A DNA stretch of 64,000 nt. Origin: an uncultured Gammaproteobacteria bacterium. Its GTDB lineage: Bacteria > Patescibacteriota > Microgenomatia > Daviesbacterales > UBA10151. The translations under genes and the position numbers were made by a program. Shown piece by piece: positions 1-64,000 of the stretch. The notes beneath the pieces were generated by a model, which did no database searches, was not told where the DNA came from, and worked only from the letters and a program-made list of their open reading frames with translations. The stretch spans positions 120,107 to 184,106 of the forward strand of contig CAYMZD010000001.1 in the NCBI GenBank assembly GCA_964394855.1. Reading direction: 5' to 3'. Within the stretch, counting starts at the first letter, position 1. Each line of letters starts with the position of its first letter.

Positions 1-102
1 AACCCCATGGGGGGTTGTTAACTTCCCCAATCGCGCTTGTCCCTGTTGATGAAGGATTTTGAATGAAACCATCATCCAAAAATTCTACCATATTATACCG
101 AA

Positions 103-1815
103 TTATACCGAGGCAGCTAGAGTTTTTTTCTCCAACTTTTCCATTTCAATTTTAGCCCTGCCTTTAAAGAAGTCTCTATCATTTAGGTGTTCCTTGATTT
201 TTTCCGCCAGTTCATCACCGGCAATTATTTCCGGAATTATGACCCAATCAGCTCCTTTTTGATATAAAATTTGGGCATCAGCTACACTCTCTGTCCTCAC
301 AATCACTGGAACGCTGATATGCCTTGAGTGCAAGTCCTCTAGTAAAAGTAAGTTATCATCCAAATCAGAGGCCGTGGAAATAATAATTCTAGCATCCTCC
401 AGCTTTAAAGCATCTAAAACTTCAGGATCACCCATATCTCCATAAATGGCTCTCACATTTTCCTTTAGCAAGTTTTGGACATGGTTAGGATTAAAATCCA
501 AAACAATGTGGGGAATATTTTCTCTTTTCAAAAACTTGACAATGCCACCCCCCACTCTGTGTCCTCCAATTACCACCGCATGATTTTCCAAACCGTCATC
601 TTTTATTTTCTCCTCCAAGACATTTTGATAATCTTTTCTTTCAAAAAATCCGATCACCCGAGAGAGCTTTTTAAAAAGCTTTTTGGAATGGGTTATCATG
701 ATCGAGGCAAATATCATGGACAAAACGGCAGACAAAGCTACGGTGGTCAAGGCCGATTGAGATACCACTCCTAATTCAAATCCCACCAACATGATGATCA
801 AAGAAAATTCGCTGATGTGTGTTAGAGTCAGGGCGGTTTGGAACATGGTGTGCTTTCTAAATCCGAACATACCGAAAAGAAGCATAAAAATAGTCGGTTT
901 AATAAACAAGGTATAGACGGTAAAGATCAGCGTGACAGGTAGGATTTTGCCCAGCTCGTTAAACTGTACTTGAGTGCCTAAATAGACAAAAAACAGGGTG
1001 ACGAAAAAATCACGCAATGGTTTAACTTTTCCCTGGATCTGATAATGAAAGGGCGAGGAGGCCAGGGTCAAACCTGCCAAAAAGGCTCCAATCACTGCCG
1101 AAAACCCCAATGCCAAGGCAAAAGAGATATAAATAAAACACCAGGCCAGCGCTGTAATAAACAACAGCTCCGATTGTTTGGCAACGGCTTTGAAAACCTG
1201 CGGCAAGATTACTCTGCTTAAAACTACGGCCAGGCCAAAAAGAAATAAGGCCTTTAGAAAAATAGTCAAAAGAGGAAGGGTTTGCTGCAACCCCAGACCC
1301 AAAACCGAGGTGGAAACTGTTAAAAACATCAGTAGCACCACTGCTAGAAGATCTTCCAAAAGAAGGATGCCAACGGCTAATTTCCCATAAAGGGCGCTCA
1401 AATCTTTTTTGTCAATCAAAAGCTTAATTACCAAGATGGTTGAGGAAAAGGCCAGTCCCACACCCAGATACCAGGATTCCACTCCTCCAAATCCCAAAAG
1501 ACGGGACAGGGTTGAACCAGCTATGGTGGTAATGATAATCTGCAAAGTCCCGGCCACCAGTATTGGTTTACCCAAATTTTTGATCTCGCGAAAGTCAAGC
1601 TCCATACCAACCAAGAAAAGCACAAAAGCAATACCTATTTCGGGCAGGAAATGTAGTACTGCCGAAGCTCTGGGGTCAAAAATGGTGGTTGAAGCAATTA
1701 ACAACCCACCCAAAAGATAGGCAATTAAAAGTGGTAGCTTTAATCTAACTACGCCATAACCGACGCCAGAGGCCAGTCCCAAAATGATGGCCAGTTGTAT
1801 AAAAATGTTATCCAT
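103..1815 (-). CDS. CPA2-family monovalent cation:proton antiporter with C-terminal TrkA-N/RCK NAD-binding domain (KefB/KefC-like)
   Basis: About 12 predicted TM helices, then a Rossmann-like 'VVIGGHRVGGGIVKFL...HIVLDFNPNHV' segment typical of TrkA-N. Confidence 0.7.
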   Translation of the reverse strand: MDNIFIQLAIILGLASGVGYGVVRLKLPLLIAYLLGGLLIASTTIFDPRASAVLHFLPEIGIAFVLFLVGMELDFREIKNLGKPILVAGTLQIIITTIAGSTLSRLLGFGGVESWYLGVGLAFSSTILVIKLLIDKKDLSALYGKLAVGILLLEDLLAVVLLMFLTVSTSVLGLGLQQTLPLLTIFLKALFLFGLAVVLSRVILPQVFKAVAKQSELLFITALAWCFIYISFALALGFSAVIGAFLAGLTLASSPFHYQIQGKVKPLRDFFVTLFFVYLGTQVQFNELGKILPVTLIFTVYTLFIKPTIFMLLFGMFGFRKHTMFQTALTLTHISEFSLIIMLVGFELGVVSQSALTTVALSAVLSMIFASIMITHSKKLFKKLSRVIGFFERKDYQNVLEEKIKDDGLENHAVVIGGHRVGGGIVKFLKRENIPHIVLDFNPNHVQNLLKENVRAIYGDMGDPEVLDALKLEDARIIISTASDLDDNLLLLEDLHSRHISVPVIVRTESVADAQILYQKGADWVIIPEIIAGDELAEKIKEHLNDRDFFKGRAKIEMEKLEKKTLAASV

Positions 1816-2500
1816 TTCCTGTTAAATAACTTAAAGATTTTTTCAAATCCAAAGGCAGCGGGCTCTCTATCTCCATCCAAACTCCTGATACTGGATGTTT
1901 AAATCCGATCTTTTGGGCGTGCAAAAACATCCTCGGACACCATCTTTTATCCAGTCTGTTCATCTTTCTTCCCGCATACTTATCATCCGACACTATTGGG
2001 TGAAGGATATATTTTAAATGTACCCTAATTTGGTGTGTCCGTCCAGTCTTTGGTTTAACTCTTAGTAAGCTAAATTTAGCATACCCCATTTTTGTTAATT
2101 TCCGCATTTGAGAATTATTAAAGTCAGCAAAAATCTCCCTCAATAACTGCTCACTCATAACTCTTAACTCAATTTGCTCATATTCAGTGACTGCTTCTTT
2201 CCCTGCTTCTGTGACTGTAAATTTTTTTCTTTTTCGGGGGTTTCTGCCAATCGCCATCTCCACTCTTCCAGCAGCCTCAAGTTGACCATGAACCAATGCC
2301 AAATATTCTTTTTTGATTATTCTTTGTTTAAATTGAGATTGTAAATTCCAAAGGGCCTCTGGCCCTTTGGCCACCAGTAAAACACCTGATGTATCTTTAT
2401 CTAATCGGTGCGCCAGCATACCGGGAATCTCCGTCACAACCAAACCCGGAGGTTTATCCAACACAATCACTGCATCGTCTTCAAAGATTTTTTTTATCAC
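1808..2500 (-). CDS. RluA-family pseudouridine synthase
   Basis: 'HRLDKDTSGVLLVAKG' catalytic-Asp motif and 'HQIRVHL' motif of the RluA/RsuA family. Confidence 0.75.
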   Translation of the reverse strand: MIKKIFEDDAVIVLDKPPGLVVTEIPGMLAHRLDKDTSGVLLVAKGPEALWNLQSQFKQRIIKKEYLALVHGQLEAAGRVEMAIGRNPRKRKKFTVTEAGKEAVTEYEQIELRVMSEQLLREIFADFNNSQMRKLTKMGYAKFSLLRVKPKTGRTHQIRVHLKYILHPIVSDDKYAGRKMNRLDKRWCPRMFLHAQKIGFKHPVSGVWMEIESPLPLDLKKSLSYLTGNG

Positions 2501-2524
2501 AGGCTTTAATTATACTAATAACTT

Positions 2525-3568
2525 TTAGCTTTCTCTTTCCAATACAAAATCAGCCAAGTCTGTAAGCAACTTTTGGTATCTTGGATTACCGGTAATTTGA
2601 GGGATAAATTTTTTGCCTTTTTCTACTAATTTTCTCCCCAGAGAATGCGAATACTGCAGCGCTCCCACTTTTTTGATAATATTTTTGACTCTTTCTACCT
2701 CCTCTTTTTTCAAATTATGATTACCATAACAATGTTTCAAAAACTCTAGATCATCCCCTTTTGCTTTTTCCAATGCTTTAACAATTAAAACCGTCACTTT
2801 ACTCTCCCTTAAATCTGAATCAACTGGTTTACCCAACTGCTCTTCACTGGAAAACATCCCCAACTCATCATCACGGATTTGGAAAGCCACCCCCACCGGG
2901 ATGCCGAATTGTTTAATGGCCTTTAAACTTTCATCATCAGCCCCAGCTAACATTGCCCCAATTGACAGTGGTCCTGGGATAGTATATTCAGCAGTTTTAT
3001 AACGATGAACCTCTAGGGCGTTTTTTTCACTAAATCTTCCTTCCTCTTCATAAGTAATATCTAAAGCCTGACCTAAACCCACCTCCATTAGGAGACGACT
3101 TAAAAAATAAGTGACAGAGGATAAACTCTCTGGGGGGAAATTCAAAGAATTAAGCAGCCTATAGGCAAAAAATATACCTTCATCACCAATATCAATAGCC
3201 ATAGAAATACCGTAGTGGCGTCCAAATTCTTTTTCGTAAATCTTGTGCATGGTAGGCTTGCCTCGACGAAGCGTATCCTGATCCATGATATCATCATGAA
3301 TCAGCAAAAAGGAGTGGATAATTTCAATTACCAAAGAGGCTAAAAGCGCTTCCTTTTTATCTTTTCCCCCAAATATTTCATACCCCAAAAGTATCTCGCA
3401 CCCCCTTAGCTTTTTTCCTCCCCCCAGAAAGTTTTTATAATCATCAACCAAAGAACCAGCAATAGGAGCAATCTTGCTTACCTTTTTTCTTTCATTGTTA
3501 AATATTTTCTCAATAACAGGGTCTAAGTCTTGATTATATTGCTTTAGATAGTTAACAAATTTGTCCAT
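2525..3568 (-). CDS. trans-polyprenyl diphosphate synthase (IspA/GGPPS family)
   Basis: First Asp-rich motif 'LIHDDIMDQD' and second 'FQIRDDELG'. Confidence 0.8.
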   Translation of the reverse strand: MDKFVNYLKQYNQDLDPVIEKIFNNERKKVSKIAPIAGSLVDDYKNFLGGGKKLRGCEILLGYEIFGGKDKKEALLASLVIEIIHSFLLIHDDIMDQDTLRRGKPTMHKIYEKEFGRHYGISMAIDIGDEGIFFAYRLLNSLNFPPESLSSVTYFLSRLLMEVGLGQALDITYEEEGRFSEKNALEVHRYKTAEYTIPGPLSIGAMLAGADDESLKAIKQFGIPVGVAFQIRDDELGMFSSEEQLGKPVDSDLRESKVTVLIVKALEKAKGDDLEFLKHCYGNHNLKKEEVERVKNIIKKVGALQYSHSLGRKLVEKGKKFIPQITGNPRYQKLLTDLADFVLERES

Positions 3569-3586
3569 ATTGTTCCTTACGGGGGG

Positions 3587-3940
3587 TCATTTTTTCTTAC
3601 TACAAGAAAGGCAGCGGGTAGCTGTGGGCATTACTTCTAGTCTTTTAACTTCTATGTGCTTACCACAAACTTCACAATGGCCATATTTTCCCGTTTTCAA
3701 ATTTAGCAAAGACTGCCTGGTTTTAACTAGCAGATGTTGTAAATTTTGCCCAATAGCCACAGCCCTTCCGTGAACATCAGCCAACCAGCTTTCTGTACCT
3801 GGTTCAGAACTTTGGGCTAGCTGTTCCTCTTTGATGGGGTCTTCTTTCTCTACAGAACGAATCTCTTGCTCTATCTCCTTTTGTTGTCTCAAAAGCATTT
3901 TTTTTATTTTAGCGAATGTTTTCTGGGGTATGCTTAACAT
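3587..3940 (-). CDS. DksA/TraR-family C4-type zinc-finger protein
   Basis: C-terminal 'CEVCGKHI...CLSC' four-Cys finger after a coiled-coil-like N-terminus. True start is probably an internal Met, because the ORF overlaps lgt. Confidence 0.5.
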   Translation of the reverse strand: MLSIPQKTFAKIKKMLLRQQKEIEQEIRSVEKEDPIKEEQLAQSSEPGTESWLADVHGRAVAIGQNLQHLLVKTRQSLLNLKTGKYGHCEVCGKHIEVKRLEVMPTATRCLSCSKKK

Positions 3941-4880
3941 GCCACCTCCTTAATAATTTTTTTAGTCTATATATCCGCCAGTTCCACGAAATTTTGCTAT
4001 TTTGTACTACTGATTTAAACCCATTATACCAATTTGTCTTGAAGTTTATTATAATAGTTTTCCGAGCATTATTTTCAGTAAGGAAACTTACCAACAGTTT
4101 TTTTGCTAAAATTATATCTTCGGAAAAGCTCCGTTTACTGGTTTTATAAAAAACAGTCATACCCAGAATTAAAATAATCATGGCAAATATTTGTCCTCCT
4201 TCAGTCTTGGCTCTGAAAAAATCCATTAAAAATTTAACAACTCCCAGAAGTATTAGGCTTAAACTAATGATCTTTCCTCTGAAGTGAAATTTAGAAGCTA
4301 TTGGCCAAATTTTTAAAAGTATTATCAAAAAAATCGCCGCTTCAAAAAGTTGAATGGGAAATCTCTTCCCGACTGTTCCCACTACTGTGGTGGCAAAAAA
4401 AAGATTACTAGGAAGACCTATTGCGCAACCACCCAGAAAACAACCAATATCACCAAGAACCAACCCCCCCAAAAAACCAACTGCCGAAAGATCGGCAATC
4501 TGCCAAAAATCTACCTTTAGACGACGACTAAAAAAGGCCAAAGTTAGCCATCCGCCTAAAACTCCTCCCCAAAACTCAAGTCCTGGATATTTTGTCAGCA
4601 AAAGTGCACTCACTGGATTTTGACTAAAAAAATCCCAGTTAAAACTAATAAAAAATAATCTGGCCCCTAATAATCCTCCAAAAAATGTCAGCAAAACTAA
4701 ATCAAGAATTTTTTCCTCATCTAAATCCCAGGCCCTGGCTAGTCTCCAGACTAAAAAAGTGCCGAATAAAAAACCCAAGGCTAGGAAAAAGCCAAAACTG
4801 GATATAGAAATTTGCCCCACACTAAAAAGAACAGGTAACATAACCTTTAAAAGCCTAACAAACCCGAGACACTTTTGCAA
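3909..4880 (-). CDS. lgt: prolipoprotein diacylglyceryl transferase with C-terminal extension
   Basis: Aligns motif-by-motif with E. coli Lgt: 'PVLFSVGQISISSFGFF', 'GGLLGARLFF' and 'FWGGVLGG'. Confidence 0.75.
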   Translation of the reverse strand: MQKCLGFVRLLKVMLPVLFSVGQISISSFGFFLALGFLFGTFLVWRLARAWDLDEEKILDLVLLTFFGGLLGARLFFISFNWDFFSQNPVSALLLTKYPGLEFWGGVLGGWLTLAFFSRRLKVDFWQIADLSAVGFLGGLVLGDIGCFLGGCAIGLPSNLFFATTVVGTVGKRFPIQLFEAAIFLIILLKIWPIASKFHFRGKIISLSLILLGVVKFLMDFFRAKTEGGQIFAMIILILGMTVFYKTSKRSFSEDIILAKKLLVSFLTENNARKTIIINFKTNWYNGFKSVVQNSKISWNWRIYRLKKLLRRWHVKHTPENIR

Positions 4881-4952
4881 CTTGTTGACACATCCTGTTA
4901 TACTTAATGTTAAGATTTAAAGAAACGATACGATCACGATCGTCCAAAAATT

Positions 4953-5390
4953 ATGACTGCTACAGCACATGCACTGGTGGGAGGCGCTATTGCGGCCTCC
5001 ATTTCAAATCCTGTTATTGGACTTCCTCTAGCAGCTCTGTCTCATCCTTTAATGGACATGACTCCACACTGGGATTTTGGCTGTGGATGGAGGAAAAAAA
5101 ATAAGATTATTTTATTTGGGCAATCCTGTTTTGATGTAGCACTGGGGCTTTTTTTAACCTATCTTTTTTTTGGTAGAAGTGTTGACCTAACTTATTTGGC
5201 AGCAGCTGTATTTATATCTGAAGCCTGGGACCTGTTGATGGTGCCTTACCTTTTCGGTTTAAAATTCCTACCCTTTTCAGCATTTTACAATGTCCAATCA
5301 GCCATTAATGTCAATATCAAACTTCCCTGGGGAATATTAACTCAAGTTGCCACAGTAGTGGTGACAGTGCTTTTATTAAAAGTTTTTTAA
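4953..5390 (+). CDS. hypothetical small membrane protein
   Basis: Hydrophobic 145-aa ORF in an intergenic slot. An 'atcacgatcgt' motif lies 9 nt upstream of the ATG. Confidence 0.4.
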   Translation: MTATAHALVGGAIAASISNPVIGLPLAALSHPLMDMTPHWDFGCGWRKKNKIILFGQSCFDVALGLFLTYLFFGRSVDLTYLAAAVFISEAWDLLMVPYLFGLKFLPFSAFYNVQSAINVNIKLPWGILTQVATVVVTVLLLKVF

Positions 5391-5953
5391 CCTTTAACCC
5401 TTTCTACATATTGACCAGTTCTGGTATCCACCTTAACTTTTTCTCCCACTTTCATAAAAATTGGTACTTTAATATTGAGGCCATTTTCCAAAGTGGCATC
5501 TTTGTAAACATTAGAAACCGTATTCCCACGTTCTCCCGGTCCTGTTTCAGCAATGGTATAAATTAAGTTGATGGGTAGCTCCACAGATAAGGCCTCCCCT
5601 TCTGCCACAATCAAAGTTACCTCTAAACTATCCTTTAGATACTTGGCTTGATCGCCCATCACTGATATGGACAGCGGGAACTGTTCGAAGCTCACCGGAT
5701 CCATAAAATAAAAACTATCCCCATCACGATATAAATATTGGGCTTTTTTCTTCTCTATATTGGCTTCCTCTACTTTTGAGCCGGTGATAAAAGATTTTTC
5801 CAAAGTGGTACCGGAACGCAAATTTTTGACTTTTACTTTGACATTACCAGAACCCCGACCCATTTTGACATGGTCATAGGATAAAATCTGAAAGATATTG
5901 CTACCCTCTTTAAAAAAAGTACCGTTTCGAAGATCAGTAACATTTAATGCCAT
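5387..5953 (-). CDS. efp: elongation factor P
   Basis: N-terminus 'NDLRNGTFFKEGSNIFQILSYDHVKMGRGSGNVKVKVKNLRSG' is the classic EF-P KOW domain with the modified Lys loop. Confidence 0.9.
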   Translation of the reverse strand: MALNVTDLRNGTFFKEGSNIFQILSYDHVKMGRGSGNVKVKVKNLRSGTTLEKSFITGSKVEEANIEKKKAQYLYRDGDSFYFMDPVSFEQFPLSISVMGDQAKYLKDSLEVTLIVAEGEALSVELPINLIYTIAETGPGERGNTVSNVYKDATLENGLNIKVPIFMKVGEKVKVDTRTGQYVERVKG

Positions 5954-6020
5954 ATATTTCTACTTAGTATAATCCCACTGTAAACCAAATTCAATGATCT
6001 AACTAAATTAAATCCTCATT

Positions 6021-6055
6021 AAGACATTTATATCACGATCGTAATAGATTTGTCT
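6021..6055. repeat. 35-bp direct repeat copy 1 (aagacatttatatcacgatcgtaatagatttgtct), near-palindromic core tatcACGATCGTaata
   Basis: Identical to 6567..6601. Ends exactly at the stop codon of the 6056..6565 ORF. Confidence 0.9.
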
Positions 6056-6565
6056 CTAGCGACCGACATCATCAGACTCAATAACCATTACCCAATCCTC
6101 TATCCCAACCTGCTTGATAAAATCCCTTAAAGGTTTTGTGCAGTTAACTTTAGCTGCCCAAACACTTTTCTGCCAATGCGTAAAACCCCATTGTTTTAGT
6201 TTTGATCTCAACAGATCCCGAGCTGTTCTTCTTTTTTCCGGAATATCAAAGATCACCAACCTCCATCTTCCATCCCATCTCTGGGGAAATTCTTTGATTC
6301 TTGCCCAAATAGCTCGATCTTTACCTTTATCCGTCAATCTTAATATCAACTCTTCATCAGCAATTAATTCCACAAACCCACCCTCGCGTAACCGTTGTAG
6401 AGCTTTGGATAACGATGCTTTCTTGACAGGATAATCCCAGCCGAATCCAAATGGACCTGGATGATTTAAAAAATCATTGGCTCTAACAGTTCCGTCAATG
6501 GTTTTTTCCAGAGCCAGCAGGATGAAATTGGTAACTTTTCTATATTTGGTTAAAGGTTGCGGCAT
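6056..6565 (-). CDS. winged-helix DNA-binding domain fused to a Cas2/VapD-like domain (stand-alone Cas2-fold protein, possibly PaaX-like regulator)
   Basis: C-terminal 'RLVIFDIPEKRRTARDLLRSKLKQWGFTHWQKSVW' matches the Cas2 beta1-helix1 pattern (hhhhhYDIs..krr.kl.k.L..yG.rvQ.SVf). N-terminal 100 aa look like a wHTH. Confidence 0.55.
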   Translation of the reverse strand: MPQPLTKYRKVTNFILLALEKTIDGTVRANDFLNHPGPFGFGWDYPVKKASLSKALQRLREGGFVELIADEELILRLTDKGKDRAIWARIKEFPQRWDGRWRLVIFDIPEKRRTARDLLRSKLKQWGFTHWQKSVWAAKVNCTKPLRDFIKQVGIEDWVMVIESDDVGR

Positions 6566-6566
6566 A

Positions 6567-6601
6567 AGACATTTATATCACGATCGTAATAGATTTGTCT
6601 A
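6567..6601. repeat. 35-bp direct repeat copy 2
   Basis: Perfect copy of 6021..6055. Abuts the start codon of the 6056..6565 ORF on the minus strand. Confidence 0.9.
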
Positions 6602-6677
6602 GATGCCAAATCAATTCCGAATCATTTAATGTAAAATTAATGTAATTGTTAATATAAGTTGTTATAATTACACATGA

Positions 6678-6761
6678 GCCGAGGTGGCGGAATGGTAGAC
6701 GCGAAGGTCTCAAAAACCTTTGATCCAAAAGATCGTGTGGGTTCGACTCCCACCCTCGGCA
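6678..6761 (+). tRNA. tRNA-Leu (anticodon CAA), type II with 16-nt variable arm
   Basis: Manual cloverleaf: acceptor GCCGAGG/CCTCGGC, D-stem GCG/CGC, anticodon stem AAGGT/ACCTT with loop CTCAAAA, variable hairpin tgatc-caaaa-gatcg, T-arm GTGGG-TTCGACT-CCCAC, discriminator A. CCA is not encoded. Confidence 0.85.
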
Positions 6762-6765
6762 CATT

Positions 6766-8130
6766 TTAGGCTGCGGCTGGCAGTTCCTCTCTTTCCTCTT
6801 TGGCTGCCGGAGGTCGCCCCCTGGTTTTTTCCATGCCATAAAAACGCACTCTATCTGCTCTAAACATCAGTGGAATATCCCCGGTAGGTCCATTTCTGTG
6901 TTTTTGAATATCCAAAGTGACTTGTTCCGGCTTTTCCAGATCCTCACGGTAGATAAACATCACCACATCCGCATCTTGCTCAATGGCCCCAGACTCTCGT
7001 AAATCCGCCAGTTGGGGCTTTCTGGAACCACGCGCTTCAACTGCTCGGGAGAGTTGAGAAATGGCCAGCACTGGAATTTTAAGTTCTCTGGCCAAATTTT
7101 TTAAACCCTGGGAAATTTCCGAAACTTCCTGTACTCTATTTTCCAAATTCCGCCCACGGATAAGCTGTAAATAATCAACAATCAAAAGCTTTAGTCCGTA
7201 TTCAATCTGCAAACGTCTGGCTTTGGTTCTAATTTCAGCCAAGGATGCACCCGGGGTGTCATCAATAAAAAGAGGCGCCTCGGCCAATTCCCCCATGGAA
7301 AGTGACAGTCTGTCAAAATCTTTCTCATCCAAACGGCCGGTTTTTAACTTCCAAGCATCAATGTCGGCTTGTCCCACCAACAACCTGTCCACTAACTCTT
7401 CCTGGCTCATCTCCAAAGAGAAAATTCCCACTGGCAACCCTGCTGAAACAGCCACAAACTGGGCCACATTTAAAGCAAAGCTGGTTTTTCCCTGACCCGG
7501 CCGGGAAGCCAAGATTAGCAAGTTTGAATCCTGCATGCCAGCCAGCTTGGCATCTAAATCTCTAAAACCTGTGGGCACACCTCTTAAGCGTCCTGATGAT
7601 TTTTGCAGTTCATCCAAGCGGTCAAAACTTTCAGCCAGGGCATCTTTAATGGGAATAAAATCTCTTTTGACATACTCTTGGGATAGAGAAAAAATGCCTG
7701 CCTCGGCCGACTCCAGCAGCTCATCCACTGCACCAGCTTCTTCGTAAGAAGCCTCTATCAGCCTAGTTGATTGGGCAATTAAAGTTCTTTTAATGGCGTG
7801 CTCTTTAATGATTCTGGCATAATTTTCCACATGAGCAGAGGTGGGCACCATATTGATCAAGGTAGTTAAATAACCCACCCCGCCTATTTTATCCAACATC
7901 CCTGCTTTTTTAAGTTCTTCTGAAATAGTCACCAAGTCAATTGGCTCCCGCCTCTCAAATAAACTTTGCATGGCTGAATAAATTTGACCATGAGTATCAC
8001 TGCGGTAAAAATGGGCAGGATGTAAAATTTCTGCCACTCTGACTATGGCATCTTTATCAATTAATAAGGCCCCTAATAGGGATTGCTCTGCCTCAATATT
8101 TTGCGGTGGAAGTTTAGGCTGATTTGGCAT
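6766..8130 (-). CDS. dnaB: replicative DNA helicase
   Basis: N-terminus 'PPQNIEAEQSLLGALL', Walker A 'SRPGQGKTSFALN', and 'LLIVDYLQL' then 'SQLSR' RecA-fold motifs. Confidence 0.9.
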   Translation of the reverse strand: MPNQPKLPPQNIEAEQSLLGALLIDKDAIVRVAEILHPAHFYRSDTHGQIYSAMQSLFERREPIDLVTISEELKKAGMLDKIGGVGYLTTLINMVPTSAHVENYARIIKEHAIKRTLIAQSTRLIEASYEEAGAVDELLESAEAGIFSLSQEYVKRDFIPIKDALAESFDRLDELQKSSGRLRGVPTGFRDLDAKLAGMQDSNLLILASRPGQGKTSFALNVAQFVAVSAGLPVGIFSLEMSQEELVDRLLVGQADIDAWKLKTGRLDEKDFDRLSLSMGELAEAPLFIDDTPGASLAEIRTKARRLQIEYGLKLLIVDYLQLIRGRNLENRVQEVSEISQGLKNLARELKIPVLAISQLSRAVEARGSRKPQLADLRESGAIEQDADVVMFIYREDLEKPEQVTLDIQKHRNGPTGDIPLMFRADRVRFYGMEKTRGRPPAAKEEREELPAAA

Positions 8131-8719
8131 GGCTTAAGATTGCTACCATTGGTTCAGTTGGTAGTTTGTCTTTAGTCATAGAAAGTTTTGCTTGAGGAAT
8201 TCCCCCTTCTGCTCCCAGTTCTTTTAAAAACTTAGTCCTATCTTCCCCATTGGGAATGGGAATGATAATTTTTGGTTCAAGCTGGGCTACAGCTTTGACT
8301 GAACCTAAACCTAAAATTAAAATATCAGTTTCATCAATCTCTTCAGACTCCTCGTCTGTTAAATTTTTTTGGCTCAAGCCCAAGTAAACTACTCTTACCC
8401 CATCCATGGTGATATGGTAAATGGTATCTCCATTCCTTTTTATGCCTGTAATGACTACTCCTTTTGATTCATACTCACCAGGACCATTAAAAACTAAACC
8501 AGCACCATCTTTCCCCAAGGTAATATCAGCTTCCACTCCCTTTGTGGGGTTGATCACTAAACTGGCTTCTTTACCCTTGAGTCTAAATGCAGCATTACCT
8601 AACCAATAGATATCCATTTGTCGGCTAATTCTATCAAAAAGTTCTTCGGTTTGACAATATGCTAAAATATGAACAATGCTCAAATTAACCAAAGTTTTAT
8701 CAACCAAAACATTTGTCAT
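8114..8719 (-). CDS. MBL-fold/UPF0173-like metal-dependent hydrolase (tentative)
   Basis: 'DIYWLGNAAFRLKGKE...LVINP' resembles the N-terminus of the UPF0173 beta-lactamase-fold family. Weak. Confidence 0.35.
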   Translation of the reverse strand: MTNVLVDKTLVNLSIVHILAYCQTEELFDRISRQMDIYWLGNAAFRLKGKEASLVINPTKGVEADITLGKDGAGLVFNGPGEYESKGVVITGIKRNGDTIYHITMDGVRVVYLGLSQKNLTDEESEEIDETDILILGLGSVKAVAQLEPKIIIPIPNGEDRTKFLKELGAEGGIPQAKLSMTKDKLPTEPMVAILSHAKSA

Positions 8720-9113
8720 TTCCCAAACTTTAATTCTTTTTCTTTTCCTAATCCTTTTAGGAGGACTTCACTATATTGTTAATATCCAGTATCAGAAACC
8801 GACCAAATATTCACTGCTGGGCCCCGTGACTACCAAACCGGTTTCCTTCACACTGGAAGTACAAAATCCAGACGATAGCTCCCTGGTTTTTCAGAAAAAC
8901 ATACTGATCTCTGGTAAAACTAACCCCAAGCTGCCAGTTCTTTTAAGTAGCCAATTTAATGATCAAGTCATTGAATCAAGGGAGGATGGTACTTTTTCCA
9001 GTGAATTTAGTCTGAAGGAAGGTGTCAATGAGATAAAAATTGCAGTTTTCAATGCCACTGGAGAAGAGCGGTCACTTCAAAGAACTGTCTACTATTCAAA
9101 GGAAAAAATATGA
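8676..9113 (+). CDS. hypothetical membrane-anchored protein
   Basis: Single N-terminal TM helix, rest hydrophilic. Confidence 0.4.
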   Translation: MLKLTKVLSTKTFVISQTLILFLFLILLGGLHYIVNIQYQKPTKYSLLGPVTTKPVSFTLEVQNPDDSSLVFQKNILISGKTNPKLPVLLSSQFNDQVIESREDGTFSSEFSLKEGVNEIKIAVFNATGEERSLQRTVYYSKEKI

Positions 9114-9781
9114 GAAAATTTTTTTATATAATTATTATAATATTTATAAATTTTATAATTTTTATTCCAGCTTCTGCGCAAGCTATAGAGTCTACCCCTT
9201 CTGCCTCCATCCAACAAAAATTAGATATGCTCAAACAAGCTGTTGCTTCCAAAGCAGCCAAATTAAAACAGGAAATAAATGATAAACTGCAGAACAAAGC
9301 TTATGTGGGAATTATCAAATCTATGTCCATATCATCTATCACCCTAGCCTCTGAAACCAATACCAAACTAGTAACTGTCAACCAGGATACAGTTTATGAA
9401 GGAAAAAGACCAAAAGAGGAAAATTATATTGCCGCCTTGGGGGATATAGATGAAACAGCTACCTTAACTGCCAAAAAAGTGGTGCTTCTTTCTTTAGATG
9501 TCAAGAGCGAACAAGCCAAAACTTATCTTTGGGGCCAAATAATTTCCACTTCTGACGAACTGATAACTTTAAAGGATAAAGAATCTAAAATTTTATCAGT
9601 ATCCACTGCCAAAATTAATACTAAATTTAAAAACGGCGATTTTGTGATTATCACAGGTTACCTGAGCAAAAATAAGATCTTGGAAGCCAGTTTCCTCCAT
9701 ATCATTCCCCAAGGAGTAATTCTTAAGCCTAAATTTAAAGAATCCACCCCATCCGCCACTAAATCAGGTAAATCTAGCTAG
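9110..9781 (+). CDS. hypothetical secreted protein
   Basis: N-terminal signal peptide 'IIIIFINFIIFIPASAQA'. 4-bp overlap with the upstream ORF. Confidence 0.45.
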   Translation: MRKFFYIIIIIFINFIIFIPASAQAIESTPSASIQQKLDMLKQAVASKAAKLKQEINDKLQNKAYVGIIKSMSISSITLASETNTKLVTVNQDTVYEGKRPKEENYIAALGDIDETATLTAKKVVLLSLDVKSEQAKTYLWGQIISTSDELITLKDKESKILSVSTAKINTKFKNGDFVIITGYLSKNKILEASFLHIIPQGVILKPKFKESTPSATKSGKSS

Positions 9782-9847
9782 TTGGAAAAGGTAATATAAT
9801 ATGTTAAAATTGTTAAAACATTTCTTTCCTACTAAGGTCAGGTAAGT

Positions 9848-10552
9848 TTGTTAAACGAGAAAGAAGAAAAGTTTTATATGTTTGAATTAGAACAAAGAAA
9901 ATTGAGGCTGGGGATGCCAAAAGAAAACCGTTTGACAGTTAATTCCGAAGAGCTTCTTAGGAAAGCTGGCCTCAGGTTTAGAAGTCCCACCACAGATGGA
10001 AGATTACGCGTACCAGTGGCGAATCTCCCAATAGATCTTTACTACTTCAGAAGCCGCGATATGGTCAGGGTCATGGAGAGAGGCGCCATTGATTTAGGCA
10101 TCAATGGCGAGGATACAGTTGCAGAGTTGGGAAAAGGAGTAACAGAGGTACTTCCTTTAAATATTGGTGAGTGTAGACTGATAGTTGCAGTCCCAAGAAA
10201 ATCCGGGTATAAAAGTGTTGAAGATCTAAATGGCAAGGAGATCGCCACTCCTTATCCGCACCTTGCTGAAAGATTTTTCCAAGAGAATGGTGTCGATTGC
10301 GAATTTTACTATCAAAGAGGTTCCCTGGAGATTACCCCTAGATTGAGGTTAGCAGAGGCCATATTTGATATAACTAACACAGGTCGAGCAGTGAACAGAC
10401 ACAGATTAAGGGAACTAGCTGAAGCTAGACCAGTTCAAGCCGCCTTGTTCGCCCGTCCAGGACTAGAAATAGGTTCTGAAAGGATAGCATGGTTTATAGA
10501 TCTGTTAAGAAATACGGTTTTAGGTAGCCAGCCGGAATTGGCTAGTGAGTAA
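9848..10552 (+). CDS. hisG: ATP phosphoribosyltransferase, short (HisZ-dependent) form
   Basis: Collinear with E. coli HisG: 'LRLGMPKENRL', 'PIDLYYFRSRDMVRVMERGAIDLGINGED', 'GKEIATPYPHLAERFF', 'ITNTGRAVNRHRL'. Lacks the C-terminal regulatory domain. Confidence 0.8.
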   Translation: MLNEKEEKFYMFELEQRKLRLGMPKENRLTVNSEELLRKAGLRFRSPTTDGRLRVPVANLPIDLYYFRSRDMVRVMERGAIDLGINGEDTVAELGKGVTEVLPLNIGECRLIVAVPRKSGYKSVEDLNGKEIATPYPHLAERFFQENGVDCEFYYQRGSLEITPRLRLAEAIFDITNTGRAVNRHRLRELAEARPVQAALFARPGLEIGSERIAWFIDLLRNTVLGSQPELASE

Positions 10553-10565
10553 AAGTTTGACAAAA

Positions 10566-10594
10566 TTGACGAACTTAGTTTTTGGTAGTATAAT
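10566..10594 (+). promoter_or_regulatory. sigma70-like promoter (TTGACG, 17-nt spacer, TATAAT)
   Basis: Near-consensus -35 at 10566-10571 and -10 at 10589-10594. Confidence 0.55.
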
Positions 10595-10600
10595 AACGTT

Positions 10601-10771
10601 TACAATTGAATATTTAAAAAGCGTTTGTACTGGAGTCACGATCCAGGAGTTGATCCCCAAAATGGGATACGGAAAGTTCGAAGCCGTATAAAGAAGAACA
10701 GTCAGTGTCGGATTACGGAGCTGGCCTAATTGGTAAATTTAGTCCACAAGACCCGTAAGGGTCTTTTTTTA
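10601..10771 (+). ncRNA. candidate structured leader RNA / small RNA of about 165 nt between hisG and hisZ
   Basis: Begins just after a consensus promoter and ends at an intrinsic terminator. Contains several local hairpins (ctgga-gtcacga-tccag, atccc-caaaat-gggat, acgg-aaagttcgaag-ccgt) and no ORF. Confidence 0.4.
10749..10771 (+). terminator. Rho-independent terminator (agaccc-gtaa-gggtct plus T7)
   Basis: 6-bp GC-rich stem, tetraloop and seven T residues, 34 nt upstream of the hisZ ATG. Confidence 0.6.
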
Positions 10772-10804
10772 TAGATTATTTAAGTTGTGTGTTAGGATAA
10801 AGAT

Positions 10805-11725
10805 ATGCTTAAAGCACCGCCAACACCAAAAGGGTTTAGGGATATCCCACCTCCTCTGGCCAAGAAGAGACGGGAAGTAATCAACAAAATTGCCTCTTGC
10901 CTGGAGGGGGCTGGTTTTGTACCCATTGACACCCCCACGATTGAATTTGCCGAGGTGCTGCTGGGAAAATATGGAGAAGAAGCTGATCGACTAATTTATC
11001 AATTCAAAGATAGAGGTGGAAGAAAATTGGGTCTTCGCTATGACTTAACAGTTCCGCTAGCCCGATATGTGGCTACTTATAATCCCCCTCTCCCTTTCAG
11101 AAGATATCAAATAGGCCAGGTTTTTCGTGGCGAAAATCCCCAAAAAGGCAGATGGAGAGAGTTTACCCAATTTGACATTGACACTGTCGGCTCAAGCGAT
11201 CTGGTAGAGGATGCAAAAATTATCGCCGCAGTCATCAAAGCTGTCAAAGTAGTAGGTTTGGATAAACCAGTCATGATGATAAATGACAGAAAAAATTTCG
11301 AAGGATTAGATAAGGATGTGATCACCACCATTGACAAGCTTGACAAAATTGGTGACAAGGGAGTTACTCAAGAATTAGTAGCTAAAGGAGTGTCCGAAAA
11401 AGAAGCTGTTAACACCCTCAAGGAGATTAAAAATAAAAAGCCCACGCCGGATTTGGAGGAAATTTTTAAATACTTAAAACAGCTGGGCGTTAGGGAAGAT
11501 GAATATCAATTTGTTCCCACTCTGGCACGAGGGCTTGATTATTATACAGGAACAATTTTTGAACTTAAAGTAGGTACATACGGATTGTCTGTTGGTGGTG
11601 GTGGCAGATATGACAACTTAATTGGCATGTTTGTTTACCCCGACAAAGGAGGGGTCAAAAAACAAATTCCAGCTGTTGGATTTGGTTTAGGACTGGACAG
11701 ACTTTTAGAAATTCTCAACTTGTGA
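10805..11725 (+). CDS. hisZ: ATP phosphoribosyltransferase regulatory subunit (HisS paralog lacking the anticodon-binding domain)
   Basis: Class-II aaRS motifs of HisS ('GLRYDLTVPLARY', 'FRRYQIGQVFRGENPQKGRWREFTQFDID', 'GGGGRYDNL...PAVGFGLGLDRL'). The protein ends right after motif 3 at 306 aa, and it sits next to short-form hisG. Confidence 0.7.
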   Translation: MLKAPPTPKGFRDIPPPLAKKRREVINKIASCLEGAGFVPIDTPTIEFAEVLLGKYGEEADRLIYQFKDRGGRKLGLRYDLTVPLARYVATYNPPLPFRRYQIGQVFRGENPQKGRWREFTQFDIDTVGSSDLVEDAKIIAAVIKAVKVVGLDKPVMMINDRKNFEGLDKDVITTIDKLDKIGDKGVTQELVAKGVSEKEAVNTLKEIKNKKPTPDLEEIFKYLKQLGVREDEYQFVPTLARGLDYYTGTIFELKVGTYGLSVGGGGRYDNLIGMFVYPDKGGVKKQIPAVGFGLGLDRLLEILNL

Positions 11726-11737
11726 TACTTTTAAATC

Positions 11738-12685
11738 ATGACCTCTGCTATTTTTACTAAACCCTGGCCATATCTAGCCTTAATTTTAGCCAATGTAATT
11801 TGGGGAGGTAATTTCGTAGTAGCCAAAATCACCTTGCAGGAGTTCCCCATCTTCTCTTTGGCCTTTTTCCGCTTTGCTTTAGCAGCATTACTATTGGCTC
11901 CTTTTTTTTGGACAGCAACACCCCTTGGAGGCAAAAAGATTGAAATTGACAAGAAAGATTTACCCAGGCTGGTGGCCACAGGAGTGTTGATCATCACTTT
12001 AAATGTGACGTTCTTTTTTGCCGGTATTCAAAAAACTACAGCCATAAATGCTTCGGTTTTAACCTTAATTATTCCCCTTATCTCTGTACTCTTGGGCTGG
12101 TGGTTCTTGCACGAGCATATCTATTTAATAAATATTTTGGGGGTGGTGCTGGGACTCGGGGGAGCAATCATCATTATTGGCCTGCCTCAAATATTTTTGG
12201 GAAGTTTCTCTCCTACTGTTTTAATGGGAAATTTATTAATCATTTTAGCTTCAATTTCCTGGGTTTGGGGAGCTGTCTTGTCCAGACAACTTTTAACGAA
12301 ATATCCTTCACTGACAGTAACAGCTTTTGCCTTTGGGGTGGGGGCAGTAACTTTTCTGGTACCGGCAATCAATGAGTATTTACAAAATCCCGGTTGGCCA
12401 GATAAGGTGAGTATGCTGGGGATATTGGGGCTAACTTACATGATTTTATTATCCTCTATTTCCGCCTATTTTTTGTTTGAATGGGGCCTAAGTAGGACTT
12501 CTGTTTCCAAAGCTAATCTTTTTCAGTATTTAGAACCTTTTGTGGCTACTGGACTGGCTCTTCTTGTTTTGGGAGAGGTAATTTCCATGCCTTTTTTGGT
12601 GGGGGCGGTTTTAATAGCAGTGGGGGTTTACTGGGGTACTTTGGCTAAAGAAACTCATCACCACCACAAAATCCACAGACATTGA
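11738..12685 (+). CDS. EamA/DMT-family transporter
   Basis: About 10 TM helices in two halves and a His-rich C-terminal tail. Confidence 0.65.
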   Translation: MTSAIFTKPWPYLALILANVIWGGNFVVAKITLQEFPIFSLAFFRFALAALLLAPFFWTATPLGGKKIEIDKKDLPRLVATGVLIITLNVTFFFAGIQKTTAINASVLTLIIPLISVLLGWWFLHEHIYLINILGVVLGLGGAIIIIGLPQIFLGSFSPTVLMGNLLIILASISWVWGAVLSRQLLTKYPSLTVTAFAFGVGAVTFLVPAINEYLQNPGWPDKVSMLGILGLTYMILLSSISAYFLFEWGLSRTSVSKANLFQYLEPFVATGLALLVLGEVISMPFLVGAVLIAVGVYWGTLAKETHHHHKIHRH

Positions 12686-12730
12686 TGTTGACAGAACTTA
12701 TAATAAGTTGTATAAAGTAATTACAAAAAT

Positions 12731-13276
12731 ATGTTACCAGAAAGATCAGCCGTAGAGGAAGCCAGAGCTAATATAGCTCGAGAGCGTGAAGCTGTTAGAC
12801 AACAACAAGAAGCAGATAAGCTATTTGCCCAAATGTATATAGATTGTGCCACTTTACTTGAGGGATCACCTGAAAGTAGAGTCCGTGGTAATTTATACAG
12901 AAGATTTTTATTGGGCTTGCCTTTAATAATTCTCGCAAGTTTATTTCCTCCATGGTTTCACCTTAGAAGAATACCAAACATTGATCTAGTAGATTTCAGA
13001 AGAATAACTACTTCACTAAACGGTACCGGTGAACCCATAGAGGTCACTTTACGAAGTGATAATGCTGTTCCCACTAAATTAAAATCTCCTGTTGATCTAT
13101 CTATACCCGGTCTTCAAGAAACATTAAGGATGCATCCCACTCATGCAGATATATTGTCTCCAGATATATATAATAATCCACATTCTGAATATAGTTGTTT
13201 TATTAGGAAAGCCAATTTAATGGATGTTTCCCGTTTTCAACCAGTAGTCTGGGAATTAACCCAACCTCACGCTTGA
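12731..13276 (+). CDS. hypothetical protein
   Basis: ORF only, no recognisable motif. Confidence 0.3.
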
Positions 13277-13301
13277 TCCTGAATTCAGTTATTGGTATAC
13301 T
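13273..13301 (+). promoter_or_regulatory. sigma70-like promoter (TTGATC, 17 nt, TATACT) giving a leaderless or near-leaderless rpmE transcript
   Basis: -10 ends 9 nt before the rpmE ATG. No Shine-Dalgarno. Confidence 0.4.
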
Positions 13302-13310
13302 ACACATATT

Positions 13311-13637
13311 ATGAAAGCCAATATTCATCCTGTTTGGTACCCGGAAGCCAAGGTTGCTTGCGCCTGTGGAAATATATTTACCACCGGCTCTACTCTGCCG
13401 GAAATTCGGGTAGAAATTTGCAGCATGTGCCACCCCTTTTTTACCGGCCAGCAAAAGTTTGTGGATACTTTGGGTCAAGTGGAAAGATTCCAAAAAAAGA
13501 CTGAACTAGCTAAATCAAAACAGGCTGAAAGAAAACGTATTTTAGAAGCTAAAAAGCAAAAGACCGAAGAGATCAAAAGAGAAAAACCAACTCTTCGTGA
13601 TCTTCTCATGCAGGCCCGCAAACAAGCAGCGGGATAG
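13311..13637 (+). CDS. rpmE: 50S ribosomal protein L31 with Lys-rich C-terminal extension
   Basis: '[21 protein letters not shown]...[17 protein letters not shown]' with the CxxC...CxxC zinc ribbon. Confidence 0.8.
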
Positions 13638-14528
13638 ATGAGCAGTTATATTCAACAACAATTAGCAGAAATTGATCAGAAAATAGCTCAAAATACAGAG
13701 CTGCTAAATGATCCCGAGCTTTTAGATTTAGCCAGGACTGAAATTGAGGAATTAAAAAAACAAAAGGAAGAACTACAAATCTTGAATAATAACTCTACAA
13801 TAGAGATGGACAATAGCTGCATATTGGAAATCCGCTCTGCCGCAGGAGGTGATGAAGCGGGAATTTTTGCCGGTGATTTGCTGCGGATGTATACAAGATT
13901 TGCTCAAAATAAAGGTTGGTTAATAGAAGAGTTAGATCGTTCGGAAGGAAAACTTGGTCAAGTTAAAGAAATTGTCCTCAAAATTAAGGGAAAGGGTTGC
14001 TATAACTATCTTAAATATGAATCGGGAGTTCACCGAGTACAAAGAGTACCCAAAACAGAATCCGGCGGAAGAATTCATACATCAACAGCCACTGTGGCAA
14101 TTTTACCGGAAATTTCCGAAAAAGAAATTTACATTAACCCTAGTGATATTGAATTTGAGGCTTTTCGTTCTGGTGGAGCCGGAGGACAACATGTCAATAA
14201 AGTTTCCACGGCCGTGAGGCTCAATCATATACCAACAGGTATTGTAGTTACTGCCCAAACGCAAAGATCTCAACTACAAAACAGGGATTTTGCCATGGAA
14301 CTTTTAAGATCCAGACTCTGGGATTTAGAGCAACAAAAAACTCACGGTAGCCTAAGCCAGCAAAGAGCCATGCAAGTAGGCAGTGGACAGAGAAGCGAAA
14401 AAGTGAGGACCTACAATTTTCCACAAAACAGAGTGACAGATCACCGAATCGGAAAATCCTGGCATAATTTGGAAGGAATCCTAAATGGCGAGCTTGAAAA
14501 AATTATCAGCGCACTCAAAAGCGCCTAA
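13638..14528 (+). CDS. prfA: peptide chain release factor 1 (N-terminally shortened)
   Basis: 'EIRSAAGGDEAGIFAGDLLRMY', GGQ motif 'SGGAGGQHVNKVSTAVRL', and a PxT-type region. Directly downstream of rpmE. Confidence 0.85.
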   Translation: MSSYIQQQLAEIDQKIAQNTELLNDPELLDLARTEIEELKKQKEELQILNNNSTIEMDNSCILEIRSAAGGDEAGIFAGDLLRMYTRFAQNKGWLIEELDRSEGKLGQVKEIVLKIKGKGCYNYLKYESGVHRVQRVPKTESGGRIHTSTATVAILPEISEKEIYINPSDIEFEAFRSGGAGGQHVNKVSTAVRLNHIPTGIVVTAQTQRSQLQNRDFAMELLRSRLWDLEQQKTHGSLSQQRAMQVGSGQRSEKVRTYNFPQNRVTDHRIGKSWHNLEGILNGELEKIISALKSA

Positions 14529-15189
14529 ACAATACATTCAGGGCTGGGTAGAATTTTACAAGTTAAAATTTAAAGTTACTCCTGATGTTTTAATCCCCAG
14601 GCCCGAAACAGAACTTCTAGTTGATGAGGTACTCAAAACTATAAACAATAAACCATATACCATATGCGATATAGGTACTGGTTCTGGAAATATTGCCATT
14701 AGTTTAGCTTGCAACCTGAAAGGTTACAACGTAAATATAATCGCTACTGATATTTCTCCAAAAGCCTTAAAAATAGCCAAGCAAAATGCCAAATTGCATG
14801 GAGTTGAAGATAAAATAACTTTTATTAAAAGTGGTTTGCTAAGTGAAATAGCAAGAAGTGACATAGATATTATGGTGGCTAATCTTCCTTATATTCCTAC
14901 TTCAAGAATTCCCTATCTTGACTCATCAGTCAAAAATTTTGAACCAAAAATTGCCTTGGATGGAGGTCCAGATGGATTTAAAATTTACAGAAAGTTATTC
15001 CAGCAAATCGTGCGGCAACCTTTCAGGTTACTGCCTAAACTTATTGTTTGTGAAATTGATTATACACATGGGGAACTGGCTATAAATGAAGCTTTAAAAT
15101 ATTTTCCCCATGCCCAAGTGGAGGTCAAAAAAGATCTAACCCAAAAACAAAGAATATTAACTATTCAGCAGGCAGCTCTTCCAATGTAG
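14485..15189 (+). CDS. prmC: release-factor glutamine N5-methyltransferase (methyltransferase domain only)
   Basis: 'VLIPRPETE', SAM motif 'DIGTGSGNIAISLA', catalytic 'NLPYIP' (NPPY variant). Follows prfA. Confidence 0.75.
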   Translation: MASLKKLSAHSKAPKQYIQGWVEFYKLKFKVTPDVLIPRPETELLVDEVLKTINNKPYTICDIGTGSGNIAISLACNLKGYNVNIIATDISPKALKIAKQNAKLHGVEDKITFIKSGLLSEIARSDIDIMVANLPYIPTSRIPYLDSSVKNFEPKIALDGGPDGFKIYRKLFQQIVRQPFRLLPKLIVCEIDYTHGELAINEALKYFPHAQVEVKKDLTQKQRILTIQQAALPM

Positions 15190-16264
15190 CTGTCATGTTC
15201 AGCTCTTGTCCTTTTCTCCAAACTGTTAGCTCCATTCTAGACCCAATTGAGCTACCTGATACAGCTTCTGCTACTTTATTTTCATTATCCACAGATTTCC
15301 CATTGATTTTGATAATAATATCCCCTTCTTTGACTCCTACCTTTTCAGCTGGTCCCCCTTTCACCACTTCTTGAATAAAAGCTCCTTGGGGAACTTCATT
15401 TAAGATGGCCACATCTTTGGCAATAAAACGATACCTGATCCCCAAGAAAGGTCTGGAAACTGAACCTTTAGCCACAAACTCATCCACAATAGCCTTAACC
15501 GAATTTATGGGGATGGCAAAGCCAATATTTTGCGCTCCTTCTGTGGTGGCTACATTCACTCCAATCACCTGCCCAGCACTATTTAGTAGTGGCCCCCCCG
15601 AATTTCCCGGATTAATGGCCGCATCCGTTTGAATTAAGTTATCTAAACTTTCAAAGCTACTCCCAAAAGGATCCCCTGCCACCACTCTTCTGCCTAAACC
15701 CGAAACAACACCGGTGGTAACAGTGTTGGTAAACCTGCCCAAGGCATTGCCTATTGCTATCACCGTTTGTCCCACTTTTAACTTGGACGAATCCCCCAAC
15801 TCCAGTGGTTTTAAGTTGGGAGCATCAATTTGTATCACTGCCAAATCTAGCAGAGGATCACGATAAATTCTTCTCACCTCATATTTTTGATTATCTTTGG
15901 TGATCACAGTATATTTTGTCCCGCTCTCCGAAACTACGTGTTTATTGGTCACAATGATCCCTTTGCCGGATACTACAAAACCTGTCCCAATGGTACTTTC
16001 TTTGCTTTTGGGCAGAGCGAAAGGATCAAAGGGGTTAATGACTCGCTGCGTTATTCCAATAGCCACCACTGAAGGGGAGGTTTTCTCTACCACCGAGATA
16101 GTGGCATTTTCCTCCTGAATGACAGTTCGGGTTTCCAAAGGTTGAGGCAAACTAATTTTACCTTGGGGCAACAGTCCACGAACTTGGGCCTGATAAAGTC
16201 CCACTGCCACCACTATCCCTAAGAAAGCGGCCAAAATTAAGCTAGAAAATTGAATTTTGGGCAT
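15161..16264 (-). CDS. HtrA/DegP-family serine protease with PDZ domain
   Basis: Catalytic 'GNSGGPLLNSAGQVIGVN', a Ser of the His/Asp/Ser triad, C-terminal PDZ, and an N-terminal TM anchor. Confidence 0.85.
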   Translation of the reverse strand: MPKIQFSSLILAAFLGIVVAVGLYQAQVRGLLPQGKISLPQPLETRTVIQEENATISVVEKTSPSVVAIGITQRVINPFDPFALPKSKESTIGTGFVVSGKGIIVTNKHVVSESGTKYTVITKDNQKYEVRRIYRDPLLDLAVIQIDAPNLKPLELGDSSKLKVGQTVIAIGNALGRFTNTVTTGVVSGLGRRVVAGDPFGSSFESLDNLIQTDAAINPGNSGGPLLNSAGQVIGVNVATTEGAQNIGFAIPINSVKAIVDEFVAKGSVSRPFLGIRYRFIAKDVAILNEVPQGAFIQEVVKGGPAEKVGVKEGDIIIKINGKSVDNENKVAEAVSGSSIGSRMELTVWRKGQELNMTATLEELPAE

Positions 16265-16265
16265 C

Positions 16266-17495
16266 TCAATATTTGACTAACAACTCTAAAGCTTTTTCCA
16301 GTTGTGGATCCTGATCTTTTTCCAAATCCTTGGGCATTTCTATTTTAACATCTGGTTTGAGCCCATCCGTTTCATTAACCCAATACCCTTTGGGGGTCAA
16401 CCATTTGGCAGTGGTAATATGGACTCCAGTACCACCCGGCAATTCTTCCGCCTCCTGGATAGTCCCCTTGCCAAAAGACTGCTCACCCACCAGTTTAGCT
16501 CTTTTTCTATCTTGCAGGGCTCCGGCCACAATTTCTGATGCAGAGGCAGATCCTTTATTAATCAATACCACCATAGGCAGCTTCAGTAATTTTCCCTGCC
16601 TGTTGACTTGATAAGGCAATCTTTCACCTCTTTGATTTTCTTGAAAAACTATCGTTCCATCTTCCAAAAACTCGGAAGCGATAAAAACCGCTCCTTCTAA
16701 AAATCCTCCTGGATTATTCCGTAAATCTAAAACTATTCCTTGTGGAGCTTTACTCAAAACATCCGAAACCGCCTTTTGCCATTCATCTTGGGTTCTCTCT
16801 CCGAAACGTGAAAGTCTCAAAACAGCCATCTTTTTAGCCGATTTTGTTTCTTTTATTTCCCAAACCACACTTTTAACAATAATGGTATCTCGCACAATTT
16901 TATAGTCTTTGGTATCTTCTTCTCCTTCTCTAAAAACAGTCAGGGTAATTTGACTACCCTTGAGACCTCTAATCAACTTCACAGCTTCCGGCAGAGTAAT
17001 GGAGGTGGTATCTTTACCATCAATTTTGATAATTAAATCCTGTGGTTTAAGTCCTGCCCGCTCGGCTGGTGTCCCATCCAAAGGAGCAATCACTACCAGA
17101 CGTTTATCTTTATTAAAACCTAGCTGAATACCCACCCCCTCAAAACTCCCATTCAAGCCCTCTTGAGTGGATTTCTGGGCGTCAGGTGGTAAAAAGACCG
17201 TATAAGGATCACCTATTCCTTGCACCATCCCCTGGATGGCACCATAAAACATCTTAGTAGGATCAACTGCTTTCTTATCCAAATATTCACGGGAAACCAA
17301 ATCCCAAGTATCCCAAAAAAGTTTAAAATCAATATTGATATTTTGGGGTGGTTCTTTGTTGACGATGGAAATGGTGGGACGAAATTTACTCCAAGCAATT
17401 TGCATATCACGGTGTCCGAGCTGCCATCCCAAAACAAAAGTCAAAATGGCCAAAAGGATAGTAAATAAGTTTAAGCGCTTAAAGATATTGTTCAT
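16266..17495 (-). CDS. ctpA: carboxyl-terminal processing peptidase (S41) with PDZ domain
   Basis: 'VVLINKGSASASEIVAGALQD' S41 catalytic Ser region, a PDZ segment, and an N-terminal anchor. Confidence 0.8.
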   Translation of the reverse strand: MNNIFKRLNLFTILLAILTFVLGWQLGHRDMQIAWSKFRPTISIVNKEPPQNINIDFKLFWDTWDLVSREYLDKKAVDPTKMFYGAIQGMVQGIGDPYTVFLPPDAQKSTQEGLNGSFEGVGIQLGFNKDKRLVVIAPLDGTPAERAGLKPQDLIIKIDGKDTTSITLPEAVKLIRGLKGSQITLTVFREGEEDTKDYKIVRDTIIVKSVVWEIKETKSAKKMAVLRLSRFGERTQDEWQKAVSDVLSKAPQGIVLDLRNNPGGFLEGAVFIASEFLEDGTIVFQENQRGERLPYQVNRQGKLLKLPMVVLINKGSASASEIVAGALQDRKRAKLVGEQSFGKGTIQEAEELPGGTGVHITTAKWLTPKGYWVNETDGLKPDVKIEMPKDLEKDQDPQLEKALELLVKY

Positions 17496-17497
17496 TT

Positions 17498-18640
17498 TTA
17501 AGAAATTACCTCTACATTAGGAAAGGGAACTTTAATAGTTCTGGATTTAGTTTTTAAAGTAATCATATAACTTCTAATCTGCGATGGCAAAAGAGTGGGA
17601 GTTTTATCAATAGTGATAACTTTTCCCTGTTCTCCCATGAAGGGTGAAGAAATCACCCTGACTGTTTGACCCACCTCAAGCTCTAAAGCCTCTAGCTCAT
17701 CCACTGGTTCTACCAATGAAGCTTCAGAAAACGGCAGATGAGTTTTTCTTATCCTCAACATACAATCAGATTGATATGCAGGACAAATCAGTTTACCTCT
17801 ATTGCCATCAAGAATAACAAATCTGTCTTGATATTTTAATAAAACTAAAAAAATATCCTCCCCAATTGGTATTGAACCAAAACCCTCTGTGATAAAAAGA
17901 CCCAGCCCAATATCAGATCCAAAACTACGTTTTAAGGACATCTCTCCGCCCGACAGCACCTTGTAATCAACAGCATTTATTCCTCCTGTAATTATACCAT
18001 GTATTCCATCATTGATTGCTTGAGAAATGGCTCCACTATAAATTAAACCCCCTCCTACAATAATATGACCAGAAAGTGATTTAGTAATCTCTTTTCTGTT
18101 AATTAAATCTCCTCTTTTACCCAAAATCTTCAACAGCCCATCTCTTTCTCTACCCATACCCAATACCCCATGAAGAATCGTAGCCTCTGTTTTAATAATG
18201 AGTTCACCTCGTTTTTGATCAATTTTCTCCACTACCCCATAAACTGCCGATGGTAGTGATGTCTCGTGAGATAAAAATTTCAATCTCAATTCACCAGAGA
18301 CATCATCATATGAATAAATCACCCCATCTGTGGGAGAGATGACCATTTTCTTACTGCTGAATAAGCTGCCCTTTTTTAAAGCCAGTAGTTCTCCTTGATA
18401 AATTGTCTGTCCCAGCTCTCTCTGCAAATATTTCTTGGCATCTTTGGGTGAAGTGGCCAGAGCCTCTGCAATATTAATGCTTCTAAAACCTGCTGATGTT
18501 TCTGCCTTGCCCAAAATATCTGAAGGAGATACTTCTTGGCCTTCTTGAACAAAAATTACCCCTCTAGTGGATAATTTTCTTTTTATATGAGTGATAATAT
18601 TTTCCTTCACCCTGACTCGTCTGTTAGCAAAAAGGCTCAT
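17498..18640 (-). CDS. conserved hypothetical protein (possible barrel-sandwich N-domain; Gly-rich 'GGGLIYSGAISQAINDGIHGIITGG' segment loosely NqrA/RnfC-like)
   Basis: No catalytic motif recognised. Embedded in the rpsF-ssb-rpsR ... ctpA-htrA run with 2-4 bp gene spacings. Confidence 0.4.
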   Translation of the reverse strand: MSLFANRRVRVKENIITHIKRKLSTRGVIFVQEGQEVSPSDILGKAETSAGFRSINIAEALATSPKDAKKYLQRELGQTIYQGELLALKKGSLFSSKKMVISPTDGVIYSYDDVSGELRLKFLSHETSLPSAVYGVVEKIDQKRGELIIKTEATILHGVLGMGRERDGLLKILGKRGDLINRKEITKSLSGHIIVGGGLIYSGAISQAINDGIHGIITGGINAVDYKVLSGGEMSLKRSFGSDIGLGLFITEGFGSIPIGEDIFLVLLKYQDRFVILDGNRGKLICPAYQSDCMLRIRKTHLPFSEASLVEPVDELEALELEVGQTVRVISSPFMGEQGKVITIDKTPTLLPSQIRSYMITLKTKSRTIKVPFPNVEVIS

Positions 18641-19251
18641 TTTCGCCTCCCATCAACCACCAAACCCAACTCTCCTCCGGATATTTCAATAAAATCTTGC
18701 TTTTTCCCGGAAATTTTGGCATTTTCTGATTTGAAGTTAATATGACACCTCTCTTTCACACAGGGAATAATTGTCAGTGAATTTTCCTTAATCAAATAAT
18801 TTCTACCTTCCACACTCAGTTGAAGAAAGTTTTTTCCACCAGGTGTAGAAACGCTAAATTGAGGATTGATAATTGAACCTACTATAAGTTGCTTACCATT
18901 TTCCAACAAAATTACCCTGGTAATATCTTTTGGCTTGAATGCATCAATATATGCCCAAACAATTCTGGGAAGGGAAGAAAACCTACCAATAAAATTTTTA
19001 GGAATCAAAATTCTGCCTTTTTTTTCATCAAAAAAACGATGATCTCTTTTGAGAACCTCACGCAAAATTGCCAAATCCGCCTCCGCATCAAAATCTGTCA
19101 CTGGTGCAGATTGAGGATATAAAATTTTATTGGCTAGATAATTTTCCAAATAATATGGCGGTGGGGTTGATTTTAACCAGGTGGCAAAATCCTCGATGGG
19201 AATTTGATCAAGATCTTTAAATTCTTCAAAAACTCCACCAATCTTGGACAT
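18637..19251 (-). CDS. hypothetical protein
   Basis: 4-bp overlap with the downstream gene and 17-bp gap after rpsR. No motif recognised. Confidence 0.4.
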   Translation of the reverse strand: MSKIGGVFEEFKDLDQIPIEDFATWLKSTPPPYYLENYLANKILYPQSAPVTDFDAEADLAILREVLKRDHRFFDEKKGRILIPKNFIGRFSSLPRIVWAYIDAFKPKDITRVILLENGKQLIVGSIINPQFSVSTPGGKNFLQLSVEGRNYLIKENSLTIIPCVKERCHINFKSENAKISGKKQDFIEISGGELGLVVDGRRK

Positions 19252-19268
19252 GTATAAGATAAAGTGTA

Positions 19269-19487
19269 CTACACCTCTAGAGTGAACGGAAGTAGGGCCA
19301 GATGACGAGCATGCTTAATTTCTCTTGCCAGCGCTCTTTGGTGTTTACTGCACACCCCTGACCTAAGTTTGGGCACAATTTTTCCTCTGGTGGAAACAAA
19401 ACGACGCAAAGTCACTGCATCAGTATAAATAGGTTTAACTTTGTTGTCACAAAAATGGCAACTTTTGCTTTTAGTGCTTTCAGCCAT
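19269..19487 (-). CDS. rpsR: 30S ribosomal protein S18
   Basis: 'CHFCDNKVKPIYTDAVTLRRFVSTRGKIVPKLRSGVCSKHQRALAREIKHARHLALLPF'. Confidence 0.9.
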   Translation of the reverse strand: MAESTKSKSCHFCDNKVKPIYTDAVTLRRFVSTRGKIVPKLRSGVCSKHQRALAREIKHARHLALLPFTLEV

Positions 19488-19502
19488 AGCAATAATTATA
19501 AC

Positions 19503-19970
19503 TTAAAATGGTATATCGTCATCGCCTACAACCTCTTCGTTTTTTTTCTTTGATTTATCTGATGCTTCTGTTGCTACTGGTTCTGCCATGGGTTCAATAA
19601 TACCCTCCTCCATGGGAGTGACCACTTCACCATTACCTTTGGGAGTTAAAATAATCATATCCTCCATCACAATTTCAGTCACCTGGCGAGTTTGACCATC
19701 TTGACCTTCCCAGGATCTGGTTTGAAGTCTCCCAGAGATAAAAACCCGCATTCCTTTTTTAAGCAGTTGATGACAAAGCTCTGCCAGCTTATTCCAAGCC
19801 ACCAGCCTGTGAAAATCTACCTCTTCTTTTTTCTCGCCTTCAGAAACAAAGGTGCGGTTGGTGGCCAGACCAACAGTACAAACTGCAGCTCCATTAGGAG
19901 TGTAACGAAGTTCAGGATCTCTTGTTAAATTACCAATTAGCTCAACTCTATTCCAACTTCGACTTGCCAT
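19503..19970 (-). CDS. ssb: single-stranded DNA-binding protein
   Basis: OB-fold 'NRVELIGNLTRDPELRYTPNGAAVCTVGLATNR' and acidic tail ending in 'DDDIPF'. Confidence 0.9.
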   Translation of the reverse strand: MASRSWNRVELIGNLTRDPELRYTPNGAAVCTVGLATNRTFVSEGEKKEEVDFHRLVAWNKLAELCHQLLKKGMRVFISGRLQTRSWEGQDGQTRQVTEIVMEDMIILTPKGNGEVVTPMEEGIIEPMAEPVATEASDKSKKKNEEVVGDDDIPF

Positions 19971-20252
19971 TTATTTCCTTACCAGTAAATAACGTATAAT
20001 ATCTTCCTCTACTTTTAAACTTTTGTCAAGATCTTTGACCGTCTTTGGCTCTCCCTCCAGTTCAAAATGGACGTAATAACCTTTGGTTTGTTTTTGAATG
20101 GGATAAGCCAGCTCCCTTACTCCCCACAAATCTTCCTTGACCAGCTTACCACCATCTCCGGTGGCTTTTGCCTTGACATTTTCCAAAAGCTTCTGACGAG
20201 CTTCATCGTTTAAATCTGGCTTTAAAACTAAAGTTAAATAATAACTACTCAC
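19971..20252 (-). CDS. rpsF: 30S ribosomal protein S6
   Basis: 'YYLTLVLKPDLNDEA...ELAYPIQKQTKGYYVHFELEG'. Confidence 0.85.
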   Translation of the reverse strand: MSSYYLTLVLKPDLNDEARQKLLENVKAKATGDGGKLVKEDLWGVRELAYPIQKQTKGYYVHFELEGEPKTVKDLDKSLKVEEDIIRYLLVRK

Positions 20253-20289
20253 AGGCTATAATTTTATCAAGAAGGTATTATAAATTCAA

Positions 20290-21003
20290 TTAGGGAATAT
20301 TAACCACAGTTTGACAACTAGAAAGGCCTTCATATAGAAGAACTGTATCCGTGCCTAAACCACCGTCACAATAATCCTCTCCTGCCCCTGGACCACCAAA
20401 CTCTGGTCCTCCAAATAATGTATCGCTACCATTCTCGCCATAAAGATAATCTCTATCAATAGTTGCAGGATCAAAATCAGCAGCACCACCCGTCAAAATA
20501 TCATCTCCATTTCCCCCGAAAAGTGTATCAAGACCTTCATTCCCATCTAAATTATCATTATTATTCCCACCATAGAGTGTATCATTACCACCTCGACCAT
20601 ACAAGCTATCATTACCAATCTCTCCGTACAAGATATCATTACCATCTCCTCCGAGTAAAGTATCATCATCGTTTCCACCATACATGATATCACTGCCCGG
20701 CTCACCCATCATACTGACGAGCCCGTCTTTTCCATCCCCACCATATAGAGTATCATTACCTACCCCCCCACAAATTAAATCATCACCTTTGCCTCCCCAA
20801 ATAATATCATTTCCACCCAAACCCGCAATTATATCATTACCATCTGTGCCTACTATAACATCATCTCCCTCAGTTCCCACTATGGTGGCTACCTGACCTA
20901 CACAAGTAACTGCTGAAGCCCTAACCCGATCAGATGAACCTGCGACCACCAATACCACCCCTACCACTATTATAATTGCCAAAAATACTATAATTCTTCC
21001 CAT
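20290..21003 (-). CDS. secreted/anchored protein with hemolysin-type (RTX) calcium-binding nonapeptide repeats
   Basis: N-terminal hydrophobic anchor, then about 12 tandem GGxGxDxLx repeats ('GGNDIIWGGKGDDLICGGVGNDTLYGGDGKD...'). Confidence 0.7.
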   Translation of the reverse strand: MGRIIVFLAIIIVVGVVLVVAGSSDRVRASAVTCVGQVATIVGTEGDDVIVGTDGNDIIAGLGGNDIIWGGKGDDLICGGVGNDTLYGGDGKDGLVSMMGEPGSDIMYGGNDDDTLLGGDGNDILYGEIGNDSLYGRGGNDTLYGGNNNDNLDGNEGLDTLFGGNGDDILTGGAADFDPATIDRDYLYGENGSDTLFGGPEFGGPGAGEDYCDGGLGTDTVLLYEGLSSCQTVVNIP

Positions 21004-21096
21004 ATAATTTTCTCTATAAGATTAACGTACACTTTTTAACACAACTTGTCAAGACCCAAACTTGCAAATTCAAAAGAAAAATAATAGTATATCTTT

Positions 21097-21408
21097 ATGC
21101 TTGAGATAGGAGAACAACCTCACCACGTTGAATCTGGCACAACCAGCAAACACCCCCTAGGGGAGGCTCTTGGAAGATTAATAAGATATGGCTTTGATGC
21201 GGGGGTTTTCTTTTTTTGTACCACATTAACTATCAGTATTATGGCAGGATCTTTAGGTGCAGGTTTTATAACCTGGAAGATGATTGAAAGCGGAAATCAT
21301 CTATTGGCTGTACCATTTGCCCTGGCAACTGCCGCCGGTGGATGGGCCTCATTGGTATTCTCCCACGGCACAGTACAATACCTAGGAGAACATCTAACTT
21401 TTAGTTAA
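21097..21408 (+). CDS. hypothetical small membrane protein
   Basis: Two to three hydrophobic helices. Divergent from the RTX gene. Confidence 0.3.
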   Translation: MLEIGEQPHHVESGTTSKHPLGEALGRLIRYGFDAGVFFFCTTLTISIMAGSLGAGFITWKMIESGNHLLAVPFALATAAGGWASLVFSHGTVQYLGEHLTFS

Positions 21409-21421
21409 TTGGGCAAAGAAG

Positions 21422-22363
21422 TTAATTACTCACTAAAAATTCAATCACATCCCCATCTTGAACAATGTAATCCTTGCCTTCCGTCCTAATCCAACCCTTT
21501 TTCTTAGCTTCCCCATATGATCCTGCTTCAATCAACTTTTCATATTCTATCACTTGAGCTCTGATAAAATTTTTCATAAAATCAGTATGTATAACGCCGG
21601 AGGCCATTTGGGCATTTGTTCCGGACTTAATAGTCCAGGCACGAACCTCTTTTGGCCCGGCTGTTAAAAAGGAAATTAAACCAAGCAGTTTATATGCAAC
21701 CTTAATTAACCTTTCCAAACCTGTTTGCTCCAAACCCACTGATTTTAAGTACTCAATCCTTTCTTCTTCAGATAAATCCACCAGATCTTCTTCCAGTTTG
21801 GCACATATGACTATCTCACTACCTGTAATCATTTTTTCTCGATCGAGAAATTTTGATTTATATTCTTTTTCACCCACATTGTATACATAAAGCACAGGCT
21901 TCGTGGATAATTTATCATCCACCTTGTCAATATCAGCCAAAGCTAGTTCTGTTTCCACCAGCTCTTTATCTTCTTGGGGATTTACTGAACCACCAGCTCT
22001 AACTACATTTTCATCAGCAAAATCCCTTAACACATGAATTATGGCATCAACTTCTCTAATATGAGACAAGAACTGGTTTCCCAATCCTTCTCCCTTGTGG
22101 GCTCCTTTAACTAAACCGGCAATATCCACAAACTGAACGGTAGCCGGTATTACCGGTGGTAAATGATCCATCTTTTCTTCATTTTTTACTAACTCCCCCA
22201 ATTTCCCCAATCTTTCATCTGGTACAGCAACAACACCAATGTTTGGTTCAACCGTGGCAAAAGGATAATTAGCAGACAAAGCTACTCTTTTTTTCAAAAG
22301 TGCATTAAAAAGTGTAGACTTGCCCACATTAGGAAGGCCCACTATCCCAACTTTTAAACTCAT
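21422..22363 (-). CDS. ychF: ribosome-binding ATPase YchF (Obg-family GTPase with C-terminal TGS domain)
   Basis: P-loop 'VGIVGLPNVGKSTLFNAL' and C-terminal TGS-like 'GVIHTDFMKNFIRAQVIEYEKL...DGDVIEF'. Confidence 0.8.
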   Translation of the reverse strand: MSLKVGIVGLPNVGKSTLFNALLKKRVALSANYPFATVEPNIGVVAVPDERLGKLGELVKNEEKMDHLPPVIPATVQFVDIAGLVKGAHKGEGLGNQFLSHIREVDAIIHVLRDFADENVVRAGGSVNPQEDKELVETELALADIDKVDDKLSTKPVLYVYNVGEKEYKSKFLDREKMITGSEIVICAKLEEDLVDLSEEERIEYLKSVGLEQTGLERLIKVAYKLLGLISFLTAGPKEVRAWTIKSGTNAQMASGVIHTDFMKNFIRAQVIEYEKLIEAGSYGEAKKKGWIRTEGKDYIVQDGDVIEFLVSN

Positions 22364-22384
22364 GGGGATATGATAACAGAAATC

Positions 22385-22837
22385 TTAATTTAAGAGCACT
22401 ATGGATAAGTTTAAAATGGAAGCAAAGCTAACCCAGGCAAGATATGGAATCAAAAGATAAGATGCGGGTTTTGAGATCGGATAAAAAGCTTTGATTGTCA
22501 AAACAATTGCTATCCATAAAGCCACAATATCTACCAAAGCAAGGCTAGGATTTTGCAAGCCAAAAAATATGATTGACCAAACTGCATTTAAAATCAGCTG
22601 TGTCCAAAAAACAGTAGGAACTTTATTTTTTATCCAAACAAGATATAAAGAAATCCCCATTAAAATATAAAGAGTTGTCCAAACAGGTCCAAAAATCCAA
22701 TTTGGAGGGGAAAAGAAAGGTTTGTTTAAGGTAACATACCAAGTTGGAATTGAGGAGAATGTAAAGATTGACCCCACTCCTCCTGCCCCTAAACAAACTC
22801 CAACAGCTAAAATCAGTTTTGGAATATTAATAGGCAT
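22385..22837 (-). CDS. TspO/MBR (tryptophan-rich sensory protein) family membrane protein
   Basis: Five TM helices, Trp-rich, with the signature 'WYVTLNKPFFSPPNWIFGPVWTTLYILMG'. Confidence 0.7.
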   Translation of the reverse strand: MPINIPKLILAVGVCLGAGGVGSIFTFSSIPTWYVTLNKPFFSPPNWIFGPVWTTLYILMGISLYLVWIKNKVPTVFWTQLILNAVWSIIFFGLQNPSLALVDIVALWIAIVLTIKAFYPISKPASYLLIPYLAWVSFASILNLSIVLLN

Positions 22838-22905
22838 TATTTACAGTATACCAGAATCTACCCCCCTCCAAAAACTCTAAATTTTAGGACTTTCTATGTG
22901 GTGAG

Positions 22906-23127
22906 TCACTTTGACAAGCTCAGTGTAAACTCTGTTGAACCAGACTTTTGGGGATAATAGTAAACTGCTGCGCCTTTTCTTTCTTTTCTAATAAACCCTC
23001 TTTTAATTAAGGTATTTCTTAAACTGGCAGTGTGGGGAATATTTAATAATTTGTTTAGTTTAGATGGTCTTATCCCAGGATTTTCCTTGATTATGGAAAG
23101 CATCTTTACCAGCAATTCTTCATTCAT
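22906..23127 (-). CDS. small winged-helix DNA-binding protein (tentative)
   Basis: 73 aa with an HTH-like 'PSKLNKLLNIPHTASLRNTLIKRGFI' segment. Confidence 0.35.
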   Translation of the reverse strand: MNEELLVKMLSIIKENPGIRPSKLNKLLNIPHTASLRNTLIKRGFIRKERKGAAVYYYPQKSGSTEFTLSLSK

Positions 23128-23130
23128 AAT

Positions 23131-23463
23131 TTATGGAATATCATCTTTCGTGGCATCAGTTGTAATCATCTCACCTTTTTTAATGTCGCGGATTGCGACA
23201 TCTGCTTGAATAACATGGTCTGGATTTGTATTCGGATCTCCTGAATGATTAACATATCTTTCCGGTTCTGAGTAAAGATCAATTTGACCACGGTGGATGT
23301 GAGTAAACATCTTTTCGCTTTCAGGTAATTTTTTATAATCTTCTTCTGTTAGGGGTTTAAGGTGATATTTAATAACAACCTCGCCCTTATTAAAATCTCT
23401 ACCTGCATAAACTCCCCTTCCAGCTAAGTTACCTTTACCAATGATTAAGTCACTCATAAGCAA
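23131..23463 (-). CDS. SET-domain protein (putative protein-lysine methyltransferase)
   Basis: 'RYVNHSGDPNT' matches the SET NHSCxPN motif. Upstream 'GRGVYAGRDFNKGEVV' matches the SET N-region. Confidence 0.6.
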   Translation of the reverse strand: MLMSDLIIGKGNLAGRGVYAGRDFNKGEVVIKYHLKPLTEEDYKKLPESEKMFTHIHRGQIDLYSEPERYVNHSGDPNTNPDHVIQADVAIRDIKKGEMITTDATKDDIP

Positions 23464-23717
23464 ATTATACCCCTTTTTTTGTGGGTAATTTCCAGATTAA
23501 GAAATGATCTAGTTCCCAATATTAGGAAAATAATAAATAAAGGTGTATCAAATAGTTTTGCAATAAAGGCAAAAAAGAATAGCAACCCTAAGTAAATTAT
23601 AGAAGGAAGCTTTTCAGATATAAATCTATATATGCATATTTCCACTGCCTTTTTAAGGGTTATAGATCCAGCCATTTTCACAGATTTATTAATGTTAGTA
23701 TATTCGATGTTTCTCAT
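23454..23717 (-). CDS. hypothetical small membrane protein
   Basis: ORF with two hydrophobic segments. Confidence 0.3.
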   Translation of the reverse strand: MRNIEYTNINKSVKMAGSITLKKAVEICIYRFISEKLPSIIYLGLLFFFAFIAKLFDTPLFIIFLILGTRSFLNLEITHKKRGIICL

Positions 23718-23768
23718 AACAAAATGTTAGAAAACAAAAGTATTTAAAGGCAATGGGTATTTTTCCAT

Positions 23769-23794
23769 TAAAAAAGCCCAGCTTCCGCTGGGCT
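23769..23794 (-). terminator. Rho-independent terminator on the minus strand (agcccagc-ggaa-gctgggct then T5)
   Basis: 8-bp GC-rich stem at 23775-23794 followed on the minus strand by TTTTT. About 175 nt downstream of the cupredoxin stop codon. Confidence 0.45.
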
Positions 23795-23971
23795 AAAATT
23801 GCCCTAATATAGTTATTATATCATATTAGAAACTAATTGTAGGGGTGGATTAGATAGGACACCTAGGGATTTTGGCTCACATGGCTCATGGCTCACACAC
23901 CAGGTGTGTGCGGAATAGACACATCGGGATTTTTATCTCATTAAATCAAACTTTTGGGAGAAAACTACCAG

Positions 23972-24253
23972 TTACTCAACTAAAATATTACCCACCATTG
24001 AATCTGCATGGGCACTGCAGTGATAAGGGTATATCCCGTTCCTTTCAAAAACTATTGAATAACTTTCCCCTTTTTTCAAAGCTTTAGAATTTTGGGCAAT
24101 GTAGTAAGTATGCGCCGGATGCGAATCTGTATTTATATAATGCTCTACCCCATCATCATTAATCCATGTCACTTTGGTCCCTTTACTAATTTTGATATTT
24201 TGGGGATCAAACCTAATTTGGGACAACTTTATTTTCTTTCTTTTGTCATCCAT
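23972..24253 (-). CDS. small type-1 copper (cupredoxin/plastocyanin-like) protein
   Basis: C-terminal ligand set 'YHCSAHADSM' (Cys-x2-His-x3-Met) plus an upstream His ('GVEHY'). Confidence 0.55.
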   Translation of the reverse strand: MDDKRKKIKLSQIRFDPQNIKISKGTKVTWINDDGVEHYINTDSHPAHTYYIAQNSKALKKGESYSIVFERNGIYPYHCSAHADSMVGNILVE

Positions 24254-24654
24254 CTGTATAAATTGCCCTTTTCATAACCCTGATGCTCATAATATTCATG
24301 AAGTCCTGGATTTTCTTCCTCCACCAAAATATTCAGTTCTGTATAACCTCTCCTAAACAATTCTCTTTCTGCTCCCTCCATTAAAGCTCTACCTATTCCT
24401 CTATTTCTGTATTCTGGATTAACAGCCAGTCTAAAAATAAAAGCCATACTGCCATCTTCCAATAACCGCACTGTTCCAACTATCCTCTCGGCTTCAGTAG
24501 CTACAAGAATAGATCTTGGGTCTTTAGAAATTTTTTCTGATAATCTTTCTGGAGAATCAAAAGGTTCGTAATATAATCCACCATCCGCAAGTAGCTGTTT
24601 TACTGATTCATAGTCAGTTATTGTATAGCTCCTAATATTATTCTGATTTTGCAT
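24229..24654 (-). CDS. GNAT-family N-acetyltransferase
   Basis: Acetyl-CoA motif 'RNRGIGRALMEGAE'. Confidence 0.7.
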   Translation of the reverse strand: MQNQNNIRSYTITDYESVKQLLADGGLYYEPFDSPERLSEKISKDPRSILVATEAERIVGTVRLLEDGSMAFIFRLAVNPEYRNRGIGRALMEGAERELFRRGYTELNILVEEENPGLHEYYEHQGYEKGNLYRWMTKERK

Positions 24655-24691
24655 ATGGCTGATTATAGCATTTTGAGGCTAGGACAACAAT

Positions 24692-25444
24692 TCAAAGAGG
24701 GGTATCCGGACGCAGAATTTTGACAACACGAGGCTCTATCGGCTTTGCAGGAGGGTGGGAAAAAACTCGAAGAACCGAAATTCTTCTTCTCTTGCACGCT
24801 GCAATATACCCCCACTCAACAAGTGGTTCGGACGAACAATAATCTAGAAACTTTTCCCACTCTTCCTGCTTTAGCAAATGAAATCCCCAATAATGGAAAG
24901 ATGCGCCAGAATTTAAAACAAAGCCTGGACTCCAGCTGCTCATCAATTTAGAAATATCATCCAATTTTTCCTCAGTTGGCTCACATCCAAAATCAAGCAT
25001 TGGTATGTGTGCATACGTTCCATCAGTCAGTTTAATTCGCGAGACTATCCCCATTGCGTAAAAAGGTTTGTATCTTTCAAATCCATCCAAAAGCTTGTCG
25101 ATTTCATCTAGAGGTGGATTAGAAGTTATATGATCTGCCATTTTCCGAAGAAACTTCCCTGTTATGGGCTTTGGCAACTCTTTAACTTCTTGAAAATCAA
25201 TATCTTCCTCAGAAGTCCTGTCAACATTATAAACACCATAAAATAGCTGCTCTATTTCCGGAAATGCTGTCAGAATCTCGAGTAAGATATCCACTGCGGT
25301 GGAACCAATACCAACTCTTTCTGGAACTTTGTATTCTCGCCCTAATTCTGAAAAAGAAAGTTGTGTGGCAACTTGTAGTGGACTTTCTTTACTAACCCCA
25401 GACATATATTGCATATTATCATATGGGCACATTAAAAATCCCAA
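24692..25444 (-). CDS. hypothetical protein
   Basis: 250-aa ORF, Trp-rich C-terminal half, no motif recognised. Confidence 0.35.
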   Translation of the reverse strand: MGFLMCPYDNMQYMSGVSKESPLQVATQLSFSELGREYKVPERVGIGSTAVDILLEILTAFPEIEQLFYGVYNVDRTSEEDIDFQEVKELPKPITGKFLRKMADHITSNPPLDEIDKLLDGFERYKPFYAMGIVSRIKLTDGTYAHIPMLDFGCEPTEEKLDDISKLMSSWSPGFVLNSGASFHYWGFHLLKQEEWEKFLDYCSSEPLVEWGYIAACKRRRISVLRVFSHPPAKPIEPRVVKILRPDTPL

Positions 25445-25453
25445 GTCAATTAC

Positions 25454-26485
25454 TTATTCACCTTTTAGAAACTTGTCAAAAAAGGAAACGGAGCGGGACA
25501 TGGCAGTTGAAAAATTACCTGACAAGTTATGGTCATCGCCCTCATAGGTATAAAGCTTAACTTCTTTTCCCACCTTTTTCATCTGTTCTAGGAGCTTTTG
25601 GGAAAAAGCCACCGGCACAGAGCTGTCCCCTGTCCCGTGGTGAAGCTGCAATGGTCCTGAAATATCAGATAAATAGGAATTAGCAGAAAGGGAATTCCAA
25701 AACTGCGGGTTTTGACCTGGCTCGCCAAATTGCTCAACCAAACTTTGTCTCCAACTACTTCTGACTCCCGGAGGTGGGGTAAAGCTTCTTCTTCGCCAAT
25801 TGTAAAAAAGGTCTTCATATGAGGCCACCACCCCTGCCCAAATCACACCTGCCTTGACATCTTTGGAAATAACCATGATCCGAAGTGTCAAAAATCCGCC
25901 CAAAGAATGCCCCCACATACCGACTTTTTGCGGATTAACACCTGCATATTTTTTAATTGAAGAGACTGCATTTAAAACATCAATTGTATATCCGTTTGAA
26001 CCATATGCTCCTGCGGGTTGACCCTCGGAATTTCCATGTCCGCGGTAATCGGGTTTAAAAACTACATATCCGCTCCTGGCAAAACCGTCAACGTAAGAAA
26101 CATACCGCTCAATGGTTTTATATTCTGTGGGTGGAATGTAACCATGATTAAAAATAATGGCCGGGAAGCCGCCCTCCGGCAAAGTAGCATTGGGAACAGT
26201 CAACAAAGCATAAATTTTTAGTCCTTCTGATTTATATGAGGCAATATAGCGTTTGTAATTTGTGCCACTGTCCAAAGTCTCTTCAATGACAATATCGGAG
26301 GCTGGATATTGACCTTTTCGAAGTGATTCTATGGAAAGTGAGTGTGGCTCACTAGTTAGCTCTCCCTCGCCTCCGGGCAGATTAAACTGCTGTATCGGCG
26401 CTTTGCTAAAAAACCCGTTTTTACCTGCCAAAATGCCCGCACCCAATAAAATGATAATAAAAAATAGAACAAGGGGTTTCTTCAT
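25454..26485 (-). CDS. secreted alpha/beta-hydrolase (S9 prolyl-oligopeptidase/dienelactone-hydrolase-like)
   Basis: Signal peptide, nucleophile elbow 'GMWGHSLGG', and a C-terminal Asp/His region ('HHGTGDSSVP'). Confidence 0.7.
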   Translation of the reverse strand: MKKPLVLFFIIILLGAGILAGKNGFFSKAPIQQFNLPGGEGELTSEPHSLSIESLRKGQYPASDIVIEETLDSGTNYKRYIASYKSEGLKIYALLTVPNATLPEGGFPAIIFNHGYIPPTEYKTIERYVSYVDGFARSGYVVFKPDYRGHGNSEGQPAGAYGSNGYTIDVLNAVSSIKKYAGVNPQKVGMWGHSLGGFLTLRIMVISKDVKAGVIWAGVVASYEDLFYNWRRRSFTPPPGVRSSWRQSLVEQFGEPGQNPQFWNSLSANSYLSDISGPLQLHHGTGDSSVPVAFSQKLLEQMKKVGKEVKLYTYEGDDHNLSGNFSTAMSRSVSFFDKFLKGE

Positions 26486-26510
26486 TTTCTGTTATTGCCA
26501 GAAGTATATA

Positions 26511-27287
26511 TTAGTCGGCGTAAATGACAAAGGTGAATAATTTGTTCCCCAAACCAAAATCCCTTTCAAAAACTGCTACACGACCCTGTTTTTTAACTAA
26601 TTCTCCCCACTCCGAGGGATTATTAAAGTTGCCTTGACCCGGGCGTAGAAGTGTTTGACTAAGAGTTGTACTAGCGTCAAGATGAGCATAAATTAATTCC
26701 AACTCATCGTAATCATGTTGATTAGGATGCTGATTGGTTTCCGGATTACTGGTATAGTCCATACAGCTGCCTAAATTGGCATTGTCAAAATTTACGTCCT
26801 GATGGTCCAACCCCAAAGTATGACCCACCTCCTGGCACATCACCAGATTACGCCAGGGAGTAGTATTGTAGGTTGAAGTATTAAAATAAGTATCATTTAC
26901 TTTGGTCACCCCTTGCACAATGTGCAGGTTGCTATTAACCCAAATTTGCGCCAGACCCAGCCAGCCGTTATTTCCATAGTTGGAGTTGCATACTTCCACC
27001 CGGCCCGAAGTTGCTCGGCAATTACGGGCTTTGGTGCCACCAGGCACAATTGTGGTATCCAAAACAGAAGAAAGACTCCAATCAAAAGAAGTAGTAGCAA
27101 GAATTGGGTCCCAGACCGAAGAAAGATTATCGCCTAATTTCAAATTAAAAGGATTAACAGTCCTGGCCCAATGATAACCGCCCCAGGAGTGGCTGGCAGA
27201 GGCAGTGGCAGGAAGAAAGACACTCAAAACAATTGCCGCGACAAACAAAAATAAAGCCGGAATAAGCTTGGAGCGAATATTATGCAT
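26511..27287 (-). CDS. secreted metzincin-like zinc metalloprotease with variant motif
   Basis: Signal peptide. 'CQEVGHTLGLDHQD' fits HExxHxxGxxH except that the first His is Gln. Confidence 0.5.
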   Translation of the reverse strand: MHNIRSKLIPALFLFVAAIVLSVFLPATASASHSWGGYHWARTVNPFNLKLGDNLSSVWDPILATTSFDWSLSSVLDTTIVPGGTKARNCRATSGRVEVCNSNYGNNGWLGLAQIWVNSNLHIVQGVTKVNDTYFNTSTYNTTPWRNLVMCQEVGHTLGLDHQDVNFDNANLGSCMDYTSNPETNQHPNQHDYDELELIYAHLDASTTLSQTLLRPGQGNFNNPSEWGELVKKQGRVAVFERDFGLGNKLFTFVIYAD

Positions 27288-27368
27288 TCTTATACACTAT
27301 TACAAATTACCCTTTCGATGTCAATCCCTCGTAGAAAATTACTCTTTAGTAATATGGATGAACTTGGG

Positions 27369-30300
27369 TTATGGAGCATCCCAGAAGGTAATATCTGCAA
27401 AAGATTGAGAAGTCTTTGGGGTAGCTTTACCCGGGACAGGAAGCGGAGGACTAATAATGATGGTGTCTCCGCTATTATTATAAACATCCAGCAAGCCTGT
27501 ATAAAGTTGCATCCCGTTTATATTCTCTAAATTATAAGCAATATCTGCTGCAGTGATATTCGATTGAACAGTAGAGGAACACCCAAAGGCCACACAATTT
27601 AATTTAGCTGTTACTAATTGCTGCAGCAGCACCATTCTGGCTTTATCAACTTCACCCCGTTGAGCGAGTTTTCCTTTGCCAGTTGATTTCATGGAAATAT
27701 TTGAGTAGTAAGCACCAAAGAGTTGGCTTTGTTTAGGAACCTGGAAATTTGTAATTGACCCTTTATGAGGAGCAGTGCCGATTAGCATGCCACCAGAGAA
27801 GTGGGTTGCAAAAACTGTAGATGTAAAACTGGTATGAGTCTGCCAAAAACCCTGGGTTCTGGTGGGACCGGGCTTGAAGTTATTGAACGTGCAGGTTACT
27901 TCTGCAGCCGGATCAAGAGAAATAATAACACTTGTACCATTCACCACTATATTTGTGTATGGTGATCGGTCACTATCATTGATACAATTTATTCCTTGAA
28001 ACTGCCAAAATGCAGGTAAAGTCTCCCCGGCAGTATAAACCGCGTTTGCAGAAAGATTTTCAAAGGTCTTTGCTTGCGGGTAATTAGTTCCCGTCGGATC
28101 TTGAACCCCGGCATCATCATCTAGGAAAAAATTATCCTTGCCAGTGAATGAAAATTCAAAATCCTGGGCGTCATTAGGAGTAGCATCTTTAACTATAGTA
28201 ACTTTACCTTGTTTTGTATTAGTAAATGTACAGGTTACTACATCCCCATTATGCAAGGTTATTGAAGCTGGGGTATTGCCTTCCCCATTACACACTCCCC
28301 CATCACTATCCCAGTCAGTAACCGCACCTTCGGAAACACTGTATGTTCCAAGCGCAAGGAAGCCGGAATCATTTTGCTGACCGTCAATTAAGTTAAAGGT
28401 GGCACCACTGTTGTAGCTCGGAGTAAATGTAAAGCTCTGACTACTACCGTCTGGCAATGTTTGCTTGACAACAATTATCTTGCCGGCTACAAAAGTTTTG
28501 GTGGCATCTTCACTGGAACCGTGGGTGCCATCAGTTGCTCGAGCGAGTGAAACACCGCCTACATTAAGAGTAACCGTGGCATGAATCGTAACTGTACCAG
28601 GCGAAGCACTGGTAAAGACGATTATACATTGGCCGCTTACATCTGTATTTGGTCCGGCGTCATCACAAGTGCTGGCAGTATTGTCAAGAACCGATACAGC
28701 TCCACCTGAATCCGCGAGCGTGAAGTCAACGTGCTCACCTGCGGCCGGCGTAGCACCTGTACCGGGATCTTTGGTTACGGTAACTGTTACTGTGTGTGGA
28801 GCGTTGACGTTGTTTTCAGCGGTTAACGGACTCAGCGCGATATTTGCATCAACATAAGTCTTAGTAGCTGGACCGGAATTGTCTCCAACCCCGTTTGTCT
28901 GAAGTTTGAATTCAACGCCGTTAACAACAACTGTCGAACGGGCGGTGATCGTAAAGACTCCAGCAACACTTGAATTTATCGTTACCGTGCACTGACCGCT
29001 TGCGTTTACACCATCATTACAATCCGAAACGTCAAGACTTGTTGATGGACTAACAATCGCATTTGCAAGTGTACCTTCAGGAACCGGAACGAATCCTGAA
29101 CCAGTGTTTTGTTCAACTGTCACGATGAAATCGTGTGAATTTCCGACTTCGTTGGTTGAAGTATTGGGAGTAATACTAATCCGAGCATTTACATAGTCTT
29201 TTTGTGCATCGGCGCTATTGTCTCCGCCTGTTCCAGTTGAAACATTTAGAGTAACACCAAGCACAGTTGGACTGGCTGAAGCGTTAACAACTACATGACC
29301 CGGAGTTGGGGAATTGATAGTTATCGAACAAGCACCACCGGTAGTAGTACAGGTATTAGGACTTGCGGGAACAAATACTGCTGTCGCGCCATTTGAATTA
29401 GTAATTGAGAAAGTAATAGTTGTACCATCAGCAGCTGGTCCCCATACACCATCGCCATTTTGAACCTGAACATTTGCCGAGATTACGTGATCATCTCCAA
29501 TTTTGTTTGCATCCGTAAGAGGAGTAAGGTCAATCTGTGCTGCCGGCTTATTGTTTGTGAAGGTACACGTGACATCTTCGCCTGCTGCAATGTTAAAGGT
29601 TGCGATTCCTGTCTTAATATCTCCCGTACTGTCACCATCGTTACATGTAATATTCGTTAATGCCCAACCGCTAAGCACGGCTTCCGTTGAGCTATACACG
29701 CCTGGGACTACTTCTTCGGTTGCAGTGTCGCCGTCGCCTAATGTTCCTGCAACATTACCCGTAAATATGAACTCCGCTGGATCTCCGTCAGGAATTGTTT
29801 GTTTCTCAATTGTTATGTGACCCTTTCTTGTATTCGTGATTGTGCAAGTCTTGTCATCTCCGGCAGCAAGTGTAATAGTACCAGCGGTAGCTGTACCTCC
29901 ACAGCCTACTCCACTAACAACACTCGTATAATCACTTAAGTTTGTTCCCGTTCCAGCTGCTTCTGCAAAAGTATTGGAACCAATGTTGGCAAACTGAGCG
30001 TTAGTTGTCCCTCCATTGCTAACATCTGTAACATATTGGGTGCCGTTAATTGAGAGGTTGAATTTGCCGGTATCATTTGTGGGATCGGTTACTTTAACAA
30101 CTGTTAATTTTGGCTTCTTGGTGTTAGTAAAAGTACAGGTAGTGGTTTGTCCGGCTACTACGGTCACACCCGTTACCCCATTTGTTCCGGCAGTAAATGC
30201 CTTATCACAAGAGGCAGAACCAAAATTCCAGCCAGAAGGAACAGTTTCCGTAATAGCATAGTTTGTACCTGAATTAACTGGGGTAGGACCGCTTGAGCCA

Positions 30301-31982
30301 GTACCTCCGGAGGTGGTAATGCTGGGAGTCAAAGGTGTGGGACCGGTAACACTATAATTAAATGTCATATCCCCACCAGTGGTATTTTTTACGATTACCA
30401 AATTCCCCTGCTGAAGGGTATTAATAAAGGTACAAGTTACATTTTCCCCCTCTTTTAAATTAATTGTCGCGGTTGATCCGCTAACTGATTGTGTGCCACC
30501 ATTAGGACTAGTGACAGAACATGAGGCCGAATCAAATCCCCAACCAGTAGGAACTGGTGTTTCATTAACAGAGTATGTCTGGAAATCTACGATATTAGAA
30601 AACACCCTTGTGTTTGCTGATGTGCCATCATCAACAAGCGAGAAATTTGTTAAAGGTGAAGGAGATGCTGTAAATAGAAAAGAAGTTGATCCGTTTGGTG
30701 TCGCGTCTTTGATAATTGTTATTGATCCGGGAAAAATAACTGCGGCTGCGGAAAGTGATCTGTCCTGATTGCCGCCACTTCCGTCAAGATCAATAAGTCT
30801 GGTATGGTACGGAGATCCCGAAATATTCACTGCTGAATTATCCAATCCCCAATCAGCTCTAGTAGAAATATGCCCACCCCAAGCCAGCACCGGATTAGCA
30901 ACACTGGCAGTAAATGTAATTGTAATTCTTGCTGATTTATCACCGGTAAAACCCGTACCATCTGCGTATGAATAGGGGCTAACAGCAGTAATGGTTCCAC
31001 CATAAAGTGTGAAATTACCGGCAATTGGAGTTACTCCGGCTCCGGTCACTTGCGGATCCGCCGGTATAGGATCAGTGTTTAGACTACCACATCCACTAAC
31101 CCCTAAACATGGATTAGCTGTTGCTACCGTTTGATTAAAAGTTGTCAGATAATCAATTGCATGTTTACTGCTTTTAGTTGTATCCCATTCTATGGTGACT
31201 GTATGTGAAGCAAGACTTAAGTTGTCAAATGTTAATCTGTAAGGAATTGAATCACCTTCAAAGTACGAAGATTTACTTGCGCCAAGATTTCCGTTTACCC
31301 AATCGCTGGCACTGGCACTGCAACCATCGGTACTTGGAGATGGAGCCGGATCATTTGCACATTGATCCAGCCTAGCAGATGGATTAGCGTCTGTAAATGT
31401 TGTTGTTGCAACAATATTGCCTGAAGAATCCTTGAGTTCTACTTCATAGTTGGGTCTGTAAGTTCCATCTAACTGATAAGCATAAACAAATTCTCCTTTT
31501 TCGTTTGTTGTCACTTGGGTGCTAAACTCAAGTGCCGGGGGGCCGTCTGAAGTAATCACAAGAGTGTAAGTGGTATTTACTTTCAAACCTGTTCCGGAGA
31601 TAACTACCGTATCTGTTGGGGCATAGTCTGCTTTATCTGTAATCAAAGAAGCAGAGCTTGTTACATCAACCGGATCTAAATCAAGGCTGGTAACAGAGCT
31701 GGCTGAGGTATCCGATAAAACAACTGCTGTTAACTGCCCTTCGGCAGTGGGTGATGGGGATGGTGAAACTTCTGGAGTTGCGGTTGGTCCCGATTCAATC
31801 GGGGTTGGGGTAGGAGTCTCAGAGGGTGTAGGAGAAGGTGAAGGTTCAGAAGAAGGACTAATGGTTGGTTCTGCTGTAGACGTGGCTTCCTGGGCATAGG
31901 CCAAAGGACCAAGAGTATTAAAAACTAAAAGAAGAGAGGTAATGAAAGAAAAAAATTTACGAGAAATGCTTCTTCTATTCAT
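27369..31982 (-). CDS. giant (1537 aa) cell-surface protein: signal peptide, Pro/Thr/Ser-rich linker, at least 6 tandem Ig-like (DUF11/'conserved repeat domain'-type) modules, and a distinct 260-aa C-terminal domain
   Basis: N-terminal 'LLVFNTLGPLAYAQEA', 'PSPSPTPSETPTPTP', and recurring module ends 'VTCTFINT', 'TTCTFTNTKKPK', 'KTCTITNTRKG', 'VTCTFTNNKPAA', 'VTCTFTNTKQGK', 'VTCTFNNFKPG'. Confidence 0.75.
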   Translation of the reverse strand: MNRRSISRKFFSFITSLLLVFNTLGPLAYAQEATSTAEPTISPSSEPSPSPTPSETPTPTPIESGPTATPEVSPSPSPTAEGQLTAVVLSDTSASSVTSLDLDPVDVTSSASLITDKADYAPTDTVVISGTGLKVNTTYTLVITSDGPPALEFSTQVTTNEKGEFVYAYQLDGTYRPNYEVELKDSSGNIVATTTFTDANPSARLDQCANDPAPSPSTDGCSASASDWVNGNLGASKSSYFEGDSIPYRLTFDNLSLASHTVTIEWDTTKSSKHAIDYLTTFNQTVATANPCLGVSGCGSLNTDPIPADPQVTGAGVTPIAGNFTLYGGTITAVSPYSYADGTGFTGDKSARITITFTASVANPVLAWGGHISTRADWGLDNSAVNISGSPYHTRLIDLDGSGGNQDRSLSAAAVIFPGSITIIKDATPNGSTSFLFTASPSPLTNFSLVDDGTSANTRVFSNIVDFQTYSVNETPVPTGWGFDSASCSVTSPNGGTQSVSGSTATINLKEGENVTCTFINTLQQGNLVIVKNTTGGDMTFNYSVTGPTPLTPSITTSGGTGSSGPTPVNSGTNYAITETVPSGWNFGSASCDKAFTAGTNGVTGVTVVAGQTTTCTFTNTKKPKLTVVKVTDPTNDTGKFNLSINGTQYVTDVSNGGTTNAQFANIGSNTFAEAAGTGTNLSDYTSVVSGVGCGGTATAGTITLAAGDDKTCTITNTRKGHITIEKQTIPDGDPAEFIFTGNVAGTLGDGDTATEEVVPGVYSSTEAVLSGWALTNITCNDGDSTGDIKTGIATFNIAAGEDVTCTFTNNKPAAQIDLTPLTDANKIGDDHVISANVQVQNGDGVWGPAADGTTITFSITNSNGATAVFVPASPNTCTTTGGACSITINSPTPGHVVVNASASPTVLGVTLNVSTGTGGDNSADAQKDYVNARISITPNTSTNEVGNSHDFIVTVEQNTGSGFVPVPEGTLANAIVSPSTSLDVSDCNDGVNASGQCTVTINSSVAGVFTITARSTVVVNGVEFKLQTNGVGDNSGPATKTYVDANIALSPLTAENNVNAPHTVTVTVTKDPGTGATPAAGEHVDFTLADSGGAVSVLDNTASTCDDAGPNTDVSGQCIIVFTSASPGTVTIHATVTLNVGGVSLARATDGTHGSSEDATKTFVAGKIIVVKQTLPDGSSQSFTFTPSYNSGATFNLIDGQQNDSGFLALGTYSVSEGAVTDWDSDGGVCNGEGNTPASITLHNGDVVTCTFTNTKQGKVTIVKDATPNDAQDFEFSFTGKDNFFLDDDAGVQDPTGTNYPQAKTFENLSANAVYTAGETLPAFWQFQGINCINDSDRSPYTNIVVNGTSVIISLDPAAEVTCTFNNFKPGPTRTQGFWQTHTSFTSTVFATHFSGGMLIGTAPHKGSITNFQVPKQSQLFGAYYSNISMKSTGKGKLAQRGEVDKARMVLLQQLVTAKLNCVAFGCSSTVQSNITAADIAYNLENINGMQLYTGLLDVYNNSGDTIIISPPLPVPGKATPKTSQSFADITFWDAP

Positions 31983-32069
31983 CTAAATGTTGTATAACAT
32001 ATTTAAATAACTCATTGCAATACCCCATTTTTCCCCTGTATTTCTATATCCTCCTTTTGTTTTTTTAAT

Positions 32070-32103
32070 CATCAAATAGTATTAGAATCAAATAGTATTA
32101 GAA
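32070..32103. repeat. tandem direct repeat 2 x 17 bp ((a)tcaaatagtattagaa)
   Basis: Two adjacent copies about 90-120 bp upstream of the giant surface-protein start codon, in a divergent intergenic region. Confidence 0.8.
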
Positions 32104-32377
32104 TAAAGTAAGCAGTCTATTCTACTATGAATTTAGGATTACATCATTTATGGGAACGCTCCAGGAAACTGGAAAATGAGACTGTGGATTTTTTTATCGC
32201 CTCATTATTTTGGCTCTTATACGGCCTGGTTCACAAAGCCAAACCCCTGATCTATACCAATATCTATCGCAGCCCTTTTCCTGCATTTTCTCATTATCCT
32301 GGGTATTATCTTACATCGTCTTTAGTTTGTTTCTTTATACTTGATGTGAATATTAAATATATTGTATAATTTAAGAC

Positions 32378-33508
32378 GTGCGCAAAAGAAGGGTCGCTAT
32401 TTTTTTAGGGTTATGCTTTTTGGGTTTGGTATTTTTTATAATCAACAAAAATTTTATTGAGCATACTAATTCCGACTCTTCAAAACAAAAATTAGAGGTA
32501 GTTACCAAAGAAAAAAAACAGCTGGAAATTGTGGCTAAAAATCTGGATGTGCCTTGGGCCTTGGCTTTTCTGCCAAACGGCGATCTTTTATTTACCGAAA
32601 GAGTTGGCAACATCAAATTGATTAAAAAGGATTTTAGCGAACCACCAATCTTAGTTGCCAAAATACCCGATGTCTTACAAAGCGTGGAATCAGGACTTCA
32701 CGGCATTGCGGTTCACCCTAATTATCCTAATGAACCTTACATATTTGTTTACTATACTTATCAGTCCGAAAGCAGTGGTTCCCCTAATAATTTAAACAAG
32801 GTGGTCCGTTTTAAATTTTATCCTGCTGTTACGGGTGACAAAGCGTATCAGCTCTCGGAAGAAACTATTATGGTTGATAAAATTCCCGGGGCTAACTTCC
32901 ATGACGGAGGAAGAATTAAATTTGGACCTAATAAAAATTTATATATCACCACCGGCGATGCTACTAACCCTTCTCTATCCCAAGATCTAAATTCTCCGGC
33001 AGGTAAGATTTTAAAAATTAGTAAAGACCACTTGGAAGAAAACGCCCCGGTGGAAATTTTTTCCCTTGGCCATCGCAATCCCCAAGGCATTACCTGGGAT
33101 AACAAAGAAAATCTTTGGGAGGCAGAACACGGCTCCGATGCCTTTGATGAAATTAATTTTATAGAAAAAGGTAAAAATTACGGCTGGCCCGAAATACGCG
33201 GATATCAGGAAAAGGAGAATATGGAAAAACCTATTTTGCACAGTGGCCAAGATACCTGGGCCCCGGCCGGGATGGCTTTTTTTGAAGGATCTTTGTATTT
33301 TGGGGGATTACGGGGACAAGCTCTTTACCAATATGATATCGAAAAGAAAGAATTAAAAACTTATTTAAAAGGTCAGCTGGGCAGAATTCGCGATGTAGTT
33401 TTAGGACCGGATAATCTTTTATATATTACTACTAGCAACCGCGATGGTAGAGGAACTCCCTCATCCCGTGACGATAAAATTCTCCGATTGGATCCAATAA
33501 CTCTCTAA
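32378..33508 (+). CDS. PQQ-dependent (soluble) sugar/aldose dehydrogenase beta-propeller protein
   Basis: N-terminal anchor. 'LDVPWALAFLPNGDLLFTERVGNIKLI' and 'GLHGIAVHPNY' are typical of YliI/sGDH family blades. Confidence 0.65.
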   Translation: MRKRRVAIFLGLCFLGLVFFIINKNFIEHTNSDSSKQKLEVVTKEKKQLEIVAKNLDVPWALAFLPNGDLLFTERVGNIKLIKKDFSEPPILVAKIPDVLQSVESGLHGIAVHPNYPNEPYIFVYYTYQSESSGSPNNLNKVVRFKFYPAVTGDKAYQLSEETIMVDKIPGANFHDGGRIKFGPNKNLYITTGDATNPSLSQDLNSPAGKILKISKDHLEENAPVEIFSLGHRNPQGITWDNKENLWEAEHGSDAFDEINFIEKGKNYGWPEIRGYQEKENMEKPILHSGQDTWAPAGMAFFEGSLYFGGLRGQALYQYDIEKKELKTYLKGQLGRIRDVVLGPDNLLYITTSNRDGRGTPSSRDDKILRLDPITL

Positions 33509-33520
33509 CCAAATGCAAAC

Positions 33521-33982
33521 CTAGGCATTTTTGGATGTTAATAACTTAAATGTATAAAAGGCTGCTATAACCTCAACCATCAACATCAACAAATTTAAGC
33601 CATCTGACGAGGAACTCATCCAACCTGATGATAAATAAAATACGTTATTTAAAAAAGCTCCCCCTAAAAGTCCCATCAAAAGTAAACTCAAAATTAATTT
33701 ATTACCCTGTTTTTTAAGTAGCAACCAGACTAAGGAAATAAAAAGTGACAACCCCACCAGTGTTTCCCCCCACATGGTTAAGCTGCCAAATAAAGATGCA
33801 TTGGGTATGGCTACAGACCGCAAGAAATCTTTAACAAGAGGGTAAGGATTCCCTTCAACAAATTTTTTTAATGTCCCTTCCATTCCCGCCACAAATTTTC
33901 CACCGCTTAATTTTCCGTACGAACTGCGAAGCCAAATAAAATCAATTACCAAAAGTATAAACAGCAGATATCGATTAAACAT
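33521..33982 (-). CDS. DoxX-like small membrane protein (tentative)
   Basis: Four TM helices, 153 aa. Confidence 0.4.
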   Translation of the reverse strand: MFNRYLLFILLVIDFIWLRSSYGKLSGGKFVAGMEGTLKKFVEGNPYPLVKDFLRSVAIPNASLFGSLTMWGETLVGLSLFISLVWLLLKKQGNKLILSLLLMGLLGGAFLNNVFYLSSGWMSSSSDGLNLLMLMVEVIAAFYTFKLLTSKNA

Positions 33983-34079
33983 TTTATCTCACCTCTTTAT
34001 AGATAGGGTAAACTGATGTTTTGTCAATAGTCAACACCTTTTAAAAATTAGGGACTTGACAAATAAATAAATTAAATAG

Positions 34080-34754
34080 ATGATTAATTTAGTGAATAAA
34101 TTTTCTGCCCAAAAAGGCCCCACCAGCGAGCTAGGTGTTGTTAGCCCCATTATCATCGTGGTAGGTGTGGTAGTGTTAATAGCGGTGGTACTGTTGGCTT
34201 CAGGAGCCCTTAAATTTAGTGCTAATATTAAAAGTGGTAGTCAGCCTTCCAGTTCTTCCTCTCAAAAAGCACCTGAAAAACCCAAAGTGGAACTGACTGA
34301 AACTTACACCAATCAGGATTTAGGAATTTCCATAAAATATCCTAACAAGTGGGAGGTTGATACTTCCCAAAAAGTACCAATTATTTATTCCACAGATTGG
34401 GATGCCAAATCAGCTAATGATAGCCCAGCAGGGGTAATTTTAGCTTCTACCAAAAGAGCTGACCAGACCAAAGACATGAGTAAAGCCACGGTTTATGATA
34501 TCCGTAAAATTGAGCTGCAGAAAGAATATCCGGGAGCAACTTTTGGTGAGGATAAAGACATTCAATTGGGTAGTATTGATGCCCATGTTTATGAATTTAC
34601 CTATGTCAATGTCAAAAACGATTTTGAGGGAAGATATTACTTGGTGGTAACTGAAAATAAGTTATATGGATTATTAGCTACAGCTATCAAAGCAAAGTGG
34701 GCAGATTATGAAGATGTCCTCTCTCGCATAGTTCAAACATTAACACTACTTTAA
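34080..34754 (+). CDS. hypothetical membrane-anchored protein
   Basis: N-terminal TM helix, Ser-rich linker, globular C-terminus. Confidence 0.4.
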   Translation: MINLVNKFSAQKGPTSELGVVSPIIIVVGVVVLIAVVLLASGALKFSANIKSGSQPSSSSSQKAPEKPKVELTETYTNQDLGISIKYPNKWEVDTSQKVPIIYSTDWDAKSANDSPAGVILASTKRADQTKDMSKATVYDIRKIELQKEYPGATFGEDKDIQLGSIDAHVYEFTYVNVKNDFEGRYYLVVTENKLYGLLATAIKAKWADYEDVLSRIVQTLTLL

Positions 34755-34765
34755 AAACTTTCTGA

Positions 34766-36010
34766 TTATTTTATTTTACTAGTGAGACGTTGCAAAGCCA
34801 AAATATAGGCGGCTTTTCTTAAATTCACTTTTTCTTGTCCTCGTATATTCCATACCTCACCAAAGGCTTTGATCATTTTTGCTTTAAGTTTACTAACCAC
34901 TTTTTGATATGGCCAATTTTCTGCTTTCATGTTTTGCCACCACTCAAAATAGGAAACTGTCACACCGCCGCAGTTGCCCAAAACATCAGGTACCACCATC
35001 ACTTTTTTCTTTTCCAGAATTTCATCTGCCTCGACAGAAGTTGGCCCGTTAGCCATTTCTAAAATAATTTTAGCTTTTATTTGGGAAGCATTTTTCCCAG
35101 TTATAACACCCTCCAAAGCAGCTGGAATCAAAATATCAACAGGCAGCTCAAGCAGTTCCTTGTTTGAGATCAAACCATCTTTTTGCTTGCTTGCTAAATC
35201 ACAAACGCTACCTTTGCAGTAACAATCAGCAATTAAACCTTTCTCCAACTTACAAACTTTAACAAGTTGTATATTAAAGCCATCATTACTTTTGTCATAA
35301 ATTGCTCCCCGGGAATCAGACAAAGCCACCACTTTGTATCCATGCCGGTGGAGTAGCGCTGCCAAGTGCGAACCAACATTACCAAACCCTTGTATTGCCA
35401 CAGTCAGTGGTTTTTTTAGTTTAATTTTTTTAATCAGCTCCTCTAACACAAAGAATCCACCCAAACCCGTAGCCTCTTCTCTTCCTGCTGATCCACCATG
35501 TTGTAGCGATTTTCCAGTCACCACGGCAGGATTACCATACTCATCAGCAATCCAATCCATCACTTGTGAGTTAGTATTAACATCAGGAGCCGGCACATCA
35601 ATTGTTGGACCAATATTGGCAGCCAGAGCTTTTGTAAAAGCTCGGGTTAATCTTTCCAGCTCTTTTTTGGATAAAGTTTTGGGGTCTATTTGAAGACCCC
35701 CTTTGCCTCCACCAAAAGGAACTCCCACCAGGGCATTTTTAATCATCATCCAAAAAGATAAAGCCTTAACCTCATCTAAACTAACATTGGGATGATAACG
35801 CAAACCTCCTTTATAAGGACCCAACCAGTTGTTGTACTGGACTCTATACCCCCTAACAAGTTGATGTTTACCATTATCCAGTTTTAAAGGGATGTTAACT
35901 TCAATCTGCCTCTGCGGTATAGATAAAATTTGCAAAACATCAGCCGGAATTTTTAAAATTTGGGATGTTTTTTTAAGCTGCACCAGAGCATTATCAAAAG
36001 TGTTCATCAA
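34766..36010 (-). CDS. gdh: NAD(P)-dependent glutamate dehydrogenase (Glu/Leu/Phe/Val dehydrogenase family)
   Basis: 'VPFGGGKGGLQIDPK' Lys-containing active-site motif and 'GFGNVGSH' Rossmann motif. Confidence 0.85.
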   Translation of the reverse strand: MMNTFDNALVQLKKTSQILKIPADVLQILSIPQRQIEVNIPLKLDNGKHQLVRGYRVQYNNWLGPYKGGLRYHPNVSLDEVKALSFWMMIKNALVGVPFGGGKGGLQIDPKTLSKKELERLTRAFTKALAANIGPTIDVPAPDVNTNSQVMDWIADEYGNPAVVTGKSLQHGGSAGREEATGLGGFFVLEELIKKIKLKKPLTVAIQGFGNVGSHLAALLHRHGYKVVALSDSRGAIYDKSNDGFNIQLVKVCKLEKGLIADCYCKGSVCDLASKQKDGLISNKELLELPVDILIPAALEGVITGKNASQIKAKIILEMANGPTSVEADEILEKKKVMVVPDVLGNCGGVTVSYFEWWQNMKAENWPYQKVVSKLKAKMIKAFGEVWNIRGQEKVNLRKAAYILALQRLTSKIK

Positions 36011-37269
36011 TTTAAAATCTTGGCAAATTTATTCTTTGATTTAAAAGGACCAATTATTTGCAAATTAAATTTATTTTTTTGAAAAAGTTCTTGGGCCACT
36101 ACCTGTACATCCTCTGCGGTAACCCCATCAATTTTAGACAAATATTCTTCAAAAGTTTCTATTTTCCTATCCAAGACAAATTCCGTACCAAAGTGTTCTG
36201 CTAAAAAATTAGTGGACTCCGAACGGATAGCTAATCTCCCCCTAATCATTTCCTTGGCTTTTTTTAATTCCTCGCTACTGACTTTTTCTAAAATTATCTT
36301 TTGAAGTTCACTCAAAATAACCCTTAATCCTTCCTCAACATTTTCTATTTTCAAACCGGCATAGACTGCAAAAATACCACAATCAATGTAGCAATCATGA
36401 CCAGCACTTACATGATATGCTAAACCCCGCCTTTCTCGAATCTGCAAAAAAAGCCTTGATGACATTCCCTCCCCTAAAATTGTCCCCAGCACTCTGGCCG
36501 CATATCTTTTTTTATTAAATCTGTCAAATCCTTCCGTACCCAAAACCAAATGAGCTTGATCTGTCTGCTTGAAAAACAAATTTGTCTTTGGTTTATTTTG
36601 TTTTTCTTTTTTAAATGGAGTTGCTTTAAATTTACCTCTTTTAGGCAAACCCAAAAAATATTTTTCTGCCTCTTTTTCAATGTTTTTAGGAAAATTTCCG
36701 GCAAAAACTAAAGACATATTATTAGGAGAATAAATACTTCTCACATAATTTACAAAATCCTGTCTGGTCAATGATTTAATAGAGTCTTCACTCCCACCGA
36801 GATCCCAACCCAAGGGCTGATTTCCAAATTGCAGCATTTCGTATAGAGTCCATATATACCTTGCCGGATCATCTTTAATCATCCTCATCTCTTCAATAAT
36901 GATCCCTTTTTCTTTCTCTATTTCTTTCCCTGAAAGAAGTGACTCTTTTAACATCGATGATAAAATATCCATAGAGAGTTCCAGATTTTTGGCTGAAGAT
37001 TTTATCCAATAATAAGTAAATTCTTTGCTGGTGGCGGCATTATTAACAGCACCTATTCCATCAATCAAAGTGGAAATTTGCTCGGCAGAAGGGAATTTTC
37101 TGCTTCCTTTAAAAAACATGTGTTCTAAAAAGTGAGAAATACCCTTAATTTTTTTTGTTTCATATCTTGATCCTGCACCTACTGCCACCAGGGTTGTCAC
37201 AGAATCAAGATGGGGCATGGGAATGGTGATTAAAGTCAGACCATTTTTCAATGTGGTTTTAGAAAACAT
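36007..37269 (-). CDS. M16-family (pitrilysin/insulinase-like) zinc peptidase
   Basis: Inverted zinc motif 'HFLEHMFFKG' (HxxEH) and a downstream Glu region. Confidence 0.75.
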   Translation of the reverse strand: MFSKTTLKNGLTLITIPMPHLDSVTTLVAVGAGSRYETKKIKGISHFLEHMFFKGSRKFPSAEQISTLIDGIGAVNNAATSKEFTYYWIKSSAKNLELSMDILSSMLKESLLSGKEIEKEKGIIIEEMRMIKDDPARYIWTLYEMLQFGNQPLGWDLGGSEDSIKSLTRQDFVNYVRSIYSPNNMSLVFAGNFPKNIEKEAEKYFLGLPKRGKFKATPFKKEKQNKPKTNLFFKQTDQAHLVLGTEGFDRFNKKRYAARVLGTILGEGMSSRLFLQIRERRGLAYHVSAGHDCYIDCGIFAVYAGLKIENVEEGLRVILSELQKIILEKVSSEELKKAKEMIRGRLAIRSESTNFLAEHFGTEFVLDRKIETFEEYLSKIDGVTAEDVQVVAQELFQKNKFNLQIIGPFKSKNKFAKILN

Positions 37270-37292
37270 AAACGTAAGTGTAGCAGGGTTTG

Positions 37293-37757
37293 TTATCTAA
37301 TTCCACCATGCAGAGTAAACCCGGGATGAACGGCATAGTATGAGTGAATTTGTCTACCTGGTTTGTCGCCATAACCTTCTGGCACTTTTCCGTTTGCTGG
37401 TCTAGGATTTAATCTCTCCCTCAATGCATTTCTTAATGAACTGGTCAGCAATATCTGAGCTGATCTTCTAGAAAGTCCCCTTTCTTCAACTGCATCCAAC
37501 AACGATGCTTGTCTTTTTTTGTGTGATGTAATAACTACCAAACCATTCAAAATCTCATCTTTCCTGAATCTTAATCTACCACGATTAATATCGGGAGTAT
37601 TTAAAATAATTCCCATCATTTCGGCAAGACCACCCAAGATCTCCTCCTGCAGATCAGGAGTTAATGTTGGATATCTCTTACTTCTCCTTAAAGCCACTTC
37701 TGCAATAGACCTATTTATATCTGCGTTTTCGGATACTCTATCTTGCATATAATTCAA
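37293..37757 (-). CDS. hypothetical protein
   Basis: Fills the 484-nt slot between the M16 peptidase gene and cysS with a 4-bp overlap. No motif recognised. Confidence 0.35.
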   Translation of the reverse strand: MNYMQDRVSENADINRSIAEVALRRSKRYPTLTPDLQEEILGGLAEMMGIILNTPDINRGRLRFRKDEILNGLVVITSHKKRQASLLDAVEERGLSRRSAQILLTSSLRNALRERLNPRPANGKVPEGYGDKPGRQIHSYYAVHPGFTLHGGIR

Positions 37758-39136
37758 GAGGCTTGTATTTTTGGCCCCCCTGGAGTATCTTCTATCTCAA
37801 AACCTTGCTTTTTGACTTCTTTACGCAGTTCATCAGCTTTTTTAAAGTTGCCGGCTTTTCTTAAATTCTCCCGTTTTTCCACCAGTTCCATGATATTTTT
37901 TGGCACCTCCAAGGGTTTACCTAAATACTGATCCAGACCAAGACCCAAAATCTTATCCATCTCCACAAGATCTTGTACTCTACTAGATGTTGAGGGATTA
38001 CTATGTACCATTTGCCAAAGTACCGCAACAGCTTGTGGTAGATTTAAGTCATTATTAGCAGCTTCCAAAAACTTCTGCCAATATTGGCCGCTACCACCTT
38101 TAGGTTGTTGCCACGGCCTTATCTCTTCTCTTAATTTATTTAAAGCAGCCTGGGCAGCTCCTAAAGATTTCCAGGTAAAATTTAACTTATCCCGGTAATG
38201 GGCTGTTAAAAATAAGTAGCGAAGGGCCAATGGATCAAATCCTTTTTCCTTAACATCATCAATGGTATAAAAATTCTTTTTACTTTTACTCATTTTCTCA
38301 CCATCTACTACTAAAAATTCATGATGCACCCAATATTTAACAAATGGTTTGCCAATTGCACCCTCTGATTGGGCAATTTCATTTTCATGATGCACTGGAA
38401 TATGATCCACCCCGCCGGTATGAATATCTAATGAGTCTCCCAGATACTCCATACTCATGGCCGAACATTCAATATGCCAGCCCGGGAAACCTTCACCCCA
38501 AGGTGAGGGCCATCTCATGGTATGATCCTTAAATTTGCCGACTGTAAAAAACCACAGGGCAAAATCTTGGGGATGTTTTTTTGCTTTATCAACCACCACT
38601 TCTTTTCTGGCGCCGGTTTTTTGCTCCTCCAGCTTTTGACCGGACAGCTTGCCGTAACTGGGGAATTTGGCAATATTAAAATAAATTGCCTCTTCTGTCT
38701 GATACGTAAAACTTTTTTTAACCAGCTTTTCAATCAGCTTAATTTGTTCGCCGATGTGTTCTGTGGCTCGACAGACTACATGGGGTCGTAAAACATTAAC
38801 TTGCTCCAATGACTTATAAAAGTAATCTGTAAAAAAATTGGCCACTTCCCAAACAGTTTCTCCACGATCTTTGGCTCCTTTTTCCAGTTTATCGTCACCT
38901 TCATCAGCGTCAGAAGTTAAATGACCTACGTCAGTGACATTTTGGACATGTTTAACATCAAATCCATTGGCCACCAAAACCCTTCTTAAAAGATCATCGC
39001 CAATATATTTTCTTAAATGCCCAATATGGGTATAGTCATAAACAGTTTGTCCGCAAGTATACATACCAACATGAGGTGGTTTAGTTGGTTTAAATTCCTC
39101 TACTTTTCTACTTAGGGTATTAAAAAGCTTCAGCAT
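37754..39136 (-). CDS. cysS: cysteinyl-tRNA synthetase
   Basis: 'CGQTVYDYTHIGHLRKY' (HIGH) and 'KMSKSKKN' (KMSKS). Zinc-ligand Cys/His positions conserved. Confidence 0.9.
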   Translation of the reverse strand: MLKLFNTLSRKVEEFKPTKPPHVGMYTCGQTVYDYTHIGHLRKYIGDDLLRRVLVANGFDVKHVQNVTDVGHLTSDADEGDDKLEKGAKDRGETVWEVANFFTDYFYKSLEQVNVLRPHVVCRATEHIGEQIKLIEKLVKKSFTYQTEEAIYFNIAKFPSYGKLSGQKLEEQKTGARKEVVVDKAKKHPQDFALWFFTVGKFKDHTMRWPSPWGEGFPGWHIECSAMSMEYLGDSLDIHTGGVDHIPVHHENEIAQSEGAIGKPFVKYWVHHEFLVVDGEKMSKSKKNFYTIDDVKEKGFDPLALRYLFLTAHYRDKLNFTWKSLGAAQAALNKLREEIRPWQQPKGGSGQYWQKFLEAANNDLNLPQAVAVLWQMVHSNPSTSSRVQDLVEMDKILGLGLDQYLGKPLEVPKNIMELVEKRENLRKAGNFKKADELRKEVKKQGFEIEDTPGGPKIQAS

Positions 39137-39179
39137 TAGCTAAAAGTATAAACCAAGCTTGAAATTTTATCCAGAGGGG

Positions 39180-39539
39180 TTATATTTTCTTAAGAAGTCT
39201 TCCATCAGGTGTAATCTCAATTCCCATCCTTTGATAAAATCCTCTAACTACATTTTCGTAACCCGATTCTGGAGCAAAGATTCCGGTTAACCGCCTGGCG
39301 CCAAACATCCTAGCAACACCTATAACATCAAATAATAATCCTTTCCCAATACCTTGACCCCTAACACACCTATTTACCTGGATTAGATCTAAATTTAATC
39401 CATCTTTTTCCTCTAAGGCTGCCACAGCACAACCAACGGTCTGCCCGTTTTCGGCTTGAGCAATAACCCTAAAAGATTTATCCCCAATATTAAATTCCAC
39501 TCTATTTTGCATAATAAAAAAACGACCCCTCTGAGTCAT
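39180..39539 (-). CDS. GNAT-family acetyltransferase (small)
   Basis: 'VRGQGIGKGLLFDVIGVARMFGA' acetyl-CoA binding pattern. Confidence 0.55.
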   Translation of the reverse strand: MTQRGRFFIMQNRVEFNIGDKSFRVIAQAENGQTVGCAVAALEEKDGLNLDLIQVNRCVRGQGIGKGLLFDVIGVARMFGARRLTGIFAPESGYENVVRGFYQRMGIEITPDGRLLKKI

Positions 39540-39611
39540 CTAACTATAAGTTATTATATCACAAATACTTAGCTAGTCAAGCAATATACTAATTTTAGCT
39601 CTTCTCACTTT

Positions 39612-40037
39612 TTAACCTCCAACTCCACCTTTTATTTCTGTTTTTCTTTGAGTTCTGACTAAATTTATATCCTTTTTTTGTTTTTTCACAATTTCAAATT
39701 GTTTAACTTGTTTTTGCTGTGCCATGGTTTGAAGCCGCTGCATTTCCTTTTGTTTTTGCGCTTCCCTTAACTTTCTTTGAGCTTCATCCAAACTTCTCCA
39801 CCAGGCTACTTTTCTTCTGGCTTCTGTCAGCTTATTTTGGGTATCTTGTTGTTTCTGTTGGATCTGCTGGGGAGTCAGTTGTTTTGGTCCGGCCACCACA
39901 GCCTTCACTCCAGATTCGATGGCTTTTCCCACTTCATCTGCTACCGGTTTTACCACAGCATCGCTCACATCTTCAAATGTCCCGCCAATAATATTCTTGG
40001 ACATTTCTAACCCTCCTAATTCTAATATTATAGTCAC
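39612..40037 (-). CDS. hypothetical Lys/Gln-rich coiled-coil protein
   Basis: Low-complexity KQ-rich ORF. Likely true start at the internal 'MSKNIIGG'. Confidence 0.3.
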   Translation of the reverse strand: MTIILELGGLEMSKNIIGGTFEDVSDAVVKPVADEVGKAIESGVKAVVAGPKQLTPQQIQQKQQDTQNKLTEARRKVAWWRSLDEAQRKLREAQKQKEMQRLQTMAQQKQVKQFEIVKKQKKDINLVRTQRKTEIKGGVGG

Positions 40038-40071
40038 GTTACCGAAATGTCCAGCACGTATCTTTTAATGT

Positions 40072-41367
40072 TTAAAGAATTGATAAAATTTCAGTAAATT
40101 TTTTAATATGTGCTTTGGAATTTTCAATTGGGCCTTGCACCACTAAATTAAGTTTACTAAAATCCCAATATTTTTGCATAAACTCCATGATATCTTTTTT
40201 GGTGACTTTTTTAATCAACTTAACATATTCTTCCGGGGTGTATATTTTATCTTCCCACAGTAAATCATTTTCCATCCAACCGGCAATTGAATTCGGATGA
40301 TCAAACTGCATTAAGGCATTATTAACCCGGTAATTTTTGGCAAAATCAATTTCCTCACTGGTTGGCCCATTTTTTATGAATGCGGATAACTCTTCTGTGA
40401 TCAGCCTTAATACCTCTTCTGTGTGCTCCGTGGAACTTTCCGTAGAAATACCACTGTAAGCAAAATGTTGATAAATTGCCGTATAAAGATTCAAATTATA
40501 AACCAAACCCCTTCTCTGCACTAACAATCTCCACAGTCTACTGGCATGTAGCCCAGTTAAAATAGTGCGAATCAGTGTCTGTGGAAGCTGTACGGGTAAT
40601 GGATAATCATCACTGATTGATGGAAAAGATAAATTTATGCTGCAACTTTTTAAATTATTATCTTCTCTAATATCTACAGTTCTTACTGATAAATGGTTGT
40701 TGGTAAGTTTAGGAAATCCGGAAAATTTTTTAGGTGAGTAATTTTTAAAAGCTTGAGAAACAATACTTTTGATATGATCATTTTTGAATCCTCCCACCAA
40801 AACCAAATAGGTATTTTTAGGAAAGAAAAAACTTTCCCAGTAACTTACCAGATTTTTTCTGTTAAGTTTTGTGACTACTTCTGCTAAACCACCTCCATCT
40901 AATAAAAGGGGGTGCCCTTTTCTAAATCTGACCCTGGAGAAAAATTGAGATTTTTTATACCAATCCTGATTTTGTCTTTCTCTAATTTCTTCCAAAATAA
41001 CTTCTCTGCCTTTTTCTATGGCTTCTTGGGGAAATAACGGTTGAAAAAACACTTCACCTATAATTTTTAAAATATCTTCTAGGTGCGGGGCAGGAGCATT
41101 CATGTATAATCTGATTATTTGACTACCCGTATATGCTCCAAAACTGCCTGACAATTTTTCAATAAAATCTGTTAAAGTTTCAATATTGGGGAAGCTGGGA
41201 GTTCCCTCAAATAAAATATGTTCCATAAAATGGGCGGTGCCGGAGGTTTTCTCTGTATCAAAAATAGAGCCTGCCTTGACAGCTACGGAGACATAAACAG
41301 ATCTCATTTGAGGAATGCAGTAAGTTGCTACTTTCATGCCATTTTTTAAAGTAAAAGTTTGAAGCAT
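40072..41367 (-). CDS. M16-family zinc peptidase (second copy)
   Basis: 'HFMEHILFEG' HxxEH motif. 1-bp overlap with recR. Confidence 0.7.
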   Translation of the reverse strand: MLQTFTLKNGMKVATYCIPQMRSVYVSVAVKAGSIFDTEKTSGTAHFMEHILFEGTPSFPNIETLTDFIEKLSGSFGAYTGSQIIRLYMNAPAPHLEDILKIIGEVFFQPLFPQEAIEKGREVILEEIRERQNQDWYKKSQFFSRVRFRKGHPLLLDGGGLAEVVTKLNRKNLVSYWESFFFPKNTYLVLVGGFKNDHIKSIVSQAFKNYSPKKFSGFPKLTNNHLSVRTVDIREDNNLKSCSINLSFPSISDDYPLPVQLPQTLIRTILTGLHASRLWRLLVQRRGLVYNLNLYTAIYQHFAYSGISTESSTEHTEEVLRLITEELSAFIKNGPTSEEIDFAKNYRVNNALMQFDHPNSIAGWMENDLLWEDKIYTPEEYVKLIKKVTKKDIMEFMQKYWDFSKLNLVVQGPIENSKAHIKKFTEILSIL

Positions 41368-41960
41368 TAGTACTCCTTTCTTCCTTCCAGCGCTCGGGAA
41401 AGCGTAGTTTCATCAGCATACTCCAAATCCCCACCGACCGGTAGTCCCCTGGCAATTCTGGTAATTTTTACACCCAAGGGGGAAATTAATCTTTGGATAT
41501 ACATGGCCGTGGCCTCACCTTCCATGGTGGGATTGGTAGCTAGGATAATCTCTTTTATTTGTCCGTTTTTTAAACGACCCAGAATCTCCCGGATGTGAAG
41601 CTGGTCTGGCCCGATATTTTCCAAAGGGGCAATGACCCCATGTAAAACATGGTACAACCCCTTGTAGCCAGCCCGCTCCATTGCCAATACATCTAGTGGA
41701 TCTTCCACTATGGCCATTACTGATGAGTCACGACCAGAATCAACACACACCTGGCAGGGATCTTCTTCTCCAATGTTAAAACAGATACTACAAAGAATAG
41801 TTTTTTCTTTCATATCTTGGGCTGATTTGGCAAGATTCTCTGCTTCTTCTTTGGGGGCATGAAGTAGATAGTAAGTGAGCCTTTGGGCTGTTTTGGGACC
41901 AATTCCGGGAAGTCTTTCAAATGCCTCAATTAAATTTTGCACACTCTTGGGAACTTGCAT
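41367..41960 (-). CDS. recR: recombination protein RecR
   Basis: HhH N-terminus, C4 zinc finger 'CSICFNIGEEDPCQVC', and a Toprim domain. Confidence 0.9.
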   Translation of the reverse strand: MQVPKSVQNLIEAFERLPGIGPKTAQRLTYYLLHAPKEEAENLAKSAQDMKEKTILCSICFNIGEEDPCQVCVDSGRDSSVMAIVEDPLDVLAMERAGYKGLYHVLHGVIAPLENIGPDQLHIREILGRLKNGQIKEIILATNPTMEGEATAMYIQRLISPLGVKITRIARGLPVGGDLEYADETTLSRALEGRKEY

Positions 41961-41979
41961 GAGGCAATTCTATCACAAA

Positions 41980-42258
41980 TTACATTCCTGGTAATCCCAT
42001 ACCACCCAGCATAGGTTTCATTTCATCCGCTGCCACTTTTTGACATTGCTTCATGGCCTCATTAACAGCATGAGTGACTTTTTCAAGATCGGGCTGGCCT
42101 GTAATTGACACAACTTTTTGATCGGCAGTCATCACCACTGTAACTCCTTGATGTTCTACGGTAATGCGGATTTGGGCCAATTTTTTCTGCATCTCTAAGG
42201 CAGAATCCCGCATTTTTTTCAAATCCCCTAATTGTTTTAAATTATCTAAGAGTCCCAT
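41980..42258 (-). CDS. ybaB: nucleoid-associated protein YbaB/EbfC
   Basis: 92 aa, 'MGLLDNLKQLGDLKKMRDSALEMQKKL...VTVVMTADQKVVSI'. Confidence 0.85.
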   Translation of the reverse strand: MGLLDNLKQLGDLKKMRDSALEMQKKLAQIRITVEHQGVTVVMTADQKVVSITGQPDLEKVTHAVNEAMKQCQKVAADEMKPMLGGMGLPGM

Positions 42259-42273
42259 GATATATATTTTACA

Positions 42274-43005
42274 TTATCCTTTTGGATATTGCTCAATAGC
42301 TAGTTTTTTTGCCCTTTCTAAAATAGAATATTCTTCCGGTAAAATTAATCTGCTGGTTCTATTGCAAGTGACAATACCTAAAGCTGCATCTTTCCAAAAA
42401 TCAATCTGAAGTCTGTGTTCCACTGGCAACACCCTGGCAGCTAGCTCTTCCGGGCTATCTTCACCCATTATCTTAACTTTACTGGTTGCTACTAAATCCC
42501 CTTTGTCATATATCTCATTGACTTGATGAATTGTGGCTGCAGTTGAAAAAGGTCTTTTAACCCCTCTCACAAAATTTAAAACAGCAGCATGGACTCTTAA
42601 ACCATACATTCCTTGTCCACCAAAATCAGGATATCCTGGATCAAGTGGTCCTGGGTGTTGATTAACAATCCTGCCTGTAAATTCTTTTACTACATTGGGA
42701 GGGGTCAAAATCATCCAGCCATTTTGAGAAATATGAGTGACATTGTACCGTGATAATTTATCTAAGAGGGCTTCCCCATATTTTAATCTTGATGCCATTA
42801 CGTCTTCTTCTCCATTTTTAAAAACCTTAAAAGGCGCCCTTGGCATAATTTCCACCGGTACATCTAATCTTTTGGCTTTCTCTACCACTCCTGCGTCAGC
42901 GTTATTACAAATAACTAATACCACATCAACAACCCTGGATTTTATAATCGCTTCAGCGGTAGTTCCTCCACCTGAAGCCAAAATTGCTAAACTTATTCTT
43001 TCCAT
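42274..43005 (-). CDS. formyltransferase-family protein (PurN/Fmt N-terminal catalytic domain only)
   Basis: 'ILASGGGTTAE' (SGxGSN-like) and 'VNQHPGPLDPGYPDFGG' (NxHPSLLP-like). Too short for canonical Fmt. Confidence 0.45.
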   Translation of the reverse strand: MERISLAILASGGGTTAEAIIKSRVVDVVLVICNNADAGVVEKAKRLDVPVEIMPRAPFKVFKNGEEDVMASRLKYGEALLDKLSRYNVTHISQNGWMILTPPNVVKEFTGRIVNQHPGPLDPGYPDFGGQGMYGLRVHAAVLNFVRGVKRPFSTAATIHQVNEIYDKGDLVATSKVKIMGEDSPEELAARVLPVEHRLQIDFWKDAALGIVTCNRTSRLILPEEYSILERAKKLAIEQYPKG

Positions 43006-44507
43006 TAATCAACTAGTTTACCATTAAAAATTTCCGAGGCCATAGAAATAATTTCATCATCAGCTGCCACCTCCACATTGGCAATATCCTCTATCCGCTG
43101 GGGTCTTGTCCCCAAAACAGTAGAAACTTTGACTGGTTTAGATAAAACATCAGATAAAACTGATTCTAATAAGTCTTTACTTTTAGCAGCTTCCAAAATT
43201 CGCTGATGAAAAGAATATGGCACTTCCAAAAGTACCACCCCATTTGAGCAATCGGCAATTTTAACGCTGCGAAGAAGAGCTTCCAGTGAAAAATTAAAAG
43301 GCCTAATGGTTTCCAAAACAAAAGTCCATTTTTCTTTTATTTTGGATAATTCTGACATATCTCCTTTTTCTGCTTGAGGATCTTCTACAGAATTATCCAT
43401 TTTTTGATTTTTATCACTTTCTTTACTGAAAGTATTATCGTTTCCACATATTTCTACCACTGCTATTTCCAGCGGTAATGATGGAATTGAAGCTACTTTT
43501 AATTTCTCCCCAGCCTCTTGTAATTTATCCAAGCCACTTATTACCTCTGATGTAGAAAGCTTATCCGCCAACTCCAGCAAAATATCATATTTATCACTAC
43601 CCACTTCTTCTTTCACCAGCTGCAAGCCCAATCCATTTTTTATAAAAAGTAACTGTCTTAAAAAACCCATTAATGATGAAGTCAACTCTTTGGCATTTAT
43701 TCCCTTTTCCATCTGCTGGTTAACTTGTGACAGTGCCAAGGAACTATCTTTTTTGGCTAAAGCTTGTAAAAGTTCAACTGTCACTTGAAAATCACTCACC
43801 TTTATCCCTTCGTTTACTAATCTTTCTGTAATTTCTTGACCAGTTGATGCCAACTGATCCAATAGTTTTACCGCGTCTCTGAAACTTCCTTCAGCTGTTT
43901 TGGCCAAAAGTCTTAAAGCTCCCTCTGTAGTTTTGATTTTTTCCGGCTTTGCCACCACCTCTAAAGCTTGCACCAAATCAGTCATGGAAGCCAATTTAAA
44001 ATCTAACCTTTGCACACGAGATAAAATTGTCTGGGGAATTTTCGAGCTTTCAGTGGTAGCTAAAATAAATAGAGCATGAGAAGGAGGTTCTTCTAGGGTT
44101 TTAAGCAGTGCATTAAAGGCTTCTGTAGTGAGCATATGCACCTCATCAATAATATAGACTTTCTTTTGAGCAGAGCTGGGGACCAACTTGATATTCTCAC
44201 GCAGCGCTCGAACATCATCTATCCCCCTATTAGAGGCGGCATCAATCTCTATTAAATCAAGGTTGGATCCATCTGTAATACTTAAACACATACTACATTT
44301 ATTACACGGAGGATTTTTGTCCTGGCAATTAACCATTTTGGCTAAAATTCGAGCTGTTGAGGTTTTACCTGTTCCCCGAGGACCCACCAAAAGATAAGCA
44401 TGAGCAAGTTTTCCCGCTTTAAAAGCATCAGTCAGGGTTTTTTTAACAGCTGGCTGCCCCACCAGCTCTTCTAAAGTTTGTGGTCTGTATTTTCGATATA
44501 AAACCAT
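43005..44507 (-). CDS. dnaX: DNA polymerase III subunit gamma/tau
   Basis: 'YRKYRPQTLEELVGQ', Walker A 'GPRGTGKTSTARILAK', zinc module 'CNKCSMC', 'IIDEVHMLT', and SRC 'ILSRVQ'. Confidence 0.85.
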   Translation of the reverse strand: MVLYRKYRPQTLEELVGQPAVKKTLTDAFKAGKLAHAYLLVGPRGTGKTSTARILAKMVNCQDKNPPCNKCSMCLSITDGSNLDLIEIDAASNRGIDDVRALRENIKLVPSSAQKKVYIIDEVHMLTTEAFNALLKTLEEPPSHALFILATTESSKIPQTILSRVQRLDFKLASMTDLVQALEVVAKPEKIKTTEGALRLLAKTAEGSFRDAVKLLDQLASTGQEITERLVNEGIKVSDFQVTVELLQALAKKDSSLALSQVNQQMEKGINAKELTSSLMGFLRQLLFIKNGLGLQLVKEEVGSDKYDILLELADKLSTSEVISGLDKLQEAGEKLKVASIPSLPLEIAVVEICGNDNTFSKESDKNQKMDNSVEDPQAEKGDMSELSKIKEKWTFVLETIRPFNFSLEALLRSVKIADCSNGVVLLEVPYSFHQRILEAAKSKDLLESVLSDVLSKPVKVSTVLGTRPQRIEDIANVEVAADDEIISMASEIFNGKLVD

Positions 44508-44929
44508 TAATTTTCACCTGCATGATGAATGCCTAGTAGGTGCAAAACTCCATGTTCTACCAAAGCTTTAATCTCCTCGTCAACAGAAATACCGTCTAAT
44601 CCGGCATCTTCTACCACTTGAGGATAGGATAAAACAATATCACCCAATCGCAAAATTTTATCAGGCGCTGTCACAAATCCGACTCTGGGGATGTGCTGCA
44701 AGAAAGCTGGACTGGAGTCTTCCAGGGCAAAAGATAAGATATCAGTACTTTCATCAATTCCCCTATATTTTCTATTCAATTCATGCATTTTCCTATCACC
44801 CACCACATTAATACCTACTTCAATTCTGCCCTTAATATTATGTCTAGATAATGCCTCTAATACAGCAGCTCTAATACCAGCTTTGTTAATAGTATATCTT
44901 GAATCAGATGAAATTATGATGTTGATCAT
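44507..44929 (-). CDS. ybeY: rRNA maturation endoribonuclease YbeY
   Basis: 'HGVLHLLGIHH' H3xH5xH zinc motif. Confidence 0.8.
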   Translation of the reverse strand: MINIIISSDSRYTINKAGIRAAVLEALSRHNIKGRIEVGINVVGDRKMHELNRKYRGIDESTDILSFALEDSSPAFLQHIPRVGFVTAPDKILRLGDIVLSYPQVVEDAGLDGISVDEEIKALVEHGVLHLLGIHHAGEN

Positions 44930-45375
44930 TGGCTGTTTAGTTTTTCCTTTACCAGGGCACTTACTCTACTCCCATCTACTTGGCCTGCCACCCTACTCAT
45001 TACCACTCCCATTACTTTGCCCAAATCAGTTAAAGAATTTGCCCCTAATTCTTTTATAACCTCATCTACCACTTCTGTCAACTCCGTATCTGAAAGTTGG
45101 CTTGGCAAGTACTTTGCTAATATTTGCGCCTCTAGGTCTTCTTTTTGAGCCTGCTGCTGCCTCTCTCCTTGTCTAAATCCCAAAGCAGCTTCTTTTCTTT
45201 TTTTAATTTCCCGTTGGATAATTAAGATTATATCCCCATCAGATATTTCTTTTTCTTGTCCAAGAAGAATTTGGCTGTTATGGATCTCTGATAAAAGAAG
45301 TCTCAACACTGAAACCTTTAGTTCGTCTCTGGCAAGTTGAGCTTTCTTTAAATCTTCTTGTAGTTGAGCCAGCAT
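44926..45375 (-). CDS. GatB/YqeY-domain protein
   Basis: N-terminus 'LKKAQLARDELKVSVLRLLLSEI' typical of YqeY. Confidence 0.65.
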   Translation of the reverse strand: MLAQLQEDLKKAQLARDELKVSVLRLLLSEIHNSQILLGQEKEISDGDIILIIQREIKKRKEAALGFRQGERQQQAQKEDLEAQILAKYLPSQLSDTELTEVVDEVIKELGANSLTDLGKVMGVVMSRVAGQVDGSRVSALVKEKLNSQ

Positions 45376-45377
45376 CT

Positions 45378-45575
45378 TTATATTCCTAGCCTACGAGCTC
45401 GCATAATTTTGCGACGCTTTTCTGCTAAATATTCTTGACGAAGCTGTGATGGTTTCTTATGAGCCACCCTATCTCTTATTTCTTGAATAATACCTTCAGC
45501 AACCACCTGTTTTTGAAATCTTCTAATGACTGAATCTGTATTATCATTTGCTCCTGCTTTTATGACAATTGCCAT
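45378..45575 (-). CDS. rpsU: 30S ribosomal protein S21
   Basis: 'SVIRRFQKQVVAEGIIQEIRDRVAHKKPSQLRQ...RRK'. Confidence 0.85.
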   Translation of the reverse strand: MAIVIKAGANDNTDSVIRRFQKQVVAEGIIQEIRDRVAHKKPSQLRQEYLAEKRRKIMRARRLGI

Positions 45576-45597
45576 ATTTTATTAAAACACCTCCTTA

Positions 45598-45930
45598 CTA
45601 TACCATCTTCTTCCAGTGTCCACCTAAAAAGTGAAAATGTAAATGGGGAAGATGTTGGGCAGAACCCCCATTTACCACCAAACGATATAAATCCTGTTCC
45701 AGATGATTTGCGTCTACCAACCTTTTAGCCACTTCAAAAACTTCAGTTAAAATCTGACTGTGCCCTTCATCAATCTCTCCCATCCCCCTGATATGTTCCT
45801 TAGGCACAATTAAAAGATGAATGGCTGCCGAAGGATTAATATCAGGAAAAGCCACTACTTTGTCTGATTCATAGACAAAGTTGGTCGGAATTTCTTTTTT
45901 AATGATTTTGCAAAAAATGCAACTGCCCAC
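45598..45930 (-). CDS. HIT-family (histidine triad) nucleotide hydrolase
   Basis: 'CIFCKII' zinc-ribbon start and 'HLPHLHFHFLGG' histidine triad. Confidence 0.8.
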   Translation of the reverse strand: MGSCIFCKIIKKEIPTNFVYESDKVVAFPDINPSAAIHLLIVPKEHIRGMGEIDEGHSQILTEVFEVAKRLVDANHLEQDLYRLVVNGGSAQHLPHLHFHFLGGHWKKMV

Positions 45931-45944
45931 TTTTTTATTTTAAC

Positions 45945-47012
45945 TTAAACAACAACCAAATTCTTAAGCAGATTGAGTGTTCTTGTTTGACGAAGAGCAT
46001 GACGTAAATGTAACCTGGGTTCCTCTACCTCAAACTGCTGCTTGACACGAGCATCTTGAATTTTATCAATTTCCGCTTGGAGTTCTTGATCGCTGATGGT
46101 GACATTTTCCATTCTGGCAATCTCCGCCAGACCCAGCTCCATCCGCACATTTTTTTCAGCTTGGGGTTTCCATTCACGGCGGAGCTGTTCTAGGGTTTTT
46201 CCCTGACTCCGCAAATAGTCTTCCATTAAAAGTCCTGTGTCAGAAACTCGCCTCTGTAGAGAAACCAGCATTCTATTTAAATCATCTTCAATTAAAATAT
46301 CAGGTAGCTCGACCGTGGTAATTTTTTCCACTTCTTGTAAAATGGCTTCTTCAAAATCTAATTCATTATTAAAGGAGTTGTGGTTTTCTAGGTCTTTTCG
46401 AATTTTCATCTTTAATTCAGTCAGGCTGATTGCTCCCATGGCTTTGGCAAAGTTATCATCTGGCCCTAAAGTTTGTCCATTTGGTTGAAAATTTATTGAT
46501 CCTGCTTGGTTTACTGGCTTGTCTGATGGCTGTTTCGCCTGCTCCGCCGGCAGGCGAGTCTTCCATCTTTTATATAAATCATCAATGACTTTATTGACCT
46601 CTTCTTCGGTGATAGGTTTTAAAGGGGGTCTTGTCACTCGGATAGTTTTGTAATTTCCCACAGTAACTGTTGGCCTGTTGGTCACACTGGCTTTATACAC
46701 TAAACCCTGACCCTTAACAAATGAGGTCACTTGGTATTTGGGGAAATCAATTGGCACGATATCAGTCCCTTTTAGGGCCTCAATTAAAAAAACAGGCATG
46801 GCATCTTTTAAGGCCTCATCTTGAAGTTTTACTCCCAGGGAGTTTTCTGCCATATTTAGTGGAACTTGGCCTTTTCTAAAACCCGGCTGTTCCATATCTT
46901 GAGTAAGTCTTTGCAGAGTTTCATTCCATTTGGGCTCCAAATCAGCCCACGGAACGCTCACTTCCACCTCCACCAAAGATTTAGGGTGTTTACTAATATT
47001 TTTACTAATCAT
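45945..47012 (-). CDS. tig: trigger factor (short form)
   Basis: N-terminal ribosome-binding signature 'GFRKGQVP'. Domain order fits TF, though it is short at 355 aa. Confidence 0.65.
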   Translation of the reverse strand: MISKNISKHPKSLVEVEVSVPWADLEPKWNETLQRLTQDMEQPGFRKGQVPLNMAENSLGVKLQDEALKDAMPVFLIEALKGTDIVPIDFPKYQVTSFVKGQGLVYKASVTNRPTVTVGNYKTIRVTRPPLKPITEEEVNKVIDDLYKRWKTRLPAEQAKQPSDKPVNQAGSINFQPNGQTLGPDDNFAKAMGAISLTELKMKIRKDLENHNSFNNELDFEEAILQEVEKITTVELPDILIEDDLNRMLVSLQRRVSDTGLLMEDYLRSQGKTLEQLRREWKPQAEKNVRMELGLAEIARMENVTISDQELQAEIDKIQDARVKQQFEVEEPRLHLRHALRQTRTLNLLKNLVVV

Positions 47013-47049
47013 TTTATTCTTGTTACTTTATCAGAAGATGAGTTTAAAA

Positions 47050-47244
47050 TCAACTGAGGTTCAAATCAACCCAACAATCTTCTGGACCAAAATCTCTTCC
47101 CAATACCTCCCTTAAGTATTGTTTCGGCCACTCATCAAGTTCTTTTCCTCGGGGTGGACGGTTATTTCTTTCCATAAATACTCTTCTATATAAATCCTCT
47201 GGTTCTATAATCCTTGGTTCACCTTCACTTGGTTCATTTTCCAC
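47050..47244 (-). CDS. hypothetical small acidic protein
   Basis: Fits exactly between tig and proS. Nothing else supports it. Confidence 0.25.
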   Translation of the reverse strand: MENEPSEGEPRIIEPEDLYRRVFMERNNRPPRGKELDEWPKQYLREVLGRDFGPEDCWVDLNLS

Positions 47245-47248
47245 AGTC

Positions 47249-48490
47249 CTATAATTTTAACATATCTAACAATTCTTTTAAAGTCAAAAATTGGGTTTGC
47301 TTTTCAGATCTTTTTTTAATTTCCAGTTTACTTTGCTCCTCGAAGCCTTGGCGAAGTGGGGTCGTCTTTTTAGATATCACCACCCGATATGGAATTCCAA
47401 TTAAATCGCTATCTGCAAATTTTTCCCCGGCGCTAACCTGCCTATCATCAAACAAAACCTCCATCCCTTCGGCCTGCAATAATTTATATTCTCTTTCCCC
47501 CAATCCATCAAGCCCAACCAGATGCACCTGAAATGGTGCCACTGCCTCCGGCCAAATAATCCCTTTCTCATCATGATAAATCTCTACAAGCGCACCCATG
47601 GTCCGGGAAATTCCCAAACCATAACATCCAGCCGATACAATCTTTTTTTCACCATCTTTATCGGTAAACTTTAAGTCAAAAACCTCGGCATAAGCCCGTT
47701 TTAAAGGAAAGATATTTCCTACCTCAATGGCTTTTTCCATCTTTAAACTCCCTCCACAGTCCAAACACTTTTTATCCTCCACAATTTCCCGATTGGTGGT
47801 ACTGCCACACTCCTTGCATACCAAAACAATATCTTCACCCGAGGGAGTGAGAGTTTGAAATTCCTCTGATAAATCGGAAAATGTTCCTCCACTGGCTTTC
47901 GTCTTAACCACAGGTAGTTCTATACGTTTAAAAATTTTAAAGTAGGCTTCCCTCACCTTTTGGTAGTATTCATCTCGATCCTCATCGCTAGTATGAAAAC
48001 TATAAAGGTCCTTCATTAAAAATTCCCTGCCTCGCAGTATGCCGGCTTTGGCCCGCGGTTCATTTCTAAATTTCATCTGTATTTGATAAAGATAAAGCGG
48101 TAAATCTTTATATGATTGAATGTATTCGGAAAGGAGTGGATAAATTATCTCTTCGTGGGTGGGACCCAAAACTAGATCGGCTCCGGCAGCTCCTTTGAGT
48201 TTAAATAACACATCAAATGAGTTGAACCGACCGGTTTTTTTCCATGGTTCTCCGGGATGAAGCGCCGGCATTAAAACTTCCTGGCCCCCAATGGCATTCA
48301 TTTCCTCACGAACAATATCGGAAATCTTATCCAAGACTTTCCAACCTAAAGGTAAGTATGTATAAACCCCGGCCATTTCCTGATGGATAAAACCTGCCCT
48401 AATGAGTAGTTGATGATTCACCGATACTGTATCACTCGGAGCTTTCCTTAATGTTTTAGGAAAAGTTAAAGAATATTTCATACTTAACAT
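47249..48490 (-). CDS. proS: prolyl-tRNA synthetase (compact form without editing domain; contains an inserted Cys4 zinc ribbon)
   Basis: Class-II motifs ('YLPLGWKVL', 'FRNEPRAKAGILRGREF', 'GCYGLGISR') and insert 'CKECGSTT...CLDCGG'. Confidence 0.8.
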   Translation of the reverse strand: MLSMKYSLTFPKTLRKAPSDTVSVNHQLLIRAGFIHQEMAGVYTYLPLGWKVLDKISDIVREEMNAIGGQEVLMPALHPGEPWKKTGRFNSFDVLFKLKGAAGADLVLGPTHEEIIYPLLSEYIQSYKDLPLYLYQIQMKFRNEPRAKAGILRGREFLMKDLYSFHTSDEDRDEYYQKVREAYFKIFKRIELPVVKTKASGGTFSDLSEEFQTLTPSGEDIVLVCKECGSTTNREIVEDKKCLDCGGSLKMEKAIEVGNIFPLKRAYAEVFDLKFTDKDGEKKIVSAGCYGLGISRTMGALVEIYHDEKGIIWPEAVAPFQVHLVGLDGLGEREYKLLQAEGMEVLFDDRQVSAGEKFADSDLIGIPYRVVISKKTTPLRQGFEEQSKLEIKKRSEKQTQFLTLKELLDMLKL

Positions 48491-48510
48491 AGTTTAACAC
48501 TAAGGAAGAG

Positions 48511-49647
48511 TTAAGGAAATAATTTGCGGATGTCAGAAAAGGTTACCAACATCATTAAAGTTAGTAAAATTGCCATACCCACCGTATGAACCCATCTTTC
48601 CACATCTTGATGGACTCGTTTTCTGGTAATGGCCTCAATGAGGAGGAAAAATAATCTCCCCCCATCCAGAGCCGGAAAGGGTAAGATATTTAAAACAGCC
48701 AGATTAAGCGAGAGTAGTGCCATAAAATCTAAATAAGAAATGAGTGGATTTTGGCTTTGAGTCAAAATATCATTTACCAAAGAGGTAATCCCCACTGGCC
48801 CGGACACAGAATGAGATAATGGCTCTACGCTTTTAGCTTGAAAAGCTTGGCCTATTAATCTGCCAAAAATTTTGCCAGAATAAACCACAATATTGGTGGC
48901 ATGGATTGGGCCGGATAATATCTTTTGGGGGAGAGTTTGATATGCTAAATTGGCCAGCTGAAATTGAGCCAAACTTATCCCCAGCGGACCTTCTCCTTCC
49001 GGAGGATTTACTCTGGGAGTTACCACCACCATCCTAAATTTGGTTTTATCAGCATCAGATAGGGTCAGTTCCGTTTTTTCCGCGGACAAAGATTTGGTTT
49101 TATCTATTAAATCTTGAGCTGATTTGATAAATTCATTGTTTATGGCTATAACTCTTTCCCCATCTTTAATGCCTGCTATATCTGCGGGAGAGTTTTTGTT
49201 GATGCCTCGGACAATTACCACTACTTCATTTTGCTGATTTACTCCCCAAAAATTGTGTTCTAATAAAAGCGGCAGTTCTGTCTTAAAACCTCTAGCAAAA
49301 AGGGTGGCATAAAGTAATATCCAAGCCAAAATGAGGTTCATCACCACTCCAGCTACCACCACAGTGATTCTTTTTCCCACTGTTTGGGAAGCAAAAGAGC
49401 GCTTACTTTCTAAAACCTGCCGATCCGTTTCATCCTCTCCCAGCAGTTTGACAAACCCCCCAAAAGGTAACCAGTTTAGGGAAACCAAAGTTTCTCCTAT
49501 TTTTTTGCCCCAAGCACGAGGCGGTATGCCAAAACCAAATTCCTCCACCTTAATTCCAAACTTTTTAGCCAAGAGAAAATGTCCCAGCTCGTGGATAACT
49601 ACTAAAAATAAAAGGGTTAGTATAAATATTATAACGGTTATAATCAT
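48511..49647 (-). CDS. rseP: RseP-type site-2 protease (M50) with PDZ domain
   Basis: 'IHELGHFLLAKKFG' HExxH in TM1, PDZ, and distal 'LNLAVLNILPFPALDGG' motif. Confidence 0.8.
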   Translation of the reverse strand: MIITVIIFILTLLFLVVIHELGHFLLAKKFGIKVEEFGFGIPPRAWGKKIGETLVSLNWLPFGGFVKLLGEDETDRQVLESKRSFASQTVGKRITVVVAGVVMNLILAWILLYATLFARGFKTELPLLLEHNFWGVNQQNEVVVIVRGINKNSPADIAGIKDGERVIAINNEFIKSAQDLIDKTKSLSAEKTELTLSDADKTKFRMVVVTPRVNPPEGEGPLGISLAQFQLANLAYQTLPQKILSGPIHATNIVVYSGKIFGRLIGQAFQAKSVEPLSHSVSGPVGITSLVNDILTQSQNPLISYLDFMALLSLNLAVLNILPFPALDGGRLFFLLIEAITRKRVHQDVERWVHTVGMAILLTLMMLVTFSDIRKLFP

Positions 49648-49655
49648 TATAAAAA

Positions 49656-50210
49656 TTATATTTCTGTTAATTCTTCTTCTTTTGCCTTACCCAAACTATC
49701 TATTTCTTCCATATTTTTATCTATCAACTCCTGCAATAGCCTTTCCCTTCTAAAGAGTTCGTCTTCTCCAATTTCATCTCCCTCTTTTTGCCTTTCCCAA
49801 TTTTGCCTTGTATCTTGTCTTACTTGCCTTACTTGTACTCTTGCCTCCTCTTGTTTTTGGTGTACCACCTTCACAAACTCCTGCCTTCTTTCTTCTGTCA
49901 GGGGTGGAATGGGTAAACGGATTAAATTCCCTTCACCAGCGGGGTTTAACCCCAAGTTCGCTCCCTGGATGGCTTTAACTACATTATCTATAATAGACGC
50001 GTCCCACACTTGCACTGTTAAAAGTGAGGGTTGGGGAGCGCTAATAGTTCCTACTTCCACCAGTTTCATTTTTCCGCCGTATACATCAACTGGAATATTT
50101 TCCACCAAAGCGGGATTGGCCCGACCGGCCCGGATGGATGAAAGCTCCGTTTTGAAATGGTTTAAGGCGGTTTCTATTTTTTGATTTGGTTCAGTTAGAG
50201 TTGGATCCAT
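49656..50210 (-). CDS. frr: ribosome recycling factor
   Basis: 'FKTELSSIRAGRANPALVENIPVDVYG'. Confidence 0.9.
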   Translation of the reverse strand: MDPTLTEPNQKIETALNHFKTELSSIRAGRANPALVENIPVDVYGGKMKLVEVGTISAPQPSLLTVQVWDASIIDNVVKAIQGANLGLNPAGEGNLIRLPIPPLTEERRQEFVKVVHQKQEEARVQVRQVRQDTRQNWERQKEGDEIGEDELFRRERLLQELIDKNMEEIDSLGKAKEEELTEI

Positions 50211-50233
50211 CCTTCGACTCCGCTCGGGACAAG

Positions 50234-50683
50234 TTACCCTCCCAAGGCGATTCTTTCAAATCTTCCTATTTGAATATTTTCTCCCAGTTTTGCCACCACA
50301 GATTTTATCAAATTTTCCACACTCATTCCTTGATCCCTGATGTATTCTTGTTCCAGTAACTCTTCTACTGAAGATGGGTTCATGGAGGCCACTTGCAGGG
50401 AAATTTCATGAGCCAAATTTTTAAATTCTGCTGTTTTGGCCACAAAATCGGTTTCACAAAGAAGTTCTACCAAAACCCCTACTTTACCGCCATGGGAATA
50501 AACCTCTACTAACCCTGCCTTGACTTCCCTCTCGCTTTTTAAAGATGCCTTATCCAATCCTTTTTTCTTTAAAATTTCTTTAGCTTTTTCCATATCACCC
50601 TTTGCCTCTTCTAGAGCTGCCCTGCAATCGGCAATACCTGCCCCCGAATCTTGCCTTAGTTTCTTAATGTCTAGTAAGCTCAT
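50234..50683 (-). CDS. tsf: elongation factor Ts (short form)
   Basis: UBA-like N-terminus 'IKKLRQDSGAGIADCRAALEEAKGDMEKAKEILKKKG'. Confidence 0.8.
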   Translation of the reverse strand: MSLLDIKKLRQDSGAGIADCRAALEEAKGDMEKAKEILKKKGLDKASLKSEREVKAGLVEVYSHGGKVGVLVELLCETDFVAKTAEFKNLAHEISLQVASMNPSSVEELLEQEYIRDQGMSVENLIKSVVAKLGENIQIGRFERIALGG

Positions 50684-50690
50684 GTGTTGA

Positions 50691-51551
50691 TTATTCTACC
50701 ACCCTTTCTGCTTCTCTAACTTCTTCTTTTTCTACTATTTCTTCTACAGCAGCTACATCTTCAGCCATCTCCTTGGGAACCTCCTCTTCTTCTTTTTTGG
50801 CTTCATCTTTTAACCTTTTCTTCTCAACTTTTTCCGCCTCTTTACCAGCTAATTTCTGTCCCTCTTCATATGCTAGCGCTATAGTTTCTAGTATTATTTT
50901 AATAGATTTGATGGCATCATCGTTACCAGGAATTGGATAATCCATTAAACTGGGGTCGCAGTTGCTATCAGCAATGGCCACCACCATTACTCCTTTTCTT
51001 TGTGCTTCTTTTAAGGAAGTTACATCCCTGGCTCCATCCACTACAAATATAGCATCAGGTGTTTTTTCCAAATCCAAAACTCCGCCGTAATCTTGTGTCA
51101 GTTTTTGAATCGTTCGAGAAATTAACAGTTGCTCTTTTTTGGTATATTTGGCCAGCTCGCCTCGCTCTTTAGCTTCTGTCAGCTCTTTTAGTCTTTTGAT
51201 ATTTTTGGCAATCTCTTCAAAATTAGTTAAAAAACCTCCAATCCAGCGAGAAGTTAAATACGGTGCACCTAATTTTTGGGCCAGTTCTTTTGTTGGTTCC
51301 TGGGCTTGTTTTTTGGTACCTACAAAAAGTAAAGTTCCACCCCGTCTTCCCAAATCCCTCACATACTCACATGCTTCTCTTAAATATCTTTCCGATAAAG
51401 TCAAATCAATAATAGCCACCCCATCTCTGGCTCCATAAATAAAAGGTTTCATCCGGGGATGGCCACGGGAAACTTTGTGTCCAAAATGAACACCAGCTTC
51501 AAGTAATTGCTGCGGGCTTGGAATTTGCATAGTCTCTTTTTTCCTCCTCAC
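50691..51551 (-). CDS. rpsB: 30S ribosomal protein S2 with acidic/Lys-rich C-terminal tail
   Basis: 'LLEAGVHFGHKVSRGHPRMKPFIYGARDGVAIIDL'. Strong SD (GAGGAGG) upstream. Confidence 0.9.
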   Translation of the reverse strand: MRRKKETMQIPSPQQLLEAGVHFGHKVSRGHPRMKPFIYGARDGVAIIDLTLSERYLREACEYVRDLGRRGGTLLFVGTKKQAQEPTKELAQKLGAPYLTSRWIGGFLTNFEEIAKNIKRLKELTEAKERGELAKYTKKEQLLISRTIQKLTQDYGGVLDLEKTPDAIFVVDGARDVTSLKEAQRKGVMVVAIADSNCDPSLMDYPIPGNDDAIKSIKIILETIALAYEEGQKLAGKEAEKVEKKRLKDEAKKEEEEVPKEMAEDVAAVEEIVEKEEVREAERVVE

Positions 51552-51624
51552 AAGTTATGGTATCAGAGACTTTACCTCTTGCGAGTGTGTAATGGTGATA
51601 TTTTAAAGCTTTATGTTTTGAAAG

Positions 51625-51840
51625 TCAACGCCTGCCATCTCTAGGGAACCTGGGCATGTCTCTTTTGATAATATGGGCCTGTTCAACTGTTAATGGTAAT
51701 GGTACTACCACCAATCTTCTGGGTGAATAAACCATTGTATCTGGTAATCTTCCAGCTAACCGATTGACTCCTTTCCAGAACTTACTTCTTTCTTTATGCC
51801 CACCCTTATTACTGTAATGATCTCTTAATGTTTCTGTCAT
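51625..51840 (-). CDS. hypothetical small basic protein (doubtful)
   Basis: No SD. Overlaps a likely terminator hairpin of the upstream gene. Confidence 0.2.
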   Translation of the reverse strand: MTETLRDHYSNKGGHKERSKFWKGVNRLAGRLPDTMVYSPRRLVVVPLPLTVEQAHIIKRDMPRFPRDGRR

Positions 51841-51909
51841 TTTAATAAAAACTGCCCTTTTTAAAAAAGCAGTTACTTTTGTTTTACAAAATTTTTATGG
51901 ATTAGTCAA

Positions 51910-53706
51910 TTAGGAAAATCGTTCCTCGATTTCCGCTAATTTTCTCTGTATCCGCTTCATCGCTTCCATTCTTTCTAAGTTTTGACGCCTGTTAGTCATG
52001 TCCACAAACTGTTCACTACCTTGTTGAAGTGAGGCTAGAAATGGATAAATCTTTTGTGCCTGAATGGCCATATCTTGAGCCACAGTCCTATAACTAAAGT
52101 GGCCTTGGGGAATACTACGAAGTTCTGTCACCCAAATCCCCTCCCTTAAATCCATCCCCATATACCAACGCATATAATTAGCTAGGGTTGTTAAATATTG
52201 GGCTTCTTCGGAAAAATCTGGAGCCACCATATTATAAGCATACCCCATTTTTCCCATAGTTTCTGCAAATTCTCTTTCCAGCTTAATTGCCTCAAATTCA
52301 ACCGGCATATCATATCCAAACTCTGTGGTGTAGGCTTGTCTTTGTTGAGTAAGCATTCGCTGACGCTGCAAGTCTCGATAAATTCCAAAGTTTCCTAAAA
52401 TATCAAATACCAGCTCATATCCGGAGATTTCAAAGGCGCGGGGTGGTTTGTGACGACGATTAGTGCGCAGTCTTAAACTATCATGCAAGATATCTCCCAC
52501 TATACTTGGATCTGCCCCCCTCAATATATCAATTAATTGCCTTAAGGGTAAACGTGCATACGGATAAAGTAATCCTGCTGCAATATTAATTTCTGGATTT
52601 GGATCCATTTTGACTAATTCAACCCTGCTCGACTCATCCGGTTTTATCCCAGTTAAAAGTTCTTTTGCTCTTCGCTGCAGTGCAGCTTCAGTTTGCCTTA
52701 AATAGGTTTGATAAGCTTCACCTTTATCATTATCAATCACCTCAAAAAATTCTGGTAAAACTTTTTTTAACTGTACAGTTGCCCCACTAGCAATCATCTG
52801 CATTTCAGCCAATGGATGAGCCATCATCTTGGTCATTAAATAACCAAAGGCCCTGGCATTACCTGATTCTCCAATATTCGTCAGGGTGGAGGCTGGCAAA
52901 AGAACCCTTGCCACATCACAAGCTTTGGCACGAATTGATTGCCTATAAGCTGTTCTTGCAGCCCTAATTGAACGTTCATCCTTTAGATCTCCAAAAGGAA
53001 TTTGTGGTTTTTCTTCCAAATCCGATGATAAATCTGAAAATGATTGTGACTCAATAGGTATTTGCTTCTGGAAATAATTCTGCAGGGCGGCAAAACTTCT
53101 AGCGTACACTTCAAAACAAGCTCTGGAAGATTCAAGGTAAAGTTCTCTGTAGTCTGAATCCATTATCCTGGGATCTTTAAAAAAAGCATAATCTCCATCA
53201 GGACCTTTTTGGTCAAAAGCTACAAACCTGGTTGATTTCTCAATTGGCGAAATACCTATTCTAGCATCTTCAATTACTTTAGCTGCGGGTTGAGAAACTC
53301 TATTTAGAAACAGTTTTACTCCACCCATTTCATAAACCGAATCATCCCCGTATTGATTAAGCACTCTCTCTGCCATACTCCTTGCTCTACGATAGTCGAA
53401 TATCACTCTTAAAGCTTCCATTCCTCCATCAATGACCTCCCAGGGAATATCTTTTTTATGAGCCACAAATTCCCGCCAGATCAGTTGCCGGGCAGATAAA
53501 TCTGTTCTTGAATATCTTGCTATAATTAAGGCTGCATAAAGTTCTGGTACATATGGAGTAAACGCATAAAAAGGTCCGTCTGGATCAGTCACAAAATGCT
53601 CAATAGCTACTCTGGCAGCAGTTTCTTCCTCTGGATCTCCGGAAAAACTTAATTGTTCTTTGATTGGAGGATTATAAAATTTGGCTCTTTCTACGAGTTC
53701 GTTCAT
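51910..53706 (-). CDS. ThyX-like flavin-dependent thymidylate synthase, atypically long (about 598 aa from the Met right after the tmk stop)
   Basis: 'RRHKPPRAFEISGYE' resembles the ThyX RHRx7S signature (T. maritima 'RHRIASYNELSGRY'). 'IARYSRTDLSARQ' resembles the first ThyX motif. Sits directly downstream of tmk and dcd. Confidence 0.4.
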   Translation of the reverse strand: MNELVERAKFYNPPIKEQLSFSGDPEEETAARVAIEHFVTDPDGPFYAFTPYVPELYAALIIARYSRTDLSARQLIWREFVAHKKDIPWEVIDGGMEALRVIFDYRRARSMAERVLNQYGDDSVYEMGGVKLFLNRVSQPAAKVIEDARIGISPIEKSTRFVAFDQKGPDGDYAFFKDPRIMDSDYRELYLESSRACFEVYARSFAALQNYFQKQIPIESQSFSDLSSDLEEKPQIPFGDLKDERSIRAARTAYRQSIRAKACDVARVLLPASTLTNIGESGNARAFGYLMTKMMAHPLAEMQMIASGATVQLKKVLPEFFEVIDNDKGEAYQTYLRQTEAALQRRAKELLTGIKPDESSRVELVKMDPNPEINIAAGLLYPYARLPLRQLIDILRGADPSIVGDILHDSLRLRTNRRHKPPRAFEISGYELVFDILGNFGIYRDLQRQRMLTQQRQAYTTEFGYDMPVEFEAIKLEREFAETMGKMGYAYNMVAPDFSEEAQYLTTLANYMRWYMGMDLREGIWVTELRSIPQGHFSYRTVAQDMAIQAQKIYPFLASLQQGSEQFVDMTNRRQNLERMEAMKRIQRKLAEIEERFS

Positions 53707-53708
53707 TT

Positions 53709-54365
53709 TTATTCTTTTCCCTTTAAAATAAGGTTGGGCTTTATCAAGGTAACAATTTTTTGATGTATTTCTTCCGGTGTTAAAGTTCCATCCAATAAAG
53801 CTACTGTCCAAGCATGATCCTCTTTATATTTTAAATATCCCTCTCTGACCTTTATGGCAAATTCTAAACCTTGTTCTTCATAAATAAGATCTTGCCCAAC
53901 ATTATCAACATTTCCTCTCCTTCTAAAACTTTCCTCTGCCGGAATATCTAAAATTACCAGCAGATCCAGCCTACAACCACTTAGGGTAACAACTTTCTGG
54001 CCTAAAACTTTCAAGAATTCTGCATCTACACCCTGAACATATCCTTGATAGACCCAAGTTGATGGTTCAAAACGATCAGTTATAACAGTAATTCCCGCTT
54101 CCAAATTTGGTTTAACCACTTGACTAAGAAATTCTTGTCTGGCTGCATAAAAAAGGAGTGCTTGAGTATCCGGACTCATTATTTCCTCTCTTGGTTTTAA
54201 AAGCACTTGCCTAATTTCTTCCCCCACCTCTGTACCACCGGGTTCTCTGGTCTGGATCACTTCGAGGCCCCTACCTTCCAGATATTGAGCCAATAACCCT
54301 GCCTGGGTAGTTTTCCCACAATTGTCAATCCCTTCTAAAACAACGAATAATCCTTTTTCAACCAT
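53709..54365 (-). CDS. tmk: thymidylate kinase
   Basis: P-loop 'FVVLEGIDNCGKTTQ', 'TREPGGT', and the DRF-type 'TDRFEPS' motif. Confidence 0.85.
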   Translation of the reverse strand: MVEKGLFVVLEGIDNCGKTTQAGLLAQYLEGRGLEVIQTREPGGTEVGEEIRQVLLKPREEIMSPDTQALLFYAARQEFLSQVVKPNLEAGITVITDRFEPSTWVYQGYVQGVDAEFLKVLGQKVVTLSGCRLDLLVILDIPAEESFRRRGNVDNVGQDLIYEEQGLEFAIKVREGYLKYKEDHAWTVALLDGTLTPEEIHQKIVTLIKPNLILKGKE

Positions 54366-55194
54366 TTAAGAACTCCTTTATAAAAACTTCTGTCCAAGAC
54401 TCAACTGAAATCATTGGATCTGCCATATACTTTTCCAGTGTTGCTAGTGTATCTTTAAACGGAATCCACCAGACAGTTCTCACCTCTCTTAAAGCAAATC
54501 TTAATTCAGTGATAGAAGAAGGGTCAAGTTCAATCATCACTGGTAGACCAAGATGAACCCAACCTACTTGGACTTTATCAGCAGGATTGGTGACTCTATT
54601 ATCTAAAAAGGCTCCCGAAAGCCTTACTCCTTTAATATCATGGGGCTTAATCCCTAACTCTTCTTCTACTTCTGCGAATAAACCTCTGGATGGTCCTAGC
54701 GCGCGCTCCAAGAATCTTTGTAAACCGGGAACTAGTGGTGAAAGCATCAGCTGTTCTGGTGGAGTTAAATGAATATCTTCTTCTGTTTTATGTCCTCCAA
54801 AACCAATGGAGTATTTTCCCAGCAATCTTTCGTCTCCCAAAAGTTCTGGTGGAATAGTAGCAGTAGTTTGACTACCAGCTCTTTGATACCAAAGCAGTCT
54901 ATCATTAGCTAAAATGGCGGCATAAAAAATGACCTGTTTTTTGGTGGGATCTTCTTCTAAAAAAGAACGCTGTCCCACCTCTCCATAATCTGCAATAGCC
55001 GTTAAAACCGGTGTGACATCTTTTGCCACCAAAATATCTGGTAAAACAGTGGCTGGTTGAAATTGACAGCTTTCCAATCTCTCGGCCGGAACAAAGAGTG
55101 CAGTTCTACTTGATCTAGGCTTATTTTTTCCAGGAGAAATAGGATCTGCTCCATCAGGCAGGGGAATTTTAATTACTCCAAATTCTTGTTCCAT
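54358..55194 (-). CDS. hypothetical protein (degenerate Nudix-like box?)
   Basis: 'GLQRFLE...AEVEEELGI' loosely resembles Gx5Ex7REUxEExGU with a longer spacer and R replaced by A. Sits between dcd and tmk. Confidence 0.3.
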   Translation of the reverse strand: MEQEFGVIKIPLPDGADPISPGKNKPRSSRTALFVPAERLESCQFQPATVLPDILVAKDVTPVLTAIADYGEVGQRSFLEEDPTKKQVIFYAAILANDRLLWYQRAGSQTTATIPPELLGDERLLGKYSIGFGGHKTEEDIHLTPPEQLMLSPLVPGLQRFLERALGPSRGLFAEVEEELGIKPHDIKGVRLSGAFLDNRVTNPADKVQVGWVHLGLPVMIELDPSSITELRFALREVRTVWWIPFKDTLATLEKYMADPMISVESWTEVFIKEFLNG

Positions 55195-55199
55195 TATTC

Positions 55200-55901
55200 T
55201 TATATTTTTTTTAACCTGGGCAACATATTTTCTGGTCCCCAGCTAGCCTTAACTTCTTCCAAGGTTTTTCCTTGTTGATAACTTCCCTTGACATAATATT
55301 GAGTTGTTTCCTCTGGTGAGACCGCAAAAAAAACGATCTGGGCAATGGGCTGACCCACACAAAGTACTATCCATTCTTGGGAAAGTTTATTATGTATCTC
55401 CATTGTCCAGCGGTTAATAAAACCCACATCACCCCAACCGGCATCACCACACACAGATAAAAATACCCTTCCCCAAGTAGACCGGGCTTGCATGGTGGTA
55501 GTAATTAAATCTTTTCCCCCAATAAATTCTTCAGTATGAGCCAGTATGGTCTCATTTGGTCTAAGTATAATAACCCGATCATCTAAATCAAGCCCATTAA
55601 AATCTTTCTCCACCGCATAATCTTTAAATGGGCCCTCTTCTAGGTGCCACCTAATTGTACTTGCTCGCCATGGTCCATTCCAAAGCTTACGAATATGGTC
55701 TGGGTTAAATGGATTAATTAGGCGGATTCCAGGATGTTCTGCTGGTGTAACCCAGAAATGTTCACCCAGGCCAACATCATAGCTTGAGGTTTGCACTCTT
55801 TCTTGCCTAAAAGGATCAATCACCACCAGTCCAGCCTCTCTGGCCCTTCTAATTCCTTCACCCGATAGAACTGAATGTGGAAATCCCGAAACTGTTTCCA
55901 T
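55200..55901 (-). CDS. dcd: dCTP deaminase / dUTPase-superfamily protein
   Basis: 'GLVVIDPFRQERVQTSSYDVGLGEHF' matches the Dcd N-terminus. 'ARSTWGRVFL', 'GDAGWGD' and 'TMEIHN' match Dcd catalytic segments. Confidence 0.7.
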   Translation of the reverse strand: METVSGFPHSVLSGEGIRRAREAGLVVIDPFRQERVQTSSYDVGLGEHFWVTPAEHPGIRLINPFNPDHIRKLWNGPWRASTIRWHLEEGPFKDYAVEKDFNGLDLDDRVIILRPNETILAHTEEFIGGKDLITTTMQARSTWGRVFLSVCGDAGWGDVGFINRWTMEIHNKLSQEWIVLCVGQPIAQIVFFAVSPEETTQYYVKGSYQQGKTLEEVKASWGPENMLPRLKKI

Positions 55902-55950
55902 AGATTTTAAATTTATACAACTTATAAAAATTTTTCAAGAGGGCAGATTT

Positions 55951-56265
55951 TTATCTGGCAGAAACTTCCCTGTAGGCTACAGAGTTAGCATAAGTTCTTA
56001 AATCAAAATCCGCCCCTCCAACTAACTTGGTCAATCTTTCCAAATCTGCACCTGAAATTTGTCCCTTCTGGTGGAGCGCTTTAATCTCTGTTATAGTATC
56101 ATGAACCCTTGTTGCCAAATTTCCCACCGTCTCAATTGCTAACATTTCTTCTCTGGTTAATCTGCGCCTGGATATTTCTAACCCATCACCACTCGGTTCC
56201 TCAATAGGACCCAGTCCATTACAATTAATAACTGACCCTCTTCTTTCTGGGGTTACTGGATTCAT
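55951..56265 (-). CDS. hypothetical protein
   Basis: 104-aa ORF with no motif. Confidence 0.3.
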   Translation of the reverse strand: MNPVTPERRGSVINCNGLGPIEEPSGDGLEISRRRLTREEMLAIETVGNLATRVHDTITEIKALHQKGQISGADLERLTKLVGGADFDLRTYANSVAYREVSAR

Positions 56266-56328
56266 TTTAATAAGGGAAATCCTTCGACTGCGCTTAAGGA
56301 CAAGTTTTTGAGGCCCTCTTTATATTTA

Positions 56329-58329
56329 TCAGGACTTGGAGGTTTTGTCAACCCCGATTAAATTCGTCCCGATTGAATCGGGATCGGGGTCAACCCCCGG
56401 TTTTGTCCAAGAAGCAAATTTGCAAGATGGGTAGTTTCGACATCCATAAAAAGTCCTTCTTTTTTTGGTGTGCCTTACCACAATTTCCCCTCCATCCAAG
56501 GGACATGTGGCATTTATCACCTCTTCCAAACTTTCTGTGTGTTTACAATCAGGGAAACCGGAGCAGGCCAAAAATTTTCCAAATTTTCCCACTCTCACAA
56601 TCAATTCTTTATTGCATTCCGGGCATTTTCTACCCGCAAATTCCACTGCCACCTTAACTCTTTCCGCCACAACACCCACTTCCTCCAGTTTTTTCTCAAA
56701 TGGAGTATAAAAATCTTTTATAACAGGTACCCACTGCCTTTCCCCCCGCGAAATTTCATCAAAGCTCTCTTCCATTTGGGCTGTAAATTTATAGTCAAAA
56801 ACATCGGGAAAGTATTTAATTAAAAAATCCGACACGGCAAAACCTAAAGCAGTAGGAATAAATTTCCTCTCTTCCCGCTCCACATAAAACCGCTCTTGAA
56901 TAGTTGAAATAATGGGGACATAAGTAGAGGGTCTTCCAATTCCTAACTCTTCCAGTTTTTTTATTAAAGAGGCTTCCGTATATCTGGCAGGAGGTTCTGT
57001 AAAATGCTGGCCGGGAATAAGTTTAATTAAATTTAAATTTTCTCCTTCATGAAGTTCCGGTAATATTTTTTCTGTTTCATCATCTTCTATTTTTCCGTAA
57101 ATTTTTAACCAACCGTCAAATTTAATAACAGAACCAGTAGCCCGAAGTAAATAATTGCCTGCTTGCACATCAACTGTGGTTTGACTCACCAAGGCCTCAC
57201 TCATTTGGCAAGCCACAAATCTCTTCCAGATCAAATCATAAAGTTTTTGGTGATCTCTATCGCCTCGCAAGGTCTCACTTTGTGTGCGTACATCTGTCGG
57301 ACGTATGGCTTCATGAGCTTCCTGGGCATTTTTAGATTTGGTCTTAAAAAATCTTGGGGCTTTGGGCAAATAATTTTTGCCGTATTCTTTTTCTAAAAAT
57401 TGCCTGACAGATGAAACTGCGCTTGGGGCCAAATTTAGCGAATCGGTTCTCATGTAAGTTATCAAACCCCTCTCATATAAATCCTGGGCCAGTTTCATGG
57501 TTTTTTTAGAAGTAAACCCCAATTTATTAACACCTGCCTGCTGCATGGTGGAAGTGGTAAAAGGAGGACTGGGGAATTTTTTAACCTCCTTTTGAGTAAT
57601 TTTGAGAACTTCGTAATTTGCTTTTTCTAAATTGGCAACATGTTCTTTGGCTTCTTTTTCATTTTTGATAGTTAATTTTTTTCCATCTTTTTCTATTAAA
57701 GCAGCCAAAAACCTTGATTCTTGATTCTTGTTGCTTAATTCTAATTCCGCTTCTATACTCCAATATTCTCGGGGTAAAAAGGCGGAGATTTCTCGCTCAC
57801 GCTCCACTATTAAACGAAGAGCCACAGACTGAACTCTACCTGCAGACAAACCTCTTTTTACCTTTGTCCAAAGCAGGGGGGAAAGTTTATAACCAACCAG
57901 GCGATCTAAAATCCTTCTAGCTTGTTGAGCATCAACCAACTGCATATCCATGTTACGGGGATGTTGGAAAGCTTCTCTTATAGCCTCTTCTGTAATTTCA
58001 TGAAACACTACTCTTTTTATCTTCTTCCCCTTATCATTTATCACTTGTCCTAGATGCCAAGCAATGGCTTCGCCTTCTCTGTCCGGATCTGTGGCCAGCC
58101 ACAAAGTCTTAGCTTCCATTGCCTCCCTTTTTAACTCATTAACCAGTTTTCTTTTAGCTCGCGGGATAATGTATTGGGGAGCAAAGTTATGGTCTAAATC
58201 TATGCCAAACTCACTCTTGGGCAAATCCCTGACATGCCCCATGGAGGCCATTATTTGATACTGACTTCCTAAAAATCGCTCCAGGGTTCTGGCTTTCGTC
58301 GGGCTTTCTACAATAACTAGATTGTTCAT
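56329..58329 (-). CDS. topA: DNA topoisomerase I with C-terminal C4 zinc ribbons
   Basis: Toprim 'LVIVESPTKARTL', catalytic Tyr region 'GLITYMRTDS', and C-terminal 'CPECNKEL...CSGFPDC' and 'CPLDGG...CRNYPSC'. Start taken at the internal 'MNNLVIVE'. Confidence 0.9.
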   Translation of the reverse strand: MNNLVIVESPTKARTLERFLGSQYQIMASMGHVRDLPKSEFGIDLDHNFAPQYIIPRAKRKLVNELKREAMEAKTLWLATDPDREGEAIAWHLGQVINDKGKKIKRVVFHEITEEAIREAFQHPRNMDMQLVDAQQARRILDRLVGYKLSPLLWTKVKRGLSAGRVQSVALRLIVEREREISAFLPREYWSIEAELELSNKNQESRFLAALIEKDGKKLTIKNEKEAKEHVANLEKANYEVLKITQKEVKKFPSPPFTTSTMQQAGVNKLGFTSKKTMKLAQDLYERGLITYMRTDSLNLAPSAVSSVRQFLEKEYGKNYLPKAPRFFKTKSKNAQEAHEAIRPTDVRTQSETLRGDRDHQKLYDLIWKRFVACQMSEALVSQTTVDVQAGNYLLRATGSVIKFDGWLKIYGKIEDDETEKILPELHEGENLNLIKLIPGQHFTEPPARYTEASLIKKLEELGIGRPSTYVPIISTIQERFYVEREERKFIPTALGFAVSDFLIKYFPDVFDYKFTAQMEESFDEISRGERQWVPVIKDFYTPFEKKLEEVGVVAERVKVAVEFAGRKCPECNKELIVRVGKFGKFLACSGFPDCKHTESLEEVINATCPLDGGEIVVRHTKKRRTFYGCRNYPSCKFASWTKPGVDPDPDSIGTNLIGVDKTSKS

Positions 58330-58382
58330 TAATATATCCTTATCAATGAAGTTTACCTTGATAGAAGTTGAAGGGTCAAGAG

Positions 58383-58694
58383 TTAATGCCAATAATCAAT
58401 ATCAGTAACGTGATCAAATCTATGAATAGCAGATAATCTATCTGACAAATGTAATACTCTCAAGTGGGAAAATACGGTTATAGCCGTAACTACCGCTATA
58501 CTAAGAATTTCCAAAAGCAGTGTAGATCCTCGTGGCGCACTTACATTTAATCCCATACCTTCAGCTATTTTCTCCACCGCTCCACATTCAACAGCTACCA
58601 TACCTGCTAAAACCGCTGTAGAACCATTTCTAGCCCATTGCCAATTTTTTAAGTCTGCGCGAACTTCCCCTACTTGAGCCTCTAGTTTAGTCAT
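58383..58694 (-). CDS. hypothetical small membrane protein
   Basis: Two hydrophobic helices. Confidence 0.3.
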   Translation of the reverse strand: MTKLEAQVGEVRADLKNWQWARNGSTAVLAGMVAVECGAVEKIAEGMGLNVSAPRGSTLLLEILSIAVVTAITVFSHLRVLHLSDRLSAIHRFDHVTDIDYWH

Positions 58695-58712
58695 AAACTG
58701 ATAGTAAATCTT

Positions 58713-58967
58713 TTAGAGTACCTTGTCAAGAACTTCAAAATCACTATCCAAAACTTGGGGATCAACTGAATCTAGCTCTTTTTGTAAATCAGTAGTTGAA
58801 TCAAATTTAAAAGTTTGAGGTGAGGGGCTGGGGGTGGAAGTAGGCTTGCTGGTTGATACCCCGGGACTTATCAAATTTTTTTCTACCCTTTGTTGATTTC
58901 TGAATATAATCGTTATAAAAATTATAAAAGTTATAATAATTATAAAAGTTAAGATTTTTTTATTCAT
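58713..58967 (-). CDS. hypothetical small anchored protein
   Basis: N-terminal TM helix and Ser/Thr/Pro linker. Confidence 0.3.
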   Translation of the reverse strand: MNKKILTFIIIITFIIFITIIFRNQQRVEKNLISPGVSTSKPTSTPSPSPQTFKFDSTTDLQKELDSVDPQVLDSDFEVLDKVL

Positions 58968-59331
58968 TAAGTGCCTTTCTAACTTGCGTTTTAGCCCGTA
59001 AAATTTTATTAGCTAAAATTTGCAGGGAGTATTTCAAATCACCCCCAGAAGAATATTTCTGGGCTTTTTGAAAGGCTAGCGCTTCTGCTGTATATGTAAT
59101 CCAGTAATCAGCTCGCTCAACTTCGTTTTGGGGAGTGCCAAAAGCCACTAAAGTTTTTTGTCCTGCCAAGCCCTTCCTTGCCTTTAACTCCTCCATAATG
59201 CCCGAGAGTTTATTAATGTCTTCTTCAAATCGCCAACAAACTTGCTGGTTAATTTGATCTAGTGAGGGAGTGGCAAAAACTGTCACTGGAAAAATTAAAA
59301 CCATTACCCCTATTAAAATCCATTTTTTCAT
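58960..59331 (-). CDS. hypothetical secreted protein
   Basis: Signal peptide 'ILIGVMVLIFPVTVFA'. Confidence 0.35.
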   Translation of the reverse strand: MKKWILIGVMVLIFPVTVFATPSLDQINQQVCWRFEEDINKLSGIMEELKARKGLAGQKTLVAFGTPQNEVERADYWITYTAEALAFQKAQKYSSGGDLKYSLQILANKILRAKTQVRKALNE

Positions 59332-61841
59332 CCTAGCAGTTCTACTCCGGCTTTAAAGAGTTGACCCTTAACCAGTTTATTTTCCAAAATCAAATGGGAA
59401 AGGTTTGCTTCCAGGGTGTCTTGGATTAAACGACGAAGGGGTCTGGCTCCCAGGACTGAATCAAAGCCACGTTTGGCCAGTTCTACTACCAAACCTTCAT
59501 CAAACTCCACCAGAAAACCATTTTCCCTCATCTGATTTTGTAAACCTGCCAGTTTTAAGGTGACAATTTTTTGTAAATTATCTTTGGATAAAGGTTTAAA
59601 AAGTACCACATCATCAAAGCGATTGATTAGTTCCGGTTTAAAAATTTGCAACAGCTCCTCACTCACTTGGCTTTTTAGCTCTTCCAAACTTTGTCCTTTC
59701 TCCAGACCATGAGCGATGGTGAGCGAGGCGGCATTGGAAGTGGCAATAATAATGGTATTGGTAAAATCAACCGTCTTTCCTGCTCCATCAGTTAAACGAC
59801 CATCCTCCAAAACTTGTAAGAAAAGTGTTAAAATTTTTTGATCGGCTTTTTCCAGTTCATCAAGCAGTAAAAGAGCGAAAGGCTTTTCTCTGACAGCTTC
59901 TGTCAGCTGGCCTCCTTCATCCTGTGAACCAATTAACCTACCCACCGCATCACTACTTTGGTATTCAGACATGTCAAAACGCAAAAATGCCCCCTGGTTT
60001 TTAAAGTAAACTTCTGCCAAGGTTTTAGCAGCTTCAGTCTTACCCACTCCGGTTGGCCCCACAAACAAGAATGACCCCATGGGTCTGGTCTCTTCTCGCA
60101 GTCCAATGGCACTGCGGCGCAAACTATCTGCTACCACCCTGACCGCTTCTTCCTGATCTATCAAACGTTGATGAATTGCTTCCTCCAGATTTAACAATTT
60201 CTCTTTGGCCACATTACCTAGTTCCACCACTGGTACACTGACCCTCTCTGAAACTATTTGTGATACCACTTGTTGTGTAATCCAACCACTTCTTGGTTGA
60301 GTTTGGGCTTCACGGAAAATAAACAGGGCACTATCTGGCAAAACCCTGTCCTTAATTAGGCGTGCTCCTAATTCAGCCATTTTACCTATAGCCAAATAGG
60401 AAGTTCTAATCTTTCTTTCTCTTTCGAAACTGATAGCTGCTTTCTCCAAAATCTCTACCGTCTCATCCAAGCTGGCAGGTGGAATTTCTATTTTAGTAAA
60501 CAGTCTGGCAAAAGCTGCCTGTTTTTCTAAAATCTTGGAATAATTTTCTTGTTCGGTAGTGGCAATAAATTGAAAGCTGGATGATTCCATATAGGGCAGC
60601 ATTAAAGAGTATAAATTCATGGTGGTAGCTACCTCACCTATTCCTAAATTATGTATCTCCTCCACCACTAAAATAATATTTTGGACAAAACTAACTTCTG
60701 CAAAAATATTTTTTACTCTATCTGCCAACTCACCTTGGGTCCTCATTCCTGATAAAAGCTTGGTGTTATCCAAAGCAACTACTCTCTTGGTGGCCAAAGA
60801 GGGAGGAGCGTCACCTGCTAAAATCTGTTTAGCTAAATATTGGATCAGCGCTGTTTTACCAGTACCTGGTGAACCAACTAAAACTACATTCTGTCTTAAA
60901 TCCTGGGATAAGACATTAACAAGTTCCCTCACCAGTGAAGTTCTACCCAAAAATTCCTCAAAACCCACCTTACTCGCTTCCCTGGTTAAATCTTGGGAAA
61001 CACTATCCAAGGTAGGAGTAGGCGCTCCTAACCAACCCCTGTTGACACCCCTAAGATGGCGGATGTTAAAATCATCATCCCAAAAAAAGACCAATCTCTG
61101 GCTATTTTTTTTCTTTTCTTGATAAAAAAGAGTTCCTGCAAAATCTGCCAGTTCTAAACTAAATTGTGCCAAATGGTTTTCAATTTGGGGATATATTTTT
61201 AAATAGGCCACAAAAAAATGGCTCACCCCAATGTATTTTGCACTTGTTCTTTTGGCCAAATTAAATGCTTCTTCTCCCACCTTTTCTATATTGATGGAGG
61301 AAAAATTTAAGGTTTTAAAAATATCTGGTGATTTTTCCAAATATGCCAGCAGGTTGATTACCTCGTGATGCAACAGCAGTTTAGTAAAATTCAATTTCTC
61401 CTTGGCCACTAAAGAAGCGGCCCAAAAATCATCTCCTTGGTGAACTTGCCATAGAGTTTTATGTGGATGAGACAAATGGCGAATCAAAAATAAACCCATG
61501 CCAGTCAAAAGCAATATCAAGCTTAAAATTCCACTAAATCCCCAAATCGCTGCCACTGGCAAAGCGAACCACAAAATTGCCAATGCTACCATCATGATAG
61601 TAGCCAAGGCAAAAGCAAAAAGACCTAACAAGATCCTCACTAAACGAAAGATGAAACTTAAAATGTGTCCGACTAAAGAACTATCATGAAAAAGTGGTAC
61701 AAAAAGAAGTTTCCACATCAAGCCAAATCCCAAATCTTCTTCCAGATAGAGGATTAAATTTTTCCAAGTTAAAATAAAAAAACTTAAAGATTCTACATAC
61801 CAAAACTTTAAAAGATGAGTAGGCAGCAAAAAATATTTCAT
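59328..61841 (-). CDS. ClpA/ClpC-like double-AAA+ ATPase with an N-terminal multi-TM domain in place of the Clp-N domain
   Basis: About 4 TM helices in the first 130 aa. Walker A-1 'LVGSPGTGKTALIQYL', Walker A-2 'FLFVGPTGVGKTEAAKTL', Walker B 'ALLLLDELEKA', and sensor 'ELINRFDDVVLFKPL'. AAA1-AAA2 spacing (about 290 aa) is ClpA-like rather than ClpB-like. Confidence 0.65.
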   Translation of the reverse strand: MKYFLLPTHLLKFWYVESLSFFILTWKNLILYLEEDLGFGLMWKLLFVPLFHDSSLVGHILSFIFRLVRILLGLFAFALATIMMVALAILWFALPVAAIWGFSGILSLILLLTGMGLFLIRHLSHPHKTLWQVHQGDDFWAASLVAKEKLNFTKLLLHHEVINLLAYLEKSPDIFKTLNFSSINIEKVGEEAFNLAKRTSAKYIGVSHFFVAYLKIYPQIENHLAQFSLELADFAGTLFYQEKKKNSQRLVFFWDDDFNIRHLRGVNRGWLGAPTPTLDSVSQDLTREASKVGFEEFLGRTSLVRELVNVLSQDLRQNVVLVGSPGTGKTALIQYLAKQILAGDAPPSLATKRVVALDNTKLLSGMRTQGELADRVKNIFAEVSFVQNIILVVEEIHNLGIGEVATTMNLYSLMLPYMESSSFQFIATTEQENYSKILEKQAAFARLFTKIEIPPASLDETVEILEKAAISFERERKIRTSYLAIGKMAELGARLIKDRVLPDSALFIFREAQTQPRSGWITQQVVSQIVSERVSVPVVELGNVAKEKLLNLEEAIHQRLIDQEEAVRVVADSLRRSAIGLREETRPMGSFLFVGPTGVGKTEAAKTLAEVYFKNQGAFLRFDMSEYQSSDAVGRLIGSQDEGGQLTEAVREKPFALLLLDELEKADQKILTLFLQVLEDGRLTDGAGKTVDFTNTIIIATSNAASLTIAHGLEKGQSLEELKSQVSEELLQIFKPELINRFDDVVLFKPLSKDNLQKIVTLKLAGLQNQMRENGFLVEFDEGLVVELAKRGFDSVLGARPLRRLIQDTLEANLSHLILENKLVKGQLFKAGVELLG

Positions 61842-61846
61842 GTGAG

Positions 61847-62203
61847 CTATTTAACCCTGATTAAATTACCTTGTATGTCAAGCTCTACAAAATGCTTGGC
61901 TCTACCTTCTAAATAGGCGGAACACTGGTTCTGCGCTAAATCATCCATTGCTTGTCTGGGACGATGAGCCACATCTGCTACCCACCCAGGAATTAAATCA
62001 TTGGAAAGACAAGGACCACCAGATAAATCTTCACTCAAATTTTTTCTAATTTGAAAAAGTCGTTTAGCTTGATCAATGGCTTTATCGGCTTCTGGCCAAA
62101 CTCCCGGCTTATAAAAATGCTCCCTGGTTCGATTGGTGTACACTAAATACGAAGAAACTAAAATCACCGCTAAGCTAGCAACTAATAAGGCAGGTTTTGA
62201 CAT
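61847..62203 (-). CDS. hypothetical membrane-anchored protein
   Basis: N-terminal TM helix. Confidence 0.3.
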   Translation of the reverse strand: MSKPALLVASLAVILVSSYLVYTNRTREHFYKPGVWPEADKAIDQAKRLFQIRKNLSEDLSGGPCLSNDLIPGWVADVAHRPRQAMDDLAQNQCSAYLEGRAKHFVELDIQGNLIRVK

Positions 62204-62212
62204 ACATTTTTA

Positions 62213-63316
62213 TTATACCTTACAATAAATGCCGTTACCTAGATTTCGCACTATTCCCAGAATCTCCATTTTTAACAAGTCGGCACTAACTTCTGCGGCA
62301 GATAAATTGAGCTCCCGGCAAATCTCATCAATATGTTTATTTTCATTTTGCAAAGTTTCCAGAAGTTGCTTTTCCCCTGGGGAAAGTTCCTGTTTCCCTA
62401 AATTGGCCTGATCGGACCGATTAGATTTATCCCAACCCAGTTCTTCTAAAATTTCATTTGCTTCAAAAGTAAGCCTGGCTCCTTCTTTGATTAAATCTGC
62501 TGGACCACGAGATAGCTCTGATGTCACAGGGCCGGGAATGGCAAACACATCCCTACCTTGTTCCAGAGCCAAGCGGGCAGTGATTAAAGAACCGCTATCA
62601 CTACTAGCTTCAGTCACCAAAACTGCCCGCGACAAACCAGAAATAATCCTGTTTCTGGCAGGGAAATTACCCGGCATAGACGGATAATCAGGAGGAAATT
62701 CTGTTAAAACCGCGCCAGCTGTTTGGATTTGTTTTGCCAGTAAAGTATTTTCCGGGGGATAAATATTATTTAAACCTCCACCCAAAACAGCCAAGGTACG
62801 GCCACCTTCTGTCAAGGCCGCCTGGTGGGCGCATGCATCAACCCCTCTAGCCAGACCCGACACAATGGTCAAACCCGCTGCTACCAAATCTTTGGTAAAT
62901 TTTTCAGTCACCAGCTTTCCATAGCCTGTCATCTTGCGGGTACCCACTACGGCAATCGCTTTTTCATCTTGTGGTAAAATTTCCCCTTTATAATATAAAA
63001 CAACAGGTGGATCGTAAATTTGTTTTAAGTTTTTGGGGTAGCATTCATCAAAAATTGTCAGCCATTTTATACCAGATTCTTCAATGGATTTTGCATAGTC
63101 TTCTGGACTAAAATTTCTACGAGTTTCTACTAATATCTCTACTGTATTTCTGGGAATACCCAATTCTATTAATTGTTTTTGATCAGCTTCCCATGCCAGT
63201 TTCGGGTCTTGAAAATGGTCAAGAACAGCTTTTAATCTCATTGGTCCCAAACCATCAATTGAATGAAGTGCTAAAAGATATGGAAGATTTTTTATGATCA
63301 CAAGTGGATTATACAA
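62213..63316 (-). CDS. dprA: DNA processing protein A (Smf)
   Basis: Rossmann-like 'GTRKMTGYGKLVTEKFTKDLVAAGLTIVSGLARGVDACAHQAAL' and a C-terminal wHTH (DML1-like) domain. Confidence 0.85.
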   Translation of the reverse strand: MYNPLVIIKNLPYLLALHSIDGLGPMRLKAVLDHFQDPKLAWEADQKQLIELGIPRNTVEILVETRRNFSPEDYAKSIEESGIKWLTIFDECYPKNLKQIYDPPVVLYYKGEILPQDEKAIAVVGTRKMTGYGKLVTEKFTKDLVAAGLTIVSGLARGVDACAHQAALTEGGRTLAVLGGGLNNIYPPENTLLAKQIQTAGAVLTEFPPDYPSMPGNFPARNRIISGLSRAVLVTEASSDSGSLITARLALEQGRDVFAIPGPVTSELSRGPADLIKEGARLTFEANEILEELGWDKSNRSDQANLGKQELSPGEKQLLETLQNENKHIDEICRELNLSAAEVSADLLKMEILGIVRNLGNGIYCKV

Positions 63317-63515
63317 TATCAGCTAGTAGTTGACTCGTATCCGCGGCGCTGTAAAAAAATTCTCAAATTAATTCCCGCGACAGATAAGTAAGTTCCCAAT
63401 AAACCCACTGTTCCCAGACCACATAGGTCACATAGGTATTAAATAATCATTTTTACTCGATCGAAAAATTTTGTCAATAATGCAAGGTACTTAACACTTA
63501 CACTTGACAGATAAC

Positions 63516-63544
63516 AATAAATAAGTATAATTTATGCTCAAAGA
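63516..63544 (+). promoter_or_regulatory. sigma70-like promoter (TTGACA, 16 nt, TATAAT)
   Basis: Consensus hexamers about 10-35 nt upstream of the 63553 ORF. Diverges from dprA. Confidence 0.45.
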
Positions 63545-63552
63545 GGTTATTT

Positions 63553-63795
63553 ATGGCAGAACAAGAACCAAACAGGTCAGAATCACGAAGAACGGATGTC
63601 TACTGGACTACTCGGTTTAGGGCTGTTTCAGAAAGAGATGTATTGGCAGCCATGTATTTGGCTCAAATCTGCGGAGATACAGATCAAAGCCCCGAAGAAA
63701 TTCTTAACCAAATGGGTATGAATAACCCAATTGTTCAGGGACTTGCTGAAGATCTAATCAGTTATCAAAGCTCTCAAGACCCTCAAACAGCTTAA
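63553..63795 (+). CDS. hypothetical small protein
   Basis: 80-aa ORF behind a consensus promoter. GAGG 7 nt upstream of the ATG. Confidence 0.3.
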   Translation: MAEQEPNRSESRRTDVYWTTRFRAVSERDVLAAMYLAQICGDTDQSPEEILNQMGMNNPIVQGLAEDLISYQSSQDPQTA

Positions 63796-64000
63796 ACCAA
63801 ATTATTATTCCCCCAAGGTTCTGGCTGATTCCGAGGCCACACCTCCAAGATCTTGAATTAAATTTTTCTTATCTTCTGAAAAATACCATCTTAATATTTC
63901 TTTAGCCACAGGGGCTGCTACACTTGATCCTTCTCCTCCACCCTCTATTAAAACTGTCACTGCTAGTTTGGGATCATCACTTGGTGCAAAAGAGGCATAC

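Follow-up and report, generated by a model that had tools for sequence, protein, structure and literature searches.

Within the 64-kb window, by which we mean the whole stretch of DNA analysed, four consecutive genes are located on the minus strand between positions 51910 and 55901 (Table 1). A preliminary description of this DNA had listed them as a minus-strand block of dcd, X, tmk and a thyX-like gene. The four ORFs were confirmed at those coordinates and their Pfam and NCBIfam matches agreed with that listing, with X matching no family. The ThyX ORF as listed spanned positions 51910–53811 (633 aa) and overlapped tmk, with a TTG as its first codon. Its real start is an ATG at 53706, located 2 nt beyond the tmk stop, and the resulting polypeptide has 598 aa. 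The four genes are separated by a 5-nt gap, an 8-nt overlap and a 2-nt gap, respectively, and this tight spacing indicates a single operon. The score of the tmk product against TIGR00041 was 149.2 bits (cutoff, 83.25).

The gene order in sister Daviesbacteria is topA-pyrG-dcd-dut-tmk-thyX(long)-rpsB-tsf-frr-rseP. Moreover, relatives of the large ThyX protein are neighbored by dcd, dut, tmk or SHMT genes; an SHMT gene adjoins an archaeal homologue. It had been suggested that thyA, dut and folA be looked for; none of these, and no canonical thyX, was found within the 64-kb window, which is part of the genome only. Together, the four genes form a dTMP-synthesis operon of the usual kind in a Daviesbacteria (CPR) genome. 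In this operon, the divergent Dcd would deaminate dCTP to dUTP, or directly to dUMP if it is bifunctional, the two-domain ThyX would methylate dUMP to dTMP and Tmk would phosphorylate dTMP to dTDP.

Table 1. Genes, domains and motifs of the dTMP-synthesis operon (positions in the window)
Feature	Position	Strand	Size or residues	Basis
dcd-like, dCTP deaminase family, divergent long subtype	55200..55901	-	233 aa	PF22769
Protein X, Nudix fold (predicted), TM1382-like clade	54358..55194	-	278 aa	family profile, AF2 model/Foldseek
Split Nudix box of X (GGHKTEED ... AEVEEELGI)	54649..54798	-	133-182	family alignment
tmk, thymidylate kinase	53709..54365	-	218 aa	PF02223 (1.2e-38), TIGR00041
Two-domain (tandem-duplicated) flavin-dependent thymidylate synthase ThyX	51910..53706	-	598 aa	PF02511, NCBI match
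N-terminal Thy1 domain of ThyX	52732..53619	-	about 30-325	Pfam Thy1, hhalign
IARYSRTDLSARQ, N-terminal RYSR motif	53485..53523	-	62-74	conservation; translation checked
EDARIGISPIEKSTRF, ThyX-motif counterpart of N half	53224..53271	-	146-161	alignment; translation checked
C-terminal Thy1 domain of ThyX	52027..52629	-	about 360-560	Pfam Thy1, hhalign
RRHKPPRAFEISGYE, contains RRHKPPRAFE	52414..52458	-	417-431	HMMER and hhalign vs 1kq4, 4gtf; translation checked
RDLQRQRMLTQQRQ, ThyX-motif counterpart of C half	52336..52377	-	444-457	alignment; translation checked

Identity and relatives of the two-domain ThyX

An NCBI entry that is 100% identical to the 598-aa protein bears the name FAD-dependent thymidylate synthase [Candidatus Daviesbacteria bacterium]. 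At full length it matched Pfam Thy1 (PF02511) with 96.7 bits in two stretches. When the halves were searched separately, as the preliminary description had proposed, each matched Thy1 on its own, with 43.8 bits for the N half and 47.6 bits for the C half (cutoff, 24.8). In hhalign comparisons, the N half aligned with canonical ThyX at a probability of 96.2% (E=2.4e-9), and the C half with T. maritima ThyX at 95.1% and with canonical ThyX sequences at 97.4% (E=1.2e-11). The AF2 model had a pLDDT of 91.7 and a pTM of 0.91, and its significant Foldseek matches in the PDB were all single-domain ThyX, each spanning about one half. Thus, the earlier suggestion of a ThyX with a duplicated domain was correct. 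The score of the 598-aa protein against TIGR02170, the thyX equivalog model, was 44.6 bits and below the cutoff of 87.9.

At E<=1e-3, the search for relatives yielded 2485 cluster representatives, of which 367 remained at E<=1e-30. Most among the best 150 relatives were about 500–620 aa long. In species-representative genomes, at least 580 loci were found, in taxa that included Daviesbacteria, DPANN, Binatia, SAR324, Chloroflexia, Chlamydiae, Omnitrophota and Nitrospirae. The ThyX of environmental Chlamydiae were 540–550 aa long with the same motifs as the ThyX of the window, and that of C. trachomatis is presumably about 529 aa long. The large protein is therefore a member of an already annotated and widespread family of tandem-duplicated ThyX of 520–600 aa that occurs in CPR, DPANN archaea, Binatia, Chloroflexia and Chlamydiae. 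For the two-domain ThyX of Chlamydiae and Chloroflexi, a "domain duplication" was described previously (Valas and Bourne, 2009; PMC3224940).

Signature motifs and distribution of active-site residues

Both peptides quoted in the preliminary description, RRHKPPRAFEISGYE and IARYSRTDLSARQ, are present in the translation where it had placed them. Its reading of RRHKPPRAFE as an RHK variant of the ThyX signature RHRx7S was, however, a misassignment and is rejected. When aligned to 1kq4 and 4gtf by HMMER and hhalign, RRHKPPRAFE falls opposite K50–H59 of T. maritima ThyX (KHGHETPFEH), and the Ser S428 of RRHKPPRAFEISGYE is not conserved among relatives (A41/T13/V12/G8). An RH[RK]x7S pattern was present in only 11 of 237 relatives, the set in which the residue conservation of the two halves was also compared.

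The true counterparts of the motif are located elsewhere. In the N half, hhalign pairs EDARIGISPIEKSTRF with the segment ELVRHRLM-AISQESTRY in a canonical ThyX from CPR, and the residues R149 (99%), E156 (98%), S158 (100%), R160 (100%) and Y/F161 (99%) are conserved in the 237 relatives, with the first Arg and the His of the canonical motif replaced by D147 and A148, respectively. In the C half, the counterpart is RDLQRQRMLTQQRQ; it pairs with the T. maritima ThyX segment ARQWFRHRIASYNE[LSGRY]S but lacks the five bracketed residues. R444 (96%), D445 (100%), R448 (100%) and R450 (98%) are conserved, and position 449 is either H (73%) or Q (22%) in most relatives. The N-terminal RYSR motif is also conserved (R64, 97%; Y65, 91%; S66, 99%; R67, 99%), and a GDDS (GHxS) motif follows it about 55 residues downstream. 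By its position, IARYSRT would correspond to the N-terminal AARVSF motif of T. maritima ThyX.

Neither half carries a complete RHRx7S motif, and the equivalent of T. maritima H53 is absent from both, being D121 in the N half and P421 in the C half. In T. maritima numbering, the N half retains S88, R90, Y91 and R147, and the C half retains R74, R78, R80, R165, R174 and H178. Together, the two halves contain all ligands for dUMP and FAD, which are 96–100% conserved. The C half lacks the whole S88-G-R90-Y91 loop and has Gln at the position of R147 in 86% of the members, and the N half lacks H178 and has Asp at the position of R78 in 67% of the members. Both patterns hold across the family. Thus, the halves have degenerated in complementary ways, and a complete dUMP/FAD site would need one N domain and one C domain. 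The N domain retains the substrate loop (E156, S158, R160 and Y/F161) and the phosphate-binding Arg R267 (R147 in T. maritima). The C domain retains the arginines of the partner subunit, R444, R448, R450 and R530 (R74, R78, R80 and R174 in T. maritima), as well as the flavin ligands E426, N/D519, R521 and H536. In PBCV-1 ThyX, one monomer contributes the Ser88/Gln89 loop, and a different monomer contributes Gln75 and the strictly conserved Arg182; by our own mapping, Arg182 is equivalent to R174 of T. maritima. When dimerized, the fused chain would resemble the canonical homotetramer but have about two competent sites instead of four. Judged from these residue patterns, the active sites are probably composite, two per dimer compared with four per tetramer.

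If both halves were instead independently catalytic, a dimer would have four sites and the residue losses would be divergence compensated by other residues. The N half does have Lys at the positions of R74 (K143, 93%) and R174 (K293, 69%; R, 18%), and keeps R80 and, in about 75% of the members, also N163 and R165, so that the second type of site may retain some function. Four working sites are nevertheless improbable given the family-wide losses in each half described above. The preliminary description had also raised the possibility of a different chemistry. The large protein could then be, for example, a PolB-like methylase of UMP or another nucleotide; it could also be a paralogue devoid of catalytic activity. 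The sub-cutoff TIGR02170 score, the incomplete motifs and the missing H53 equivalent are in line with this possibility, and among the Foldseek structural neighbors of the model were PolB-type UMP/dUMP methylases and the atypical C. glutamicum ThyX, which is not needed for dTMP synthesis. However, the PolB matches were weaker than those to M. tuberculosis ThyX, and the canonical substrate and flavin ligands are complete across the halves. Moreover, the gene shares an operon with dcd and tmk, its relatives occur with dut, SHMT and pyrG, and no alternative thymidylate synthase was found within the 64-kb window. Finally, the ThyX of Chlamydiae has the same architecture, and the purified C. trachomatis enzyme was active in an assay (PMC3498832). 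A different chemistry is therefore highly improbable.

The Dcd-like protein and protein X

The Dcd-like protein matched PF22769 (DCD) at 2.5e-27 and TIGR02274 with 76.9 bits, below the cutoff of 92.8. Its best sequence matches in the PDB were 4xjc (1.8e-13), 1ogh (4.4e-9) and 2qxx, all dUMP-forming bifunctional enzymes, and the Ser, Arg, Asp and Glu of its RSTWGR...GWGD...TMEI segment pair with the catalytic segment of M. jannaschii. It was 40% identical to a 231-aa Dcd that adjoins X at another locus (L008) and 22–30% identical to the 191–208-aa Dcd of other CPR loci.

Searches of X with Pfam (NUDIX included), NCBIfam and PADLOC gave no match, and its family has 12 members only. The family profile matched PDB 3e57 (TM1382, a putative Nudix protein) at E=8.6e-6. 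The AF2 model of X (pLDDT 75.6) also had 3e57 as its top Foldseek match (E=4.8e-10), with IPP isomerases and Nudix hydrolases ranking next. In addition, X matched phrog_8902 at 7.7e-14. The degenerate Nudix-like box noted previously is real: the predicted fold is Nudix, and the glutamates E175, E178 and E179 are invariant in the family alignment together with G133, G134, H135, K136, T137 and D140. The box is split by an insert of about 27 aa (residues 142–171, pLDDT below 50), which breaks its canonical spacing. Both profile and model indicate a Nudix fold for X, with TM1382 as its closest relative, and X is the least understood gene product of the operon.

X adjoins dcd or dut in five of six contexts (the window, L006, L008, L089 and L091); the sixth homologue (L090) is in an unrelated gene context. 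X is functionally tied to the dCTP deaminase and is most likely a pyrimidine (d)NTP pyrophosphohydrolase for dUTP or dCTP in this pathway; its fold, its conserved metal-binding glutamates and its linkage to dcd are shown, and the substrate is inferred. A more specific role, in which X is a Nudix-type non-orthologous replacement of Dut that supplies ThyX with dUMP from the dUTP that Dcd produces, is tentative and rather unlikely. X does lie between dcd and tmk, exactly where dut (145–153 aa) is located in two sister Daviesbacteria genomes, and in L008, the second genome that encodes the long Dcd subtype, the cluster contains X but not dut. Similarly, no dut is detectable in the window, a result that covers 64 kb of the genome only. 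The predicted fold with its three invariant glutamates would suit such a role, the E. coli Nudix protein NudI has dUTP and dCTP diphosphatase activity (PMC5389931), and Thermotoga, the source of TM1382, was reported as a dut-less genus (PMC5122711). However, X and a bona fide trimeric dUTPase are both present in L091, which leaves a dUTPase role of X unproven. L006 encodes a dUTPase-like protein in addition to X, and in Geobacillus phage GR1 an X-like Nudix gene lies three genes downstream of a dUTPase gene. Moreover, the Dcd of the window is most similar to dUMP-forming enzymes; if it forms dUMP, a separate dUTPase is unnecessary.

Comparison with known systems

It is very probable that the locus as a whole is a chromosomal Candidatus Daviesbacteria dTMP-synthesis operon with a complementary two-domain ThyX and a Dcd-linked Nudix-fold X. 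TM1382 is the closest relative of X in sequence and structure (TM 0.72–0.75 to target) and shares the xLWYQR / S-x-G-x-GGH motif region. Different from TM1382, X is about 70–100 aa longer, with an N-terminal extension and the insertion inside the Nudix box, and the Arg of REUxEE is not conserved. Similar to the bifunctional dCTP deaminase:dUTPases of M. jannaschii (MJ0430, 1ogh), B. halodurans (4xjc) and M. tuberculosis (2qxx), the Dcd of the window keeps the catalytic segment. It differs from them in its length of 233 aa, with an insertion of ~30–40 aa and a C-terminal extension common only to the L008 Dcd, and in its TIGR02274 score below the cutoff.

The ThyX of the window was 35–39% identical to the two-domain ThyX of Chlamydiae and Chloroflexi over >90% of its length, with all family motifs in common (RYSR, GDDS, PLEKSTRY, NRRHK and YRDLQRHR). 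The Daviesbacteria clade, however, is about 50 aa longer (595–598 vs. about 540 aa), contains two additional residues after RAFE as well as an extra loop (about residues 215–245), and has Q rather than H at the position of H79 in the C half. Similar to single-domain ThyX/FDTS (PF02511; T. maritima TM0449, M. tuberculosis Rv2754c and PBCV-1 A674R), each half has the same fold (Foldseek TM about 0.6 to target), the set of substrate and flavin ligands is the same and the genomic role beside dcd, dut and tmk is the same. Different from these enzymes, the ThyX of the window scores below the TIGR02170 cutoff and lacks both a full motif in either domain and the H53 equivalent. Its two Thy1 domains are joined in one 598-aa chain with the ligand set divided between them, and the expected assembly would be a dimer that mimics a tetramer.

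Gene content of the thymidylate locus

Four tightly packed ORFs were found between 51910 and 55901 on the minus strand, where the preliminary description had placed them. They encode a dCTP-deaminase-like protein (Dcd), a 278-aa protein referred to here as X, thymidylate kinase (Tmk) and a large ThyX-like protein. The ORF of the large protein could be read from a TTG inside tmk, giving 633 aa according to the ORF lister; an ATG two bases past the tmk stop codon, however, gives a 598-aa product that is exactly the database protein.

Features of the window and of related loci
Feature	Coordinates	Strand	Family match or remark
dCTP-deaminase-like protein, 233 aa	55901-55200	minus	PF22769 (2.5e-27)
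X, 278 aa	55194-54358	minus	without Pfam/NCBIfam match
tmk, 218 aa	54365-53709	minus	TIGR00041, 149.2 bits (equivalog cutoff 83.25); 8-nt overlap with X
Two-domain ThyX, 598 aa	53706 (ATG)-51910	minus	PF02511 Thy1, two stretches
ORF between topA and dcd, 104 aa	55951-56265	minus
ORF between thyX and rpsB, 71 aa	51625-51840	minus
tsf, 149 aa	50234-50683	minus	EF-Ts
Surface protein-like ORF, 1537 aa	27369-31982	minus	four SpaA_4 prealbumin-like fold repeats (PF24514, 5.7e-39)
L006, related CPR genome	1020-4519		thyA-folA variant of the locus
L008, dcd231	4711-5406		long Dcd
L092, Geobacillus phage GR1 (OK896991.1)	4881-5495		NUDIX protein

The locus is flanked by housekeeping genes: topA and the 104-aa ORF upstream, and rpsB, a short tsf, frr, an RseP-type protease gene and proS-like genes downstream. 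Other genes of the window include dnaB, dnaX, trigger factor and cysS, and Pfam assigned only housekeeping genes among 20 large window ORFs. The GC content was 0.35–0.46 with an even composition, and no island signal was found at the locus. A defence system made of Dcd and a Nudix protein was also considered and rejected, as PADLOC returned nothing for Dcd, X and the 104-aa ORF, and the context is one of housekeeping genes (topA, rpsB, tsf, frr and rseP).

Several other genes of the window had features of their own. EF-Ts has about half the usual bacterial length, which seems typical of the lineage because its orthologues in two other Daviesbacteria loci (L003 and L004) are 151 aa long. The 104-aa ORF matched nothing in Pfam, NCBIfam, PADLOC or PHROGs, and in L003 and in L091, a locus with an X homologue, the corresponding position behind topA is taken by small unannotated ORFs of 96–123 aa. 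No family match was found for the 71-aa ORF, which is a called gene in public assemblies (L001 and L002) and may be either spurious or a small conserved protein. Finally, this small-genome CPR bacterium encodes a very large surface protein resembling pilins or adhesins, namely the product of the 1537-aa ORF.

Tandem ThyX domains with complementary ligands

The large protein scored 96.7 bits against Thy1 (PF02511; gathering cutoff 24.8). The duplication that the preliminary description had raised as one possibility was borne out when the halves were searched separately: the N half (residues 107-289) scored 43.8 bits and the C half (residues 418-555) 47.6 bits. When 237 relatives were used to build a profile for each half, both profiles also aligned with canonical single-domain ThyX in hhalign (N half, probability 96.2%, E=2.4e-9; C half, probability 97.4%, E=1.2e-11), and their mutual alignment was weak (E=2.9e-4). 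A profile search was needed to see this, given that when the large protein was searched against the PDB as a single sequence, the result was barely significant (E=0.38). The AlphaFold2 model, for which 80 homologues served as input, had a pLDDT of 91.7 and a pTM of 0.91. Searched against the PDB with Foldseek, it matched ThyX chains only at E<=1e-3, and that of M. tuberculosis ranked first. Each match spanned about 217 columns, which corresponds to one half, and no solved structure in the PDB spanned both halves by Foldseek.

Both peptides quoted in the preliminary description occur in the large protein. The proposal that one of them is an RHK variant of the ThyX signature RHRx7S, however, does not hold. 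By HMMER and hhalign, RRHKPPRAFE (residues 417-426) aligned with K50-H51-G52-H53-E54-T55-P56-F57-E58-H59 of T. maritima ThyX (Tm), which is the conserved GHxxPxEH region and distinct from the ThyX motif. Moreover, S428, the serine that would complete the pattern, is variable in the family (A 41%, T 13%, V 12%, G 8%), and RH[RK]x7S was found in just 11 of the 237 relatives. The resemblance is thus a coincidental match at a non-homologous position.

The counterparts of the ThyX motif lie elsewhere. In the N half, EDARIGISPIEKSTRF (residues 146-161) aligned with ELVRHRLM-AISQESTRY of a canonical CPR ThyX. In the C half, RDLQRQRMLTQQRQ (residues 444-457) aligned with ARQWFRHRIASYNE[LSGRY]S of Tm, of which the five bracketed residues are deleted. 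Neither half therefore carries RHRx7S followed by x-R-Y: the N half retains D-A-R-x8-S-T-R-F and the C half R-Q-R without the S-G-R-Y loop, so that it takes both halves together to make up the whole motif. In addition, the motif IARYSRT (residues 62-68) is conserved and precedes GDDS by about 55 residues; by its position it is probably the counterpart of the N-terminal AARVSF motif.

The known ligands of Tm were mapped on both halves and their residues counted in the 237 relatives. The ligands that the preliminary description had sought in one or both halves were found split across them.

Counterparts of T. maritima ThyX residues in the two halves (percentages among 237 relatives)
Tm residue	N half	C half
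H53	D121 (D 97%)	P421 (P 82%)
E58	E126 (E 73%, Q 21%)	E426 (100%)
R74	K143 (K 93%)	R444 (96%)
R78	D147 (D 67%)	R448 (100%)
H79	A148, variable	Q449 in window (H 73%, Q 22%)
R80	R149 (99%)	R450 (98%)
E86	E156 (98%)	deleted
S88	S158 (100%)	deleted
R90	R160 (100%)	deleted
Y91	F161 in window (Y 98%)	deleted
R147	R267 (100%)	Q503 (Q 86%)
N163	N283 (77%)	D519 in window (N 92%)
R165	R285 (75%)	R521 (98%)
R174	K293 (K 69%, R 18%)	R530 (99%)
H178	P298, not conserved	H536 (97%)

The dUMP ligands (R74, R78, S88, R90, R147 and R174) and the flavin ligands (E58, R78-H79-R80, N163, R165 and H178) were all accounted for by the combined halves, with conservation of 92–100% except at H79. H53 had no equivalent in either half. 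The residue patterns of the two halves are complementary throughout the family.

In ThyX of PBCV-1, the Ser88/Gln89 loop comes from one monomer, and Gln75 and the strictly conserved Arg182, which we equate with R174 of Tm, come from another. By analogy, the N domain of the fused ThyX may be the loop donor and the C domain the donor of arginine and flavin ligands. A dimer of the fused chain would then reproduce the canonical tetramer, and competent sites would form only between an N loop and a C arginine, giving about two per dimer. The loss of ligands in a complementary fashion across the family thus offers a testable model of ThyX as a fossilised heterodimer that has only half as many active sites as usual. 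Such a half-of-sites model would be relevant to the design of inhibitors against chlamydial ThyX.

In two sister Daviesbacteria, the gene order is topA-pyrG-...-dcd(208 aa)-dut(145-153 aa)-tmk-[nucleoside deoxyribosyltransferase]-thyX(long)-rpsB-tsf-frr-rseP, and an archaeal long-ThyX gene adjoins that of SHMT, the source of CH2-THF. Both contexts indicate that dTMP synthesis is the pathway to which the long ThyX belongs. The check for thyA, dut and folA, proposed at the scale of the genome, was run on the window, where tblastn found none of them, nor a short thyX, SHMT, pyrG or nucleoside deoxyribosyltransferase. Given this context and the lack of another thymidylate synthase in the window, the different chemistry that the preliminary description had raised is unlikely. 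The putative activity of the large protein is the conversion of dUMP to dTMP with FAD, NADPH and CH2-THF.

In L006, the rpsB-tsf-frr-rseP neighborhood is kept, thyA and folA replace tmk and the long thyX, and X and two DCD-family genes lie upstream. The type of thymidylate synthase was swapped there locally within conserved synteny.

Protein X and the neighboring Dcd

X had just 12 detectable relatives, among which LWYQR, GGHKT, D140 and E175/E178/E179 in AEVEEELG were invariant. The family profile matched 3e57 (TM1382) in the PDB with E=8.6e-6. The AlphaFold2 model of X (pLDDT 75.6) also had 3e57 as its top Foldseek match (E=4.8e-10), and IPP isomerases and numerous Nudix hydrolases ranked next; there were 76 PDB matches at E<=1e-3, and all 50 listed belonged to the Nudix clan. 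X thus has a Nudix fold. It lacks the canonical Nudix box GX5EX7REUXEEXGU, however, and had no Pfam match at E<=1. An insertion of about 27 aa, modelled with low confidence, interrupts its box, and another residue stands in place of the Arg of RE; the glutamates of E-x2-E-E (E175, E178 and E179) are invariant. X also matched phrog_8902 (7.7e-14), and its weak phage homologues are annotated as NUDIX. The NUDIX protein of Geobacillus phage GR1 was 32% identical over 60% of X, and its gene lies in a block with genes for dUTP diphosphatase, thioredoxin and guanylate kinase.

Genomic contexts of X
Locus	Gene order
Window	dcd233-X-tmk-thyX(long)
L008	X-dcd231-tmk-thyX(short, 252 aa)
L006	X-dcd208-dcd/dut-like185-thyA-folA-...-rpsB
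L089	topA-X-dcd194
L091	topA-123 aa-X-dut146-140 aa-dcd191-tmk
L090	unrelated

These contexts show that X is linked to dcd/dut in five of six cases, whatever the type of thymidylate synthase.

Dcd has a DCD domain and retains the catalytic Ser, Arg, Asp, Glu segment; its score against TIGR02274 was 76.9 bits, under the cutoff of 92.8. Its best PDB alignments were with dUMP-forming bifunctional enzymes, namely those of B. halodurans (4xjc, 1.8e-13), M. jannaschii (1ogh, 4.4e-9) and M. tuberculosis (2qxx), and its RSTWGR...TMEI aligned with RSSLGR...TLEI of 1ogh. Dcd of E. coli was absent from the PDB matches at E<=0.01. The window protein (Dcd233) shared 40% identity with Dcd231 of L008 and just 22–30% with the Dcd proteins of 191-208 aa at other CPR loci. 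Dcd233 and Dcd231 have in common an insertion within the chain and an extended C terminus that ends in a conserved MLP, and by sequence they are a distinct long Dcd subtype. Both loci with this subtype contain X and have no dut in the cluster.

It had been suggested that X could be the missing step from dUTP to dUMP. X does occupy the dut slot in the window, and NudI of E. coli is a precedent for a Nudix dUTPase (PMC5389931). However, a true dUTPase co-occurs with X in L091, and the window Dcd resembles bifunctional enzymes. Because of these two observations a dUTPase role of X remains unproven, and we regard it as rather doubtful. Slightly less probable still is the broader proposal that the TM1382-like Nudix clade is an unrecognised pyrimidine deoxynucleotide enzyme, i.e., a dUTP (or dUTP/dCTP) pyrophosphatase standing in for Dut in CPR thymidylate operons. 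If true, this clade might explain dUTP clearance in lineages regarded as dut-less, such as Thermotoga. TM1382 itself is described as a "putative Nudix hydrolase" of undetermined function (PMC5389931). The consistent linkage of this small uncharacterised clade with dcd, here in the position of dut, provides a biochemical lead for this structural-genomics orphan as well as for dUTP handling in reduced genomes.

Spread of two-domain ThyX and comparison with known proteins

An exhaustive HMMER search of 1.84 billion cluster representatives returned 2485 matches at E<=1e-3, and 367 of them reached E<=1e-30. The best 150 matches were mostly about 500–620 aa long. Scanning one genome per species identified at least 580 loci with relatives. 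They came from the bacterial groups Daviesbacteria, CPR3, Binatia, Deltaproteobacteria, SAR324, Chloroflexia, Omnitrophota, Nitrospirae and Chlamydiae/Parachlamydiales as well as from DPANN archaea (Woese-, Micr-, Aenigmat-, Iain- and Nanoarchaeota). The large protein was collinear over its full length with tandem-Thy1 proteins of 520–600 aa, with identities of 34–59% at 80 genome loci, including those of Chlamydiae, Parachlamydiales and Chloroflexia, and query coverage above 90% for most. A search seeded with ThyX of Parachlamydiales returned thousands of proteins of 540–550 aa, many of which were named ThyX. Environmental Chlamydiae dominated these results, and every motif of the family was present in their sequences.

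ThyX of C. trachomatis is presumably about 529 residues long. Activity assays have been carried out with the purified enzyme (PMC3498832). On the two-domain architecture, the only literature found was a report that ThyX of Chloroflexi "contains a domain duplication" that "has not been characterized" (Valas and Bourne, 2009; PMC3224940).

The main result of this study is a correction, in that the apparent variant catalytic signature is a chance match at a non-homologous position and the protein fits unremarkably into a large family that is already annotated. Its score against the NCBIfam equivalog TIGR02170 was 44.6 bits, below the cutoff of 87.9. Despite this, the NCBI protein with 100% identity to it is named FAD-dependent thymidylate synthase. 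Judged from its sequence, the large protein is a two-domain ThyX of a known kind that is already annotated as such an enzyme.
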